Assembly (NCBI GenBank): GCA_000965745.1 | Contig: CP009479.1 | Coordinates: 32,001 to 96,000, forward strand | Length of the DNA: 64,000 nucleotides | Source of the DNA: an uncultured archaeon | GTDB taxonomy: Archaea; Thermoplasmatota; Thermoplasmata; Thermoplasmatales; Thermoplasmataceae | Direction: 5' to 3' | In this document: positions 1-64,000 of the stretch, in pieces | Layout of the letters: each line of letters begins with the position of its first letter | Position numbering within the stretch: the stretch's first letter is position 1 | The notes under the pieces: generated by a model | Database searches by the model: none | The model's input: only the letters and a program-made list of their open reading frames with translations | Told to the model about the DNA's origin: nothing | Program-made: the position numbers and the translations under genes

Positions 1-617
1 TCCGGCCTGGCAACCTCGTGGTTGAACCCGAAGAATACCAGATCGTCATCTGGGATTCTCTCAAGCCTCTCCCTTATCTCCTTGGGGGTCACCTTGATTC
101 CCTCCTCCCTGAACGTGGTCGGCTTGTCGAGGATTATCTTGCTCTGCTGCGTGTCACAATGAGGGCACACCATTCTCTGGCCGGCCTCATCGGTCATCTT
201 CTTTGACATTATACCAATCACCTCAGGATCGGATGATGACAGGTTGTATGCGCTCATCCTTTCCCTGTACGTTTTTATCTCGTCATCGGTGAGCTTTATT
301 CTTCCGCAGCTCTTGCATGTGGAATCAAGGAATGTCTTGACTTCCTTTATGAATCCCACGTGCACAACGGGCATTGCGAGTTCTATGTGCCCGAAGTGGC
401 CCGGGCATTCGTCCACCTTTCCGCCGCATGTTGTACACTTCAGGCCCGGCTCAATAACACCCATATGAAGGTCCATCAGGCCCCTCTCAATCGGATAGCC
501 GTCGTCATCATAGGTGTCGGCTGTTATAACCTTCACCTGTGACATCTTCCTTACCTCTTCAGGTGCCAGAAGCCCGAACTGAATCCTGTAAATTCTTTTT
601 GAAATTCCAGTCGTCAC
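1..617 (-). CDS. rpoA1: RNA polymerase subunit A' (Rpo1N), 5' part; runs off window start
   Basis: GTG at 617 overlaps the rpoB stop (GTGA). Reads [26 protein letters not shown]...[19 protein letters not shown], the Rpo1N N-terminal Zn region. Confidence 0.96.
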
Positions 618-3600
618 TTGAGATCACCCAATACCAATCTCATCATTACACCCATTGAACTCAACTCATCCCTCATTAGCTTGAACGCATAGCTTGTCTC
701 CACAGGATGTATATTTCCCGTGTTTCCACAGACAGGGCAGCGCATTGTCCCCCTTTTTCTGTCAAGGATTGCGATATGTCCGCAGGACGGGTTGCCACAG
801 ACGTAGAGAATTGTCCCGTCGCTCTGGTCCAGGAGCCTGTCCTTGATTACCATAGCGGCTCCGTGGGCGATAAGAGTATCACGCTCCATTTCCCCGAACC
901 TGAGGCCTCCCTGCCTTGACCTTCCCTCTGTGGGCTGTCTTGTAAGGATCTGCACAGGCCCCCTGGATCTTGCGTGGAACTTTCCTGCGACCATGTGGTG
1001 CAGCTTCTGGTAGTATATTACCCCGGTGAAGATGTCCACATCGTATTTCCTGCCTGTTATCCCGTCATACATAACTTCTGATGAGCTGTATCTGAACCCG
1101 TTCTCCGTGAGCCCTTCCCTCAGACTCTTCTCAGGCTCTCCGCTGAATATTGTCCCATCCATGATCTCTCCCTTCCTGGTTGAGATCTTACCGGCAATCA
1201 TTTCCAGTATGTGGCCCACAGTCATTCTTGACGGAATTGCGTGGGGGTTGATTACCAGGTCAGGGATTGTGCCTTCCTCTGTGAAGGGCATGTCTTCCTG
1301 CGGGACGACCGAGCCAATGACTCCCTTCTGCCCGTGCCTGGAGGCAAATTTATCACCGAGTTCGGGAATTCTTTCGCTCCTTACCTTGATCTTGATGACT
1401 CTGCTGTTGCTTTCGGACACTGTGAGGATGACATTGTCAACGAAACCGTACTCGTTGGGCCTCATCGTGATTGACGATTCCCTCCTCCTCTGCGGACCGA
1501 GCTTGTCTCCCCCTTCCTCGAGGAAACGCGGGGGTGATGTCTTTCCTATCAGCACATCCGACCCTGCGACCTTGGATTCGGGGTAGATGATTCCGTTCTC
1601 GTCAAGGTTCTTGTAGAAATCCTCAGCCCTTGCACCCAGAACATCATGTGTAGGAATCTCGAAGCGGTCTTCCTGGCCGCCGGGATATCTCCTCTCCTCG
1701 GCAGTATATGTCCTGAAGAAGGTGCTTCTTCCAAGCCCCCTCTCAACAGCTGCCTTGTTGAAAATCAATGCATCCTGTATGTTGTAGCCCTGGTATGACA
1801 TGATTGCCACGACAAAATTCTGCCCTGCAGGCTTCTTCTCATAACTGATAAAGTCCATTACCCTGGTTTTGACAAGAGGCATCTGCGGATAGTGCAGCAC
1901 GTGTCCCCTGGTGTCCGTCCTTATTCTGAAGTTTGTGGCCGCCAGCCCGATTGACTGTTTTGTCATGGCCGCTGCCATCGTGATTCTTGGTGAAGAGTTG
2001 TGCTCAGGATAAGGCGTAATGGATGCAACCACTCCCAGGATCAGTGAAGGGTCGATCTCGAGGTGTGTGTGGTCTTCCTCAAGAAGGCTCTTTCCCGGGA
2101 ATTTTTCACCGCACGATTCACACTGCAGCTCAATGTCCTGGCTCTCACCGGGATTGGTCCAGTAAATTTTGCTCCTGTAAAGGAACCTGGAGCATGATGG
2201 GCACCTCTCCGGGAAATCATATGCATAGATGGAGACGTAAAGGTTTTCCTCCTCCTCTGCATCGATCCATTCTATAGCCCCCTTCTTCACTAGGTCTTTA
2301 ATTGTGTATTCCCCTGTTTCAAGCTTCTTGAGCATGTCCTGCGTTATCAGCGTAGTCTTGCCCTTTACAGTGAGAAGCGGCCTTCTTATCCTTCCCTTGT
2401 CACAGTTAACGATGACTTCCCTGGTCTCAGGCTCAAATCTCACGTTGACCTCGTCGGATATCTTGCCTTTTCTCCTCTCTTCCCGTATCAGTTTTGAAAA
2501 TGCTTCGGGATCGTCATGGTAACCCACAAAGTCCCCGTTAAGGTAGACACGTCCCGAGCTCACGCTTTCCCCTGCGATCTCCTTCAGTTCCATTCCCTTC
2601 AGGAACTCGAGCACTATCTTCTCATCTATCCCTTCTGTAACATTGATGATAAGGGCTGCATTTTTCACCAGCCCACAGTTCTGGCCCTCAGGGGTCTCGT
2701 TGGGGCAGATTCTCCCCCATTGCGTTGGATGAAGGTCCCTCGCCTCGAAGTGGGGCTGCGACCTTGTAAGCGGCGATATAATCCTTCGAAGATGGCTCAG
2801 GGTGCTTACATTGGAAACCCTGTCCAGCAGCTGTGAAACTCCTGTCCTTCCGCCAATCCAGTTACCTGTTGCCATGGCGTGGAGAAGTTTCTGCGTAAGA
2901 AGGTCCTGCCTAACTGCAGGCCTCAGCCTTATTCCCTTCTTCCTGTTGTAGGTCCTTTCAAGCTGGTATTTGAGGTCCTTCATTACGGACTGGAATGCGT
3001 TCCTGAAAAGTTCGTCAAGAAGATCCCCTGCGAGCTTGATTCTCTTGTTTGCAAGATGATCCTTGTCATCCTCTTTTCTCTTCCCGAGGTTAAGCTCGAG
3101 AAGAGATCTGGCCATCCTTCCCAAGTAAAGTGCTTTTTTCAGCCTGTCAGCCCTGGTGTCCCCAAGATGCGGAAGCAATGACTTGTCAAGCATCTGTGAA
3201 ACTTTCTTTTCCCTGAATTCCTTTGCCTGGCCGGCTGCAAATCTCTTCTCTAGGTAAGATATTGCATCTTCACCGGTGTTCACGCCATTTGGCGGGAATA
3301 TTTTCGGGCTCTTTGACTCTTCAATATTTGCGTATATGATGGGGTCCATTGCGGGTTCGCTGTAGATTGACTTGTGGACGTCGACATCCTTCTCTATCCC
3401 AAGGGCCTTCATCAGAATTGCCAGAGGTATCGTCCCTGCAACACTTGGAATTGATACGTTGAGAATGCCGTCGCTTGCTTTCTCCATTGATGTGAGTGCC
3501 CTGAAACCTCCCTTCTGGGAGAACACCTTTGCGACTTCCACCTTGGATTCGTATTTCTCTTCCAGTTCAACAAGTATCTTGTTGGGGGCAAGGTCTTCAA

Positions 3601-4204
3601 GCGATACAATAACCCTCTCAGACCCGCCGATAATGAAGTATCCTCCCGGGTCGTTGGGGTCCTCCCCTACATACTGGAGCTTCTCCGTCCTGGAAGAGTT
3701 GATTGGGCCGTTGTTTTTCTCTATGTAATTGTCGAGGTTTGTGCCATGAAGGGTGCAAACCTTTGATCGTATCATGACAGGCAGATCGCCTATCTTTATG
3801 TTTTCAGGATCTTTCTCGACTCCATCGTCGACGATCCTGAGTTTGAGTGCGATGGGGGCCATATAGTTAAGGTCCCTCAGTCTGGCTTCATTTGGCGTTA
3901 TCTGGTTTGAGGCGCCAGACGCCTCCTTTATCTCCGGAGTCTCCACCCATATTGTGGGGTCCCCTACGAATCTCCCACTTTCCCTGGTCCTGCCGAAATA
4001 GATCTTGATGTCCCTTCCGCCTGTCTTTGCAGGGTCAAGGGTCATGACCCCCGGATGGTCCTCGTCGGTTACCTTGGTTTCGTCTACAATTTTCTGCATC
4101 CCATTGTCTGCATTGTATTTTGTGGCCACAAAATAGTTCATGGATTCAATCTGGTGGTTCACTACGCTTTCATTTTTGAAAAATAAATCTACTAACTCCT
4201 TCAT
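614..4204 (-). CDS. rpoB: RNA polymerase subunit B (Rpo2), unsplit
   Basis: [28 protein letters not shown] motifs; C-terminal Zn ribbon; 1196 aa. Confidence 0.99.
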
Positions 4205-4464
4205 TTGAAAATCTCACCACTTATTGCCCTGTAATAGATAGAAAATCCAGCAGTAGGACTCTTCCTCACGATTCGAATAATCCTCCCCTCTTCGAGGGGT
4301 CCGTGTATATCTTCCAATGCCTTTACGGCAGGGTCGTTTCTACTTATTTTCGGCAACAGGTCTTTTGCTATGTTTAACTCCTTTAAAACCTTATCTTCAT
4401 CTTCCTTTTTGACTAAATGATGCTCAGGCACGAGCTCATGTCGCAACACGTTAAGCTTTCCCAT
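4201..4464 (-). CDS. rpoH: RNA polymerase subunit H (Rpo5)
   Basis: HELVPEH...[11 protein letters not shown]...RKSPTAG; ATG at 4464 preceded by AGGAGG (the longer ORF call runs into the tRNA). Confidence 0.97.
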
Positions 4465-4481
4465 TGTTTGTCCCTCCTTTA

Positions 4482-4555
4482 CGGGCCCGGAGGGGTTTGA
4501 ACCCCCGACCACCTGGTTAAAAGCCAGATGCTCTACCTAGCTGAGCTACGGGCCC
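4482..4555 (-). tRNA. tRNA-Lys (UUU)
   Basis: GGGCCCG/CGGGCCC acceptor stem, anticodon loop CTTTTAA, T-loop TTCAAAC; 74 nt, no intron, no encoded CCA. Confidence 0.97.
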
Positions 4556-4683
4556 CATATAACCGGGAATCTTGATTGGCTTTCAGAATATAAATATTGT
4601 CTAATGGTTTTTGCCGGGAAAGCTCACTCTGCAAAAGGTTAATCGATGCAATCTATTTTACCATCGCTCTCCTATTCACTTTC

Positions 4684-5529
4684 ATGACCTCTAGCATCAT
4701 AATACCTATGATCACGCCACACAAAAAGGGGAGGCTCGACCTTGAAGCTCTTGAAGGGCTGCTTGAATATGCGAGCCTGAACAGCTTTGATGGTGCCTTT
4801 GCTGCAAGTTCAACCGGAGGCTGTGCATCACTTTCATACAAGAGGCATCTCGAGGTGCTTGGGGAAGTTGTCAAGATGTCCCCGGGGATCAAACTGTTTG
4901 CGAACATTTCAAGGAATGATCTTGAAGAGACCCTTGACATGATGAAAGATGCTGAAGACATAGGGTATGAGAACCTGGTCATTATCAACCCCTACTACCA
5001 CAGGTATTCGCAGGAGAGCATGAGGAAGTACTTCTCTGATATTGCCTCAGGGACCCATGAGAGCTTGTATTTGTACAACAACCCGTCCCTGACAGGGCTC
5101 ACCGTATCTCCCGAGACAGTAGCTTCTTTGAGTTCGGAGCATTCATCAATAAGGGGGATTAAAGATAGCGGCGGAGACCTTGACAGATTCTCAGATTTCC
5201 TCCAGATTCCCGGATTGGAGGTTTACCAGGGAAAGGACCACCTGCTTGAGGAATCTGTAAGGATGGGTGCCTATGGCGGGGTCTGCAGCACTTCAAATTT
5301 TTCGCTTAACACACTTCATGTGGCCCATGATTCCGGTGACGTATCACCTTATACGGAGAAGATAAGGAAAGTTACGGAAATTATGAAGAAACACGAAGTC
5401 CCCGCATTCCACAACTACCTGTTCAGGAAGTTTGTACTTGGCGAAAAGAGCCCGTCAGACTACATGAACAGCCCCTTCTCAGACCTTCCAAACCCGCCGG
5501 GTGACCAGGAGCTTCTTGATTTGCTGTAA
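4684..5529 (+). CDS. dihydrodipicolinate synthase/KDG aldolase family protein
   Basis: SSTGG, PYY, LYNNP, and GIKDS with the Schiff-base Lys; ATG at 4684 is the likelier start. Confidence 0.85.
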   Translation: MTSSIIIPMITPHKKGRLDLEALEGLLEYASLNSFDGAFAASSTGGCASLSYKRHLEVLGEVVKMSPGIKLFANISRNDLEETLDMMKDAEDIGYENLVIINPYYHRYSQESMRKYFSDIASGTHESLYLYNNPSLTGLTVSPETVASLSSEHSSIRGIKDSGGDLDRFSDFLQIPGLEVYQGKDHLLEESVRMGAYGGVCSTSNFSLNTLHVAHDSGDVSPYTEKIRKVTEIMKKHEVPAFHNYLFRKFVLGEKSPSDYMNSPFSDLPNPPGDQELLDLL

Positions 5530-5567
5530 ATTCGATACAAATTTAAATTTCAATGCTATCTCGGAGT

Positions 5568-6593
5568 ATGAAAGTTAATATAGATGGCGAGGCAAAGACT
5601 CTGTTTGCCGTCTGGTACCATGACAATACCGTGAAGCTGATAGACCAGAGAAAAATCCCCGGCAAGGTTGAAATTTTTACAGCCACCAAGACCGAAGACA
5701 TCGTGTACGCGATAAAGGACATGGTCGTAAGGGGTGCCCCTGCCATTGGGGTCACTGCCGCATTCGGCCTCGCCATGGCTAAACTCAATAACGAGGACAT
5801 GAAAAAGGCGGTGGATGATATATCCAGGACAAGGCCCACTGCCTTTGACCTTTTCAAGGCAATAAGATTCATGGAAGACAATAACTTTGACCTTGGCGCT
5901 GCAAGGAGATATGCCAATGAGATATCCGGGAGGTGCAAGAAGATTGGTGAGCACGGGAACGAACTCATATCGGACGGGGCGAGGCTCCTGACTCACTGCA
6001 ATGCAGGCGCTCTCGCTGTCCTTGACTGGGGGACTGCCCTTGCACCCATGAGATATGCCAGGAGAGAGGGAAAGGATATTTTCGTCTACGTTGATGAGAC
6101 GAGGCCAAGGCTCCAGGGAGCAAGGCTCACCGCCTGGGAACTGGCGCAGGAAGGCATAGACCATGCGATAATTGCAGACAATGCAGCGGGATACTTCATG
6201 AAGAAGAAGGATGTCAACATGGTCATTGTTGGTGCAGACAGGATCGCCCCGAACGGAGATTTTGCAAACAAGATAGGCACATACGAGAAGGCGGTGCTCG
6301 CCAGGGAGAATGGTATACCTTTCTACGTTGCTGCACCCGGAAGCACCTTCGACTTCTCAATCAAAAGCGGCGATGACATACCTATAGAAGAGAGAAGCCA
6401 GGATGAGGTGATGATCATAAACGGAAGCAGGATCGGCCCGGAAGAGAGCAGCGCTCGAAACCCTGCTTTCGATGTCACGCCTGCCAAATACGTTACCGGT
6501 TTCATAACGGAGTACGGAATATTCGGCCCGGGAGATCTTGCGTCGCTCAGGGCGGTCATGGACAAGGACCTGTTCATGAAAGTGCCGGCTTGA
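5568..6593 (+). CDS. mtnA: S-methyl-5-thioribose-1-phosphate isomerase (eIF-2B-like family)
   Basis: DQR, VRGAPAIG, THCNAG, DETRPRLQGARLTAWEL, GADRI, NKIGTY, NPAFDVTP. Confidence 0.92.
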   Translation: MKVNIDGEAKTLFAVWYHDNTVKLIDQRKIPGKVEIFTATKTEDIVYAIKDMVVRGAPAIGVTAAFGLAMAKLNNEDMKKAVDDISRTRPTAFDLFKAIRFMEDNNFDLGAARRYANEISGRCKKIGEHGNELISDGARLLTHCNAGALAVLDWGTALAPMRYARREGKDIFVYVDETRPRLQGARLTAWELAQEGIDHAIIADNAAGYFMKKKDVNMVIVGADRIAPNGDFANKIGTYEKAVLARENGIPFYVAAPGSTFDFSIKSGDDIPIEERSQDEVMIINGSRIGPEESSARNPAFDVTPAKYVTGFITEYGIFGPGDLASLRAVMDKDLFMKVPA

Positions 6594-6642
6594 TCCTTCA
6601 AACGGCAATAGATCTGCAGAATAATTCAAAAGAGGTGCAATA

Positions 6643-7779
6643 TTGACAGAAAAGCCAGGTATCACTCCGTGGGAGGTCAGCAACGAGCTTAAGGAGACCG
6701 ACTACGACAGGATAGCCAATGAATTCGGGGCAAAGCTGATTGACGGCCAAATGATCTCAAGGATCAAGAAGATAGCGGGAGAAGTGCACCCGTTCCTTAC
6801 CCATCGCATTTTCTTTTCACACCGGGACCTGGACATAGCACTGGACAGCTATGAGAAGGGCAACAAATTCTATCTTTATACGGGAAGAGGCCCGTCGGGG
6901 GAGATGCACCTCGGGCACCTGCTTCCTTTCGTTTTCACTAAGTGGCTTCAGGACAGGTTTGACGTGGATCTCATCGTGCAGATAACAGATGATGAGAAGT
7001 ACCTGTTCAGGGACGTGAATGAGAGGGACCTGGAGAAGTATACAAAGCAGAACATCCTTGACATCCTGAGTGTGGGGTTCAGGCCTGAAAAGACACACGT
7101 CCTCGTCGATACACATCACTCAGGCCTCCTGTATAATCAGGCGATAAAAGTTTCCAAGCACATAACCGCATCATCGGTTAAGGCCGTCTTTGGCTTCTCG
7201 GACAGCGACAACATAGGGAAATATTTCTTCACGAGCATGCAGTCTGTCCCGGCATTCATCATGTCAGTACTCAAGGGGAGGAATGTGAGGTGCATGATTC
7301 CGTATGCAATTGACCAGGACCCGCACTTCAAGCTTTCAAGGGATGTACTTCCAAAACTGGGATACTACAAACCTTCCTCAATAATCTCAAAGTTCATACC
7401 TTCTCTCAAGGGAGGCGGAAAAATGTCATCATCAGACCGCACAACAGGAATATATCTCGACGATGACCCGAAGACTGTGAGGCGCAAACTCATGAAATAC
7501 GCTTTCTCGGGTGGAAGGGATACTGCGGAGGAACAGAGAAAATACGGAGCTAATCCCGACATAGACTTCGCCTTCAACGTATACAGGATGCTTGAGCCCG
7601 ACATCGGCAAGACTTCCAGGGTCTATGAGGATTACAGGAGCGGGAAAATGCTAAGTGGAGAGATGAAGGGGCTTGCTGCGGACATGATAAATGAGTTTCT
7701 GGCCAGGATACAATCACAGAGGGAGATCGTAGAGAAGGACTATGACAGCTACATGTTCGATCCCTCAAAGCTTCAGTAA
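6643..7779 (+). CDS. trpS: tryptophanyl-tRNA synthetase
   Basis: TGRGPS, HLGH, AIDQDPHF, KMSSS, AFSGG. Confidence 0.97.
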   Translation: MTEKPGITPWEVSNELKETDYDRIANEFGAKLIDGQMISRIKKIAGEVHPFLTHRIFFSHRDLDIALDSYEKGNKFYLYTGRGPSGEMHLGHLLPFVFTKWLQDRFDVDLIVQITDDEKYLFRDVNERDLEKYTKQNILDILSVGFRPEKTHVLVDTHHSGLLYNQAIKVSKHITASSVKAVFGFSDSDNIGKYFFTSMQSVPAFIMSVLKGRNVRCMIPYAIDQDPHFKLSRDVLPKLGYYKPSSIISKFIPSLKGGGKMSSSDRTTGIYLDDDPKTVRRKLMKYAFSGGRDTAEEQRKYGANPDIDFAFNVYRMLEPDIGKTSRVYEDYRSGKMLSGEMKGLAADMINEFLARIQSQREIVEKDYDSYMFDPSKLQ

Positions 7780-7922
7780 CTTGGTGCCTTTTTCGCCCCC
7801 AACAGATATATGCAGGGCTGGGTCCACACCTTAGGGTGTGTGATTGGATCCCGGCCCTCTCTTTCCACCTTCTTTTCAGAATCAGCTGATGTTCTCTTCA
7901 GGCCCCCTTGATTCGATGTAGG

Positions 7923-8393
7923 TCACTGCGACGGGGAATTGATGGCAGAATGCCTGATGATTCTGTCATTGACGCGAAAGGATACCGATCCAGTAACCCG
8001 GGGAAGTTCGTTTGTACCCTTCCCATGTTCCAATGCGTTCCTGTAAAGCATGTCCCGGAAGTATGCATCATGAAGGTCCGAGTACTTCAACTCCTCGGTT
8101 GAATCCTTACGTATCCAGGCTACATGGTCTTCATAGAACTGGAAAATGCCGCCGTAATATTGTGAATAGGCCCGTTCTGCGAGGATTACCCCGGGAACAA
8201 ATGCCAGTATTGAAAATATTAACATGCCGGCAGCCGCCTCAATTGGTGCAGAAATGTAACCCATAAGTGCGGGGTAAGACCCGTTGCAAGTGCCATGGGA
8301 ATTTTTTATAATTGCAAAGAAAGTCGCGGGGGCAACAGACGGGGCAAGTATTGCGGCAGGGAGTGCGAGGCTCCTTCCACGTTCACCGAGCAT
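7923..8393 (-). CDS. hypothetical membrane protein, possibly degraded
   Basis: two hydrophobic segments then a short beta-rich region (FQFYEDH...LKYSDL); start uncertain. Confidence 0.4.
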   Translation of the reverse strand: MLGERGRSLALPAAILAPSVAPATFFAIIKNSHGTCNGSYPALMGYISAPIEAAAGMLIFSILAFVPGVILAERAYSQYYGGIFQFYEDHVAWIRKDSTEELKYSDLHDAYFRDMLYRNALEHGKGTNELPRVTGSVSFRVNDRIIRHSAINSPSQ

Positions 8394-8748
8394 AAATGCG
8401 GGCCCGACTTCGGCTCATGGATTTCCTTTCACTGCCTGATTATACGCACGCACGAATGTAATACCTTCTATGCGCAAAACTGAGGACACGTAAACGCCAG
8501 GGCATCTCACCAATAGTTGAAAAGAAGGGCATAATTCCTTCGAAAACTGATAGCATGAGGTCAGCTCTGCCCCTCCCGGTGTGCATCCGGGAGTGCTTTC
8601 AAAAGAGTGCTGCATTTGCATCCACAACCAGGGAGGCGCTTCAGGGTACAGGCGTTTCAGAACTTTGGAAAACCAGCCTGAAATGCCACGGCCCGATACT
8701 GCAAAAGAAAAACAACTGGGTGGGAGATAAATACAAAATATGTAAAAA

Positions 8749-8943
8749 TTACAGCGGAAATAGAACCATAGAGATTCCAAAAGCCACTACTGCAGCCATG
8801 GATATGAACAGAAGCTTTACGAGTTTGACATCAAGGACTTCCTCTTGAACTTCGCCCATACCGGTTTCAGGTGTGAGTTCCTTCCTGTATGCTGCGATTC
8901 CTCTCCTCTTGATTATGTGTTCATGGGCATGTATGTCATTCAT
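8749..8943 (-). CDS. small protein with a C-terminal TM helix
   Basis: 64-aa ORF, ATG start, hydrophobic C-terminus, T-rich sequence downstream. Confidence 0.5.
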   Translation of the reverse strand: MNDIHAHEHIIKRRGIAAYRKELTPETGMGEVQEEVLDVKLVKLLFISMAAVVAFGISMVLFPL

Positions 8944-9276
8944 TTCGATCCCAGGTACATAATCAACGGGTTACAGATGAACGGTTAGCCTCAAATATTA
9001 GGGAAAAGTAGCCACAATTTCATGCATACCCGCCATAACAGCCTATTTCCATTACATTCTCCAGAAACAGGCTTTTGCCGGCACATTATCCTGCCCCTGT
9101 TTTTAAAAAATCGCTTAAATACCGGACCGGCTAAATATTAAGATTTCACAATGAGACTGATCACTTTCCTAAGCTTAAAAATTCTATCCCAGTGTCCGAT
9201 TATTAAGTTACCCGTTCCATCATAATTGAGGTGCACCGTATTAGTATAGCCACAGGATAGACTGTTGTGATTACCT

Positions 9277-9930
9277 ATGGAAATCGGTAAGAGAACATAT
9301 ATTGTGGCAATTGTTGTAATAATTGCTGTAGCAGGTTTTGGCATTTCATATAATGTTGCCAATGCTGTGGCGCAGAATTCCACAGCGAACAATTCAGGCA
9401 CATATGCCGTTACCCTGGTGGTTACCACTAACAACATTTTCAACCAGACTGTTGGCGATCAGCCGGCATATTACGTGCTTGAGAACGGAACGCTCCAGTC
9501 CTCTGCAGTGATAAGCTTCCCTGCTGGAAAAATGATAAGCCTCACCATAATAAATTATGATGACGGCCCGGCCGATGTTGCGTCCCAGTATGCCAATGTC
9601 GTGGGAACTACCGGCAACCAGATAACCATAATAAATGACACAAACGTGAACTCGAGCCAGGGAACAAGTGGAATCAATGTATCCGGAGGGTCTGTTGTAT
9701 CAAAGGTTCCTGACACGAACATAGCACACACGTTTACAGTAATGGGAACCTCCAGCAATGTTCTGCTTAACATACCTGTCCCGCCATCCAGCGTTGTCCA
9801 CGCAACATTCACCCTGAACTCGGGAAGCTATACCTGGCAGTGTGAAGCAGCCTGTGGAAGCGGAAGTGCTGGATGGGGCGGTGCAATGAGCACACCCGGC
9901 TGGATGACCGGAACTGTATCAGTGGCATAA
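9277..9930 (+). CDS. membrane-anchored cupredoxin-fold protein with a CuA-like CxxxC motif
   Basis: N-terminal TM; HTFT motif; YTWQCEAACGSG...M...WMTG C-terminal ligand loop; many N-x-S/T sequons. Confidence 0.75.
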   Translation: MEIGKRTYIVAIVVIIAVAGFGISYNVANAVAQNSTANNSGTYAVTLVVTTNNIFNQTVGDQPAYYVLENGTLQSSAVISFPAGKMISLTIINYDDGPADVASQYANVVGTTGNQITIINDTNVNSSQGTSGINVSGGSVVSKVPDTNIAHTFTVMGTSSNVLLNIPVPPSSVVHATFTLNSGSYTWQCEAACGSGSAGWGGAMSTPGWMTGTVSVA

Positions 9931-9942
9931 ACATCCCAATAC

Positions 9943-9957
9943 CTTTTTTTATTTTTT
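9943..9957 (+). terminator. oligo-T terminator after the cupredoxin gene
   Basis: CTTTTTTTATTTTTT about 13 nt after the stop. Confidence 0.5.
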
Positions 9958-10357
9958 ATACGCTTTTTCCCAACATTAGTGCTCTATTTTCCTTTGACGC
10001 CAGGCTGGTGGAAGGTGCCAACCCAAATCACCTGTGACGAAATGCGAACATATAACAGAAATTCGTCCTTCAGCCAGGGGGCCAAAGTCTGCTAACCGAC
10101 GGTGAAATGCAACAGGGCCCGCATATTGTGGGGAGAGATCCGGCTGCATTTTTTTGGTGTTGCAGCAGTTGGGGTTAGCCTTTTTTCAACCATTGGAGAC
10201 TCTGAACTTCAATTAGCCTCCAGTTTATATATATTAACCTTTCCGGCAAGCTATTCCAGATTATACTCATTTTGTTAACTAATTAGATAACAAAATACCC
10301 TTTTTTACCTTACACTTGAGGTTTGCATTTTATTTTATTACGGAATATCATATATCA

Positions 10358-10903
10358 ATGAAGACTGTCGGGAAGCATCTGAGTGAGTGGGCTCTCGATC
10401 AGACCAATACCAGCTTTGAGTTCCAGATTCGCCATATGGTCGTTTCCACCGTCCATGGCAAATTCACAAAATTCTCCGGCATTTTCAGGGGAGACCCTGA
10501 AAACCCGGTCGATTCACTGGTTGACCTGGTTCTGGAAGGTGAGAGCCTTGACACACGGGACAGGATGCGAGACAAGAAACTGAAGGGCACCAAGTTCTTC
10601 GATGTTGAGCACTACCCCCATGTAAGATTCTGGAGCACGGGAATAGAAGTGAAAGAGGAAAACAAGTACAAGGTACGGGGCCAGCTCAAGATCAGGGACA
10701 TAACCAAGGAAGTGACCCTTGCATGCGAAATACTGAGGCCTAATTCCGAGACTTTCAACTTCGAGGTAAACGGAAAGGTGAACAGCGAAGACTATGGCCT
10801 GAAATGGAAATCTTTCTATGACCCGGGAAACGTTTTCGTGGGCAGCACAGTCAGAATAAACGTTCAGGGAAGGTTCAAGCTTGAAAAGACTTCCCCTGAA
10901 TAA
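10358..10903 (+). CDS. YceI family lipid/polyisoprenoid-binding protein
   Basis: FQIRHMVVSTVHGKF, SLDTRDRMRD, FFDVEHYP, GQLKIRDITKEV. Confidence 0.9.
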   Translation: MKTVGKHLSEWALDQTNTSFEFQIRHMVVSTVHGKFTKFSGIFRGDPENPVDSLVDLVLEGESLDTRDRMRDKKLKGTKFFDVEHYPHVRFWSTGIEVKEENKYKVRGQLKIRDITKEVTLACEILRPNSETFNFEVNGKVNSEDYGLKWKSFYDPGNVFVGSTVRINVQGRFKLEKTSPE

Positions 10904-10948
10904 AGCGGGATTGAAACTGCAGATGTGTGAGGTTGGAGATAACTCTTC

Positions 10949-11578
10949 TCACAGATTGTTGTCAAAATAATTTTTCACTATTTTCTTAAGTCCTCTCCTT
11001 AGAACATCCCTAAGGGAGGATGTTGAAACTCCAAGACCTTCCGCGACTTCCTTCATTGATGTCTGCCTGTCAGGTTCGAAATATCCTTTTTTCAGGGATA
11101 TAAGAAGTATTTCCCTTTCCCTGTCTGTCAGCGTAAGTTTCGAGCCTTCTTCAAGGCTAATCAGCCTCGGTTCCAGGTCGTTCTTCTCCATGTCCTTCAG
11201 TATAACGTCAAGCTTCCTCTTTGAACTGACAAGTACCCTGTAGAGAATGTGCTCCCTGTCGGCTGCCTTGTTGCTGAGAACTGCCATGTCAGAATTGGCG
11301 ACAAACTTGCATGCTGTGCAGCTTACCCCTTCAGCCCAGATTGATTTCTTCCCTTCCCTGGTCACTTTGGTTATGACTCCCCTGAGTTCCCTCATCTTGG
11401 AAATCATGTTCTCCCTGTCTATAGTGCATGTTATCTTGTGCATGGTGAGTTCAGGGCCTATCTTCAGCCTCTTGACCTCTGCCTTCGGATCCTTCTGGTT
11501 TACTACATTGGTAACCCAGCAATCAGTTCTTGACACCTCTATCAGGGCTTCTACTGAATTCTTGGAATTAGCTGACAT
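10949..11578 (-). CDS. Bat-type (HTH_10) helix-turn-helix regulator
   Basis: C-terminal LTDREREIL...GYFEPDR...EVAEGLGVSTSSL..LRRGLKK. Confidence 0.88.
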   Translation of the reverse strand: MSANSKNSVEALIEVSRTDCWVTNVVNQKDPKAEVKRLKIGPELTMHKITCTIDRENMISKMRELRGVITKVTREGKKSIWAEGVSCTACKFVANSDMAVLSNKAADREHILYRVLVSSKRKLDVILKDMEKNDLEPRLISLEEGSKLTLTDREREILLISLKKGYFEPDRQTSMKEVAEGLGVSTSSLRDVLRRGLKKIVKNYFDNNL

Positions 11579-11831
11579 TTATTTACACCAATCTCCTTAA
11601 TATTACTAGAGGGTTTATGGTTTTTAGGTCTTCTTAGCAAGGCCCTTCAGCGGCAAACACAGAATTTGCTGTATTTTTCCGAAGTTGGCAATGCACTCTC
11701 GCGAACCCTGTAGTACTTAATAAATTACAGTCTGCTATTATATGCTTTACATTTAATATTGTGATTTCTGAATCAGAGTAAGAGGAAAGTAATAAGTGTC
11801 ATAGTATGCATCCCGGAGAGGTAATGGGCAA

Positions 11832-12851
11832 GTGACACCGGGCGAAGCTGATCCAATGAATGGAGGAGACAGAAATGCGGGCCGGGCTGACGAGGACCTG
11901 GATTTTTTTCTTTACCTGTGCAGATTTATCCACGAGGGGTATTACAATATCAGGATAACCTGGGGAGAGGTCAGGAACCTCTTTTCCTTCGCAGTGAAAG
12001 GCAATCCGCATGATGTCTGCACGCGCATGAAAACTGATGGATATACGGAGAGTGTTGAAGATTCAGACCCATTCATGATACTTCGCAGAATTGATGTCCA
12101 TCTCTCCAGGGAAAGCGAGGAACGAATTATTTCAGGCTTCTTTGACCGTATGAGGAAGGTCCCGCTTGCACATAACGTGGCAATGATTTCATACCTTCAG
12201 AAGAGCCTGATCATGGGGATCATAGGATCATTCTACGACCACGAGCTTGATTTTGCATCAACCCCTGACGAGCGCGTACTTATATCAGCAGTGACCTCGG
12301 ATTATTTCATTTCAAACGAAATAGTATCAGGGTACCTTGAGAAGGACATTTCCGATGATGAGTATGGTAACCCCGATATGGAGAAATACCTGGAGAACCC
12401 CTGGTTCAACGAGCTCATACTGATCATTAAGAACGGGTACTATGGAAATGGGGGGTTCAACTATATCGACACCCTCGAGAGCTCTTTCAGGGTTGAGTTC
12501 ACGACAGGAATCCTTGAGATCATCCGGAATGGCGGCCTTCTCTGGCTCATACTCAATTTCAGGGAGTTCATAAAAGGAGAGCCTGCCGACAGAACAATAA
12601 AGAAGTTTGTCAAGAAGAGGCGCGACGAAGGCAAGATCAACAGGCTTTACGACTGGATGAGCATCGGGAATGATTTCGCAGTGGGCATTGAATTTCTAGT
12701 TGGAAGTGTGGAGTTTTTCCCCAGCTACAACCCCACCGTAGGCATATACCTCTTCATAATCGGGAGCACGCAGCTGCTGATAAGGCCGGTGATATCGACC
12801 AGCAGGAAGATACACCTGCACAAGCTGAAGAAAAGGAGAATAAAATTCTGA
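11832..12851 (+). CDS. protein with a C-terminal YrhK-like 2-TM domain
   Basis: YDWMSIGNDF..GIEFLVGSVEFF...GIYLFIIGSTQLLIRP resembles YrhK; N-terminal ~260 aa not recognised. Confidence 0.7.
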   Translation: MTPGEADPMNGGDRNAGRADEDLDFFLYLCRFIHEGYYNIRITWGEVRNLFSFAVKGNPHDVCTRMKTDGYTESVEDSDPFMILRRIDVHLSRESEERIISGFFDRMRKVPLAHNVAMISYLQKSLIMGIIGSFYDHELDFASTPDERVLISAVTSDYFISNEIVSGYLEKDISDDEYGNPDMEKYLENPWFNELILIIKNGYYGNGGFNYIDTLESSFRVEFTTGILEIIRNGGLLWLILNFREFIKGEPADRTIKKFVKKRRDEGKINRLYDWMSIGNDFAVGIEFLVGSVEFFPSYNPTVGIYLFIIGSTQLLIRPVISTSRKIHLHKLKKRRIKF

Positions 12852-12954
12852 ATTTTTCAATTAAACAGCATCCTCAAAACGCGTTCCTGAACTTTCAGCA
12901 ATATAAGTAATAATTTCACAAACACGGTTTGAGCCGCATTTGTGAATTTAAGAG

Positions 12955-13075
12955 TATGACAGCGAATCGTAGTTCCCATCCCCTCGCGGAAGACAGTACG
13001 CATACGAAACGTGGTGGACTTTACCGTCGGGTTCGGAATGAGACCGGGTGTTTCCCCACCACTGTGGCCGTCACA
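12955..13075 (-). rRNA. rrf: 5S rRNA (stand-alone)
   Basis: TGTGACGGCCACAG...GAAACACCCGGTCTCATTCCGAACCCGACGGTAAAG...GTACTG...CGCGAGGG...GGGAA...GCTGTCATA; ~121 nt with paired ends, Thermoplasma-like. Confidence 0.95.
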
Positions 13076-13093
13076 ATACCCTAATTTTAAACG

Positions 13094-13110
13094 TCTATAA
13101 ATGCCTTTCT
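13094..13110 (-). promoter_or_regulatory. BRE/TATA promoter of the 5S rRNA
   Basis: AGAAAGGCA-TTTATAGA about 20-26 nt upstream of the 5S 5' end. Confidence 0.6.
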
Positions 13111-13135
13111 ATGCGAAAGCTGCAATACACCAATT

Positions 13136-14008
13136 TCATGTTCCAGTTATTCTCAGATTGCCGTTTGAAGTCTTCATGCTCACAGATGCCCCTCCCCCGT
13201 TCATGGTGCCTTCAAGAGTGTGGGAAGAGCTGACTGTTGTTTCTACCACCAGATTGATGACTGCTATATTGCCATTCACTGTGGAAAGTGCAAGAGTGGC
13301 GTTCGACAGCTTGTTAATGTACAGATCCTGATTCCCGTTCACAGAATTGAGGCTGTACGTCCCCGACTTCAGAATTTCGGAAATTGTGAGGTGGAGGTTC
13401 CCGTTAACAGTGTTTTCATTGCAGCTGGAAAGGTTTACGGCGGTTACGTCGATATTGCCATTCACGGTCGATGCATAGACCCTGCCGCTGCTGAGGCCGG
13501 ATGTGCCGATATTCCCGTTCGTGGTTGAAAGTGTCATGTTAACTGCGTTAAGCGCACCATAGACGTTTTCGTTGCCGTTTGAAGTCTCGGCGGTAAGGTA
13601 ACCCGCGGTTGCCCCGGAAGGCAGGTACAGCTTTGCATTTGCGGTAAAGGCGGCGAAGAACCTTGGCGTGTTTACAACGAGGTTTACGGAGTCCCCCACC
13701 ACTTCCCTGCTGATGTATACATTCTCGTTGCTCAGCCTTACCCAGCCCGAGACGGTGACATCAACATAAATTGAGTTGTTTCCGCCCTGGTAAATTTGAA
13801 TGTTTGAGTCATTTGCAGATATTGAGATGCTGTAAGAGGATGCCGGCGGTGAAATTGTGAGATCTGTGTGGTATTCCTGGTAGGGTGACAGCAGCCCTAT
13901 TCCCGGCAGTGACACTATGGCTATCAGCGAGGCGCCGACGATTGACGCCACTACGATTATCATGGTTGCAATGCGCACATTCCTCTTGTACCTGGAGTTG
14001 TCGTCCAT
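13136..14008 (-). CDS. DUF4097 (toastrack) beta-repeat membrane-anchored protein
   Basis: N-terminal TM; repeated (S/T)xNGN(I/L) units. Confidence 0.88.
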   Translation of the reverse strand: MDDNSRYKRNVRIATMIIVVASIVGASLIAIVSLPGIGLLSPYQEYHTDLTISPPASSYSISISANDSNIQIYQGGNNSIYVDVTVSGWVRLSNENVYISREVVGDSVNLVVNTPRFFAAFTANAKLYLPSGATAGYLTAETSNGNENVYGALNAVNMTLSTTNGNIGTSGLSSGRVYASTVNGNIDVTAVNLSSCNENTVNGNLHLTISEILKSGTYSLNSVNGNQDLYINKLSNATLALSTVNGNIAVINLVVETTVSSSHTLEGTMNGGGASVSMKTSNGNLRITGT

Positions 14009-14012
14009 TTCC

Positions 14013-14294
14013 CTATTCCTTCATGTTCCTGGAAATCTCATCGAGTTTTGCCTCGATATCCCTAAGCCTGGATTCGTGAGGCCCAACTGGCGGAGTTTGA
14101 TCAGGCTTCCTGTGCACGGTCTCGGCGAAGCCCTGGAGAGTCCTGCTCCAGAAGGCTGAAACGACTATAACAAGTATGAAAATTATGCCCACCCCGGCTA
14201 CTCCGGCGAAGTACGCGGCAAAGGCCCCTATTATCGCCAGGGCCCCCCATACCGGGATGCTGACTGCTATGGTCAGTTTGACCAGTTCTTCCAT
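14013..14294 (-). CDS. small 2-TM protein with a C-terminal coiled coil
   Basis: two TM segments, ESRLRDIEAKLDEISRNMKE tail; 4 nt upstream of the DUF4097 gene. Confidence 0.75.
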   Translation of the reverse strand: MEELVKLTIAVSIPVWGALAIIGAFAAYFAGVAGVGIIFILVIVVSAFWSRTLQGFAETVHRKPDQTPPVGPHESRLRDIEAKLDEISRNMKE

Positions 14295-14561
14295 GCTGAT
14301 TCAGACACTCTCGCAATATATAGCAGAAACCTCATCTGTTAGGTGCTTTCACGGCTTTCGTTAATGCACGCCTTCTTGGAATTGCAGAAGCCGGGCCCTG
14401 ATTAGAAAAGAGAAAAATGGCAGTTTGGTTTAAATATTCCCATGAGCCTGCAATTGATGATCTTTTTGAGAACTATCGGTTAATATCTACTTTCAAATAC
14501 GAGTTTCACAACAAAACCCCACTCATATAACAGTTATATATCAGAATCCCATTGATTATCA

Positions 14562-15926
14562 TTGACTTATCTTATTGTTACTAGCAGATGCCCCTTTTCA
14601 TATGATAAGTCCCACAACAAGAAGGTTACAAAAAAGAATGTGGGAGGAGTAGCCACTGCTCTTAAGCTGCTCATCGAGAAGGAAGGTGGAGTCTGGGTAT
14701 GCTGGGGGGATGGAAAGCTTGACCCTGAGCATACGGTTGAGGACCGCGGTAACTACAAGATAGTGAGGGTTATCCTGAACCAGAAGGAGAAGAAGGGGTT
14801 CTACGACGAATATTCAAACGGAACTCTGTGGCCCCTCTTCCATTATTTCCGCGAACGCATAAGGTTCTCCTCTGACGGCTTCAAGTACTACAAGCAGGTA
14901 AATGAAAAATTCAAGGAAAAGATCCTGAAGTACCTTGAGCCGGACATGAAAGTCTGGATACACGACTACCAGCTGACACTTCTCCCGGGAATGCTGAGAA
15001 AGAGCGGAACTCAGAACTTCACGCTTTTCACGTGGCATATCCCATGGGTCGCGAGCGAGTTTTTCTCCATACTGCCCGAGGCGGAGGAAATAATACACAG
15101 CCTTGCCAAGGCGGATATGCTCACCTTCCACACTCCCCTTTACACGAGCAATTTCAGGGCTTCTGCCCAGAAGATACTCAGGAACTCACTCAACGAGAAT
15201 GGAAAGCTGTTCTCGATCTCGCTCGGAATCGATGAAACATATTACGAGAAGGCCAACGCCAGGAAGGCAAGGGTGAAATCTCTGGAGGGGATGAAAATGA
15301 TTTTTTCCATTGACAGGCTCGATTACACCAAGGGCCTCATCAACCGTGTCCTGGCGATAGAGAATATGCTGGACAGGTTCCCGGAATATGCCGGAAAATT
15401 TGTCTACGTCATGGTTGTTACACCCAGCAGGACCTCAGTCACCGAATACCAGTCACTGAAGCGTGAGCTTGAGATGACCATAGGGAGGGTCAACGGTGAG
15501 CATGGAAACCTATCGTGGGCGCCGATAATCTATATGTACAGGAGGATCTCAGACAAGACCCTGATATCGTATTACAGCCAGGCAGACATAGCACTTATCA
15601 CGCCGCTGATGGACGGCCTGAACCTGGTCAGCAAGGAGTTCGTGTCGGTCACCGATTCAGGAAGCCTGATAATCTCACAGTTTGCGGGGTCTTCATACGA
15701 CCTTAAGTCAGGAGCACTCGTCGTGAACCCGAACAACATTGCCGAAATGGCAGATGCGATACTGTATTCCCTGAACATGAAGAGGGAGGAGATCCAGAGG
15801 CGCCTCTCACTTATGAAGGATAATGTCTATGGAAAGAATCTCGACTGGTGGCTTGGAGAAATAGAGAGCACAGCAGATAGAAAACTTATGTCCAGCAAGG
15901 AATCAACCTATGTCCATTCCCGCTGA
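14562..15926 (+). CDS. otsA: trehalose-6-phosphate synthase (GT20)
   Basis: GGVA, WPLFHY, WIHDYQL, HIPW, DRLDYTKG, DGLNLVSKE. Confidence 0.96.
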   Translation: MTYLIVTSRCPFSYDKSHNKKVTKKNVGGVATALKLLIEKEGGVWVCWGDGKLDPEHTVEDRGNYKIVRVILNQKEKKGFYDEYSNGTLWPLFHYFRERIRFSSDGFKYYKQVNEKFKEKILKYLEPDMKVWIHDYQLTLLPGMLRKSGTQNFTLFTWHIPWVASEFFSILPEAEEIIHSLAKADMLTFHTPLYTSNFRASAQKILRNSLNENGKLFSISLGIDETYYEKANARKARVKSLEGMKMIFSIDRLDYTKGLINRVLAIENMLDRFPEYAGKFVYVMVVTPSRTSVTEYQSLKRELEMTIGRVNGEHGNLSWAPIIYMYRRISDKTLISYYSQADIALITPLMDGLNLVSKEFVSVTDSGSLIISQFAGSSYDLKSGALVVNPNNIAEMADAILYSLNMKREEIQRRLSLMKDNVYGKNLDWWLGEIESTADRKLMSSKESTYVHSR

Positions 15927-16635
15927 CCTGATTCGCAGGGCAGAGTTGCTGAAGAACAGCAGCCTGAAACTTTTCCTCGATTACGATGGCACGCTGATAC
16001 CAATAAAGATGGACCCTGATGACTGTTATGCAGACAGTGAGCTGAAAGATATCCTGAACTCTCTCGACAACAATTATGAAATGTACATCGTCACCGGAAG
16101 GTCCCTGGACGACATAACAAAATTCATCGGGAACGCCTATAACGTAATAGCCCTCCATGGTGCTGTAATGAGAATAGGGGGGGAGATAAGGGAAAATATC
16201 CCTGACCTCGCATACTTCACGCAGATCTGTGACCGGATCTTCAAAAACAGGAAACTGTTTGAGAGCCAGTACGACGGCCTCAGGATGTACAACAAGAACG
16301 GGAATCTCCTCTTTCATCTCGGCCTGATGACTGACGATAGAAGGAAGGATGAGCTTGAGGGCCTTGTAAGGAATATGGGCGAGGAGAACATGATGGATGT
16401 CTATGAAGGCAAGATGATCATGGAGCTCAGGGTTCCCGGCATAAACAAGGGGTCCGCCATACATAAAATGAGAAACGGTTCAAACGCGATTATTGCGGGC
16501 GACGACAGGACCGATGAAGAGTCTTTCGAAGCAAACGGGGATGCGGTCAGGATAAAGGTAGGTATTGGCAAGACGAAGGCAGATTTTGTGCTTTCAGACT
16601 ACAGGGAGATGAGGCAGTTCCTCAAGCTCCTATAG
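15910..16635 (+). CDS. otsB: trehalose-6-phosphate phosphatase (HAD)
   Basis: FLDYDGTL, TGR, NKG, GDDRTDE; overlaps otsA. Confidence 0.95.
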   Translation: MSIPADLIRRAELLKNSSLKLFLDYDGTLIPIKMDPDDCYADSELKDILNSLDNNYEMYIVTGRSLDDITKFIGNAYNVIALHGAVMRIGGEIRENIPDLAYFTQICDRIFKNRKLFESQYDGLRMYNKNGNLLFHLGLMTDDRRKDELEGLVRNMGEENMMDVYEGKMIMELRVPGINKGSAIHKMRNGSNAIIAGDDRTDEESFEANGDAVRIKVGIGKTKADFVLSDYREMRQFLKLL

Positions 16636-17442
16636 CTTCCCGACATCGTAAATGTCATAGATGTCGGTCCTTCTCTGCTTCAGTACCGGCACGTCCTTGA
16701 GATATTCCTCTATGAGTGTAAGGTCCAGATCAGATGTTATCACGGTTTCCTCTTCATCAGCTTCCGATAGGATATCTCCATAGGGGTTAATGACGACAGA
16801 GTGGCCGGTGAACTGGTTTCCCGTCTGCGCTACGCCGAGGACAAATGCCCCGTTCTCCATGGCCCTTGTTCTCAGCAGTGTCAGCCATGTGTCGAGCTTC
16901 CTCTCCCCCTTGAACCATCCTGCCTGGTATGACAGTATGTTTGCGCCCTTAAGGCGCAGGAGCCTTGCCGCCTCGGGAAACCTGAGGTCGTAGCAAATCT
17001 GGACCCCTATGCTGAATTTCTCTGTGAAGAACGGGTTCAGGGCACCATACCCGTGGGTGAATGTCTTGCTCTCCTTGAAGCTGTAAGCATCAAAAAGGTG
17101 TTTTTTCCTGTATTTTCCGCCAATCATTCCCATGTCGTTGAGCATAACCGACGTGTTGAAAGGCTTAAGGTGGCCGTTGTTCCTCTCGACTACATTCAGG
17201 AGAATATTCATCCTGGAGTCTCTCGCTATAGGCACGAAACTGTTTACAAAGTCCTCGGTGATCAGTTCCGACTCCTTTATCATGAATTCGGGATCGTCGA
17301 AAGAGGGGTTCAGCATCTGGTATTCAGGGTATATCAGAATATCAGGAGGGTTCGATTCCAGTTTCCTGGCAACATCGAGTGATTTTTTCAAATTTTCTTC
17401 TTTGCTTTTGCTTGAACTGATCTGGGCCAGAGCAACTTTCAT
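16630..17442 (-). CDS. carbon-nitrogen hydrolase (nitrilase superfamily, Nit-like)
   Basis: YPE, YRKKHLFD, ICYDLRFPE catalytic triad; RAMEN. Confidence 0.92.
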   Translation of the reverse strand: MKVALAQISSSKSKEENLKKSLDVARKLESNPPDILIYPEYQMLNPSFDDPEFMIKESELITEDFVNSFVPIARDSRMNILLNVVERNNGHLKPFNTSVMLNDMGMIGGKYRKKHLFDAYSFKESKTFTHGYGALNPFFTEKFSIGVQICYDLRFPEAARLLRLKGANILSYQAGWFKGERKLDTWLTLLRTRAMENGAFVLGVAQTGNQFTGHSVVINPYGDILSEADEEETVITSDLDLTLIEEYLKDVPVLKQRRTDIYDIYDVGKL

Positions 17443-17451
17443 GATATCACC

Positions 17452-18534
17452 TTATGCTGCCCCCAATTCGCCTAGCTTGTCAGGCAGGTACTTCTCAGTG
17501 ACATAGTCAAGGCCGTACTTGGCCAGGGACTGCTGTTCAGCTTTCTTTGAAATGGAAAGCATGGTCTCAATCTCAGCTTTCCAGAATTCCGTCTGGAACC
17601 TGGGGTCCTTGAGCTCAGACTGCAGGGCGTTAACGTCCTTGTCCGTAAGCTTGTCTGTTGGCAGGTTGTAGTTGAGAATGTCTGATGCCGTTATGCCGAC
17701 ATACTCCGCGGTCGGGACTGCCAGATGGTCAGAGATGTGGGCTGTCTTGATGGCCCCATAGGCAATCGAGCCGAAAATTCTGAACGACCACGGGTCTCCA
17801 TCCGTAAAAACGTATATCGGGAGGCCCATCTCCTGGTTGACTCTCTTCAGGATTCTCCTTGTACTCCTTGCCGGCTGCCCTTTCAGGTGGACCAGGACTG
17901 CGTTGAAACGCTCATCGAACCCGTTCTCAACCAGTCGGTCAAACATACCTCCTGTTTCTATAGCCATAACAAAGTTCGCCCCATGGGTTTTCAGGTGAAG
18001 CTTCTCCTGCTCGACGTTGTAAGGGATTGTATACCCTCCATCTCCGACGTCGTCCTTGCAGTTGATCGTCTTGAAATCACCTTTTCTGTTCTTTTCCTCA
18101 ATCGTTATATCTCCTATTATACTTGCCCCGTTTTCCTCAGGCCTGAGCTTGAAATCCTCCCTGAGAAGCTTGCTGATGACTTCAAGGTCTTCCGCAAGGA
18201 GGTCCGACTCGCCCTGGGACCCGAATTTCGCAAGATCCCACCCCTCAGAGATGTAGTACATCTCCCTGAGGGTTGAAGACTTGTTGGTCTTGAGCATCTC
18301 GATTATGAAATCAATTACATAGAGAAACTTGACAAGATATTCTGCCCCGTCGAGAGACTTGGCGCTCCTCCTGGTGGTGGATTCCCCGTACTTCCATACC
18401 GAAGTTAGCTGGTCCAGGACAATGTTGTCCCTCGTCCTCGATGGGAGATGAAGTTCCGGTATCTCCCCGCTGTTAATGCTCTCGAGGATGTTCCTTACAA
18501 TCCCTTTGAGTTCCTGTTCAGTTTCAGAGTTCAT
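17452..18534 (-). CDS. top6A: DNA topoisomerase VI subunit A
   Basis: [22 protein letters not shown] Toprim motif, KAEQQ; start re-assigned to MNSE. Confidence 0.95.
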
Positions 18535-20428
18535 CTGAATCTTCCTCCTCTTCCTCGTCCCCGCCATCCTCTTCCTCGATGGTCAGGGACTCCATGTTCC
18601 AGTCGGCTGGAAGAGGTTCTGCCCCCTGGACATATACTGCATCTATGCCTGTAAAATAAATGTCAGTGCCCGGATAATCCTTGATGCTTCCGATGACATC
18701 ATAGGTGATTGAATAGTTCTCAGCTGGATTGATCTCCTTCACCTCCCAGGTGTTCACCCCTCCGCTTATCTCACCCACAGGCGGGTCTGCATATACAGTA
18801 AGTGATCTTGGCCTGCTCGTGAAATTGTGGAGGCTGATCCTTACGTGAATGCCGTTTTCGAATGGCTCTGTGTCTTCATTCACGAATACCACATTTGCGA
18901 TCTGTGACAGGACCAGATCCAGACTCGGCTCCGTTTCACCGAGAATTGAGGAAGATTTTCTGCCTATTTCCGGAAGCAGTATCTGGACAAGCCTGAATTT
19001 TTCCCTGGCCTTCACCCTCTTCTGCTGTTTCCTCAGGTACTTTCTCACACCTCTCCCGAGGCTCCTCATTGCCAGCTTTACCTCTTCCACTATGTCTTCG
19101 ACGTTCGCAACAGCTTCCTTTGATTCAGAAGTGTATGGTATACGTGTCCCGTAGACATGGACCAGTATTATCATCGGCCCATATGGAACCCCGCTTCCCT
19201 GGCGCTGCTCGAGGCCGTACGGCCTCCAGTCCATCTCCGATATCGCCTTGGTTATTGCACAAGCGCCGGCCTGGTAAAGCAGGGGGACCTTGTTGGCGTA
19301 CCTGACAACCCGTACCTGCTCATCGGATTTCAGCTCGCCTCCGTAGACAATCGATGCTTCAACCGAGAAGGGGTTTCCGCTGTAAACTGCCACTGGCCTC
19401 ATGACGGGTTTTGAATAGAATGAAGGGTGCGTCTCCTCGTAGATGTTTCTCAGGCCTTTCCTGAGGAACTCTCCACCGATAGGGGAAAGGCAGTCTGTCG
19501 GAGGGGGCATCATCCTGACCTCCTTGAATGCCTTCATGAGTGAGTCTATTTCCTCAAGAGTAAGCTCTGAGGGAGGCTTTGAGCCATCAATCCCTGATAC
19601 CTGAAGTATCTCTCCCGCCACCTTTTCACTTACCCTGTTGAACTCACCGGACAGGAATTTGGCCAGTGTCTTCTCGTTGCTAGTCTGTGCGATGCTCCGT
19701 ATTTCCCCGAGTTCCAGCCCTAGCGGGTGCGGCTTGATTTCCTTTGATTTTGGCGATGGCTGTTCAACGACCCTCCTGAAGGTCCATTTCCTGTTATCAG
19801 GGTCGATATACGTCAGGTTCATGTTCGGGTTGACCACCGCGCTCTCCTTCAGGTATTCAAAAACAGACTGCCTGCCTGCCTGGTATTTTCCCTTGGCCCT
19901 TACAGTTACGCTTGTGCCGTGGTCCGTGTCCCATATGACTGCCTTTTCGCCCTTCACATCAGCCTTGTTTTCTTTTACGTTTATTCCAAGCTCTATCTCC
20001 ACAGCAACATCTTCCCCCATCTTCTTTGATTTAACCGTTGCTGTCTTGCCTGTGGTAATCTGCCCGTAAAGAATCGCGGCAGTGATGCCAATTCCCTGTT
20101 GCCCGCGGGACTGCCTTATCGAGTGGAACCTTGAGCCGTAAAGAAGCTGCCCAAATACCTTGGGAACCTCCTTTCTGTCAATGCCCGGCCCATTGTCCTC
20201 TATCTGCGCCTCATAAACATCGGCGCCAATCTTGGATACCCGCACCGCAATTTCCGGGACAATCCCGTACTCTTCACAAGCATCCAGGGAATTGTCTATA
20301 GCCTCCTTTACAATCATGAAAAGGCTCTTCTGGAGAGAGTCGAAACCAAGGATATGCTTATTTTTCTCAAAAAATTCAGATATGGATGCTTCCTTGAGCT
20401 CTGATCCCTTCAGTTGAGTTTTGCTCAT
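18524..20428 (-). CDS. top6B: DNA topoisomerase VI subunit B
   Basis: [44 protein letters not shown]. Confidence 0.97.
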
Positions 20429-20508
20429 TCTGGGATTATAAAATATCTGCTTATATTGGTTTTGCCGCTGAATAATATAAAAAGTTGGGGTTTTGTGGAG
20501 TTCCCGGT

Positions 20509-21267
20509 TTATCCGAAGTATCCCAGGTCGTCCTTATGCCCAGGCCTGCCCTGGACATCTTCCTGCATTTTCTCGGTTATCTCCTCGATCTGCTTGCTCC
20601 TTTCCTCTATGTCCTTCAGATCGATCTCTACGCCAAGAATCTTCGAAAGAACCTTGATCACTTCCCTTGCTCCCTTGGGGTCCGCAAAGTATCCGGATGT
20701 CTCGCCCATAAGGCAGGCGCCATCAACTTCGAAGAGCTCTTTCCCAAGTCCCAGCATAAGGCCTGCTGACCCGACGATTCCTCCTCCCGGCTCGCCTTTG
20801 GGGAATACCACGCCGCCTTCCTGCAGCGTGTCCTGGAGGCCCTGGTTGGTGACTGCGCCGAGGACTCTCGGCGTATCGCTGATCTTCCCGGTGCTGTAAC
20901 CACCAAGAGTGTAGACTGCAGATACATTGAATTTCTTCGCCATTTCCAGCACTAGGTACGAGAGCTCATACTGGCCCTCCTGGGTTGTGCCCTGGAAATC
21001 GCCAACGAGAATCATCAGATCATTCTTCTTCGGGAACTTCTTGTAGTAAATTGAATTCCTGACGAGGTGTGTAAGCCCGTCGTCTCCTATGAAAACCTGG
21101 GGAGGGAGGTACTGGGAGTACAAGTCAGCCATCTTCTCCATCTTCAGCTTCTCAATCAGGTACTCTGCGGCAATCTTCCCGATGTTCCCTATTCCGGGTA
21201 GTCCGCCTATGAGTACCGGGTTGTTCAGTCTCGGTCTTTTAATCTGGTTCAGTATTATTTTTTCCAT
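20509..21267 (-). CDS. proteasome assembly chaperone PAC2 family protein
   Basis: GLPGIGNIGK, YTLGG, CLMGETSGYFADP, GYFG C-terminus; conserved position after nop10. Confidence 0.9.
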   Translation of the reverse strand: MEKIILNQIKRPRLNNPVLIGGLPGIGNIGKIAAEYLIEKLKMEKMADLYSQYLPPQVFIGDDGLTHLVRNSIYYKKFPKKNDLMILVGDFQGTTQEGQYELSYLVLEMAKKFNVSAVYTLGGYSTGKISDTPRVLGAVTNQGLQDTLQEGGVVFPKGEPGGGIVGSAGLMLGLGKELFEVDGACLMGETSGYFADPKGAREVIKVLSKILGVEIDLKDIEERSKQIEEITEKMQEDVQGRPGHKDDLGYFG

Positions 21268-21427
21268 CTAAATCATCTCGTAACATTTCTAATCTGTATT
21301 TCTGGAACCTGTCCTTTTCAGAATATTTTGGAGGAATTGCATACATCGATTCCCCTCCGCATGAGGGGCATTCGTTGCGAAGTGTATATTTTCCGCACAC
21401 AATGCATTTTCTGATAATTGATCGCAT
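21239..21427 (-). CDS. nop10: H/ACA RNP protein Nop10
   Basis: CIVCGKYTL...CPSCG...PPKYS.KD. Confidence 0.93.
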   Translation of the reverse strand: MRSIIRKCIVCGKYTLRNECPSCGGESMYAIPPKYSEKDRFQKYRLEMLRDDLDGKNNTEPD

Positions 21428-21434
21428 ATTTCTA

Positions 21435-22193
21435 TCACGGAGCCCTTGTGAACTCCGATACTACATTGTTCTTCTTGCTTGATTCGGTTATAGCCAGTAT
21501 TGACTTCCTGAGTGTTTCCTCAGCAGACTTGTAGTCCTTGTCCTGTACGCTTATGCGGTACCTGGGGGCTCCTGCATACTGTATCTCAACCCCCTCTGAT
21601 ATCCCTGTCAACAGGGATGCCTTGATCCTGTCCATCCCGTCAGGAGCAAGAGAGTAGGACTCAATATAGCCTCCAATCTGTACGAATGGAGGGACAACGT
21701 TTTCCTTGGCCAGCTGGATTATTACCTGCTTCCATTTCCCCTTCTTCTCAGGGAGCCAGTTCTCTTCTGCAGCAGCTTCTTCGAAGGCTTCGTAAAGGGT
21801 CCCGTATTTCTTTCTCAGGAAGCCCGCGAATTCTTCCTCACATTCATCAACACTCTTGTTAAGCTGTTCTGCAGCGAGTTCGAGGAGTTTTGCGGATTTC
21901 TGCTCGTTTTTCCACTGGGAGATTTTCTCCCTCTTCTGGTGGGCGTTTACCCGTTTAAGTGAGAGGTCAATGTAACCTCTTTCCTTGTCAACGTTCAGAA
22001 CTTTGCATACAGTTCTCTGACCTTCCCTCAGGTGATCCCTGATGTGTTTTACCCAGCCCGTGGCAACTTCTGCTATGTGGATGAAACCTTCCTTTCCTTC
22101 GTATTCATCCAGCTTCACTGTAGCGCCGAAGTTCTTGACGTCCTTTATGGTCACGACGACGAGATCACTGTTTTCGGGAAGATCTTTTCTCAT
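21435..22193 (-). CDS. eif2a: translation initiation factor aIF-2 alpha
   Basis: S1 domain, HIAEVATGWVK, GYIDLSLKRV, GAPRY. Confidence 0.96.
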   Translation of the reverse strand: MRKDLPENSDLVVVTIKDVKNFGATVKLDEYEGKEGFIHIAEVATGWVKHIRDHLREGQRTVCKVLNVDKERGYIDLSLKRVNAHQKREKISQWKNEQKSAKLLELAAEQLNKSVDECEEEFAGFLRKKYGTLYEAFEEAAAEENWLPEKKGKWKQVIIQLAKENVVPPFVQIGGYIESYSLAPDGMDRIKASLLTGISEGVEIQYAGAPRYRISVQDKDYKSAEETLRKSILAITESSKKNNVVSEFTRAP

Positions 22194-22390
22194 TTGAGTA
22201 CCTCTAATACCTCAGCGTTTGTTGATATCGTACCACCTGTTGGCGATACGAGCGTGGCTCCGCATATGTTGCAAACAACAGTGCTTGAGCCTTTTGAGTA
22301 TGTGACCTGGACATTTTCGCAATCCCTGCACTTTATCTTAAGGAAATTGTTTCCTGTCCCCTTTGCCTTTACAAACTTGTTTTCTGCCAT
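22190..22390 (-). CDS. rps27e: 30S ribosomal protein S27e
   Basis: FLKIKCRDCENVQ...CNICG...PTGG. Confidence 0.95.
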   Translation of the reverse strand: MAENKFVKAKGTGNNFLKIKCRDCENVQVTYSKGSSTVVCNICGATLVSPTGGTISTNAEVLEVLK

Positions 22391-22395
22391 CTTGA

Positions 22396-22677
22396 TTATG
22401 CCTCCACAATCTCGAATTTCTTCGCTCTCTTGGTAGGCGTAGTTATTGCCCTGTCACACTCTGCGCACCTGAACCTTATGGAAACCCTCTTGGTTGGTTT
22501 CTCCCGTCCCTCGAATCTGGGCCTCGGAAAACCTCCGTAACCTGATGTGACTCTTCTGAATCTCCTCTGGCCTGCCTTGAACTCGCTTGCCTTCTTCTTC
22601 CGCACCCGCTCTACGGTGTGCGGTGTGTGCTTCTTGCACCACGGGCAATACATGCTGACTTTTTTTGGGATTTTCAA
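22396..22677 (-). CDS. rpl44e: 50S ribosomal protein L44e (eL42)
   Basis: KIPKKVSMYCPWCKKHT, GYGGFPRP, KPTK; TTG start at 22677 after GGAGTG. Confidence 0.95.
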   Translation of the reverse strand: MKIPKKVSMYCPWCKKHTPHTVERVRKKKASEFKAGQRRFRRVTSGYGGFPRPRFEGREKPTKRVSIRFRCAECDRAITTPTKRAKKFEIVEA

Positions 22678-22700
22678 TCTTTTCACTCCTTCTGAACTGT

Positions 22701-22794
22701 CATGTCCATGATATCAGGCATATTGTTTGTGTGTTTTTATAGAGGCATTATCGCCCTAGACCTGAATTACTGCGCTGTTAGTACGCAGGACACG
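22701..22794 (-). promoter_or_regulatory. candidate structured 5' leader of the rpl44e operon
   Basis: TATA TTATAT at 22819-22824; hand-folded nested stems CGUGUCC/GGACAUG, UGCG/CGCA, UCAGG/CCUGA, UAG-GGC/GCC-U-CUA. Confidence 0.35.
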
Positions 22795-23147
22795 TTACGT
22801 TTGGTATTTAGATGTAGGATATAAGTTTTTAACAGGAATGCCGGATAGTTTCAATGCCCTCCAATGCCAATCAATGGCAGGGCAGAATCAACATCCTGGA
22901 GACACCCGCGCACATGTGATTACTACAGCAGTATTAACGCCTCTGACTGAACCATGTTGAGTGTAATGGCCGTCAGTGCGTGTGCAAACTCACGGAATAC
23001 CGTTTTCATTCCACACCGAAAAGAGAGCATTTTATCCATCATTCTGAATATTTAAAAGTCGCTGGAAAAAGAGCCTTGACAAGCAATAACTATCAAGGGT
23101 GGAGGGTATGGATTAATATACTCCTGTATGTTCTTAATCTGATCACA

Positions 23148-25019
23148 ATGAGTCGCATGAAGGAACTGCTTCAGGACTCTCCAGGGTCAAAACTTTTTCT
23201 TCTCGGAAACGAGGCTGTTGCGAGAGGAGTTGTTGAGGCCGGAGTCTCGGTAGCAGCCACATATCCAGGCACGCCTTCAAGTGAAGTTGGCGATGCGCTT
23301 TATCAGATCGCCAGAGAAAGCGGCATAAATTTCGAATTTTCTGTTAATGAAAAAGTTGCCCTGGAGATTGCATTTGCCGCTTCAATTTCCGGCCTCAGGT
23401 CCTTCGTGTTCATGAAGCATGTTGGCCTGAACGTGGCGTCTGACCCGTTCATGAGTATTGCCTACACAGGGGTGAAAGGAGGCATGGTTATCATGAGCGC
23501 GGACGACCCTTCCATGTTCTCATCCCAGAATGAGCAGGACAACCGGAATTTTGCACAGTTTGCGCACATTCCTCTTATTGAGCCTTCGAACCCCCAGGAG
23601 GCCAAGGATTTCCTCGTTGAAGCTTTTGAGCTTTCTGAGAACGAAGGTGTCCCGGTGCTTTTCAGGACCACTACAAGAGTAAGCCATCAGAGGACTAATG
23701 TGGAACTCTCCCCCATCAGGAAGACAAAAACTGTAGGGCAGTTCGAGCATAATTCCGGAAAATACGTATCACTGCCTGTAAATGCAAGGGGTCTGAGGAA
23801 AAAACTTGAAGATAAGATGTTCAGGATAGCTGTCAGCTATGGCAAAGGCGTTCTTAACAGGGTTGAGAACAACGGTACACCTGAATATGGCATAATAACG
23901 TCGGGAGAAGCCTACAATATCGTTTCTGATGTTGTGCAGAGAAATGGCCTTAAGGTATCCATCCTGAAACTGGGCCTCACCAACCCCCTTCCCAGGACCA
24001 TGGTCGAGGAATTCCTTGACGTGAATGAGAAGATTATCGTTGTCGAGGAACTGGACCCATTCCTTGAGGCAAAGGTAAGGTCACTGGTGCAGTCTACCGA
24101 AAGGAAGAACAAGGTCTATGGAAAACTGGATGACCATTTCCCCTCAATGTATGAGTTCAACTACGAGGTTGTCTCGGAAGGACTGGACAGCATCATGCAC
24201 ACTAACATCCCGACAAAGGTGTCTTTCGAGCTCACGAAAGAACTTCCGCCAAGGCCTCCTGTACTCTGCCCGGGATGCCCCCACAGGGCCACATACTATG
24301 CCATGAAGAGGGCGGTGAAGATGATGAAGGTCAAGGACCCGATATACGCATCAGACATAGGATGTTACTCACTCGGGTTTTACGAGCCATTCAACGAGGG
24401 TGATACAATGATCTCAATGGGTTCATCTGAAGGTATAGCCAACGGGCTGTCCAAGGCGGTGGACAACCAGATCATCTCGTTCATCGGAGATTCCACGTTC
24501 TTCCATTCAGGCATACCGCCCTTGATCAACGCGGTGCACAACGGGGCGAAGTACCTGCTTATAGTGATGGACAATGGAACCACTGCTATGACAGGGCAGC
24601 AGCCGAACCCCGGTGTCTCCACTCCTGGGGTCAATGGCCAGGTTTCCATCGAATCTGTTGCAAAATCCATAGGGGTGAATTTTGTCAGGACAGTGGATCC
24701 CTATGATCTCGGCACAACCCTCAGGACGATGACTGACGCACTGAAACAGGACGGAGTTTCAGTGATAGTTGCGAGAAGGGAGTGCGCTATCCTGAGAGAT
24801 GCAAGGCTCAGGGCGCAGGGCGAGATCCATCCCTACGCTGTAAACCAGGACAAGTGCTCCAAATGCATGAATTGTGTCGAAAACTTCGCCTGCCCTGCAT
24901 TCTTCATTTCGGACGGGAAGATCGACATAAACCCCACCCTGTGCGACGGCTGCGGTGTTTGCGCTGAACCATACGTCTGCCCGTTCAGGGCTATCGAGGT
25001 GAGGCAGAATGGAAGTTAA
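23148..25019 (+). CDS. iorA: indolepyruvate:ferredoxin oxidoreductase alpha subunit
   Basis: LLGNEAVARG, YPGTPSSE, KHVGLNVA, LCPGCPHR, GDSTFFH, TAMTG, C-terminal 2x[4Fe-4S]. Confidence 0.95.
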   Translation: MSRMKELLQDSPGSKLFLLGNEAVARGVVEAGVSVAATYPGTPSSEVGDALYQIARESGINFEFSVNEKVALEIAFAASISGLRSFVFMKHVGLNVASDPFMSIAYTGVKGGMVIMSADDPSMFSSQNEQDNRNFAQFAHIPLIEPSNPQEAKDFLVEAFELSENEGVPVLFRTTTRVSHQRTNVELSPIRKTKTVGQFEHNSGKYVSLPVNARGLRKKLEDKMFRIAVSYGKGVLNRVENNGTPEYGIITSGEAYNIVSDVVQRNGLKVSILKLGLTNPLPRTMVEEFLDVNEKIIVVEELDPFLEAKVRSLVQSTERKNKVYGKLDDHFPSMYEFNYEVVSEGLDSIMHTNIPTKVSFELTKELPPRPPVLCPGCPHRATYYAMKRAVKMMKVKDPIYASDIGCYSLGFYEPFNEGDTMISMGSSEGIANGLSKAVDNQIISFIGDSTFFHSGIPPLINAVHNGAKYLLIVMDNGTTAMTGQQPNPGVSTPGVNGQVSIESVAKSIGVNFVRTVDPYDLGTTLRTMTDALKQDGVSVIVARRECAILRDARLRAQGEIHPYAVNQDKCSKCMNCVENFACPAFFISDGKIDINPTLCDGCGVCAEPYVCPFRAIEVRQNGS

Positions 25020-25608
25020 TGTTATTGTGGCAGGTGTCGGAGGCCAGGGTGTAGTGACAGCCGGCACCCTGATCTCACAATCCGCCCTTGTTAAGGGGCA
25101 CAATGTTGTGATGTCGGAGATCCACGGACTGGCCCAGAGAGGAGGGTCAGTATCTGTTGAAGTGAGGATAGGGAATATCAGGAGCCCGATAATTCCCAAA
25201 GGGGAAACAGACCTTATCCTGGGGATTGAGCCCATAGAAGCGGTAAGGGCGGCCGAAAATGCGGGAGAAAGGACTGATGTACTGATAAACATAGGCCCGG
25301 TTGAACCGGTTTCGTTGAGCATGAGAGGGAAGGAGTATCCCGACATGCGTGAACTCGTCTCGGAAATCGTCGACAGGCTTGATGTCCATTTCATAGATGC
25401 GCTTCCCCTGGCCCTCGAGGCCGGGGATGCAAGGGCCGTCAGTACAGTAATGGTCGGGGCAGCATTGCAGCTTGGAATACTTCCAATAGATGAAGAATCA
25501 ACCCTGGAAGCTTTGAAGAAGAGGTTCAGCGAGAGGCTTTACACAATAAATGAAAAAGCCTTGAAACTCGGAATGAAGAACGTGCTTCTGGCCCTTCATG
25601 AAATATAG
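25009..25608 (+). CDS. iorB: indolepyruvate:ferredoxin oxidoreductase beta subunit
   Basis: GVGGQG, SEIHGLAQRGGSV; overlaps iorA. Confidence 0.94.
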   Translation: MEVNVIVAGVGGQGVVTAGTLISQSALVKGHNVVMSEIHGLAQRGGSVSVEVRIGNIRSPIIPKGETDLILGIEPIEAVRAAENAGERTDVLINIGPVEPVSLSMRGKEYPDMRELVSEIVDRLDVHFIDALPLALEAGDARAVSTVMVGAALQLGILPIDEESTLEALKKRFSERLYTINEKALKLGMKNVLLALHEI

Positions 25609-25870
25609 CGTGTACTCGGGACAAATTCCATTCTTTTTTCCGCATATTTTATATTTTTACTTCCAAACGGAATGTCATATTCCAAGGCATGCCGGAGTCA
25701 ATTATATGCCCGTTAAGTCTCAGCCCCATAGTGTTCATGTGAACCACACCATGCAATGCAATATGTTTATCCCTGCGGATAAGATTCAGCCTTCAAAGAC
25801 TGTATTTCAGGGGTGCAGTCCGCTCTGCGATCACCTTAAATAGGTTTTATCAATCAAGCTTTGAATTTAA

Positions 25871-26125
25871 ATGCCTAGACCCAACACAAGCGCCCTCAGA
25901 CCCATGGATGTTCTCAAGAGTGCAATTGAGAGAAACGTCCTGGTCGATGTTAAGGGAAACAGAGGATATTCCGGAATTCTTGAAGGATATGACATCTACA
26001 TGAATCTAGTTATTCGAAACGCCGGCGAGACGATCGGCGGTGAGAGCAAGGGTGTCTACGAGAGGCTCCTCGTCAGGGGGGACAATGTCATATTTGTTTC
26101 GCCATCAAGAGGTGATGAAAAGTGA
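25871..26125 (+). CDS. lsm: Sm-like protein (SmAP1/Lsm)
   Basis: RPMDVL, GILEGYDIYMNLV, VRGDNVIFVSP; upstream of rpl37e. Confidence 0.95.
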   Translation: MPRPNTSALRPMDVLKSAIERNVLVDVKGNRGYSGILEGYDIYMNLVIRNAGETIGGESKGVYERLLVRGDNVIFVSPSRGDEK

Positions 26126-26286
26126 GTAACGGAACAGCCGTAATGGGCAAGATGAATAGCAAGAAGGTTCATGTTACATGTCGAAGATGTGGCCAGCATG
26201 CGTACCACGTCAGACAGAAGAGGTGCTCACACTGTGGATTCCCTAGCCCACGAATCAGATCTTTTAGATGGGCAAAAGCCAAGTGA
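26122..26286 (+). CDS. rpl37e: 50S ribosomal protein L37e (missing from the ORF track)
   Basis: GTG start, MSNGTAVMGKMNSKKVHVTCRRCGQHAYHVRQKRCSHCGFPSPRIRSFRWAKAK; 54 aa. Confidence 0.95.
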   Translation: MSNGTAVMGKMNSKKVHVTCRRCGQHAYHVRQKRCSHCGFPSPRIRSFRWAKAK

Positions 26287-27679
26287 GTATTGCGCAGTAG
26301 TAGGCTTCAACGGAGCTGATTCTGCCTTCGCAAATGTACTAGTTTCTCTAAAGTCCCTCCAGCATAGAGGGCAGGAAAGTGCCGGAATAGCAATTTATGA
26401 CGGCAATTCACTCAATGTCAGGAAGGGGATGGGCCTTGTTTCTGAGGTCTTTAGTGACAGCTACCTGGAAAACGGAGGGTCGCTGAAGGGAAAGGTCGGC
26501 ATAGGCCATACACGCTATTCCACTGCTGGAACTAAAACGCTGGAGAATGCGGGACCTTTTATTGTTTCAAATTCGATAGGGTACATGGCACTGTCCCACA
26601 ACGGTGAGATAGTGAACGCGGATCCCCTCAGGGAAGACCTCAAGAAAAAGGGCATGACATTCCTTACGTCTTCTGACTCGGAAGTCATGCTGAATGTGCT
26701 TTCGAAGGAAGTCGTTGAGAACGGAATCCAGCGTGGCCTCAGGCTTGCGATGGAGAAACTGCGCGGGGCATATTCTGCTGCTGTTGTTGTCAATGACAGG
26801 CTTTTTGCAATACGCGACCCGCACGGTTTCAGGCCACTTATCATAGGGAAGGTCGGCGAAAATTACATTGCGGCTTCAGAAAGCTGTGTCCTGGACATCC
26901 TGGGAGGAGACCTGATACGCGATGTCAACCCGGGGGAAGTTGTTGAGCTCACGGAGAGCGGCCCTGTGACACTATTTTCTGTTCCTGCGAAGAAAACCGC
27001 CCACTGCATGTTTGAATACGTGTATTTCGCAAGGCCGGACAGCGTCATTGACAAGATTGAAGTTTACAACGTCAGGATAAACCTTGGAAGAAAGCTTGCA
27101 AAGGAGCATCCGGTCGAAGCAGACATAGTGATCCCGGTCCCGGATTCTGCAAGGGCCCAGGCACTGGGATACTCAAATGAGTCGGGAATCGCATACGGGG
27201 AAGGGCTCATGAAGAACAGGTTCTCGGAGAGGACTTTTATTATGCCCAACCAGAAGTCAAGGACTTCCGCCCTGCGCCTGAAGCTCAACCCGATCAAATC
27301 TGCCATAGAGGGGAAAAGAATAGTCCTCGTTGATGACAGCATCATTCGCGGCAACACGATGAAGCACATCATAAAGATCCTGAGAAGGTCGGGTGCCAGT
27401 GAGGTCCATGTCAGGATAGGATCTCCTGAAATCATAGCTGCATGCTATTTCGGCGTGGACATGAAGACAAAGAAAGACTTCATCGCTGCAGGGAAGACCG
27501 ATGAGCAGATTAGGGAAGAGATAGGTGCCGATTCACTTGGGTACACGTCGATAGAAGGGCTTGTCGACAGCATCGGGATGCCTGAAAACAACCTGTGCCT
27601 GGGCTGCATTACAGGCAGATATCCCGTGAGCGTCGCAGGCGAGAGGCTGACGATGCAGACCGAACTTGAGAGCTACTGA
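26234..27679 (+). CDS. purF: amidophosphoribosyltransferase
   Basis: KPSEYC propeptide junction, QHRGQESAG, GHTRYST, CMFEYVYFARPDS, VDDSIIRG; likely GTG start at 26234 behind GAGGTG. Confidence 0.95.
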   Translation: MDSLAHESDLLDGQKPSEYCAVVGFNGADSAFANVLVSLKSLQHRGQESAGIAIYDGNSLNVRKGMGLVSEVFSDSYLENGGSLKGKVGIGHTRYSTAGTKTLENAGPFIVSNSIGYMALSHNGEIVNADPLREDLKKKGMTFLTSSDSEVMLNVLSKEVVENGIQRGLRLAMEKLRGAYSAAVVVNDRLFAIRDPHGFRPLIIGKVGENYIAASESCVLDILGGDLIRDVNPGEVVELTESGPVTLFSVPAKKTAHCMFEYVYFARPDSVIDKIEVYNVRINLGRKLAKEHPVEADIVIPVPDSARAQALGYSNESGIAYGEGLMKNRFSERTFIMPNQKSRTSALRLKLNPIKSAIEGKRIVLVDDSIIRGNTMKHIIKILRRSGASEVHVRIGSPEIIAACYFGVDMKTKKDFIAAGKTDEQIREEIGADSLGYTSIEGLVDSIGMPENNLCLGCITGRYPVSVAGERLTMQTELESY

Positions 27680-28534
27680 TCAGGGCCTTTTTTCCATCAT
27701 TCTTTCTTTTATTGTGTCTCTCATGGACTCTACGTCCACCGTCCCGCCAAAATAATCTGCCCTTACCGCGATTGCGAGCTTGTTTGCGAGTGTTCTCGAA
27801 ACCCTTCCCCTTCTTTTCGGGGGAAGTGAAGATATTCCCGGGAACTTGAAGATCACGCCATGCTTGGGCGGTGGAGTTCCGGACCTCATATGCTTGAAGA
27901 AAGCCTTGTCTGCGCCAAGGACCTGTAAAGTGCTGGCAGGGTACCGCACAAGATTCTTCAGCCCCCCTCCGAGATATAATATTTCTGTTGCAAGATCGGC
28001 CCCAACGAGGGCTGTGCTGTTCGGCATCACCGTGCCTATCCGGCCTGCTATGAAAGTGGAAAGGTTCGTCCGGAGGCCGCACATCCTGACCCCCTCTGTA
28101 GAGATCTCCCTGAGGATCGTGTTCAGGCCGGGATCTTCTGTATCGGAGCCGATAAGGGCGAAGAACCTGCATGGATCATTTCCATATTCAGGAAACCCTG
28201 AAAGATGCTCCAGGACAGTGGTCTTCTCGAGATAGAGGTTGATTATCCTGTCCATCTCAAGCCTCAGGCCGAACAGCTTGATAATCAGCTGGTCTTCGGA
28301 GAACTCATCTTTGATCCTTCTTTTTCCGTAGCTTATCAGCCTTTCTCTTAGGTCCGGAATCGTCCCCGCTGCCTGTGTTGTTTCCGGAAGCCTTCCTTCC
28401 CTGAGGGTATCGAAAATCTCTTCGTAATTTTCCTCCAGACCTTTGAACTGGCCTGTCAGTTCTCCTTCTTCCACTATCCCGTACCACTTTATCTCTCTTG
28501 GTGGCTTTTTCTGGCCTTTTTTCTTGTTTTTCAT
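27680..28534 (-). CDS. nop5: Nop5 (Nop56/58) family C/D RNP protein, short form
   Basis: MPNS.ALVG, PASTLQVLGADKAFF, PPKHGVIF, RGRVSRTLANKLAIAVRAD; ATG at 28534 with GAGGT upstream. Confidence 0.88.
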   Translation of the reverse strand: MKNKKKGQKKPPREIKWYGIVEEGELTGQFKGLEENYEEIFDTLREGRLPETTQAAGTIPDLRERLISYGKRRIKDEFSEDQLIIKLFGLRLEMDRIINLYLEKTTVLEHLSGFPEYGNDPCRFFALIGSDTEDPGLNTILREISTEGVRMCGLRTNLSTFIAGRIGTVMPNSTALVGADLATEILYLGGGLKNLVRYPASTLQVLGADKAFFKHMRSGTPPPKHGVIFKFPGISSLPPKRRGRVSRTLANKLAIAVRADYFGGTVDVESMRDTIKERMMEKRP

Positions 28535-29486
28535 GGAAAACCTCAACCTTCCTCTTTGGTGCTTCTTCACTCACGGGCCTGGCCTTTCCCGGCCCCCTCT
28601 TCCTCTCGGGCTCGACCATGACCCTGTCGAAGTCCACGACCTTGAGGTCGGAAATATCTGATGAATGGACAAGCATCCTGCCCGTACCTATCAATTCGTT
28701 ATTTTCTGAAAGGACGCAGACCCTGTCGCCGATTCTTGCCTCCCCCACCATGGATTTTATACCTCCGGGGTAAAGGTCTGCGCCATGCGCGATGTTGTCT
28801 ATTGCTGATTTTTTCACGATGATCTTTGGCTTGTCACTGAAGAGATAATTCATCGGAAGGAAAATCCCCCTGAACGGCCTGTCATCGCCCTGGTTCATGA
28901 GCTCTACGGAGTCCTTGAGCTTCTGGATGGTTGTCATCCTGTCCTCCCTGAAAACTCCAGTTGAGATCCTGCGAAGGTCTGCCATCTGTGCACCAGTCCC
29001 AAGGACATACCCCATGTCAACACAGAGTGTCCTGATATAGGTCCCCGAGTCCGTCTTTGCCCGGAAAAGGATCATCTTGCCCTCCTTCTCCACCAGTTCC
29101 AGCTCGTATATCCTCCTGGACCTGATCTCCCTGGCCACTGCTGACTTCATTGGAGGAATCTGGTACACTTCCGTCTGGAACTCCTTCATGACTTCAATGA
29201 GCCTCTCTTCTGATACGTCCGAATGAATGCGCATTGCGCAGATATATTCCTTCGTGTCCTCATGGGCCACATCGATCAGCTTTACAGCTTTGCCGATCGC
29301 CATCACAAGCAGCCCTGTTGCATTAGGGTCGAGAGTGCCCACATGGCCAACCTTGTCGACCCCGAGGATCTGCCTTACCCAGTGGTCCACCTGGTGACTC
29401 GTCGGCCCCTTCGGCTTGTCTATGATAATGAATCCGTCCAGTTTATGGAACTTTTCCGGCGAGTCTGATTTTGTCATAAATTTCAT
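28305..29486 (-). CDS. cbf5: H/ACA pseudouridine synthase Cbf5 with a long basic C-terminal tail
   Basis: DKPKGPTSHQV, GHVGTLDP, GTYIRTLC, PUA domain; start at 29486 or 29477. Confidence 0.95.
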   Translation of the reverse strand: MKFMTKSDSPEKFHKLDGFIIIDKPKGPTSHQVDHWVRQILGVDKVGHVGTLDPNATGLLVMAIGKAVKLIDVAHEDTKEYICAMRIHSDVSEERLIEVMKEFQTEVYQIPPMKSAVAREIRSRRIYELELVEKEGKMILFRAKTDSGTYIRTLCVDMGYVLGTGAQMADLRRISTGVFREDRMTTIQKLKDSVELMNQGDDRPFRGIFLPMNYLFSDKPKIIVKKSAIDNIAHGADLYPGGIKSMVGEARIGDRVCVLSENNELIGTGRMLVHSSDISDLKVVDFDRVMVEPERKRGPGKARPVSEEAPKRKVEVFHEKQEKRPEKATKRDKVVRDSGRRRTDRPVQRSGGKLRRDFRYPQGRKASGNNTGSGDDSGPKRKADKLRKKKDQR

Positions 29487-29985
29487 TCACTACTTGCTCA
29501 ACAGATAGGTTTTCAGTATTTATAATGAGATCGTAGTATTTCTCATCCCTGTAGTCGATTCCATAGAATTCCCTGTACCTCTTTATCTCAGACTCCTCCC
29601 TTTCCCTGACAAGAGCCCTTATCTTCCCGGAATCGGACTGCTCCCTTCCCGATACTCTTTTCACCCGGGTCTCAAAGGGCGCGTCTATGAAAATCCTGAA
29701 TGAGTCAATGGAGTTGTTGAAGCATATCCACCCCACCAGCCTTGATTCCACAACAACGTTGTCGTTATTCCTCATGAAGCCAAGTATCAGGCTGTCCTGC
29801 TGCTTGTCTATGTCGATGTGGGTCTCTGCGTACACGTTGAATTCCTCAAGGCTCATGTTGTATTGTGCAGCGAGCTGTCGGAAAAAAGTCCCCCCGGAAA
29901 AAAATTCGTATTCGAGCAGTGATGCAAGTTTCTTGCCTACACTGGACTTTCCTGAACCGATGGGGCCACTAATCGTTAATTTCAT
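29443..29985 (-). CDS. cmk: cytidylate kinase
   Basis: ISGPIGSGKS, VVESRL, REESEIKRY..YGID. Confidence 0.93.
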   Translation of the reverse strand: MKLTISGPIGSGKSSVGKKLASLLEYEFFSGGTFFRQLAAQYNMSLEEFNVYAETHIDIDKQQDSLILGFMRNNDNVVVESRLVGWICFNNSIDSFRIFIDAPFETRVKRVSGREQSDSGKIRALVREREESEIKRYREFYGIDYRDEKYYDLIINTENLSVEQVVNEIYDKIRLAGKVP

Positions 29986-30661
29986 TTTCAGTTGAGTATT
30001 CCATTCTCCTCAGCTTGTATGTGAAGTCGACGTACTTGATCACCATTGTGACGAAGTATCCCACCACCATAACCGCTAGGAAGTAGATGATGATCCAGTA
30101 GTATATGTATGCGTAGAAATGCGTGTTCAGGTTAACGTTCCAGTTCCACGGGAATGCAACTATTGCGTATGGCAGGTTTGCAATGAATGAGAACAGCCAT
30201 ATGAATATGAGGTAGGTCACCACACTGAATATCATCAGGGGCTTCATGGTGTTCATTGAGACCTGCTGCTGCTCCATTGTCACGTCCATCTGCATCTTCC
30301 TCAGCTTCTGGATCCTGTCCTTCTGGCCACTCTTGTAAGCTTCCCTCATTGTCTTGCTGAAAGCCTTCATCCTGTTCTGGGCCTTTCCCATCTTCAGCCA
30401 GTCCGTGAAGAAGTACCTGGGAATTGAGGTCACGACCCCTATAAGTATTCCTGCAAGTAGCAGAGTAAGGACAGGCAGGTCGAAGTTGAACCCTATGAGG
30501 GGCGAGAAAACTACATCCAGGGCATTGCCTATGGCAGTCCTCAGTGTAGTGTTGGACAATATAATGATATATACAAAGAAACTCAGCATGTAAAGCATCT
30601 GGGTCTGGAGGCCTTTTTTCATGCCTTCCTGCGGAGTTTTAGTCTTGTTCTGTTCAGTCAT
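29969..30661 (-). CDS. DUF106 / EMC3-TMCO1 (Oxa1 superfamily) membrane protein
   Basis: TM-coiled coil-MKPL-TM architecture; position after adk. Confidence 0.88.
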   Translation of the reverse strand: MTEQNKTKTPQEGMKKGLQTQMLYMLSFFVYIIILSNTTLRTAIGNALDVVFSPLIGFNFDLPVLTLLLAGILIGVVTSIPRYFFTDWLKMGKAQNRMKAFSKTMREAYKSGQKDRIQKLRKMQMDVTMEQQQVSMNTMKPLMIFSVVTYLIFIWLFSFIANLPYAIVAFPWNWNVNLNTHFYAYIYYWIIIYFLAVMVVGYFVTMVIKYVDFTYKLRRMEYSTENEIND

Positions 30662-31220
30662 CTGTCCTCAGCCTTGATATGATAGTATTCGCTGCTATGT
30701 TAGGTTTTCCCTCGGGATTTTCTATTATGTTCACCGTGGCTCCCGTGAAAACAGAATATGCAGCGGCATAGTACCTGTTTATCTCCTGGTCCATTCTTAT
30801 GTCATTTTCAGTGGCTGCGTCCCTGTCTCTCGTGCTGTCGGTTGCCCTCCTGCTCAGTACGAGTGATGGGTCAGCCTCTATGACGAAGTATGCTCCGACC
30901 TTGAGTTCCCTGATGACCCACTCAGGCAATCCGGGGAGATAGCCACCGTGAGATTTTATTGACATGTGGGTGTCGATTATTACTGAATCCATCTTCCCAA
31001 TGGCTGCGGAGGCTTTCTTCTGCAGGTTGATCTGCGTGTCTACAGAAAGCTTCCTCAGTCCGTCTCTGTTCTCCACAAGGCCGATGTCCTTGGCCATTTC
31101 AAACATGAGGGTACCGAAGTTTATGATATCATAATTAGTCCCCTTCTTGACCAGATCCAGAACTGTCGATTTACCGACACCCGCGACTCCCGAAATTACG
31201 ACTCTCAATTTATCCACCAA
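30654..31220 (-). CDS. adkA: adenylate kinase (archaeal)
   Basis: GVAGVGKST, NFGTLM, DTH, GYLPGLP. Confidence 0.95.
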   Translation of the reverse strand: MVDKLRVVISGVAGVGKSTVLDLVKKGTNYDIINFGTLMFEMAKDIGLVENRDGLRKLSVDTQINLQKKASAAIGKMDSVIIDTHMSIKSHGGYLPGLPEWVIRELKVGAYFVIEADPSLVLSRRATDSTRDRDAATENDIRMDQEINRYYAAAYSVFTGATVNIIENPEGKPNIAANTIISRLRTDD

Positions 31221-32970
31221 CGAAAAACTGCCTAATGACCGGGTGCATCTCCATAAGCTGCTCCTTGCCCATCGCCTCGTAGAACTGGATCACTATGCCC
31301 ACCGCCAGCAGCAGGCCGGTTCCGCTTGTATTCCCCACCGTCCCTATGAGGTTTGCGCCGGCCGCAAGGAGACCGACAGCTGCACCACTGAATACTGTTA
31401 TCACTGGAATGTACTTGTTAAGCACCCGTTCCATGACCTTTGGGTCTCTTCTGAAACCCGGTATCTGCATACCGCTGGACTGTATCTGCTTGGCAACCGA
31501 GGCGGCACCCATGTTCGTAGTTTCGATCCAGAACTTCGCGAATATCACGCTCGCGATTGTCATGAACCCGACAAATGAGATTATATGTGCCGCTTCCTGA
31601 AAGCTGGAGTGGCCCAGGAGAATCGACTGGTACCCTGCAGGGCTGATTATGGGAAACAGCCAGTCCGACAGGCCGTTGGGAGAGAAGAGGTAGAACGCCA
31701 GGCCGCTGGTCGGCGTAGTCTTAGATATGCCAAGCTGTGTAATCTGCTGTGCCGTTGGATAAGCTCCCAGAAGAGCATTATGTCCGAGCAGTGGAACGTG
31801 GCTCAGCACGGGCGACGACCAGAACAGCAGTGTCCACATTGAGATGTTTGCAAGCAGTGCTGTTGCGAGTATGACCGGTATGTTTGAAGCGTAGAAAAGC
31901 TGGAGCGGGTATCTTCCCCTGGCACCCCTCACCCTTTCATGGGCTATGGGGAGCTCAATCTTGCTGCTCTGGAAGTATGCGACGATGAAGAATATGAGCA
32001 GTGTCCCTATCAGGGCAATCATGGGGTTCGGCTGCTGAAAGAGTATCTGCACTATGCCCTGGGAGTTGATGTAACCGCTGCTGGATGTCCCTATGATGTA
32101 TAGCATCTTGGGAATAGCTCCGGCGGGAGGGTTTGCAAGAGACAGTGCAACGCCCACTTTGGCCGGAAGCCAGTTCAGTGTTCCTGTGACTAGCTGCTGC
32201 GATACTCCGGCCGCAATGAAGAGCGAAATACCGGATCCTATCCCGTATTTGGACACCACCTCATCCATCAGGAAGACCAGATATGAACCGAAGAACAGCT
32301 GTAGGACAATTATGGATTCGGCGAGAAAATTTCCGTATCCCGGCACCAGGCCGTTGAGGTTGTTGATAAGGAGCTGGTCCGGGACAAGATAGCCGAATGC
32401 CTGTGGTATTGCTTCGACGAATATCATGATGATTACCAGGAGTTTCTGGGTCCCCTGGTACATTGCCTTGTCCTTTGAGTTCTGCAGGTCTATGTTGAAA
32501 ATCTTTGCACCTGCGAAAAGCTGCATGACGATGCTTGCAGTTACGATCGGCCCTATTCCCAGTGCCATCAGGGATCCCTGGGCACCTGCGAATATGGCCC
32601 TGAATGATGCGAACACATCAACGCTCTGCTGTGTGTTAAGCCCGTAAATATAAACGTTTGTGAGAGCGAAGTAGAGTATAACGACGAGGGCGGTCCATAT
32701 CATTTTCCACTTGAACTGGACATGGCCGGATGCCTTCTTTATGGCGGGAAGCTTGGAAGTCAGTGTTTCCAAACCGTAAAGCTTGCTTTTCTCGGGCCCG
32801 ACATAACTCGCCACCAGATAAATCAGGTAGAATATCGGCGACGTCAGCAGTCCGGTCACCATGAGATGAGATACCCCAAGGTGCCCGAAGTACCAGAAGC
32901 CCGTGAGCATTAATGCGAAAACTACCAGAACTGGTAGTATGACCCCTCTATTCCTGTGAATTTCCGCCAT
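31210..32970 (-). CDS. secY: preprotein translocase SecY with an N-terminal 2-TM extension
   Basis: LGIGPIVTASI, GIGSGISLFIAAGV, YASNIPVIL, QIPGFRRD, GTGLLL; start MAEIH at 32970. Confidence 0.96.
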   Translation of the reverse strand: MAEIHRNRGVILPVLVVFALMLTGFWYFGHLGVSHLMVTGLLTSPIFYLIYLVASYVGPEKSKLYGLETLTSKLPAIKKASGHVQFKWKMIWTALVVILYFALTNVYIYGLNTQQSVDVFASFRAIFAGAQGSLMALGIGPIVTASIVMQLFAGAKIFNIDLQNSKDKAMYQGTQKLLVIIMIFVEAIPQAFGYLVPDQLLINNLNGLVPGYGNFLAESIIVLQLFFGSYLVFLMDEVVSKYGIGSGISLFIAAGVSQQLVTGTLNWLPAKVGVALSLANPPAGAIPKMLYIIGTSSSGYINSQGIVQILFQQPNPMIALIGTLLIFFIVAYFQSSKIELPIAHERVRGARGRYPLQLFYASNIPVILATALLANISMWTLLFWSSPVLSHVPLLGHNALLGAYPTAQQITQLGISKTTPTSGLAFYLFSPNGLSDWLFPIISPAGYQSILLGHSSFQEAAHIISFVGFMTIASVIFAKFWIETTNMGAASVAKQIQSSGMQIPGFRRDPKVMERVLNKYIPVITVFSGAAVGLLAAGANLIGTVGNTSGTGLLLAVGIVIQFYEAMGKEQLMEMHPVIRQFFVGG

Positions 32971-33388
32971 TGGTTTCGACCGTGATACCGTTAGAGGAAA
33001 GCTTCTTAATGGTTTTTTCTGTGGCTTTGCCGACAACTATCCTGCTTTTTACCCTGAATTCACCTGTAGCCAGCAGTTTTGTGTAACCCGCGCTGGTAAG
33101 GTCTATTACCTTCTCCCCTTCCTTTCCTGAGACGAAGCCTTTCTGCTCGAATGCCGGATAGCACTCAGCCAGCTCTTTCAACGTGATTGGAACCTCAGGG
33201 ACAGACGGGTGATGGCTTGTAAACCCGTGGACGCCGAAGTGGTCCGGGTCGTACTTGAGCGTCCATATCCACTTGTGCTTGAGGAGGCCCGCGTTTCCTT
33301 TTCCTCCTCTCTTGCCCTTGCCTCTTCCGGATTTCATTCCACGGCCGTAATGGCCACCTCTAAGTTTCTTGGTCCTAGTTCGAACCAT
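32948..33388 (-). CDS. rpl15: 50S ribosomal protein L15
   Basis: [25 protein letters not shown]. Confidence 0.95.
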
Positions 33389-33866
33389 TCAGATCAACTC
33401 CCGGTAATACCATTCTCTTTATCAGCTCGTTTATTTTCTCTCCCCTGTAGCCTGAGGAACCTCCATTCTGGAATGATTTCCTGACTGCCTCATAGCCTCT
33501 CTTGGGAGGGTTGAGCCTGAACAGGGGCACGATTCCCTCGATATCCCTGTATTTGATTTTCCCTTTGATTAGTGATTTCGCGAGTTCGGAGAAGTCCTTT
33601 GAACCTGTTATCTCCTTAAGCTGCTCCTCTTCAAGCTTCTTTCTGCCTGCAAGCATTGCTCTGTGTTCCAGGACAGCTTCGAGAGTTGCCTCGTCGATTT
33701 CTCCCCAGGTAAGGTAGTCCCTTGCCCTGTTGAGCATTCCCCTGGTGACGTCGTTGTCTTCCAGAATAACCATGTGATTTATCCTGTTCAGCCTGAGAAG
33801 CTCGGCCGTCTTCTTTGCAGCCGGCTTTAATCCTGTCCTTCCCCTAATCCTTATTACTGCTAACAT
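33375..33866 (-). CDS. rpl30: 50S ribosomal protein L30
   Basis: [25 protein letters not shown]. Confidence 0.95.
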
Positions 33867-34509
33867 TGGCAACACTTCCCACATATATAGGTGTACTAAG
33901 CTGTATGGCCGGATTTATCTTCACTTTGGCGGTCTGGACCATGGCACTGTAGGCCGCAAGGGCGTAGTTCACTGTTGTTTTAGTGTGTCCGCTTGCAAAT
34001 CCCCACGCATCATCAATTCCAGCCATGGAAAGGATTGTCTTTGCCACGTCCCCTACTGCCCTTCCTACTCCTCTTGGGGCAGGCTTCATAGTGACAACCA
34101 CTGATCCTGATTTTCCCACTACCTGGAACGGGAGCGAGTGTGCTCTGCCGCATCCGCACTCCCAGGACCCGCAGCCTCTCCTGACTTCAATGACATGCAG
34201 CTTGGCGTTGTTGATTGCTTTCCTGATTGCGGGTGCAGCCTCCTTGGCCTTTCCCATCCCTACTCCCACGAAACCGTCACCGTTTCCGACGGCCGCAGTG
34301 ATTGAGTAGTTCATCCTTCTTCCTGAATCGGTCATCCTCTGGGCCCTCTCGACGTTTATGATCTCGTCGCTGAGTTCCGGCAACAGATAATCGACAATCT
34401 GGTATTCCCTCAGTGGAAGCTTTGTCCTGAGAGCTTCTGACATGGTTTTTATCTCGCCCGTTGCGACTAATTTTCCCAGTTGTGTCCTGGGAGTCCATTC
34501 CTCACTCAT
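33844..34509 (-). CDS. rps5: 30S ribosomal protein S5
   Basis: [24 protein letters not shown]. Confidence 0.97.
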
Positions 34510-34994
34510 AGTGATTCCTCCAATTTGCTCTTAGCTTCTTCAATGTTAATCACGGATTTCTTGAGATGTTCTCCCTTGATTCTCGACTCATCAGGGAATA
34601 TCTTCTCATCATACGGGATCTCTATCCCTGCATCCACGAACCCCTTGAGGGCAGCAGATATTCTCCCGCCTGTGGTTATGTTGTACCTGCCTGTATCGAG
34701 TATGGCACTCCCGACGTTCTGTTTCTTTGCCTTGAGGCCGGTTGCATAGCCAACCAGGTATGATATGGGCGTGTTGTTCCCCAGTGTTTCGAGCCCAAGC
34801 TTCTTCAGGCTCCTGTCAGTTACTGTCGATATGACCCTGTCGCCTTCCGGGCTGAATGATATAACCTGTGCGCTTATTCCCCTGTGGGTTGGCCTTACAA
34901 CGAACCTTGGTGTCTCGGATGATACCATCTTTAGCCTCTTGTGATAGTTGGTCTGCCCTGATCTCCTTCTCTTTAGGACTCTCGGTGTCTTCAT
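34506..34994 (-). CDS. rpl18: 50S ribosomal protein L18
   Basis: RRRSGQTNY..RLK, LDTG, ALKGFVDAG. Confidence 0.95.
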   Translation of the reverse strand: MKTPRVLKRRRSGQTNYHKRLKMVSSETPRFVVRPTHRGISAQVISFSPEGDRVISTVTDRSLKKLGLETLGNNTPISYLVGYATGLKAKKQNVGSAILDTGRYNITTGGRISAALKGFVDAGIEIPYDEKIFPDESRIKGEHLKKSVINIEEAKSKLEESL

Positions 34995-35446
34995 TGTTCA
35001 CCACCCATTTCGCCAGTTGACTTAAGATGGCTCTGGAGCTGTGCCCTTGATTTTATTGAGCCGCCCTTGATTACCCTGTACATTTTCCTGTATGTCTTTG
35101 CGTCTATCTTTTCCTCGGACTTGAGTTTCCTGAGCTCGTCCCTGAGTGGCCTGATGGTCTTGATCCACCTCTGTTTCCTTGGGAATCTTGCATATTTCTT
35201 CCCCTTTATGGAACCAGGGCCTCTCCTTCTTTCCTTGGACCTCTGTCTGATCCTTTTCTTCAGCCTGTAATTTGAATTTCCTTTCTTCTGCCTGATCTGG
35301 ATAACATTTCTCCTGATGAGGTACCTGATGTCCTCCCTGGAGGCTGCCTCAGCAACTTCCTCAACGCTGTTAGTGTCTATCCAGACTCTTGAGATTCCGG
35401 ACTTGAACTCATCAGCTGCTATCCTTCGTGCTGTCTCAATCTTCAT
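34991..35446 (-). CDS. rpl19e: 50S ribosomal protein L19e
   Basis: RRIAA...SRVWID, RRGPGS.KG, WIKTIR; start MKIET. Confidence 0.95.
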
Positions 35447-35852
35447 TTCTGACACCTCTGTTAAGCACCCTGACACCAAGCTCATCGGCTACTTCAAGCA
35501 TATCTTCCCTTTTTCTATCCCCAACTTTGGAAGATATTCTTGCTGCCTCAAGCTTCGGGTCAAGTGCCTCAAGGTCTTTCTCGTTGAATACCAGTACTTC
35601 CTTGAAACCTGAGGGATGCAGTCCCCTGACCAATTTGGGCGTCCTGTATCCTGCATCCACCATGGGGGGCTTTTTCTTCAAGTGCTCCCTCTGCTTTGAG
35701 TGCTTTCCCCTCGGCTTTCTCCAGGAATCTCCAAGCTTCTTGTACCTGAACCATTCCTGCCTGTGGAATTCCACTCTTTTCTTTGCCTGTTCGTTCTTGA
35801 TCTTGAGGAGCCTTTTCTGTTCCTTTGAAAGATGGGGTTTGCCTATTGACAA
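35436..35852 (-). CDS. rpl32e: 50S ribosomal protein L32e
   Basis: WRKPRG.HSK, GYRTP, RGLHPSG. Confidence 0.96.
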
Positions 35853-35853
35853 T

Positions 35854-36390
35854 CTACTCGCCTCCCTTTAGCAGGTAGATTCCATCCTGGAATATTCTCG
35901 GATCAAATCTCCTGATCTTTGTTGCTCTCTCTATGTTTGCCGAAGTCTCACCGATCTCTCTCTTGTCTATGCCTTCAATGGTAAGCCTGTCTCCCTTGAC
36001 GTTGACTTTCGTGTTTCCGATTATGTTTGCTATCCTTGCGGACCTCTCACCGAGGAAATTTTCCACCACTACGGCGTTCCCCCTCACGGAAACCCTCATG
36101 GGAAAGTGAGTGTAATCTATCTTCATGTGGTATTCGAAACCGCTCGTAACACCGTTTATCATGCTCTTGAGCTCTGAAGTCCAGGTGCCAAGGATACCGT
36201 TGTTCCTGCGGTTCTTCTTGCTCATGGTTATTTTTATCTTGCTGCCTTCGATCGAAATTCTGAGATAGTTGTCCGGGAGATTCCTCTTTACCTCTCCCTT
36301 CGGGCCCTTAACTGTAATCACAGTACCTGCCTGATTGGCAGTAACTCCCTCAGGAATATCGATCTCTGCTGCTTCTTCCCATTTCACCAC
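35854..36390 (-). CDS. rpl6: 50S ribosomal protein L6
   Basis: [25 protein letters not shown]. Confidence 0.96.
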
Positions 36391-36399
36391 TTGTATCAC

Positions 36400-36789
36400 C
36401 TAATAGACGTATGCTATGAGTCTTCCCCCGAGACCCATCTTCCTTGCTTCGATATGGCTCATCACTCCCTTCGTTGTTGAAAGGATGAGTATGCCGAAAT
36501 CCTGGGCAGGAAGATACCTGGCTTCATACTTGTCCAGGTTTGCCCTTTTCACTGGCAGCCTGGGCTTGATAACACCACAGTTGTTTATGGTGTTGCTGAG
36601 CACTATCTTGAATTTTCCGCCTCTGCTGTCGTCCATCACTTCAAAGCTCTTCAGGTAGTTGTATTCCTGCATTACCTTCAGAACCCTGCCGATGAGCCTC
36701 GCAGCCGGCTCGGTTTCAATCTCTTTTCTGCCGATCCTTGATGCGTTCTTTATCACGTTGATTATATCATTTAACGGGTCGTGTTTCAT
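36400..36789 (-). CDS. rps8: 30S ribosomal protein S8
   Basis: INNCGVIKPR, LPAQDFG, TTKGVMSH. Confidence 0.97.
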   Translation of the reverse strand: MKHDPLNDIINVIKNASRIGRKEIETEPAARLIGRVLKVMQEYNYLKSFEVMDDSRGGKFKIVLSNTINNCGVIKPRLPVKRANLDKYEARYLPAQDFGILILSTTKGVMSHIEARKMGLGGRLIAYVY

Positions 36790-36798
36790 TTGTTCACC

Positions 36799-36960
36799 TC
36801 AGCTGTATTTCCTGAATCCCAGTACGGGTGCAGTATCCCTGAAACACTGCCTGCACAGGCGAAGACCGTATCTCCTGACTAGGCCTCTTTTGCGCCCGCA
36901 TCGCTGGCACCCGTCCTTGCGTCCGAATTTTTTCTTAGGTTCAAGTTTGATTTGACTCAT
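36799..36960 (-). CDS. rps14: 30S ribosomal protein S14 (Zn type; missing from the ORF track)
   Basis: [53 protein letters not shown]. Confidence 0.96.
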
Positions 36961-36964
36961 TGAT

Positions 36965-37480
36965 TCACCTTACCACCACGAGGCCGTACTTGCTGGTCAG
37001 GAATTCCATGGCCTCCTCCCTTTTTACCCTGATTTTTGAGGGCACCTTCTTTGCGCCTATCTTCCTCTTGTGGAGCCTGAAGCCTCCTTTCCTCTTGATT
37101 ACAACTGCAACGTCCATGCCGAATATTCCGATATTTGGATCGTACTTCATTCCCTTGAAATCAGTGTAATCGGCAACTCCGAAGTATGCGTTGCCCTGCT
37201 TGTCGAATGAATAGTGGGGAACCTTGTATTCCCTTGCATACAGAGCCCTCTGGAGGAATTCCTCAGCGTCTTTTCCCCTCAGCGTTACCTTTGTGCCTAT
37301 TGTCAGGCCCTGTCTTATGTTGAAGTCTCTCACTGTCTTCTTTGAGGTAGTGGTGACAGGAGTGTGCTTGGTTAGCATCTCAAGCACCTTCGTTGCCTTT
37401 GTGAGCCTTTCGCCCGCCTGGCCTACTCCTATATTCACAACTACCTTGTCGATAGTGATCTCTTCCATTGGGTTACTCAT
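36965..37480 (-). CDS. rpl5: 50S ribosomal protein L5
   Basis: [26 protein letters not shown]. Confidence 0.97.
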
Positions 37481-38195
37481 AGACTGCTACACCCCCTATC
37501 TTGGGTATCTCATACGAATACTTCGCCCCGCCTACGACAAAAGCGTAATCGGTGATTGTTGAGTATCCTTCCTCGAAGTGTATCAGGTTCTTGTGCGATG
37601 ATTCCTTGATCTCGATCTTCTTGATTGTGGCAACATTGCCGGCGTGCGATCCGCCTGTGAGGAATACCTTGTTTCCCGGCTGGAGCTTCATTACTTCCTG
37701 TATCTTCTTGCCGGGGATTGTCACCAGTGCTACATCGCCGGGTTTTACTTCCTTGTTGTCAGATACCACGATCTGCCCGTCATGGAAGCTGAGCTGGATT
37801 TTCCCGCCCTTTATTGTTGACTTGTCCATCACTTTCATGAGTTTCTTGTCGGAGTTATCCTTGCTCTCCTCTCCGAGAACGAGGCCGCCTTTCCTGTCGT
37901 ACAGGACCCGGAAGCTCTTTCCAACCTGGTCTATGGTAATGAGATCCATGAAGCCTACAGGATATCTCCTGTCTTTCACTATTTTTCCATCCACCTTTAC
38001 AAGGCCGTTTACCAGGATCCTTGTGATCTCCCTTTCCTTGTCTCCTATCTTGAGATAATCCCTGAGTGCCGTGAGGAGTGCCATTGAATCCTTTCTGTTG
38101 TGTTTGCCCGGCCTCGGGCTTGCTCCCCAGAAGAAGGTCTTCCTTGGTATCTTGACGGACCTTGATATCATCAGTCTCTTTGTCTTGTTGATCAT
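37473..38195 (-). CDS. rps4e: 30S ribosomal protein S4e
   Basis: PGKH, VKVDG, PVGFMD, HDG, GGSHAG. Confidence 0.96.
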   Translation of the reverse strand: MINKTKRLMISRSVKIPRKTFFWGASPRPGKHNRKDSMALLTALRDYLKIGDKEREITRILVNGLVKVDGKIVKDRRYPVGFMDLITIDQVGKSFRVLYDRKGGLVLGEESKDNSDKKLMKVMDKSTIKGGKIQLSFHDGQIVVSDNKEVKPGDVALVTIPGKKIQEVMKLQPGNKVFLTGGSHAGNVATIKKIEIKESSHKNLIHFEEGYSTITDYAFVVGGAKYSYEIPKIGGVAVYE

Positions 38196-38704
38196 TCTTT
38201 TTCCACCTCTTCTTCTGTTTCCTCTTCAGTTTCATCAGATTCTTCTTCAGGCTCTGCTTCCATTACCTCAGGTTCCTCTCCTTCCCCGGCCTGCTCTTCC
38301 ACCGGTTCTTCAGGTGTCTCGGCTTCCGCCTCCCCCTCTTCTGCCTCTTCGGCAGGTTCAGGCTCCGGCTCAGGTTCGGGGACTTCCTCCACTACGATAT
38401 TCTTCCTGGCGGCAAGATCCTTTATCTTCTGGAGCCTCCCTGGAGACGAAAGCTCAAGCCTTGTTATTCTGAGTATATTGGAAGGCAGCAGGTATTCCTC
38501 CTGCTTGCCGTCCGATTTTGATATTGTGATTCCATCAATGGAGACTCTGGAGCTCTTGTGGTTTACCTTCATGACCTTTCCTCCTTCCCCTTTCCTGGAA
38601 CCTGTCTTGATTGTTACCACATCGCCGGATGCGATTGGAAATGACCTTATGCCGTATTTTTTCCTCAAATCCTTGCTCAATGCTACTCTTACCTTGTTTT
38701 CCAT
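38192..38704 (-). CDS. rpl24: 50S ribosomal protein L24 with an acidic C-terminal extension
   Basis: LSKDLRKKYG.RS, GDVVT..GS.KG; about 65-aa Glu/Pro tail. Confidence 0.92.
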   Translation of the reverse strand: MENKVRVALSKDLRKKYGIRSFPIASGDVVTIKTGSRKGEGGKVMKVNHKSSRVSIDGITISKSDGKQEEYLLPSNILRITRLELSSPGRLQKIKDLAARKNIVVEEVPEPEPEPEPAEEAEEGEAEAETPEEPVEEQAGEGEEPEVMEAEPEEESDETEEETEEEVEKE

Positions 38705-38716
38705 ATCCAACCGACC

Positions 38717-39115
38717 TCACACTATTGTGGAGGCTACCGAGGCAATCCTTGGCCATCTCTCTGCAGCCTCTCTTGCTACGGGGCCTTTGATTTCGGAGCC
38801 TCTTACCTCTCCTTCTGGAGTGACAAGAACTGCTGCATTGTCATCAAATTCCACCATTGTGCCGTCCGATCGCCTGTAGGGCCTTCTCTGCCTCACTACG
38901 ACCGCGTATACGACTTTGCTCCTCATTTCGGGAGTTCCCTTCTTCACGCTTGCTATGAACATGTCACCTATACCGGCGGCAGGTATTCTCCTTGCAACGC
39001 CATGGTATGCCTTCACGCCAATGAGGCTGATTATTTTCGCACCGCTGTTGTCTGCACAGGGTACCACAGCTCCAAGCGGGAGCCCTCTTTGCTGCCTTCC
39101 AGCAATGCCTTTCAT
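38717..39115 (-). CDS. rpl14: 50S ribosomal protein L14
   Basis: [29 protein letters not shown]. Confidence 0.97.
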
Positions 39116-39438
39116 GGGTTCACCTTTTCAACTACCACGAAGGAAACCGTCTTTGCAAGTTTCCTGCACTCTGCTATCTTGACCGTGTCGCCCGGCTTAA
39201 CCTGGATGCATTCAGGAACGTGCGCATGATACTTTGAGAAGAGCGTCAGCTTTCTCTCGTATTTTGGAAGGTACCTCTGATGGGTACGCTTTATCACTGC
39301 GCTTCCATTCATCGCGGGAGACTCGACTATTCCGCCGATGATCTGCCCCCTTATTGAAAGAGTTCCGTGAAAGGGACACTTCTGATCGTTGCATTCCTGT
39401 TCCGGAAGCTTTACATCTAATCCTATGTTTCTGGCCAC
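39112..39438 (-). CDS. rps17: 30S ribosomal protein S17
   Basis: [23 protein letters not shown]. Confidence 0.96.
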
Positions 39439-39439
39439 C

Positions 39440-39748
39440 TTAATCACCGTTTATTATACCGTTTCTCAACATTTTCCCAATTCTTCTTCGTTCCTTGATG
39501 CGATCTTCTGGTCTGAATACCGCGTAACTTCCATTGATTGTGAATTTTTCCTCTGTTGTGGCGAGTTCGAAGACCCTGCCACTTTTGACGATCCTCTTTA
39601 CCCCGTTTTCCTTTCTGAGTTCTACAGTGTTTTTTGTTTCATTGCACAGGGTTCCGGCTATACCGTTCTCTGCCGGATTCGGTGAACTAATCACCTTCGC
39701 ATTCAATCCTATCCATTCGTGGAAATACACATTATCCTTGGTAATCAA
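39440..39748 (-). CDS. rnp1: RNase P protein component 1 (Rpp29)
   Basis: HEWIGL, GIAG..ETKNT, RPEDRIK. Confidence 0.92.
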   Translation of the reverse strand: MITKDNVYFHEWIGLNAKVISSPNPAENGIAGTLCNETKNTVELRKENGVKRIVKSGRVFELATTEEKFTINGSYAVFRPEDRIKERRRIGKMLRNGIINGD

Positions 39749-40048
39749 TTAAATCAGCTCTGCCCTGAATCCCATGCTTTCAAGCTGTTTCTTGACAGTA
39801 TCTCTATGGTCTCCCTGGAGTTCTATTGTTCTCCCGTCCTTTACAGTTCCACCCGAAGCAACCTTTTTCTTCAGCAGTTTGGCTATCTCGTCGATGTTCT
39901 CGCTCTTGGGGTCGATCCCCTCGATTATTGTCACATTTTTCCCGTATCTTCTTTTGTCCACGCTTATCCTCACTGCCTGAGTATCTCTTGTAAACCCTTC
40001 CCAAGGTTGCAATTCCTTGGGTATTCCTGTGAAGTTCTTATCCTTCAT
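39749..40048 (-). CDS. sui1: translation initiation factor aIF-1 (SUI1)
   Basis: RRYGKNVT.IEG, GGTVK, IELQGDH. Confidence 0.95.
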   Translation of the reverse strand: MKDKNFTGIPKELQPWEGFTRDTQAVRISVDKRRYGKNVTIIEGIDPKSENIDEIAKLLKKKVASGGTVKDGRTIELQGDHRDTVKKQLESMGFRAELI

Positions 40049-40248
40049 TCCTTTTGATCCTCCGAACCCATAACGGTCTTTATTCTGGCTATTTGTCTCC
40101 TTATTGACTTGATTTTCCCGGGATTCGAAGGCTGGCCTCCAAGAGCCACGGTAGCCCTCTCATGGAGGAGGGATTCTCTAAGCTGATCCAGAGCCTTTTC
40201 CCTCTCTTCACTGCCCATCTGTTTCAGTTGTTTCGCTCTTAGCTCCAT
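40045..40248 (-). CDS. rpl29: 50S ribosomal protein L29
   Basis: [17 protein letters not shown]. Confidence 0.95.
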
Positions 40249-41374
40249 TTTCCTCTACCCTACCTTCATCTTTCTTTACTTCCTCGGCCGCTTCCGGCTT
40301 TGGCTCTTCTGATTCCTTCTTTTCTGCCTTTTTCTCTGATTTCTTCTCAGTTTTTTTGGTAGTTTTCCTGGGAGCTGGTTTTTCCTTTACGGCTTCCTTT
40401 GGCTCTTCAGCTGGCTTCTCTTCCACAGGTTTTGTACCTTCCGCCTTTGCTTCAGGCTCCTTCACTTCAGGTTTTGCCTCTACTTTCTTCTCCTCAGCCT
40501 GGGGCTTTACCTCTTCAGCCTTTACTTCGGCTTCAGGTTCCTTCACTTCAGGTTTTGCCTCTACTTTCTTCGCTTCGGCTTGAGGACTTACCTTTTCCTT
40601 GGCCTTTTCAGCCTCTGGCGTGGGCTTTGCTTTTCTTTCAGCCGGCCTGGCCTGCCTTTCTTCAGGCTTCCTCGGCCTTCTTCCCCTGGCACCGGGCCTC
40701 TCTCTCTGCCCCTCAGGCTTCTTTGCCACTGCCTCTGCCTTTTGGTCCCCTTCCTGTATCAGCTGTGGGGTTGAAACTCCAAGCTTTTCAGATACGACAT
40801 AGTCGTCAGGGAGCTTGTAGTCGCTCTTGAGTATTCCTACTTTGACTCCAATCACGCCAAGCTTGAGCTTGGCAATTGAGAACCCTCTCTCCATTCCTTC
40901 CCTCGCGGGCTCTCCGGAGTACTTCACGGAACCGCTCATGAATTTCTGCATCCTTCCCCTCTCTCCTGAGAGCTTTCCGGATACTGAAATTATGACGCCT
41001 CTTGCACCGTTCTCAACGATTCTCCTCAGAGAAGTGTTTCCTGCCTTCCTGTACGCCCAGCCTTTTTCCAGTGAAAGGGCGATCTTCTTTGATACAACCT
41101 GTGGATTCAGGTCGGGATTGTCGATCTCCTTGACTTCAATCTGCGGTGATTCGATCTGGTACTTCTTTTCGAGATTCTCTGTGATCTGCTGGACCTTGGA
41201 GCCATGCCTTCCAATGACAAGGCCAGGCTTGTTTACGTGAAGTGTTATGTTGGTTCCGAATGGTGTCCTCTTCATCTCCATCCCTCCGAAACCGGCGTTC
41301 TCAGTCTCCTTTCTTATGTATTCAGAGACCAGCAGTTTCTTCACTGCCTCGTTGATAAACTTCCTCTCGTTCAT
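40208..41374 (-). CDS. rps3: 30S ribosomal protein S3 with a ~190-aa K/E/P/A-rich tail
   Basis: KH domain [26 protein letters not shown]; low-complexity C-terminus. Confidence 0.96.
40449..40571 (-). repeat. 81-nt-period in-frame tandem duplication in the rps3 tail
   Basis: 42-nt unit at 40449-40490 and 40530-40571 with one mismatch ([14 protein letters not shown] twice). Confidence 0.85.
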
Positions 41375-41820
41375 TCTTCTACCTCTTCAAGTACTATTTC
41401 AAGATTTATCAGGTCCTTGAAATTTGCTCCCGCTCTTCCATAGGCCTTTGGTGTGTATTTCTTAATCATTCTTCCCTTGGATGCTGCTATGTGCTTTACC
41501 ACGAGGGCATCCATGTTCAGGCTCTTGAATTCTGCATTGGCCTCTGCGTTGTCTATCAGTTCCCTGAATGCCTTTGCCGCTTTGACCGGGTACCTCCCCG
41601 GGCCCATTCCCCTTTTGTGTGAGACGGAATCGAGGTATCGGAAATAGGGGACAGGTGTCTTCTTTTCTATTACTCCGTCTATCAGATCCCTGACGCGCTC
41701 TAGCTTCTTTCCCCTGAGGAAATGGGCTATGTTGACCGCGTCCTTGAGGGATATGTCTGTCTCCTTTACCCTCGCAATGGCACTTTTTTCAGGTATTTCA
41801 GTTATTGAGTATCCTTTCAT
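41371..41820 (-). CDS. rpl22: 50S ribosomal protein L22
   Basis: [22 protein letters not shown]. Confidence 0.96.
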
Positions 41821-41824
41821 ATGA

Positions 41825-42280
41825 TCACTTCAGCGGCATGAACTTGGAGGACCTTGTAGCACCTACTCCCGGCCCGGAGTGCTTGACATCCTTCCTTGTA
41901 GGAGCAAATTCCCCAAGGTAGTGGCCTATCATTTCCGGCCTGATCTCAAACTTGACGTATTGATTGCCGTTGTATACCTCGAGAACTTTCCCAACGTATT
42001 TGGGAAGTATAACGAAACTCCTTACATGCGTCTTGATGTTTGCCTCTGATCCTTCCATCTTCTCTTTCAGCTTGGCCTGCTCGTAATTGAAATCCCTCGT
42101 AAGGGACCTCCTTATTCTTGCAGGTAGTATTTCCAGCAGTTTTTCAAATTCGAGCGCCTGAAGTTCTTCAATGGTAAGCCCCTTGTATCTGAACTCCTTG
42201 GATCTTCCTGCCGCTACCTTCTGTGACTTTCGTGACCTTCTCTTTATGGATTTTACAGATGCCTGCTTTTTGACCGGCAT
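41825..42280 (-). CDS. rps19: 30S ribosomal protein S19
   Basis: IKTH.R, VYNG, MIGHYLGEF, GATRSSKF. Confidence 0.97.
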   Translation of the reverse strand: MPVKKQASVKSIKRRSRKSQKVAAGRSKEFRYKGLTIEELQALEFEKLLEILPARIRRSLTRDFNYEQAKLKEKMEGSEANIKTHVRSFVILPKYVGKVLEVYNGNQYVKFEIRPEMIGHYLGEFAPTRKDVKHSGPGVGATRSSKFMPLK

Positions 42281-42975
42281 TAACTCTTCCTCCTCTTCTT
42301 GGGTGAAAGCCTGCCCACCTTTCTTCCGGGTGGTGTGCCTCTTCCTACCGTGCTCGGGCGGCCCACATGCTGGTGGTTACCTCCTCCATGCGGATGTTTA
42401 ACGGCATTCATTGCCACACCTCTCACGGAGTATGCTTTTTTCGCCCTGCTCTGATAATAGTGAACCTTTCTTCCTGACTTGAGTATCGGTATATCCTTCG
42501 CCCCTGTTCCTGCTATTGTCCCCATGCTTGCCTTGCAGCCTGGATGGAACTGCTTTGTCTTTCCCGACGGAAGCTTTATCGTGACGTTTACGCCATGGCT
42601 TATCACCAGTGCGCCTGTCCCTGCAGTCCTGCAGAACTTGCCTCCATCTCCGGGGATGCTCTCGATGTTGTAAACGGTTGTTCCATCAGGGATTCTTCCA
42701 AGTGGAACAGTGTTTCCCATAGTGACCTGGTCCGATTGGCCGATGTTGATTTTCTGGCCGACGTGTGCGCCGACGAATGCTATCTGGTAGTGTTTCTTTC
42801 CGGTTTCATCCTGCAGCACCAGCACGGGGGAGCTTCTCCCCGGTGACTGCCTGATGTCAACCACTGTGTATGCTCCTTCAGAAGGGTGCCTGATGTCTGC
42901 TACGTGCCTGTGGCTTGGGCTTCTGTATACTATGCCCCCTTTACCCCTTCTCTGAGCCGTTATTAATTTACCCAT
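42280..42975 (-). CDS. rpl2: 50S ribosomal protein L2
   Basis: [20 protein letters not shown]. Confidence 0.97.
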
Positions 42976-42984
42976 TCATACACC

Positions 42985-43233
42985 TCAGAATATACCCATC
43001 CTACCTGCGACTTCGTCTGCAGAGTAGTCTTTTGTGAGTTTCACGATGGCTTTCTTTCCGTTCTTAGTAATCATGATGTTAACCTTTTCAACTTTTACGT
43101 CAAACCTTGCTTCGACTTCTTTTATGATGTCTTCTCTCCTGGCTTTTCTGTTCACCAGGAATGTGATCTTGTTTTCCTTTTCTGTCTGAAGGGTTGTTTT
43201 TTCTGTTGCGACGGGAGATATGATGATTTCCAT
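42985..43233 (-). CDS. rpl23: 50S ribosomal protein L23
   Basis: P.ATEK, FDVKVEKVN, KKAIVKL. Confidence 0.95.
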   Translation of the reverse strand: MEIIISPVATEKTTLQTEKENKITFLVNRKARREDIIKEVEARFDVKVEKVNIMITKNGKKAIVKLTKDYSADEVAGRMGIF

Positions 43234-43998
43234 TTACTGTACCCCCTTGCCCACCTGCTTAAGTGCACTTTCCGTAAACACGACGAGTCTTCCTGCCTGG
43301 CCTCCGGGAGCAAGCTTCCTGATACTCAGGCTGTCCGGGGTTGCCACCTCGACACCTGGAAGGGACCTGTATGCCTTTAGCGAGTCTGCTGAAGTGCTGA
43401 CGAAGAGAATGCTTTTCGGCTGCTTGTACCTTCTTCCCCTCATAGTTCCTCTTCCAGCCCTGACTTTCTTTCCTTCCTTTGCCCTGATCAGGTCGTCAAG
43501 CAGTCCCACTGATTCAAGGAAATTTTCTACGTCCTTAGTCTTAGTGATCTTGGCAGCTGCGTCCTCAACTATAACTGGAAGGGTGATGCCTTCTGGAATC
43601 CTGTGCCCTCTCCTGGAAACTGCCTCATTTGATGCTGTCATTGCAAGGGCGCTCATTCTTGCAAGCTTCCTCTCTTTCTCGTTTATCTTCTTCGTGAGGA
43701 TTTTGGTGGTCCTTGGTGAGTGAGCGCTCTTTCCGCCCACCATTGATGCGAGTATTACACCCCTGGATGAACCTGATGTTCTTGGTATTCTCGACACGCC
43801 TCTTCCGGGCCCTGAGTTGTGGCCTACTCGCCTCATTCCTGCCCTTGGTGAGGACCCGTATGGGCTCCTGAGGGAAAGGGTAACTGCCCTGAAAGCCTTC
43901 CTGATGAGGTCTTCCCTTGGAGCAGTGTTGAACACTTCCGGAAGTTCGATCTTCTTTACCTTTTCTCCTTCAATTGAGTATAGATTTGATTTCAACAT
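43234..43998 (-). CDS. rpl4: 50S ribosomal protein L4
   Basis: GRGVSRIPR, KINEKE, RAGRGTMRGRRY, LAPGG.AGRL. Confidence 0.96.
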   Translation of the reverse strand: MLKSNLYSIEGEKVKKIELPEVFNTAPREDLIRKAFRAVTLSLRSPYGSSPRAGMRRVGHNSGPGRGVSRIPRTSGSSRGVILASMVGGKSAHSPRTTKILTKKINEKERKLARMSALAMTASNEAVSRRGHRIPEGITLPVIVEDAAAKITKTKDVENFLESVGLLDDLIRAKEGKKVRAGRGTMRGRRYKQPKSILFVSTSADSLKAYRSLPGVEVATPDSLSIRKLAPGGQAGRLVVFTESALKQVGKGVQ

Positions 43999-44987
43999 TA
44001 ATCACCCTGCTTTGATTCCCTTGAAACATAGCTCAGTGTAAGCGAGTCCACTGAAGCAACTCTCTGCCTTGCCGGGTCTCTGAATTTGACAAGTCTCTTT
44101 GAAGGCCCCGGAACCGATCCGTGTATGAGGACGTAGTCGCTTCTGACTAGCCCGTATCCGGGGAAGCCTCCCTTGACATTGATATCATCCCCGTTGTCCT
44201 TTGGGGAATATCTTAGAACTCTCATGTTGTGGAACGTTCTCTGGTGTGTACCCATCTGGCCCGCCTGGGGCACAGTGTTTCTTACCCAGTCCGGGTGCCA
44301 TGGTCCCAGTGTTCCTATCATTCTTCTGTGCTTGCTGTTGTGTATATTCAATAGCTTTACACCGAATCTCTCGACATGGCCGGTGAAGCCTTTTCCTTTC
44401 GTGATTCCCGTGACGTCAACAAATTTTCCCTCGCCTGAAAATTCAGAGAAGCTGATTGACTTTCCAAGCTTTTCCTGGGCATACTTCAATTTTTCATCGT
44501 TTGTTGCGCCTGAGACGTTAATTTCAAAAATTTCCGGTGTTTTTGACGGAACACCCGTAACAACCTTCGGGTTTGTGCTTACTATGAGCCTTACACTGGA
44601 GAAGTCCTTCGGAACCTCCTTCTTCTTGTGTTCCTTTGCCTGTGGCTTTCTTCGTGCCAGGGACTTGTCCGGATTATCTGCCCACTGTTCATAAGCTACC
44701 TTCAGTCCTTCATAATCTTCCTTGTAGAGCCTTATGCCTACAACTGCAAGGGGAGGCACCTCTACGACTGTAACCGGAGCAACTATGCTCTGGCCTGCAG
44801 TAACGCTGGACTTCCTGTAGTCGACCATTTCAACATGGGTCATGCCTACCTTGTAACCGGCAAAGGCCTGTACCTTTGCCGGCCCTTCGGCTACCGGCCA
44901 GCTTCTTATGTCTCCCTGCATTCTCTTTGTGCGTACTCTGGGATAGTATCCTTTAGATCCTCTTCTAGGATGATGGGGCGTTGCCAT
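43998..44987 (-). CDS. rpl3: 50S ribosomal protein L3
   Basis: PRRGS, GYKVGMTH, TKGKGF.G, PQAGQMG.HQR, GSVPG. Confidence 0.97.
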   Translation of the reverse strand: MATPHHPRRGSKGYYPRVRTKRMQGDIRSWPVAEGPAKVQAFAGYKVGMTHVEMVDYRKSSVTAGQSIVAPVTVVEVPPLAVVGIRLYKEDYEGLKVAYEQWADNPDKSLARRKPQAKEHKKKEVPKDFSSVRLIVSTNPKVVTGVPSKTPEIFEINVSGATNDEKLKYAQEKLGKSISFSEFSGEGKFVDVTGITKGKGFTGHVERFGVKLLNIHNSKHRRMIGTLGPWHPDWVRNTVPQAGQMGTHQRTFHNMRVLRYSPKDNGDDINVKGGFPGYGLVRSDYVLIHGSVPGPSKRLVKFRDPARQRVASVDSLTLSYVSRESKQGD

Positions 44988-44999
44988 TACGTATCACCT

Positions 45000-45089
45000 G
45001 CAAACCGTTACACCTGTTTCTGGCAATGAGAAAGACATTGCCGAACAAGGGATGCCACATTATGCATTGCCCTGAGTGTATGGTGTTGC
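45000..45089 (-). promoter_or_regulatory. candidate cis-regulatory three-way-junction RNA leader of the rpl3 operon
   Basis: three nested stems between TATA boxes (45113-45129) and the SD AGGTGAT (44993-44999); see findings. Confidence 0.55.
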
Positions 45090-45201
45090 CTGAAAAGGAT
45101 AACTTACCACTCTATTTAAAGATTTATAACTGCACTTTCCGCCGGGATAGGCGGTACGATGGAATATTGGATATCCCTCTGATTGGTATGCTGGAAGGAG
45201 T

Positions 45202-46416
45202 TCATCCTTTTCCTCCCGCCGGCATAACTTCCCCTTTTTTCATGGCTGGACCTACTTTCCTTATTGTGGTCGACAAGTAGAGTATAACCGAGACGAAACC
45301 AGGGGCTGTGACCGTAGTCCATATGAGGAACGGATTCAGGGTCGCAGTTATTACTATGCCCCCGATGAGAGGGCCTATGGAGTATCCGACTGAGTTGAAC
45401 GAGTTGTAAACGCCCATGTTGGCTCCAATCCGCTTTTTGGCAGATATTCCTGACACAATTGCAGATCCGCTCGGATCGAGGAAGTCTTCACCTAATGTTA
45501 TGATTGCCTCTGAAACGATGAACTGTGGAACAGTTGAGTCGAAAGCAAATGAGAAAACTCCAATCGAGAAAAACAGTAGTCCGAGCAGGTATCCCCTTGC
45601 AACACCTATCCTCCCTATTGCCTTAGTCACAGGGTATTGCATCAGGACCACGAGGATTCCATTGGATGTGAACACCAGACCAATCTGTGCAGTCGTGAGA
45701 TTCCTTACAATTGACGCATAGTTCGGAAGAGTCACGGTGTCCTGTGCAAGCAGTATTGTGAGCAGAAGGCTTGAGAACGAGAGCATGATTATCGTCCTGT
45801 TCACTGTACGGAAACGGAATTTGCGTTGTGGTTCCTCTTCGCCTGTTTCAGTAGGATGATCTCCTACAGGCTTGAAGATCAGGGATAGTACCAGCCCTGC
45901 AAGAATCGAGAGGAATGCCGAAAGGTAAATCACGGGATAGCCGAATCCGAGTATCAGGAATCCTGCAACAGCGGGGCCTATTGCTGTTCCTACGTTCAGG
46001 GCCACTCTTGTGATCGTGAAGCCGACAACCCTGTCACGGGTCGATGTTGCGACAAGCGCACCAAATGAAGGGAAGCTTCCCCAAAGCGAGGCAGCGAGGA
46101 TCAGAAACAGGAGAGAGAAAATGACTACGTTGTGCACTGAATGTGCAACATAATAGAGACCGATGAGGGATGCGGCTCCAATTGAATACATCGTTACAAG
46201 TACAGGTTTGTGGCCTATCCTGTCTCCAAGCCTTCCTGTGTAGATCTGGAGTACGGCGCCTGAGAGGTTTGAGAGCGTAAACACAACGCCAATCAGGGTG
46301 AAATCCAACTTGAATTCTGCGTGCATAAATAATGAAGTGAATGACTCTACCGAGTACAGTGCAAAACCGAAAAACCCCAGGATAAGGGAGAGGGTGATTA
46401 TCCTTGGCAGAGCCAT
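45202..46416 (-). CDS. MFS transporter
   Basis: 12 TM segments; motif A GRLGDRIGHK; G.AIGP. Confidence 0.93.
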   Translation of the reverse strand: MALPRIITLSLILGFFGFALYSVESFTSLFMHAEFKLDFTLIGVVFTLSNLSGAVLQIYTGRLGDRIGHKPVLVTMYSIGAASLIGLYYVAHSVHNVVIFSLLFLILAASLWGSFPSFGALVATSTRDRVVGFTITRVALNVGTAIGPAVAGFLILGFGYPVIYLSAFLSILAGLVLSLIFKPVGDHPTETGEEEPQRKFRFRTVNRTIIMLSFSSLLLTILLAQDTVTLPNYASIVRNLTTAQIGLVFTSNGILVVLMQYPVTKAIGRIGVARGYLLGLLFFSIGVFSFAFDSTVPQFIVSEAIITLGEDFLDPSGSAIVSGISAKKRIGANMGVYNSFNSVGYSIGPLIGGIVITATLNPFLIWTTVTAPGFVSVILYLSTTIRKVGPAMKKGEVMPAGGKG

Positions 46417-46609
46417 CTACCCATATACTGTACTGCCTATTTTAGTCGATTGGCTAAACTTTCCCGATCGAGAGATCGTGTTTTGGTTTGGACTCGGTGT
46501 TTCCTGGACACCAACTGGTTGAGAATTTAAATGATTTTCTTCAATAAACATGAAATGTGTTATGAACCGACTGCAATAATTATAAATTAGTAAGGTATTT
46601 AGGGGCAGT

Positions 46610-46683
46610 GGGTCCGTAGCTTAGCCAGGTAGAGCGATGGACTCTTAATCCATAGGTCGGGGGTTCGAACCCCCTCGGACCCG
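46610..46683 (+). tRNA. tRNA-Lys (CUU)
   Basis: GGGTCCG/CGGACCC acceptor stem, ATGGA-CTCTTAA-TCCAT anticodon arm, GGTTCGAAC; TTATAAAT box upstream. Confidence 0.97.
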
Positions 46684-46886
46684 CTTGACTCCTGCTTACT
46701 TCCGTGAACATGTTAAATTGCTGATTTATGTTGAAAATGGGGAATTATTCTATCTTTCACTTTTATCATAAGATAAACTTGAATTAACATAGGATTGTTG
46801 AAGTTGTGTTAATGGCTTAAACAAAATCAAATAAAGTGGCAAGGTAAATTTCCGATGTGACTTCAGACTGGTTCATCCAATAATCG

Positions 46887-46913
46887 TCAAAAATTGCTCT
46901 GACAAATTTTTGA
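46887..46913. promoter_or_regulatory. perfect 9-bp inverted repeat, candidate operator
   Basis: TCAAAAATT-N9-AATTTTTGA about 50 nt upstream of a wHTH gene. Confidence 0.45.
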
Positions 46914-46965
46914 AAGAAATTTTAGTCAAAATGAGTTAATTTCTCCATTACAATACTATTTTTGG

Positions 46966-47625
46966 ATGACAGAATTGCCTCTTTACAGAATCCTGAAGGA
47001 CCTAACCAGACAGAAGATCCTAAGGCTGATCGGGGAGAAGGGGAACGCATCATACACAGACATACTTACACATCTTAATGTCAGCACTGGCAAGCTTAAT
47101 TATCATCTAAAAGTACTGGCTCCTTTCCTTCTCAAAAGCAGCGAAGGGTATTCATTGAATGAGACAGGGGAAAATGCATATTCTGTCCTAATGAAGTTCC
47201 AAAAAGTCCAGAATGGTAATGACAAGTTTTACAGGCCCCTGCCATGGGTGCTTGTTTCTTTGTCATTAGTGTTCTTGTTGATGCCAAATATTCATGTTCA
47301 AATTGTTGGGGTGGCTGCATTGTTTATGGGAATATTTTTCTTTTACAACTCTGGTATTACAAGAATGAGAACTTGGGAACTTCTGGCTGTTTTATCCATA
47401 GCACTGGTAGCAGGGTCCTATGGTGCGCTGCCTCAGTTACTGGTGTACTGTCCAAGTAGATTCAGTTTTGGAGTGCTTTATTCACCTTTGCTACCCATTA
47501 TATATTCCACTGTTCTTTTTGCCACTTTGTTGTCAACAACCCATGGGGAATGGATGCAGAAAGAATGGCGTGCTTTTGCTGAAGACGAAGAGGCGAAAGC
47601 AGAAGCAGCCGAAAAAGCATCATGA
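46966..47625 (+). CDS. ArsR-like winged HTH fused to a 4-TM domain
   Basis: LKDLTRQKILRLI...SYTDIL..LNVSTGKLNYHLKVL...YSL followed by hydrophobic helices. Confidence 0.82.
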   Translation: MTELPLYRILKDLTRQKILRLIGEKGNASYTDILTHLNVSTGKLNYHLKVLAPFLLKSSEGYSLNETGENAYSVLMKFQKVQNGNDKFYRPLPWVLVSLSLVFLLMPNIHVQIVGVAALFMGIFFFYNSGITRMRTWELLAVLSIALVAGSYGALPQLLVYCPSRFSFGVLYSPLLPIIYSTVLFATLLSTTHGEWMQKEWRAFAEDEEAKAEAAEKAS

Positions 47626-47715
47626 AACTGAACAATTTGACCTGGCAAATCAAGTTTCACCCATATCATGTTTAAATAGAATAGTTTTAAGCCAGCGGGT
47701 TTTATATACATTGCG

Positions 47716-47988
47716 ATGTATAATATTGCGGTCCTTATATCAGGGGTCTCAATTGCCGTTTCCATATTTCTCTTAATAGTAACATTCGCGACCAAAAGGC
47801 GAATAAGAGCAAAAATTCTTTCATACATAGGTGGAGTCTTCGTAGTAGTTCTTATATCAAACGTGGTGTACGTGCTTCAAACATTCTCATTATTTCCCGG
47901 CACCGGACATCAGGTGGAATTTTTTCTTGCTGTAGAGCTGATCATACTTCTGTTATTCTACGCAGGTATCGCGAGGGGAATAGGATAA
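47716..47988 (+). CDS. small 3-TM membrane protein
   Basis: 90 aa, three TM segments; TTTATATA about 10 nt upstream of the called ATG; abuts the next gene. Confidence 0.75.
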   Translation: MYNIAVLISGVSIAVSIFLLIVTFATKRRIRAKILSYIGGVFVVVLISNVVYVLQTFSLFPGTGHQVEFFLAVELIILLLFYAGIARGIG

Positions 47989-48504
47989 GTGAGTGAACAG
48001 CTGTCCACAAGGGATTCAATAATCAACATAATTGTTGAAAACCCGGGAATTCATTTCCGGGGGATACAGAGGAGGTCAGGCCTTGCCGTCGGGCAACTTG
48101 AATATCACCTCTATCAACTCGAGAAAGACGCAAATATTTCCATCCGTGAGGACGGAAACGTGAAAAGGTACTTCCACGCAAACAGCGGGAGCTACCTGGA
48201 AAGGCAGATACTTTTTTATATCAGGAGCAACGTTGGCAGGGATGTTCTTCAGAAACTGTCTAGATCAGAGTTTATCCCTCTCCAGACTCTATTGAAGGCA
48301 AGCAAGGCAAAACAGGAGAGGAGGAAGAATATCATAGGGGATATGGAGAAAGAGGGGATAATAGAGATTTTCAAAAATCTGGGAGTGACCCAGGTGAGAT
48401 TAAAAGATAAGCCAAAACTGGTTGAACTAGCCAGGAAATATCGCGAGAGTATCCTAGGTTCGCTATCTGAGAACTTCATTTCCATCCTCGATGAGGATCT
48501 CTGA
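47989..48504 (+). CDS. double winged-HTH regulator
   Basis: RDSII..I.ENPGIHFRGIQR..GLAVGQLEYHLYQLE. Confidence 0.85.
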   Translation: MSEQLSTRDSIINIIVENPGIHFRGIQRRSGLAVGQLEYHLYQLEKDANISIREDGNVKRYFHANSGSYLERQILFYIRSNVGRDVLQKLSRSEFIPLQTLLKASKAKQERRKNIIGDMEKEGIIEIFKNLGVTQVRLKDKPKLVELARKYRESILGSLSENFISILDEDL

Positions 48505-49605
48505 TCAGAAACGGCGCTTACGGTAGACTGAGTACACAGCGCTGCCTATCAGGACTGAGCCAAATGCAATCCCGGTGGATAAGGACTCAATGTTGATCAT
48601 CACATAATTGACTATCGCACCTTCGACCTTTTTCACTATCGGGTTCTTGAATATCGGAGCCCCGGAAATTCCTATGTACGGGTCCTGGTAAACGCTCTTA
48701 AGCGAAGTGCTGTTGTTAAAGGCAAAGTCGAACATAATGTAAATGCCCCCATCTGATAAGGCAACAGTTGAAGAGAGATTCTGCTTTACGCCATTCAGGT
48801 CGAAAATGCTGTTCCACCAGTAGAATGCATTGACCGTGCCATTGCCCGAGTTATTATGCCCTGTTGGTATCTGAATGCCCTGGCTGTTATCGTGGAGCTT
48901 TTTGGAATTGTCGTGTACAATACTTCCGAAATAGTACCTATCAGCACTGTTGGTTTCGTTTGAAGACTTGATCAGCTGAACAAGTTCCAGATTTCCCGGC
49001 CCTTTCACCGGATTCTGGAACGTCACTGAAATGGTTATTTCGAGCATAGAATACTGAGGAAACGAGAAATTCTGGGATTCCGCTGAGGAATTTCTTACGC
49101 TCATGTTCGAGAGCGAATAATTTAGTGCCTTCAGGTTGATAACAACATTCGCATCAGTAGTGTTATGTGTGATGCCCTCAGGAGGGCTTCCCCCGTGCGA
49201 GCCGTGAGTGGAATTCAGTGGTGGGTTACCGCTTGAGGAATTATTGCCACTCCCATTCTTTCCTTGGGCCCCTCCGTTTCCCTGTGAGTATATTGAGACA
49301 CCGGGAAGTCCCTGTGAGTTGTCAGGCAGGAACCTGACGTCGGAAGCATAGCTGTATGTTCCGTTGTTGCCGGTGGTAAAATTCCACTTTTCATGGTTGA
49401 AGGTGGCCACGTATGAGCCATTGGGTGTTTTGAGAATGAGGCCTATATAAGAGAGGTTGTAATAGACACCACCCGACATGTTCAGCGTAATGCTGGGAAA
49501 AGGTTGAGCCTCAACATGAGATGTCTGGTCTTCAGCAGCGGCAACCCCCGAAGAAAAAGCCATCAACATTACCGCTGCTACCAGCGCCGCCGGGAGTATC
49601 TTCAC
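48505..49605 (-). CDS. secreted, C-terminally anchored N/S/G-rich surface glycoprotein
   Basis: signal peptide (KILPAALVAAV...AAA), many sequons, YQDP motif, C-terminal TM + RKRRF; start likely GTG 49605. Confidence 0.8.
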   Translation of the reverse strand: MKILPAALVAAVMLMAFSSGVAAAEDQTSHVEAQPFPSITLNMSGGVYYNLSYIGLILKTPNGSYVATFNHEKWNFTTGNNGTYSYASDVRFLPDNSQGLPGVSIYSQGNGGAQGKNGSGNNSSSGNPPLNSTHGSHGGSPPEGITHNTTDANVVINLKALNYSLSNMSVRNSSAESQNFSFPQYSMLEITISVTFQNPVKGPGNLELVQLIKSSNETNSADRYYFGSIVHDNSKKLHDNSQGIQIPTGHNNSGNGTVNAFYWWNSIFDLNGVKQNLSSTVALSDGGIYIMFDFAFNNSTSLKSVYQDPYIGISGAPIFKNPIVKKVEGAIVNYVMINIESLSTGIAFGSVLIGSAVYSVYRKRRF

Positions 49606-49909
49606 CAAAAAACAATCATTGAATACATAAAACATTATTGGTACATATTCAGGCAAAAGTTACGTTGAACCTTTTAAATTAGGCATCCGAGGATTCATCG
49701 CTTCTTGGAGTCTGGAGATCTGGTCACCCAGCATTGTCTATGTTACAAGCTATAATGTGAAGAAAGTCAGCATTGTGGTTGACCGCCATGAAACCCCTCC
49801 GTACGCGTATTAGGCTCCACATTCTCCCCTGGCTTGAGGCGGATAGAAAACTGGAAAGATATGATCAGGATCAGTAACTGCGAACTGTGCTGAGAAATAA
49901 TTGCGGGAA

Positions 49910-50317
49910 TCAGGCCATATCAGGGGAAGAATGAAGTAAAATGTTCCCGGTAGAAGATGCTTTGTAGCTGACATCATTGGCTACGCCTCTTATCAGGTTA
50001 GCCCTTTCAGGACCGAAGAGGTCAAGAAGTTCCTTGTCTGTAAACATGGAAAGAGCTTTCAACAGCCTTGAATGTGTTTTTCTAACAGCCGAACTGAATA
50101 CGACTTCTTCAGGAGACACTGAGATTCCCTCTGACCACACATCCGTGACCCTTAGGGCAAGAGAGAGCCAACTCTTGAAGTGCTGAAGGTCCTCGGGCTG
50201 CAACAATGAATCCGGAGTGTCAGGATCAATTTTTTCCACCTTTTCCTTGCCACGAGGTTTTTTTGTAAGGCCCTTTATCCAGTCTTCTATTATTCCAACG
50301 AAGATTTGTCCTTCCAT
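49910..50317 (-). CDS. hypothetical protein
   Basis: 135-aa ATG ORF, no recognised motif. Confidence 0.55.
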   Translation of the reverse strand: MEGQIFVGIIEDWIKGLTKKPRGKEKVEKIDPDTPDSLLQPEDLQHFKSWLSLALRVTDVWSEGISVSPEEVVFSSAVRKTHSRLLKALSMFTDKELLDLFGPERANLIRGVANDVSYKASSTGNILLHSSPDMA

Positions 50318-50497
50318 TAACTGTGTTACATGTAAACTATACTATACGTTTATGGTACAAGTTTGGACAATTTGCTTGGATATGCCTTAAAATAGGTTAT
50401 TATTACATTTTAAGAATTATTTTATTCTTATGGACACACTGCCTGACAGGAATTTCCCGTTTCAAAAAAGTGCGTTCTCAAATAAGATCAGCCTCCC

Positions 50498-51160
50498 TCA
50501 CCTCTTGCCCTCAAGATGCACAACTTTTTTTCCCCTCTTGTCCCAAGAAGGCTTTTCCACCAACACCACTCTTATCGGGACATAGCGTGCAATGATGGCT
50601 AAAATCAGGTAAAACAAGAACCAGATTACCACATCATACGCCAATTTCATCGCCTCGAGTGAATAGCCCCCAGTGGACGGCGAATAAAAGTTATCAAAGA
50701 AACTGAATCCAAAGATCAGATAATGATACGGAGCACCCATCCCCACAATAGCCGTGCTTCCATGGGAGTTAAGGAAGATGTTGGACACCACCGACAAAGT
50801 AGCCGCTGTGAATATACCCGAAAATGCTATGGATAATGCAGCAAGCCCCTTCAGGCTCAACCTTCTTGAGAGCCTTGCCATCCAAACAACTGTTGTTATC
50901 CCTGCGAGCCAGAAAATTGTTTCAGTGAGGTACAGCTGCACTTTGTACCAGGCATCTGGCATTAACGGGTAAAGGAAGCGCATAAAAGGATGAGCAAGAT
51001 AGAAATAATATTCAAAAACAAGAGTCAGATTGTCGAGGAAAGTTATAATAGCTGCAGCTGCCAATGAAAAGACGACTATAGCCAATCTCGGATGAGAATG
51101 GATAAATGATCTAAGAACCATTTGTGTTTGATTTGTTTTTTGGACGCCCATATGGATCAT
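50498..51160 (-). CDS. hypothetical ~4-TM membrane protein
   Basis: hydrophobic helices; ATGA overlap with the upstream HNH gene. Confidence 0.7.
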   Translation of the reverse strand: MIHMGVQKTNQTQMVLRSFIHSHPRLAIVVFSLAAAAIITFLDNLTLVFEYYFYLAHPFMRFLYPLMPDAWYKVQLYLTETIFWLAGITTVVWMARLSRRLSLKGLAALSIAFSGIFTAATLSVVSNIFLNSHGSTAIVGMGAPYHYLIFGFSFFDNFYSPSTGGYSLEAMKLAYDVVIWFLFYLILAIIARYVPIRVVLVEKPSWDKRGKKVVHLEGKR

Positions 51161-51654
51161 TTCCTCTTGGCAGGTATGAAAGGCTTAAGATCTGTTACAT
51201 TATTTGCCAGATTATCCAGAGAATCTCGCATCTTATGCCAGTCATAGCTGTATTTGAGATAGATCCCAATGGGAATTCTTGGTAGCGAACTTTCGTCCCT
51301 TCCAAGAATGTTTATCCACCAGTCTACAAGATCATTATCCTTCTTTGACGAATTGCAGTGTTTGCAGGATCTAACGACGTTCTGCATGCGGTCTGGACCG
51401 TCATAGTTTCTCGGAATAACATGATCGTTACTGTCTGCTTGCCCGCCGCAATATACGCATTCGGGGGTTGTTCGCATCTGAACCCTTATCTCACCATCCC
51501 GATCTGCCATGTGGATTTTCCCAGCCTTCAGGAGATTATATCTTTGAATTATGAACCCCCATTGGTCCATTTTTCCAGCTGCTCGTGCGATAACCAACCA
51601 TGCATAATAGTAGTATATAACGTCCGATATCGTTTTCACATTCCTGGGAGGCAT
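51157..51654 (-). CDS. HNH endonuclease
   Basis: CVYCG...DHVIP...G.D...NVVRSCKHCNSSK. Confidence 0.9.
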   Translation of the reverse strand: MPPRNVKTISDVIYYYYAWLVIARAAGKMDQWGFIIQRYNLLKAGKIHMADRDGEIRVQMRTTPECVYCGGQADSNDHVIPRNYDGPDRMQNVVRSCKHCNSSKKDNDLVDWWINILGRDESSLPRIPIGIYLKYSYDWHKMRDSLDNLANNVTDLKPFIPAKRK

Positions 51655-51820
51655 TACATATCGTCACAATAAAGTAAACATAGTAAATATAAATTTTTCT
51701 AAATGGAAATCGAGGTACCATAGAAAGAGGTTCATTGACGGTTGGATGACCGCACAGAAGAACTATATGACAGATAATGACAAAATTATTACTTGTTCAT
51801 GTATGCTATCAAGTATCTGA

Positions 51821-54800
51821 ATGTTAAGGCCAGGTATATATGAACAGATCATTAACAGGATACTGCAACGGGAGTTGCACTCTTCAAATGGTCTAGTAAA
51901 GCACAAAGAGGCCATAGAAAAAGACGAATCATCACGTATTCTATCCAGATACCTGGCAGAGATTTTAGAACGCGTCTTGGTCAGAATAAGAGATGAAAAA
52001 GAAGGTGTTTTCAAGCAGGTAGATTTGGTGAATAAACTGGTCGAGCTTATTGGGAATGAAATTCCTGAAACCTCCTCTGATCCGTTATTCATAGATACGC
52101 CCTTAGAAAAGCTTCTCGCGTTATTTGATTCCTCGAATAATGGGTCACAATTTGGTCCAGAGTATAGCCACCGAAGGCCTGAGACTTCTATATCGCAAAC
52201 TTCATTGTTTACATCCTCCGAAGACGAGCCTAACATGGTTGATGAGCTGAGGAGTGAGATACTCTCTTCCGACAGAATAGATATGCTAGTCTCGTTCATC
52301 AAATGGAGTGGAATGAGGCTCCTTGTGGAACAACTGAAAACCTTTACTGAGAATGGGGGACGACTTAGAGTAATTACGACTTCGTACTTGGGAGCAACGG
52401 ATTCAAAGGCCATTGAAGAGCTAACCAAACTGAACAACACCGAGATAAAAATCTCCTACGATACAAAAAGGACAAGGCTGCACGCAAAGGCCTACATTTT
52501 CCAAAGGAATACGGGATTTTCGACCGCGTATGTGGGATCGTCTAACCTATCCAATATTGCTATTTCCAGTGGGCTTGAATGGAACGTGAAGATTGCTTCT
52601 AAGGAACTTCCTGACACCATGAGCAAGATTAATGCGACTTTCGATAGTTACTGGAATTCTAACGAGTTTGAGACCTATAGGATCGAGGAAAAGGGTCGTC
52701 TAATTGAGGCGCTTAATTTCGAGAATACCAAGGGAAAGAGAGATAGTTTCCCATATCTCTTTGATATAAGGCCATATCCGTTTCAACAAGAAATACTAGA
52801 TAAATTGGAGGCTGAAAGAACCGTTCTAAACAAAAAAAAGAATCTGATAGTAGCTGCGACTGGGACTGGGAAGACTGTCATTTCTGCATTCGACTACAAA
52901 CGCTTCTGCGTTGAGAACCGTGGTAAACCGAACAGATTACTCTTCATAGCCCATAGGGAAGAGATACTGAAACAGAGCATCGTCACGTTTAGAGGAGTGT
53001 TGAAAGATTACAATTTTGGAGACCTTTCTGTAGGAAACTATAAGGCAAACGGATGGGACCATCTTTTTGTCTCAATTCAAACATTTAACTCCCAAAGAAT
53101 TGATGAGAAGACAACACCAGATCACTATGATTTTATTGTGATTGATGAGTTCCATCATGCTGCCGCAAAATCGTACAAGAAACTTATATCATACTATAAC
53201 CCAAAAGTGTTGCTTGGTCTTACGGCAACTCCCGAAAGAAGTGATGGAATAAGCGTTACAAGGTACTTTGAGGACAGAATATCAGCGGAAATAAGACTGC
53301 ATGAGGCGATAGACAGGAAACTGCTTTCCCCCTTCCAGTACTTTGGTGTAACTGACTCAGTTGACCTGAAGGATGTTACCTGGAAACGTGAGGGTTACGA
53401 TGAGGCAGAGTTGACAAAGCTGTACGCCCTCGACCAGAGTGTTGCGCAAAAGCGTGCTTCGCAAATTGTCGCATCCCTACACAAGTATCTTACCGACCTG
53501 GAATCAGTAAAAGGGTTGGGATTCTGCGTTTCTGTAAAACACGCAGAGTTCATGGCTAACTTCTTCAACAGTATAGGTGTTGAATCAATCTTCCTTACGG
53601 GTGAGTCCCCCGAAGATGAGAGAAAAGCAGCCAAGAAGAAAGTCGTTGAAGGAGAAATCAAATTCATCTTTGTTGTTGATATCTATAACGAAGGGGTGGA
53701 TATACCTGAGATAAATACCATCCTTTTCTTGAGGCCAACACAGAGCCTTACTGTTTTTCTTCAGCAGCTTGGAAGGGGTTTACGCCTAGCAGAAGGTAAG
53801 GAGTGTCTAACAGTCTTAGACTTCGTTGGGCAGGCGAACAAAAAATATGACTTTGAGGAAAAATTTGCGGCTCTTGTATCCAAGTCGAACAGAAGTATTC
53901 AGAAACAGGTGAAAGACGGATTTACGCATCTTCCAAGAGGAAGCTATATCCAACTTGAACGTAAAGCGAAGGAATACATCTTGGACAACATCAGAAGATC
54001 ATTTGGTGTGAAGTCGGGTCTTGTATCAAGAATAGCAAGTTTTGAGGAAGATACAGGGCTAGAGCTAACCCTTGAAAACTTCCTGATTCATTACCACCTG
54101 GAACCACTGGACATCTACTCGAAGGGCTCTTTTTCAAGGCTTTGCGTTGACGCCAAGATTATGGAAGATTTTAACGATCCTGAAGAATCGACCATTGCCA
54201 AAGCCCTTCAGCGTGTATCGGCCATAGATTCAAGGAGGTGGATCCGGTTCATGGTCGAGTCACTCAGAAAACTTGAGGAGATTAATTCATCCGATCTTTC
54301 CAACGAAGAGAATAGAATGTTGTCCATGTTTCACTATACTATTTGGCAAAGACCGCTCTTAGAGAGTGGTTTCACCAACCTAAAAGAAAGCATGTTGAGG
54401 CTTAAGCGATGTGGACCCTTATTCGAGGAAATAATTGAGCTCTTAGAATACAATCTTACCAGAATAGATTTCCTGGATGAGCCTGTAGACTTAGGGTTTG
54501 ACTGTCCACTCGACTTGCATTGCAGTTATACTAGAGATCAGATACTCATTGCCATGGACTACATGAAACCCGGGACAATTAGAGAGGGGGTGAAATTCTT
54601 CCCCGATAAGATGTTGGATTTACTATTCATAACGCTTAACAAATCCGACAAAGACTATTCACCTACAACGATGTACAATGATTACTCAATAAACAACAAA
54701 TTGTTCCACTGGCAAAGTCAAAGCACGACTTCAGAAACCTCTGAAACCGGGCAACGTTACATTAATCATGTTGAAATGGGTTCGAAAGTTCTATTGTTCG

Positions 54801-54970
54801 TCAGGGAATACAAAAGAACATCGGCGGGAGGAGGAGCTCCATACACATTCTTGGGATTAGGGAACTATGTAAAGCATGAGGGCAGTAATCCCATGAACAT
54901 CGTTTGGGAGCTTGAAAGACCAATCCCAGCAAAATACGTCAAGAAGACGAACAAGCTGTATGCCGTCTAA
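51821..54970 (+). CDS. PLD nuclease - SF2 helicase - DUF3427 protein (SauUSI-like type IV restriction endonuclease)
   Basis: LHAKAY...GSSNLS PLD motif; ATGTGKT, DEFHH, TATPER, QQLGRGLR; C-terminal YNDY...FHWQSQS. Confidence 0.88.
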   Translation: MLRPGIYEQIINRILQRELHSSNGLVKHKEAIEKDESSRILSRYLAEILERVLVRIRDEKEGVFKQVDLVNKLVELIGNEIPETSSDPLFIDTPLEKLLALFDSSNNGSQFGPEYSHRRPETSISQTSLFTSSEDEPNMVDELRSEILSSDRIDMLVSFIKWSGMRLLVEQLKTFTENGGRLRVITTSYLGATDSKAIEELTKLNNTEIKISYDTKRTRLHAKAYIFQRNTGFSTAYVGSSNLSNIAISSGLEWNVKIASKELPDTMSKINATFDSYWNSNEFETYRIEEKGRLIEALNFENTKGKRDSFPYLFDIRPYPFQQEILDKLEAERTVLNKKKNLIVAATGTGKTVISAFDYKRFCVENRGKPNRLLFIAHREEILKQSIVTFRGVLKDYNFGDLSVGNYKANGWDHLFVSIQTFNSQRIDEKTTPDHYDFIVIDEFHHAAAKSYKKLISYYNPKVLLGLTATPERSDGISVTRYFEDRISAEIRLHEAIDRKLLSPFQYFGVTDSVDLKDVTWKREGYDEAELTKLYALDQSVAQKRASQIVASLHKYLTDLESVKGLGFCVSVKHAEFMANFFNSIGVESIFLTGESPEDERKAAKKKVVEGEIKFIFVVDIYNEGVDIPEINTILFLRPTQSLTVFLQQLGRGLRLAEGKECLTVLDFVGQANKKYDFEEKFAALVSKSNRSIQKQVKDGFTHLPRGSYIQLERKAKEYILDNIRRSFGVKSGLVSRIASFEEDTGLELTLENFLIHYHLEPLDIYSKGSFSRLCVDAKIMEDFNDPEESTIAKALQRVSAIDSRRWIRFMVESLRKLEEINSSDLSNEENRMLSMFHYTIWQRPLLESGFTNLKESMLRLKRCGPLFEEIIELLEYNLTRIDFLDEPVDLGFDCPLDLHCSYTRDQILIAMDYMKPGTIREGVKFFPDKMLDLLFITLNKSDKDYSPTTMYNDYSINNKLFHWQSQSTTSETSETGQRYINHVEMGSKVLLFVREYKRTSAGGGAPYTFLGLGNYVKHEGSNPMNIVWELERPIPAKYVKKTNKLYAV

Positions 54971-55063
54971 TGGAGTTATTAGGGAACACCTAGTAAGAGC
55001 CCATTAGTTGCATTAGAGTTTTCACACCGGCAATAATATAAATTCCCCGGATAATAACTCAAT

Positions 55064-55417
55064 GTGACTACTTGTGGCAAAGGACACAGTAACTGGGGGA
55101 CCTGGGTATCTTCAGATGGTAGTGAGCATAGATATTGTAAAACTTGCAGGCAACTAAGGGCTAGATCTTACAACAGCAGGAAGAAGAATGCTGCCGGAAG
55201 TCACACAAGGAAAGAGTTTTTTGATAAGCTGAGTACGTACGAAAGGTGCCCCGGGTGCAATAGGAGGTGGGAGGATATTCCACCATCAAAAGGCCCCGCT
55301 GGTTACAAAATTACTGAGGATCATATCAAACCCCTAATCGATGGTGGGAAGGATTCAATAGATAACATTCAACCTCTATGTTACCAGTGCAACTTTAAAA
55401 AGGGACACTCCAACTGA
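55064..55417 (+). CDS. HNH endonuclease with an N-terminal Zn finger (phage-type)
   Basis: CGKGH...RYCKTC; GSHT; CPGC...DHIKPL..GG.D.IDNIQPLCYQCNFKK. Confidence 0.85.
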   Translation: MTTCGKGHSNWGTWVSSDGSEHRYCKTCRQLRARSYNSRKKNAAGSHTRKEFFDKLSTYERCPGCNRRWEDIPPSKGPAGYKITEDHIKPLIDGGKDSIDNIQPLCYQCNFKKGHSN

Positions 55418-55484
55418 TTTCAATAGTTTTCTTTCTAATCTAAGAGTGCAAAAATGTACAGATCTTGACAAAATATCCCGTGGA

Positions 55485-57373
55485 CTAGATATCCTCTTTT
55501 CTCATGATTCTTGTCTTGAAAAACCTCTCAGTGTCTTTATCCATGAAGTAAACAAAGCAGCCCTCTATACCCCTTGAAAGCAAGACTCTGTAGGTGTTCT
55601 TTACGAATTGGGTGAAACGGTCTTTTGGCTTGTTTTGCTTCGCTTCCCAGGAGTTATCGGGATGCCCTTCCCATGATTGAGAATCAAGATTGTAAACCAG
55701 ATCCTTTCCGAATATCACTCCAACATAATCGAACTCGAAACCCTGCGCGGTATAGACGCAACCCACCTGGTTCATGCCTCCGGGGTCATTCGCCCACAGG
55801 TTTGAAACCGGTATGCCCTTTGCAAGTTTCTTACTGCCTGGTTTAGCATTCCAGGGTCGTTTATAGTCCCCTATAACAACATCATCAACAAGAGTTCCAT
55901 CTTCCCTGGGATTTGACCAAGGCCAGCAGAAACCCGCAACCATCCTTCCTTTCTTGCCTTCTTCCAGTTTCTCTCTGATTGCCTCTTCCACGGCTTCCGG
56001 GGATTCCATGATACTGAAATCGAAATCCTCTTCTCCCGTCCACATGACATTGGCGTTCCGTTCTATTCCCAAGGTGTTGTTTATCCAGTTTACAAAGGCA
56101 TCGGAGCCCTTGCATCTGAATTGTGTTTCGAGCTCATAAGTGTATACGTTGCATCCATTGTTTCTTGCGTGCTCTTCAATATACTGGGTCGAACCAACCT
56201 CCTGAGGCCTTATGACCTGCCTGTCATCGACGAAGAACACCAGAACCTTGGCGGCCCTCTGATCATATGGTCAATTATCGGAGTGTCAGACCTGTATTTC
56301 TTGGGTGTGAATCTGCTCATATCCTTGTGCCACAATCTATGGGCCTCATCTGCTATCAGAACATCGACCACATTGGCCTCCTCCGCCCTCACATAGTCAT
56401 TGAAGAATCTCAGCTGCGAAGTAGTTCGCTTCCCGAGAATTTCCCTCAGAGTCGAAGTGAACGCCCTCGATCCGGTTGCATAGTGTGTGTTGTATTTCAT
56501 TGAAGAAAGGTCTGCCATCAAGTTGATTGCTATGACAGATTTTCCTGTTCCAGGGCCTCCTTTCACGATTATAACGGTCTTTTTCCCGTTTGAAAAGCCT
56601 TCTCTGGCAGATGAAAGAACTTTGTCGTAAACAACAAGCTGTTCGTCCAGGAGCGTGTATTCTGGATTTCCATGGATCATCCCTGCAACGTGTTCCATGA
56701 GTTGCTTGCTTGGCCTATAGCTGCTTTTTTCAATTCTCCTGAGAACTTCGATACCTTCTCCTGAATTAAGGTTCTTCACCAGGAAATCCTTCAATTTCAC
56801 TACGTCATCTTTCGTAAACATTGGGTTTTTTTCCATTACCTCGTTGAACTTTGTCGCAAAAACAGCATCATCTCGAGCGAGAGGATAGTTGTGCAGGTAT
56901 GCACACGCGTTCAACATAACCGGGTCCACTTCATCATAAAATGCTGAATGGTAGTCCCGAAGGTACGCCTTATACTGGCCAACCTGGACTGATGGGTGCA
57001 ATATATCCCTTAACCTGCCCCCTACCCATGTCTGTACTTCGTTATCACCGTCAGATTCGCTAGACTTCTCCCACTGCTTTAACTCTATTATCACGGCATT
57101 GTCCCGGGATTCAGTGTCTCTGCCGCAAACCAGGCAGTCGAGCCTCTTGGATGACATAGGGAGCTGATACTCCAGGATAATTCCATGGTCATTCAGCTTT
57201 GAATATTCAAAGAGAGAAGACAGTGCCCTCAGCGAATTTTGCCATGAGTGAACCTCTGAGTTTCCGGGGTTATATCCAAAGTAGCTGAAGAAGGCTATTT
57301 TGAGCTTGTCTGCAATCCGATTCATTGTAGTATCCAACTGGAACTGCTCCGTTGTGCCAGAATAGAGTCTCAT
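55485..57373 (-). pseudogene. DUF2075 (Schlafen group-3-like) nuclease-helicase split by a 2-nt frameshift at ~56257
   Basis: D...IIELKQW, GGPGTGKS, DEAHR in ORF1; VFFVDDRQ, CVYTAQGFEFDY, NTYRVLLSRG in ORF2; removing 2 nt gives one 628-aa ORF. Confidence 0.85.
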
Positions 57374-57613
57374 TTTGATTGAAAAGATTATTCCAAATTC
57401 TGTTTATAAAATTATTCACATATAAAGAAAAGACTGCCAGAAATTGCCCCTTCACTTCCTCTCGAATTATGAATTTTATGAAGAAACTATATTAAAATAT
57501 AATAATGAAAATAGTTGGTCCCGCATACCCTGTGAATTGCCCCGTCTTGAAGCCAATTTTCAACATGGTACGCCCTTTAAAAGTTAAGCATCCTACGGAA
57601 AATCTGGAAGTTA

Positions 57614-58273
57614 TCAGCTCCGCAAGACAAACTCTGGCTTTTTGTTCAATATCAGATAAACCGTTGCAGACATCAATCCCACAACGGATATGAGGGCTGT
57701 AGCAATTCCGATCGTCCCCCATACTCCGCCAAAATAGGATGAGACGTACATAATCATGAGTGCTGCCGCCCACTGCGATATAACTGCCAGTTGTAACTTT
57801 ATGGTGAACGTCTTCCTCCTGTCAGTCAGTGAGCTATGAAGACCATCGAGAAATTCCTGGATTTCCGGTGGATTCTCTTCCCTTATCCTTGCGACACAAA
57901 GCAGGAAAGTGCATACTGCCACAAGAACCGGTTCGGGGGAAGTGATAAATTCCATTGTTCCGTTCCCTCGGGATATTGCGACGGGAGTGCTGTCACTTTC
58001 CCTCACTACACTCAATAGGCGGTACCCATCTCCATCTGTCAGCCGAAGGGCGAATCTCAGACCGTTGTATTCCAGAATTTCTCCAGAGACCTCAGCAAGC
58101 TTCTGGAGATTGAAGAGATGCCCGGTGAAAACTGCAAAAGTGTCCTTGCTGTAATGCTGGATTCTCATTTTCCTTCCTTTGACTTTCACACTGTAGAATC
58201 CAATTGAAAGGGAGAATGATCCTATTGACTCTTCATCCTGCAGGATCTTGTTCCCGGACAGCGAGATCCTCAT
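57614..58273 (-). CDS. hypothetical protein with two C-terminal TM helices
   Basis: soluble beta-rich N-terminus plus two hydrophobic segments; start uncertain. Confidence 0.6.
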   Translation of the reverse strand: MRISLSGNKILQDEESIGSFSLSIGFYSVKVKGRKMRIQHYSKDTFAVFTGHLFNLQKLAEVSGEILEYNGLRFALRLTDGDGYRLLSVVRESDSTPVAISRGNGTMEFITSPEPVLVAVCTFLLCVARIREENPPEIQEFLDGLHSSLTDRRKTFTIKLQLAVISQWAAALMIMYVSSYFGGVWGTIGIATALISVVGLMSATVYLILNKKPEFVLRS

Positions 58274-58410
58274 ACAAAAGAGATACATCCTTAATGATAA
58301 AAATATTATGCACCGAATTGAGGTCTATTGCCTCTTGGCATGAAGGGAAGGAGGCCTCATTCCGAAATATTATTATGGTCGTAGATGTATCTTTATGAGA
58401 TGGTGTTGAG

Positions 58411-58893
58411 TTGGAAAATATTCTAGATGAACAGATATCCAATGCAAGAAAGGCCTCTATGAATGGTGCCGTTGTTGTCTATGACCTGACATCGGGAATT
58501 GACTTTTCAAACCCCAGGAAAACGGGAGAAGCTCTGGCAAGAGTGATTTTTGAGCAGGATGTGTCAAGATGGGTTAAAGTTGAAGGAAACAAGATCACTA
58601 TAAACCCTTCTACGAAGTTGGATATCCGCATCATGGACGACCACAACAAAGCTATAGATAAAACAATGAATGATTTCAAGAAGGACATGGAAAAAGATGA
58701 ACTCAGGGGCCACTACAGCCAGCAGATTGAAGCTGCAGCAAATTACCAGGCGGGAATTGCCTCTTACTTGTTTCTGGGGATAGGAACTTCACTCCTCCTT
58801 GAGCACATGGAAAGAAGTTCAGAGAAATCAGCATTCGTGGATGATCTCATGTACAAGCTAATGGCAAACATATCTGTCACCAGCCTGCAATAG
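58411..58893 (+). CDS. uncharacterised protein, paralog of 60473-60997
   Basis: gapless alignment to the paralog (YDLT.G.D.SNPR..EALA.V.FE.D, SQQI, DDL). Confidence 0.8.
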   Translation: MENILDEQISNARKASMNGAVVVYDLTSGIDFSNPRKTGEALARVIFEQDVSRWVKVEGNKITINPSTKLDIRIMDDHNKAIDKTMNDFKKDMEKDELRGHYSQQIEAAANYQAGIASYLFLGIGTSLLLEHMERSSEKSAFVDDLMYKLMANISVTSLQ

Positions 58894-59000
58894 CATCCCA
58901 CAACAGTTATCAAGACTACAACCCTAATTTAGCCTTAGCAGTGAAGGTCTTTTCCTAAATATCTGGAGTTGGTAAGTTTTATGCATCGCAGGGCAAGAAT

Positions 59001-59813
59001 ATGGAATCAAGGAGAGACAGTGGTGTAGTCAGTTATGACGTCTTCGGGGAAGGCGATTCGACCGTCATATGCGTTCCCTCAATAGGGGACCTGAAGGAGG
59101 AGTACAGGTATCTGGTGCCAAAGCTTCGGGAATCAGGTTTCAGGGTTATCACCATGGACATTCAGGGCATGGGTGGATCCCCATCAGATTTCACTGAGTT
59201 TTCCGCCGTAGCTATAGGTTCCGACATTATCGCCCTGATCGATACTGCGTGTGGAGGCAAGCCTGCCTGGGTTGCGGGGTGTTCCCTCTCTGCATGTTCA
59301 GCAGTTTGGGCTGCTGTCGAGTCCCCGGAAAATGTGGCAGGCCTAGTCCTCATCTCTCCCGCAGTCAGGGATGAGGCAATACCGCTGGCAAACAGAATAC
59401 TTTACTGGGTCGCACTGAGGCCTCCATGGGGGCCAGGGCTATGGACAGGATTTTACAGGTCGCTCTACCGGAAGAATGAGCCCCACGACTTTGAGGTATA
59501 CCTCTCAAAGCTGAAGGAGAATCTGTCAGAAAGGGGGAGAATGCGATCTGTCCGCATAATGACATTCGCCTCGAGGGAAGAATGCACGAAGAGGCTCGAT
59601 AAGGTAAGGTGCCCGGTCATTGCAATCTACGGATCTGAAGATCCGGACTTCAAGGAGCCCGGAAAAGAGGGTGAGTGGGTCAAGAAGAAGACGGATGCGC
59701 AGGTCGAGATTTTCGAAGGTGTGGGCCATTACCCGCACATCGAAGTGCCTGATGAGGTTGCCTCAAAAATCACTTCCTATATTCATTCTCGTGATTATCC
59801 CCTATCCGGATAA
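59001..59813 (+). CDS. alpha/beta hydrolase
   Basis: MDIQGMGGS, GCSLS nucleophile elbow, GSEDPD, GHYPHIE. Confidence 0.9.
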   Translation: MESRRDSGVVSYDVFGEGDSTVICVPSIGDLKEEYRYLVPKLRESGFRVITMDIQGMGGSPSDFTEFSAVAIGSDIIALIDTACGGKPAWVAGCSLSACSAVWAAVESPENVAGLVLISPAVRDEAIPLANRILYWVALRPPWGPGLWTGFYRSLYRKNEPHDFEVYLSKLKENLSERGRMRSVRIMTFASREECTKRLDKVRCPVIAIYGSEDPDFKEPGKEGEWVKKKTDAQVEIFEGVGHYPHIEVPDEVASKITSYIHSRDYPLSG

Positions 59814-59845
59814 TCCTTCAATTGGCTCAAAAAAGGATCATTGGC

Positions 59846-60343
59846 TTATGATAAACCCTTGGTGGAGATCTCAACTATTCTCCTCACTATCTGCTTTGAA
59901 GGCCACTTGTCCGCTATTGCATCTGCGAAATCCAGCCTGTCGAAATAGAGCCTGAGTTCCTTGACCTTGTAATCCTCATACACCAGTACCTCGGATTGCT
60001 TGGACGTTATCGCAGAACCATTCTTTGTTGTTCCATCCACTTTGAATTCCTCGAAAAATACATCGCCCTCCACCATTATAACTACAGGAGTCAACTGCAC
60101 CTTTTCGATCGCATCGAACATCCAGTTGAGCCATTTTTCCACCCCGTCTTTTCCATGGAGTGATTTGCCCAATAATTCTATCCTGCAATCGTCTGAGAAA
60201 CATGAGATTATGCTCTCAAAATCCTTCTTTTCCAATGAGTCATCAAGGAATTTTCCCATTTCCTTTATTCTTTGAGGGTCCTGAGGGCCCTTTGGCTCTT
60301 CCCCACCTGATTTGCTGTCGTTTTCAACTGTAATACTGCTCAC
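59846..60343 (-). CDS. SnoaL/NTF2-like protein
   Basis: DFESIISCFSDD...GKDGV...VEGD...KVKELRLYFD; start uncertain (60343 or 60259). Confidence 0.82.
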   Translation of the reverse strand: MSSITVENDSKSGGEEPKGPQDPQRIKEMGKFLDDSLEKKDFESIISCFSDDCRIELLGKSLHGKDGVEKWLNWMFDAIEKVQLTPVVIMVEGDVFFEEFKVDGTTKNGSAITSKQSEVLVYEDYKVKELRLYFDRLDFADAIADKWPSKQIVRRIVEISTKGLS

Positions 60344-60472
60344 CGATCCGTGGAGAAAGCAACCCGTATGAGTATTTGTTATCACGCATGTACTGACTGT
60401 TCATGCAAGTCCGATGGCCGTCCGTAGTGTTGACGGCAAGAATAAAGGGCATTCCCTCATTGAAGATCATTA

Positions 60473-60997
60473 CTATAGGGGGAGATTCTTCCAGTCCATC
60501 AGATCCTTGTCGTTAAGAGATCTGATCTCCAGTTTTTCCAGTATGTCAAGGAACAGGTCATCCCGAATGTAGTCAGAGTACATCTTCCTGTTTGAATGCC
60601 TGAAAAACAGGTTGTTTACAGTGCTTGCAACAATGCCTGCCTTCAGTTTTGATGCATTGTCTGCAGTGTCTTTAATCTGCTGGGAAAATGCAGGGTAAAT
60701 CTCCTCCTTCTGAAGGTCTTCAAGAAAATCGTCAACGGTCTCCTCGATCCTTTTTCCGTGGTCCTCAGCCAGCACCACCCTGACTTTGTAGGTCGGGTTG
60801 AAATCCACATGATCCCCTGAGGCAGTGAACCACTTCTCTGCGTCTTCCTCGAAAAACACTGTAGCCAGTGCTTCTGCAACGTTTCTTGGGTTGGACAGAT
60901 CCACACCCTCTGTCAGATCATATGTTACAAGCGATTCATCCTGTGATACCTTCCTTGATTTCTTGATGGCTTCAACGAGCCTTTCATCTGTGGACAT
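60473..60997 (-). CDS. uncharacterised protein, paralog of 58411-58893
   Basis: start MSTDE about 25 nt below TTTATAT (leaderless); paralogy as above. Confidence 0.82.
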   Translation of the reverse strand: MSTDERLVEAIKKSRKVSQDESLVTYDLTEGVDLSNPRNVAEALATVFFEEDAEKWFTASGDHVDFNPTYKVRVVLAEDHGKRIEETVDDFLEDLQKEEIYPAFSQQIKDTADNASKLKAGIVASTVNNLFFRHSNRKMYSDYIRDDLFLDILEKLEIRSLNDKDLMDWKNLPL

Positions 60998-61126
60998 ACA
61001 ATGAAGAGCCTGAAAACGATATAAATACTTATCGTATCTCAAGAATGCCCCGCCCCTCACCCTTGAGCCTTTTAGTTCTCTTCCCCAAGAATATTGTTTA
61101 TATGGTGCGAATCATGTTGCCATAGA

Positions 61127-61354
61127 TTGACGGATAAACAAGAACTTTTTTTGTTGTTCAGAAGCACAAGGCAACTGCCATTCATTACGACTTCAGGCTT
61201 TAAGTTGGATGTTGAGAAGGGAGTGCGCAAGGAGATCACGGACATATCGGAGGCCCATAAGGTTACATCCAGGAGCCTCGAAGAAGGGAATCTGAAATTC
61301 CGGCTCTAAGGGAGGAAGCTGCAGGGATCATTCGCGCTCGTCAGGACGAAGGGC
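61127..61354 (+). pseudogene. remnant of a LigD 3'-phosphoesterase (PE) domain gene
   Basis: FVVQKHKATAIHYDFRL* (61150-61203) and LEEGNLKFRL*GRKLQGSFALVRTKG (61277-61354); stops, frameshifts, internal deletion. Confidence 0.8.
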
Positions 61355-61483
61355 ATGGGGGTCCTTTCAGGAGATTGCCAATGAAACCGATATCTGAGCC
61401 ATTTTTGATTCGGAAAATTTCGAAGAATTGGCGAAATACATACGGGGATAAATTTATCTTAACCCGTCGCGGTCAGTGTCTAG

Positions 61484-61999
61484 ATGGAGGTCCACGGAGG
61501 CATAGACTGTGCAGCAAGAGTCGGCCGCGACGATGGACAGTCCCTGTACCATCTCATTCTTACAGAGGATTCCATCATTATCGCAAAAGTCCTGGTCAGG
61601 AAGGAGGAATTAAAGAAGGTCGAGGACCGGATCAGGACGAAAACGACTAGCGTGGTCACCTGGTCCGCAAATGCCATGGCGAAAGCAGTGCAGATGGAAT
61701 TCTTTGAAGAAGCATGGGACAGGGGAAGGAAGATAGAGAAGGATCTCGAGGCCTACATGGAATCACGGCCTGATGAAATTGAAGTCCTTGATTATTCAAG
61801 AATATCAAGGGTCGACCTGTCAAAGGGAACCATGTTTGGGCCGCCATTTCTTAAGTTCATACTCCTGAACAAGGAGATAAGGTTCAACCTCGTACACAAC
61901 ATATTCGAAAAGGCCGGAAAACTGGATGACAACGTCTACCTATATTACCTTAAGAGTCTCAAAAAGGCATTTGGAAACAAGTTGAAGATCAAAGTGTGA
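61484..61999 (+). CDS. hypothetical protein (possible PH-like fold)
   Basis: YHLILTEDSIII...LDYSRISRVDL pattern; TTTATC box about 27 nt upstream. Confidence 0.65.
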   Translation: MEVHGGIDCAARVGRDDGQSLYHLILTEDSIIIAKVLVRKEELKKVEDRIRTKTTSVVTWSANAMAKAVQMEFFEEAWDRGRKIEKDLEAYMESRPDEIEVLDYSRISRVDLSKGTMFGPPFLKFILLNKEIRFNLVHNIFEKAGKLDDNVYLYYLKSLKKAFGNKLKIKV

Positions 62000-62197
62000 A
62001 CTGTTGCAGCCCGCTTATTGCTGTTTCACCATAAAACACTGATGAGCACGGCGAATTGCCCGGTATTACATGGTTCAGCATATAATCATTATTTTTCTAA
62101 AACATCAGCATGATAAACATCATGGATCCTTACCATGAATGGCTGATCCAGGGATTCAGCAAAAGTTTATAGGTTGATTTCCCGTAGATATTATTCG

Positions 62198-64000
62198 ATG
62201 CTAAAACCCGAGAACCTTGCTGACAATATGACGGGTGAAGTTGCTTTTCTGCTGGGAAATGAGGCAGTTGCCAGAGGGCTTGTTGAGTCCGGAGTGAGAG
62301 TGGCCACAACCTATCCCGGCACCCCCTCCAGTGAAGTTGGCGATACAATTGCCAGGTTTGCCAGGAAAAGCGGAATCTACTTTCAGTATTCTGTAAACGA
62401 GAAAGTTGCCTACGAAATAGCGTATGCAGCATCCCTGTCTGGAAAGAGGTCGTTCACCTTCATGAAAGTGGTAGGTATGAATGTGGCCGCCGACTCCCTG
62501 ATGACTTCAGCCTACACCGGAGTTGAAGCGGGCCTCGTGATCATGACGGCGGATGACCCCTCAATGTTTTCGTCCCAGAATGAGCAGGATAACAGGCATT
62601 TTTCAGACCTGGCGCACATTCCACTGATTGAGCCTTCCAGCCCGCAGGAGGCAAAAGACTTCCTGAAACACGCCTTTGAGTTGAGTGAGGCTGAAAAACT
62701 GCCGGTTCTGTTCAGGACCACAACTCGGGTGAGCCACCAGAGAGCCCCGGTCACGTTCGGGGATGTCGCCAGTGGATCGGGTAAATCAACGTTCAAGCGC
62801 AATATTCCCCAATACCTCCCATTCCAGCCGTACTCTTCCAGGATGAAGAATGAACTCATGGAGAAAATGGCGAGAATTTCAAGATTTTCAGATGAGACTG
62901 TTCTCAACCAGCTCGAAAGGAAAGGGTCGGGAAAAACAGGCGTTATAGTTTCAGGTGCAGCTTATGGCCCCCTTATAGACGTTGTTAATGAGCATGATCT
63001 GGACGTATCAATCCTGAAACTCGGCTTGGTGAACCCGCTGCCGGAAAAACTCGTTCTGGAATTCCTTGGGAACCATAAGGAAGTGGTTGTTGTTGAAGAG
63101 CTTGACCCATTCGTTGAGACCAAAATACGGTCTCTTGCACAGATGAATGGCATCACAACCTCAATTACCGGAAAACTCGACGGAGTGTTTCCTTCAAGCT
63201 TCGAGTATACCCAGAACGTAATTGCGGGGTCGCTTTCAAAGATTCTCCCCGTGGACGCCGAACATGTCGATGCGAAACCGCATACAGAGATTCCTTCCCG
63301 CCCACCCGTTATGTGCCCGGGCTGTCCGCACAGGGGGACATATTATGCAGTAAAGAGGGCAGTAGGAATGTCAAAGATCGAGAACGTGATCTATCCCTCC
63401 GATATAGGATGCTACTCTCTGGGTGTGTTTGAGCCATTTGAAATGTCGGATGTTCTGCTCAGCATGGGTTCTTCAATCGGCACTGCACAGGGGTTCGCCC
63501 TCTCGGCCGGACAGACGGTAATTTCTTTCATCGGAGACTCCACATTTTTCCATGCAGGAATGCCGTCGCTGGTGAATGCTGTTCACAACGGGGCAAAAAT
63601 GATACTGGTGATCCTTGACAATGCAGTGACTGCAATGACAGGGCAGCAGCCCAATCCCGGGTCTTCCATGGGCAGTCTCGGGGATCCTGCCCCGTATGCA
63701 AGGATCGAAGATCTGGTGGCTTCAGCGGGAGTGGAGAAGATAAGCATCGTGGACCCGTTTGACATAAAGTCCACCATGAGAGCGGTTACCGAGGGGTTGC
63801 ATTTTGACGGGTTGTCCGTCATAATAGCCAGGAGGGAGTGTGCAATTTATGCGGACCAGAAAAAGAAGAAGATTGCGCCACTTGTTCCGTATTATGTTGA
63901 TAAGGACAAGTGCACATCATGCAGAAACTGTGTTGAGAAATTCTCATGCCCGGCCATATCCGTGGATTCTGGAACCGTGAGCATTGACCCGAAGCTCTGC
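62198..64000 (+). CDS. iorA: second indolepyruvate:ferredoxin oxidoreductase alpha subunit (runs off window end)
   Basis: MLKPENLADNMTGEVAFLLGNEAVARG, YPGTPSSE, DDPSMFSSQNEQD, MCPGCPHR, GDSTFFH; TTTATAGG about 26 nt upstream. Confidence 0.93.
   Translation, partial: MLKPENLADNMTGEVAFLLGNEAVARGLVESGVRVATTYPGTPSSEVGDTIARFARKSGIYFQYSVNEKVAYEIAYAASLSGKRSFTFMKVVGMNVAADSLMTSAYTGVEAGLVIMTADDPSMFSSQNEQDNRHFSDLAHIPLIEPSSPQEAKDFLKHAFELSEAEKLPVLFRTTTRVSHQRAPVTFGDVASGSGKSTFKRNIPQYLPFQPYSSRMKNELMEKMARISRFSDETVLNQLERKGSGKTGVIVSGAAYGPLIDVVNEHDLDVSILKLGLVNPLPEKLVLEFLGNHKEVVVVEELDPFVETKIRSLAQMNGITTSITGKLDGVFPSSFEYTQNVIAGSLSKILPVDAEHVDAKPHTEIPSRPPVMCPGCPHRGTYYAVKRAVGMSKIENVIYPSDIGCYSLGVFEPFEMSDVLLSMGSSIGTAQGFALSAGQTVISFIGDSTFFHAGMPSLVNAVHNGAKMILVILDNAVTAMTGQQPNPGSSMGSLGDPAPYARIEDLVASAGVEKISIVDPFDIKSTMRAVTEGLHFDGLSVIIARRECAIYADQKKKKIAPLVPYYVDKDKCTSCRNCVEKFSCPAISVDSGTVSIDPKLC

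Follow-up and report, generated by a model that had tools for sequence, protein, structure and literature searches.

A conserved three-way-junction RNA upstream of rpl3 in Thermoplasmatota, probably a variant of the L4-Archaeoglobi kind of leader

Introduction

The closest described counterpart of the RNA reported here is the L4-Archaeoglobi r-leader (RF03135), which was described by Eckert and Weinberg in 2020 with a ligand that is a candidate only (PMC7247131); uL4 was assigned to this element solely by bacterial precedent. In the same work RF03135 was rated borderline because 54% of its copies are located inside a PF02598 methyltransferase gene (PMC7247131). Among other ribosomal leaders, the S10 leader of E. 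coli is controlled by uL4 and is confined to some Gammaproteobacteria, and in archaea r-protein feedback is known for uL1; no uL3-controlled leader is described in the review that covers these cases (PMC10931766).

An earlier note on the DNA studied here, made from the sequence alone, proposed that an undescribed autoregulatory leader heads the rpl3 operon of a member of the Thermoplasmatales. We found no description of this RNA from Thermoplasmatota in the literature. In this work, the leader was compared with its relatives in the phylum, with RF03135 and with rRNA.

The leader and its operon

In the window, i.e., the whole stretch of 64,000 nucleotides that was analysed, MFE folding predicts a three-way junction in the 110 nt located 5' of the uL3 start codon, on the minus strand (Table 1). 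The outer part of P1 is formed by GCAA (45089-45086) and UUGC (45003-45000) and is followed by a bulged C45085; ACC (45084-45082) then pairs with GGU (45006-45004), and UACAC (45080-45076) with GUGUA (45013-45009). Between the last two segments there is a 1x2 internal loop, with A45081 opposite A45008-C45007. The 3x1 loop CAA/U of P2 reads as what we take to be a C-loop-like element. The junction that the earlier note had placed at the head of rpl3 was confirmed, but its helices had been written without the bulges (C45085, A45081, A45008-C45007 and the CA of P2), and the 3' side of P3 was slightly misspelt. The SD-like AGGUGAU begins directly after P1.

Table 1. Features of the rpl3 leader and the downstream genes (positions in the window)
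Feature	Position	Strand	Basis or remark
TATA box TTTAAATA	45113..45120	-	sequence; positionally conserved
P1a 5' strand (GCAA, bulged C, ACC)	45082..45089	-	MFE; outer pairs vary with compensation
Unpaired A of the 1x2 loop	45081	-	invariant: A in 73/73 homologs
P1b 5' strand	45075..45080	-	three pairs covary above all 60 tree-aware nulls
P2 hairpin: GGG/CCC, 3x1 loop CAA/U, upper stem	45048..45073	-	covariation, one upper pair above all nulls
P3 hairpin, sequence-variable, UUCU at 45032-45029	45015..45047	-	per-sequence folding
P1b 3' strand	45009..45014	-	covariation
AC of the 1x2 loop	45007..45008	-	invariant: each base in 73/73 homologs
P1a 3' strand	45000..45006	-	MFE and covariation alignment
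SD-like AGGUGAU	44993..44999	-	complementary to 16S 3' end (anti-SD) of the same genome
rpl3 (uL3), first gene	43998..44987	-	AUG at 44987
30 co-oriented genes (putative operon)	27680..44987	-	Pfam; uS14 read by eye

Two TATA boxes had been proposed at 45113-45129. The one at 45120-45113 is positionally conserved, since most leaders of the order have a TATA-like box 31-40 nt upstream of the P1 core, and a second group of leaders has one approx. 52-54 nt upstream of it; in contrast, the box near 45129-45122 is lost in a relative of the same genus. Genome-wide, and using crude ORF calls, the spacing between TATA-like boxes and the start codons of operon-first ORFs has its peak at 25-39 nt, and an SD-like motif is present in only 147 of these 1196 ORFs, in agreement with the suggestion that many genes are leaderless. 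From this TATA-to-ATG spacing, the transcript would start at approx. 45095-45090, i.e., at the 5' end of P1. Between the stop codon of an MFS transporter gene and the TATA box there is a small G+C hairpin (CCGCC/GGCGG, 45139-45154), which was not seen in the same-genus relative. Elsewhere in the window, a tRNA gene is located at 46610-46683 (plus strand), with the anticodon CUU (Lys) read from the Rfam alignment; the 16S and 23S genes are unlinked in this genome.

About 30 co-oriented genes had been announced downstream of the leader, and 30 were counted, which form a putative operon in the order uL3, uL4, uL23, uL2, uS19, uL22, uS3, uL29, SUI1, Rpp29, uS17, uL14, uL24, eS4, uL5, uS14, uS8, uL6, eL32, eL19, uL18, uS5, uL30, uL15, SecY, an adk-like kinase, EMC3/TMCO1, cmk, Cbf5 and Nop5. 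The stop codon of rpl3 shares one base with the start codon of rpl4. A few of the downstream ORFs show particular features. The uS3 protein (40208-41374, minus strand) has 388 residues, its Pfam domains stop at residue 181 and are followed by a low-complexity tail of roughly 190 residues rich in Glu, Lys, Pro and Ala, and the end of its ORF overlaps the start of uL29 by 41 nt. The SecY ORF (31210-33036, minus strand) has 608 residues as called, and its Pfam matches begin only at residue 120. The operon continues beyond cmk with Cbf5 and Nop5 (27680-29486, minus strand), whose called ORFs have 266 nt in common; the Cbf5 ORF reaches approx. 110 residues beyond its last Pfam domain, and Nop5 and a purF-like gene converge at their 3' ends.

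Taken alone, the leader of the window folds no better than chance (z = -1.25, with 24 of 200 shuffles equally stable), and its predicted MFE structure at 55 C is a different fold. Given that the single sequence is not beyond chance, the significance of the fold rests on its relatives.

Conservation across the phylum Thermoplasmatota

The same layout was found in all 29 rpl3 upstream regions first taken from the order of the window, and in most of 60 further regions from this order and the rest of the phylum; in 59 of 61 homologs the unconstrained MFE structure holds all five core pairs. When 46 sequences were aligned, 87% of the cells paired, versus 72% after shuffling, the covariation was above that of 500 out of 500 shuffles, and every slid register collapsed. 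In an alignment of 73 sequences fitted to the model, three P1b pairs and one P2 pair exceeded all 60 tree-aware null alignments; the P1b pair next to the loop, for instance, is U-A in 32 sequences, G-C in 35 and A-U in 3. The three loop bases of P1 (A on one side, AC on the other) are invariant in the 73 homologs. On the other hand, P3 does not have a shared sequence and cannot be placed in one alignment register, hence the evidence for this arm rests on per-sequence folding, i.e., in 72 of the 73 homologs this segment is more stably folded than its shuffles, with a mean z of -2.9. A UUYU motif occurs 14-20 nt before the 3' strand of P1b in 52 of these sequences, versus 4 expected.

An ordinary 5' UTR that folds by chance would account for the z value of the single sequence; nevertheless, this explanation is refuted by the compensatory changes across families and is extremely improbable. 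The conserved RNA is real, phylum-wide and uncatalogued, so that the expectation of a covarying RNA in relatives was borne out, while its restriction to the Thermoplasmatales was too narrow.

An RNA model built here from Thermoplasmatota rpl3 leaders (R1) matched 109 of the 150 genomes searched in the phylum, in nearly all cases at a single site, and the genome of the window has one strong site. Of 60 best matches that could be checked, 59 lie directly upstream of rpl3 on the same strand. Among the 150 genomes, several families (f9, f14 and f28) did not show a match to R1, and no motif was found upstream of rpl3 in L037 and L066; L066 has a TATA-like box approx. 40 nt before the start codon, as if the leader had been lost. 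In a genome that is 50% complete (G011:C1:27798-28773), the rpl3 match is split into four pieces with stop codons, probably due to sequencing errors; its leader (L038) is intact.

The periphery of the element varies. The families of L022, L024, L025, L036 and L031-L035 have a short P2 without an upper stem, and family f3 shows mismatches in P1b besides a short P2. In the leaders of family f8 (L042, L043, L046, L047, L049, L050, L086 and L087), the core is enclosed by a long outer helix, and a separate hairpin stops immediately 5' of the SD; this arrangement is possibly an expression platform.

The distance from the end of the core to the AUG is 13-20 nt for most leaders in the order of the window and 27-216 nt for other lineages. 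The proposal that P1 ends at the SD therefore holds in the order of the window but is not general, and SD abutment as a universal mechanism was rejected given this variation from 13 to 216 nt. It had also been suggested that a second GGCAAUG in P2 could compete for pairing and produce an alternative fold. This second copy is present; however, the alternative has a probability of approx. 1e-4 and is 5.4 kcal/mol worse, and the 7-bp complement occurs in only 2 of the 73 homologs, both of one genus; the GGCAAUG switch was therefore rejected.

Relation to the L4-Archaeoglobi element

Membership of RF03135 was defined by a covariance-model score of at least 34.5 bits. The RF03135 model, with which positive controls score, gave no match in the window, in 41 relatives or in 21 further leaders. 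As expected in the earlier note, which foresaw no match or a weak L4-Archaeoglobi match, the leader of the window gets no Rfam score, and scans at three search sizes did not return any relevant match. Likewise, R1 scored none of 12 Halobacteria loci, and matched none of nine distant rpl3 loci or of 41 genomes of another phylum; R1 is a narrow model, and these empty results do not imply absence. Six Thermoplasmatota accessions were not found in the accessible part of the supplements of PMC7247131. Formal membership fails because neither covariance model scores the other group.

The consensus structure of RF03135 (PMC7247131) has the same topology, i.e., an interrupted P1, an interrupted P2 and a variable P3. 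Four of nine weak R1 matches on 40 Halobacteriota loci fall on the RF03135 site, and in the alignments shown for the weak matches the two elements keep the same register; they share GACAC/GUGUC and the AC of the loop, and the closing pair is flipped. A sequence-only model of four blocks, trained on the phylum, chose the RF03135 site as the best one in 11 loci out of 39, versus approx. 0.1 expected, these loci being kin to each other. In both elements the asymmetric loop of P1 lies 5-6 bp from the junction, and P2 has a GGG/CCC base followed by a 3-nt 5' bulge. The features in which they differ are the CUGA/UCAG outer helix, mostly absent from Thermoplasmatota leaders (GCAA/UUGC in the window), and the UUYU in P3, which is present in only 9 of 39 RF03135 sites.

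These differences, together with the silence of each covariance model on the other group, would be expected if the Thermoplasmatota r-leader had arisen independently and resembled RF03135 by convergence on the same ligand. We consider this unlikely, given that locus, topology and the register of GACAC/GUGUC with AC and of GGG/CCC coincide, and that some leaders of the phylum carry the RF03135-type outer helix CUGAC/GUCAG (complete only in L042, partial in L047). The cross-detection between the two elements is weak but falls on the site, and the Thermoplasmatota leader is probably a divergent homolog of RF03135; the description of this RNA as undescribed stands insofar as Rfam does not catalogue it, but has to be qualified by this probable kinship.

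In five RF03135 loci (L213, L245, L247, L249 and L250), the flanks of the motif are conserved on both sides and a GGUC can pair with a GACC; this pairing is present in non-coding copies too. The Rfam model of RF03135 may be truncated.

The PF02598 methyltransferase gene

In Halobacteria, the RF03135 motif lies inside the PF02598 gene, 360-620 nt before rpl3, and at other RF03135 loci it lies in a non-coding relic of this gene. Three such non-coding copies (L245, L219 and L239) were seen within a decayed PF02598 gene; upstream of the one in L245, a methyltransferase-like coding stretch is still readable. A search of 301 Thermoplasmatota genomes did not find the gene in 292 of them, and near the nine copies that were found there was no rpl3 within 1.5 kb and no match to R1 or RF03135. 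Eight of the nine genomes that carry the gene have an R1 match on another contig, and three of these eight were confirmed at rpl3. The RNA follows rpl3 and not the methyltransferase, since it stays at rpl3 when the PF02598 gene is missing or elsewhere. Five Thermococcus-like genomes have a PF02598 gene before rpl3 and no motif detected by the narrow R1 model, from which absence is not implied.

These data bear on the possibility that the RNA is bound by a small molecule or by a factor other than a ribosomal protein, i.e., that it is a riboswitch-like growth sensor or the target of an enzyme that modifies or processes RNA, for instance the PF02598 methyltransferase. The compactness of the junction, the conserved loops in each of its three arms, the overlap of RF03135 with the methyltransferase gene mentioned above, and the lack of significant rRNA mimicry (see below) would suit such a ligand. 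In contrast, most of the phylum keeps the RNA while lacking a detectable methyltransferase gene, there is no conserved expression platform and the linkage to rpl3 is strict, which makes this possibility rather unlikely. A function tied to the PF02598 methyltransferase was rejected for Thermoplasmatota, given that the gene is mostly absent and its copies are without the motif.

Likeness to rRNA and candidate ligands

Imitation of the ligand's rRNA site is frequent among r-protein leaders, although it is no requirement. Six block scans of the 23S and 16S rRNA of the same genome all scored below the shuffled best. A three-block scan, designed after a likeness to the H73/H94 site was seen, placed this site at rank 2 of 68 in the 23S of the same genome and within the top three in roughly half of the relatives, but 22 of 40 shuffles scored as well. 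The helices are named here after the 23S map. The segment from P3 through the linker to P1b has spacing and motifs like those of the 3' strand of H73 leading into H94, also not above shuffles; this likeness is a lead, not evidence. Likenesses to H50, to H94/H96/H97, to H66 and to the uL4 site at H19/H20 were judged by eye only and are not claimed.

It has been reported that uL3 stabilises H73 and domain VI (bioRxiv 10.1101/2022.03.10.483802). It is conceivable, though doubtful, that the RNA binds uL3, and not uL4, by mimicking the H73-H94 junction; P3 with its UUYU would correspond to the 3' strand of H73 and P1b to the base of H94, read inside out. If this were true, the leader would have a new r-leader ligand, and the element would go back to an ancestor shared by two archaeal phyla and would function both from within coding DNA and as a stand-alone 5' UTR. 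As a rough ordering of ligands, uL3 would come first as a tentative candidate and uL4 second, followed, at the same lower level, by the group of uL22, uL23, uL2 or another r-protein and by no r-protein at all.

A possible mechanism

Beyond the junction itself, the conserved features are the A/AC loop in P1, the 3x1 loop in P2 and the UUYU in P3, and the leader, which normally occurs once per genome, is linked to rpl3 and preceded by a TATA box whose position is conserved. A protein-binding feedback leader fits the invariant unpaired bases on a fixed scaffold, the lack of a conserved switch and the linkage to rpl3. For these reasons, the reading that we favour as the probable one is that the RNA serves feedback by an r-protein and is the version of the RF03135 element that Thermoplasmatota possess. 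It is also possible that a protein-independent 5' fold serves to protect the long mRNA of the operon or to set how strongly it is translated, without feedback, and the beginning of P1 at the inferred transcript start in the order of the window, as well as the lack of a conserved alternative fold, would agree with this. Nevertheless, a stabilising stem needs neither unpaired bases that are invariant in 73 of 73 homologs nor a UUYU at a fixed distance, and the Halobacteria homologs lie deep inside a transcript, so that such a fold seems quite unlikely.

According to the feedback leader that we favour, the RNA would form the extreme 5' end of the operon transcript and fold into one compact shape, to which a free large-subunit protein from the operon would bind when rRNA is short. 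In the order of the window, the bound protein may clamp P1 beside the SD and block the loading of 30S subunits on rpl3, and the block would pass downstream through the overlapping stop and start codons; termination-reinitiation coupling has been reported for archaea (PMC6728339). For leaders with a long distance between core and AUG, the effect would have to be exerted via extra helices, termination or decay. A single SD-blocking mechanism cannot cover all the cases, because of the variable distance of the core to the AUG and the position of the Halobacteria copies far upstream inside a coding region.

Comparison with known systems

RF03135 is the one candidate for the control of the largest ribosomal-protein operon of archaea. 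The Thermoplasmatota variant is free of the PF02598 gene across a second phylum and stays with rpl3 where the enzyme is encoded elsewhere, which speaks for a function of the whole RF03135-like family in the control of rpl3. In this variant the element is also reduced to a core of 90 nt placed directly between the promoter and the SD, i.e., a minimal RNA with named invariant bases. It adds an RNA family that is missing from Rfam and is present in approx. 105 of 150 genomes searched.

The S10 leader of E. coli resembles the one described here in that it heads the homologous operon and is a long structured 5' UTR; however, its fold is different, and a bacterial-type terminator scan of the archaeal leader did not find an intrinsic attenuator hairpin with a U-tract. 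The archaeal uL1 mRNA operator is a precedent for translational feedback by an r-protein in archaea, but it belongs to another operon and another protein, and shows a clear rRNA mimicry, whereas the scans of the leader were not above shuffles. The C-loop is an RNA motif that occurs in H50 and H96 of 23S rRNA and in h15 of 16S rRNA. P2 resembles it, reading G-CAA-U over A-W-C, while H50 in the 23S of the phylum reads GGCAAUG and then CAGCC; nevertheless, the C-loop is a recurrent motif and not a family, the match of P2 is not above shuffles, and the upper part of P2 is lost in some families.

RF03135 remains the closest system. It differs from the Thermoplasmatota leader in belonging to another phylum and, in Halobacteria, in its much greater distance from rpl3 (approx. 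360-620 nt, versus 13-216 nt from core to AUG); the loop of P1 in Thermoplasmatota is an invariant A/AC closed by C-G, and no examined copy in this phylum overlaps a PF02598 gene. Both elements are located upstream of rpl3-rpl4-rpl23-rpl2 and share the variable P3, and what is new here is probably a variant of the L4-Archaeoglobi kind in Thermoplasmatota.
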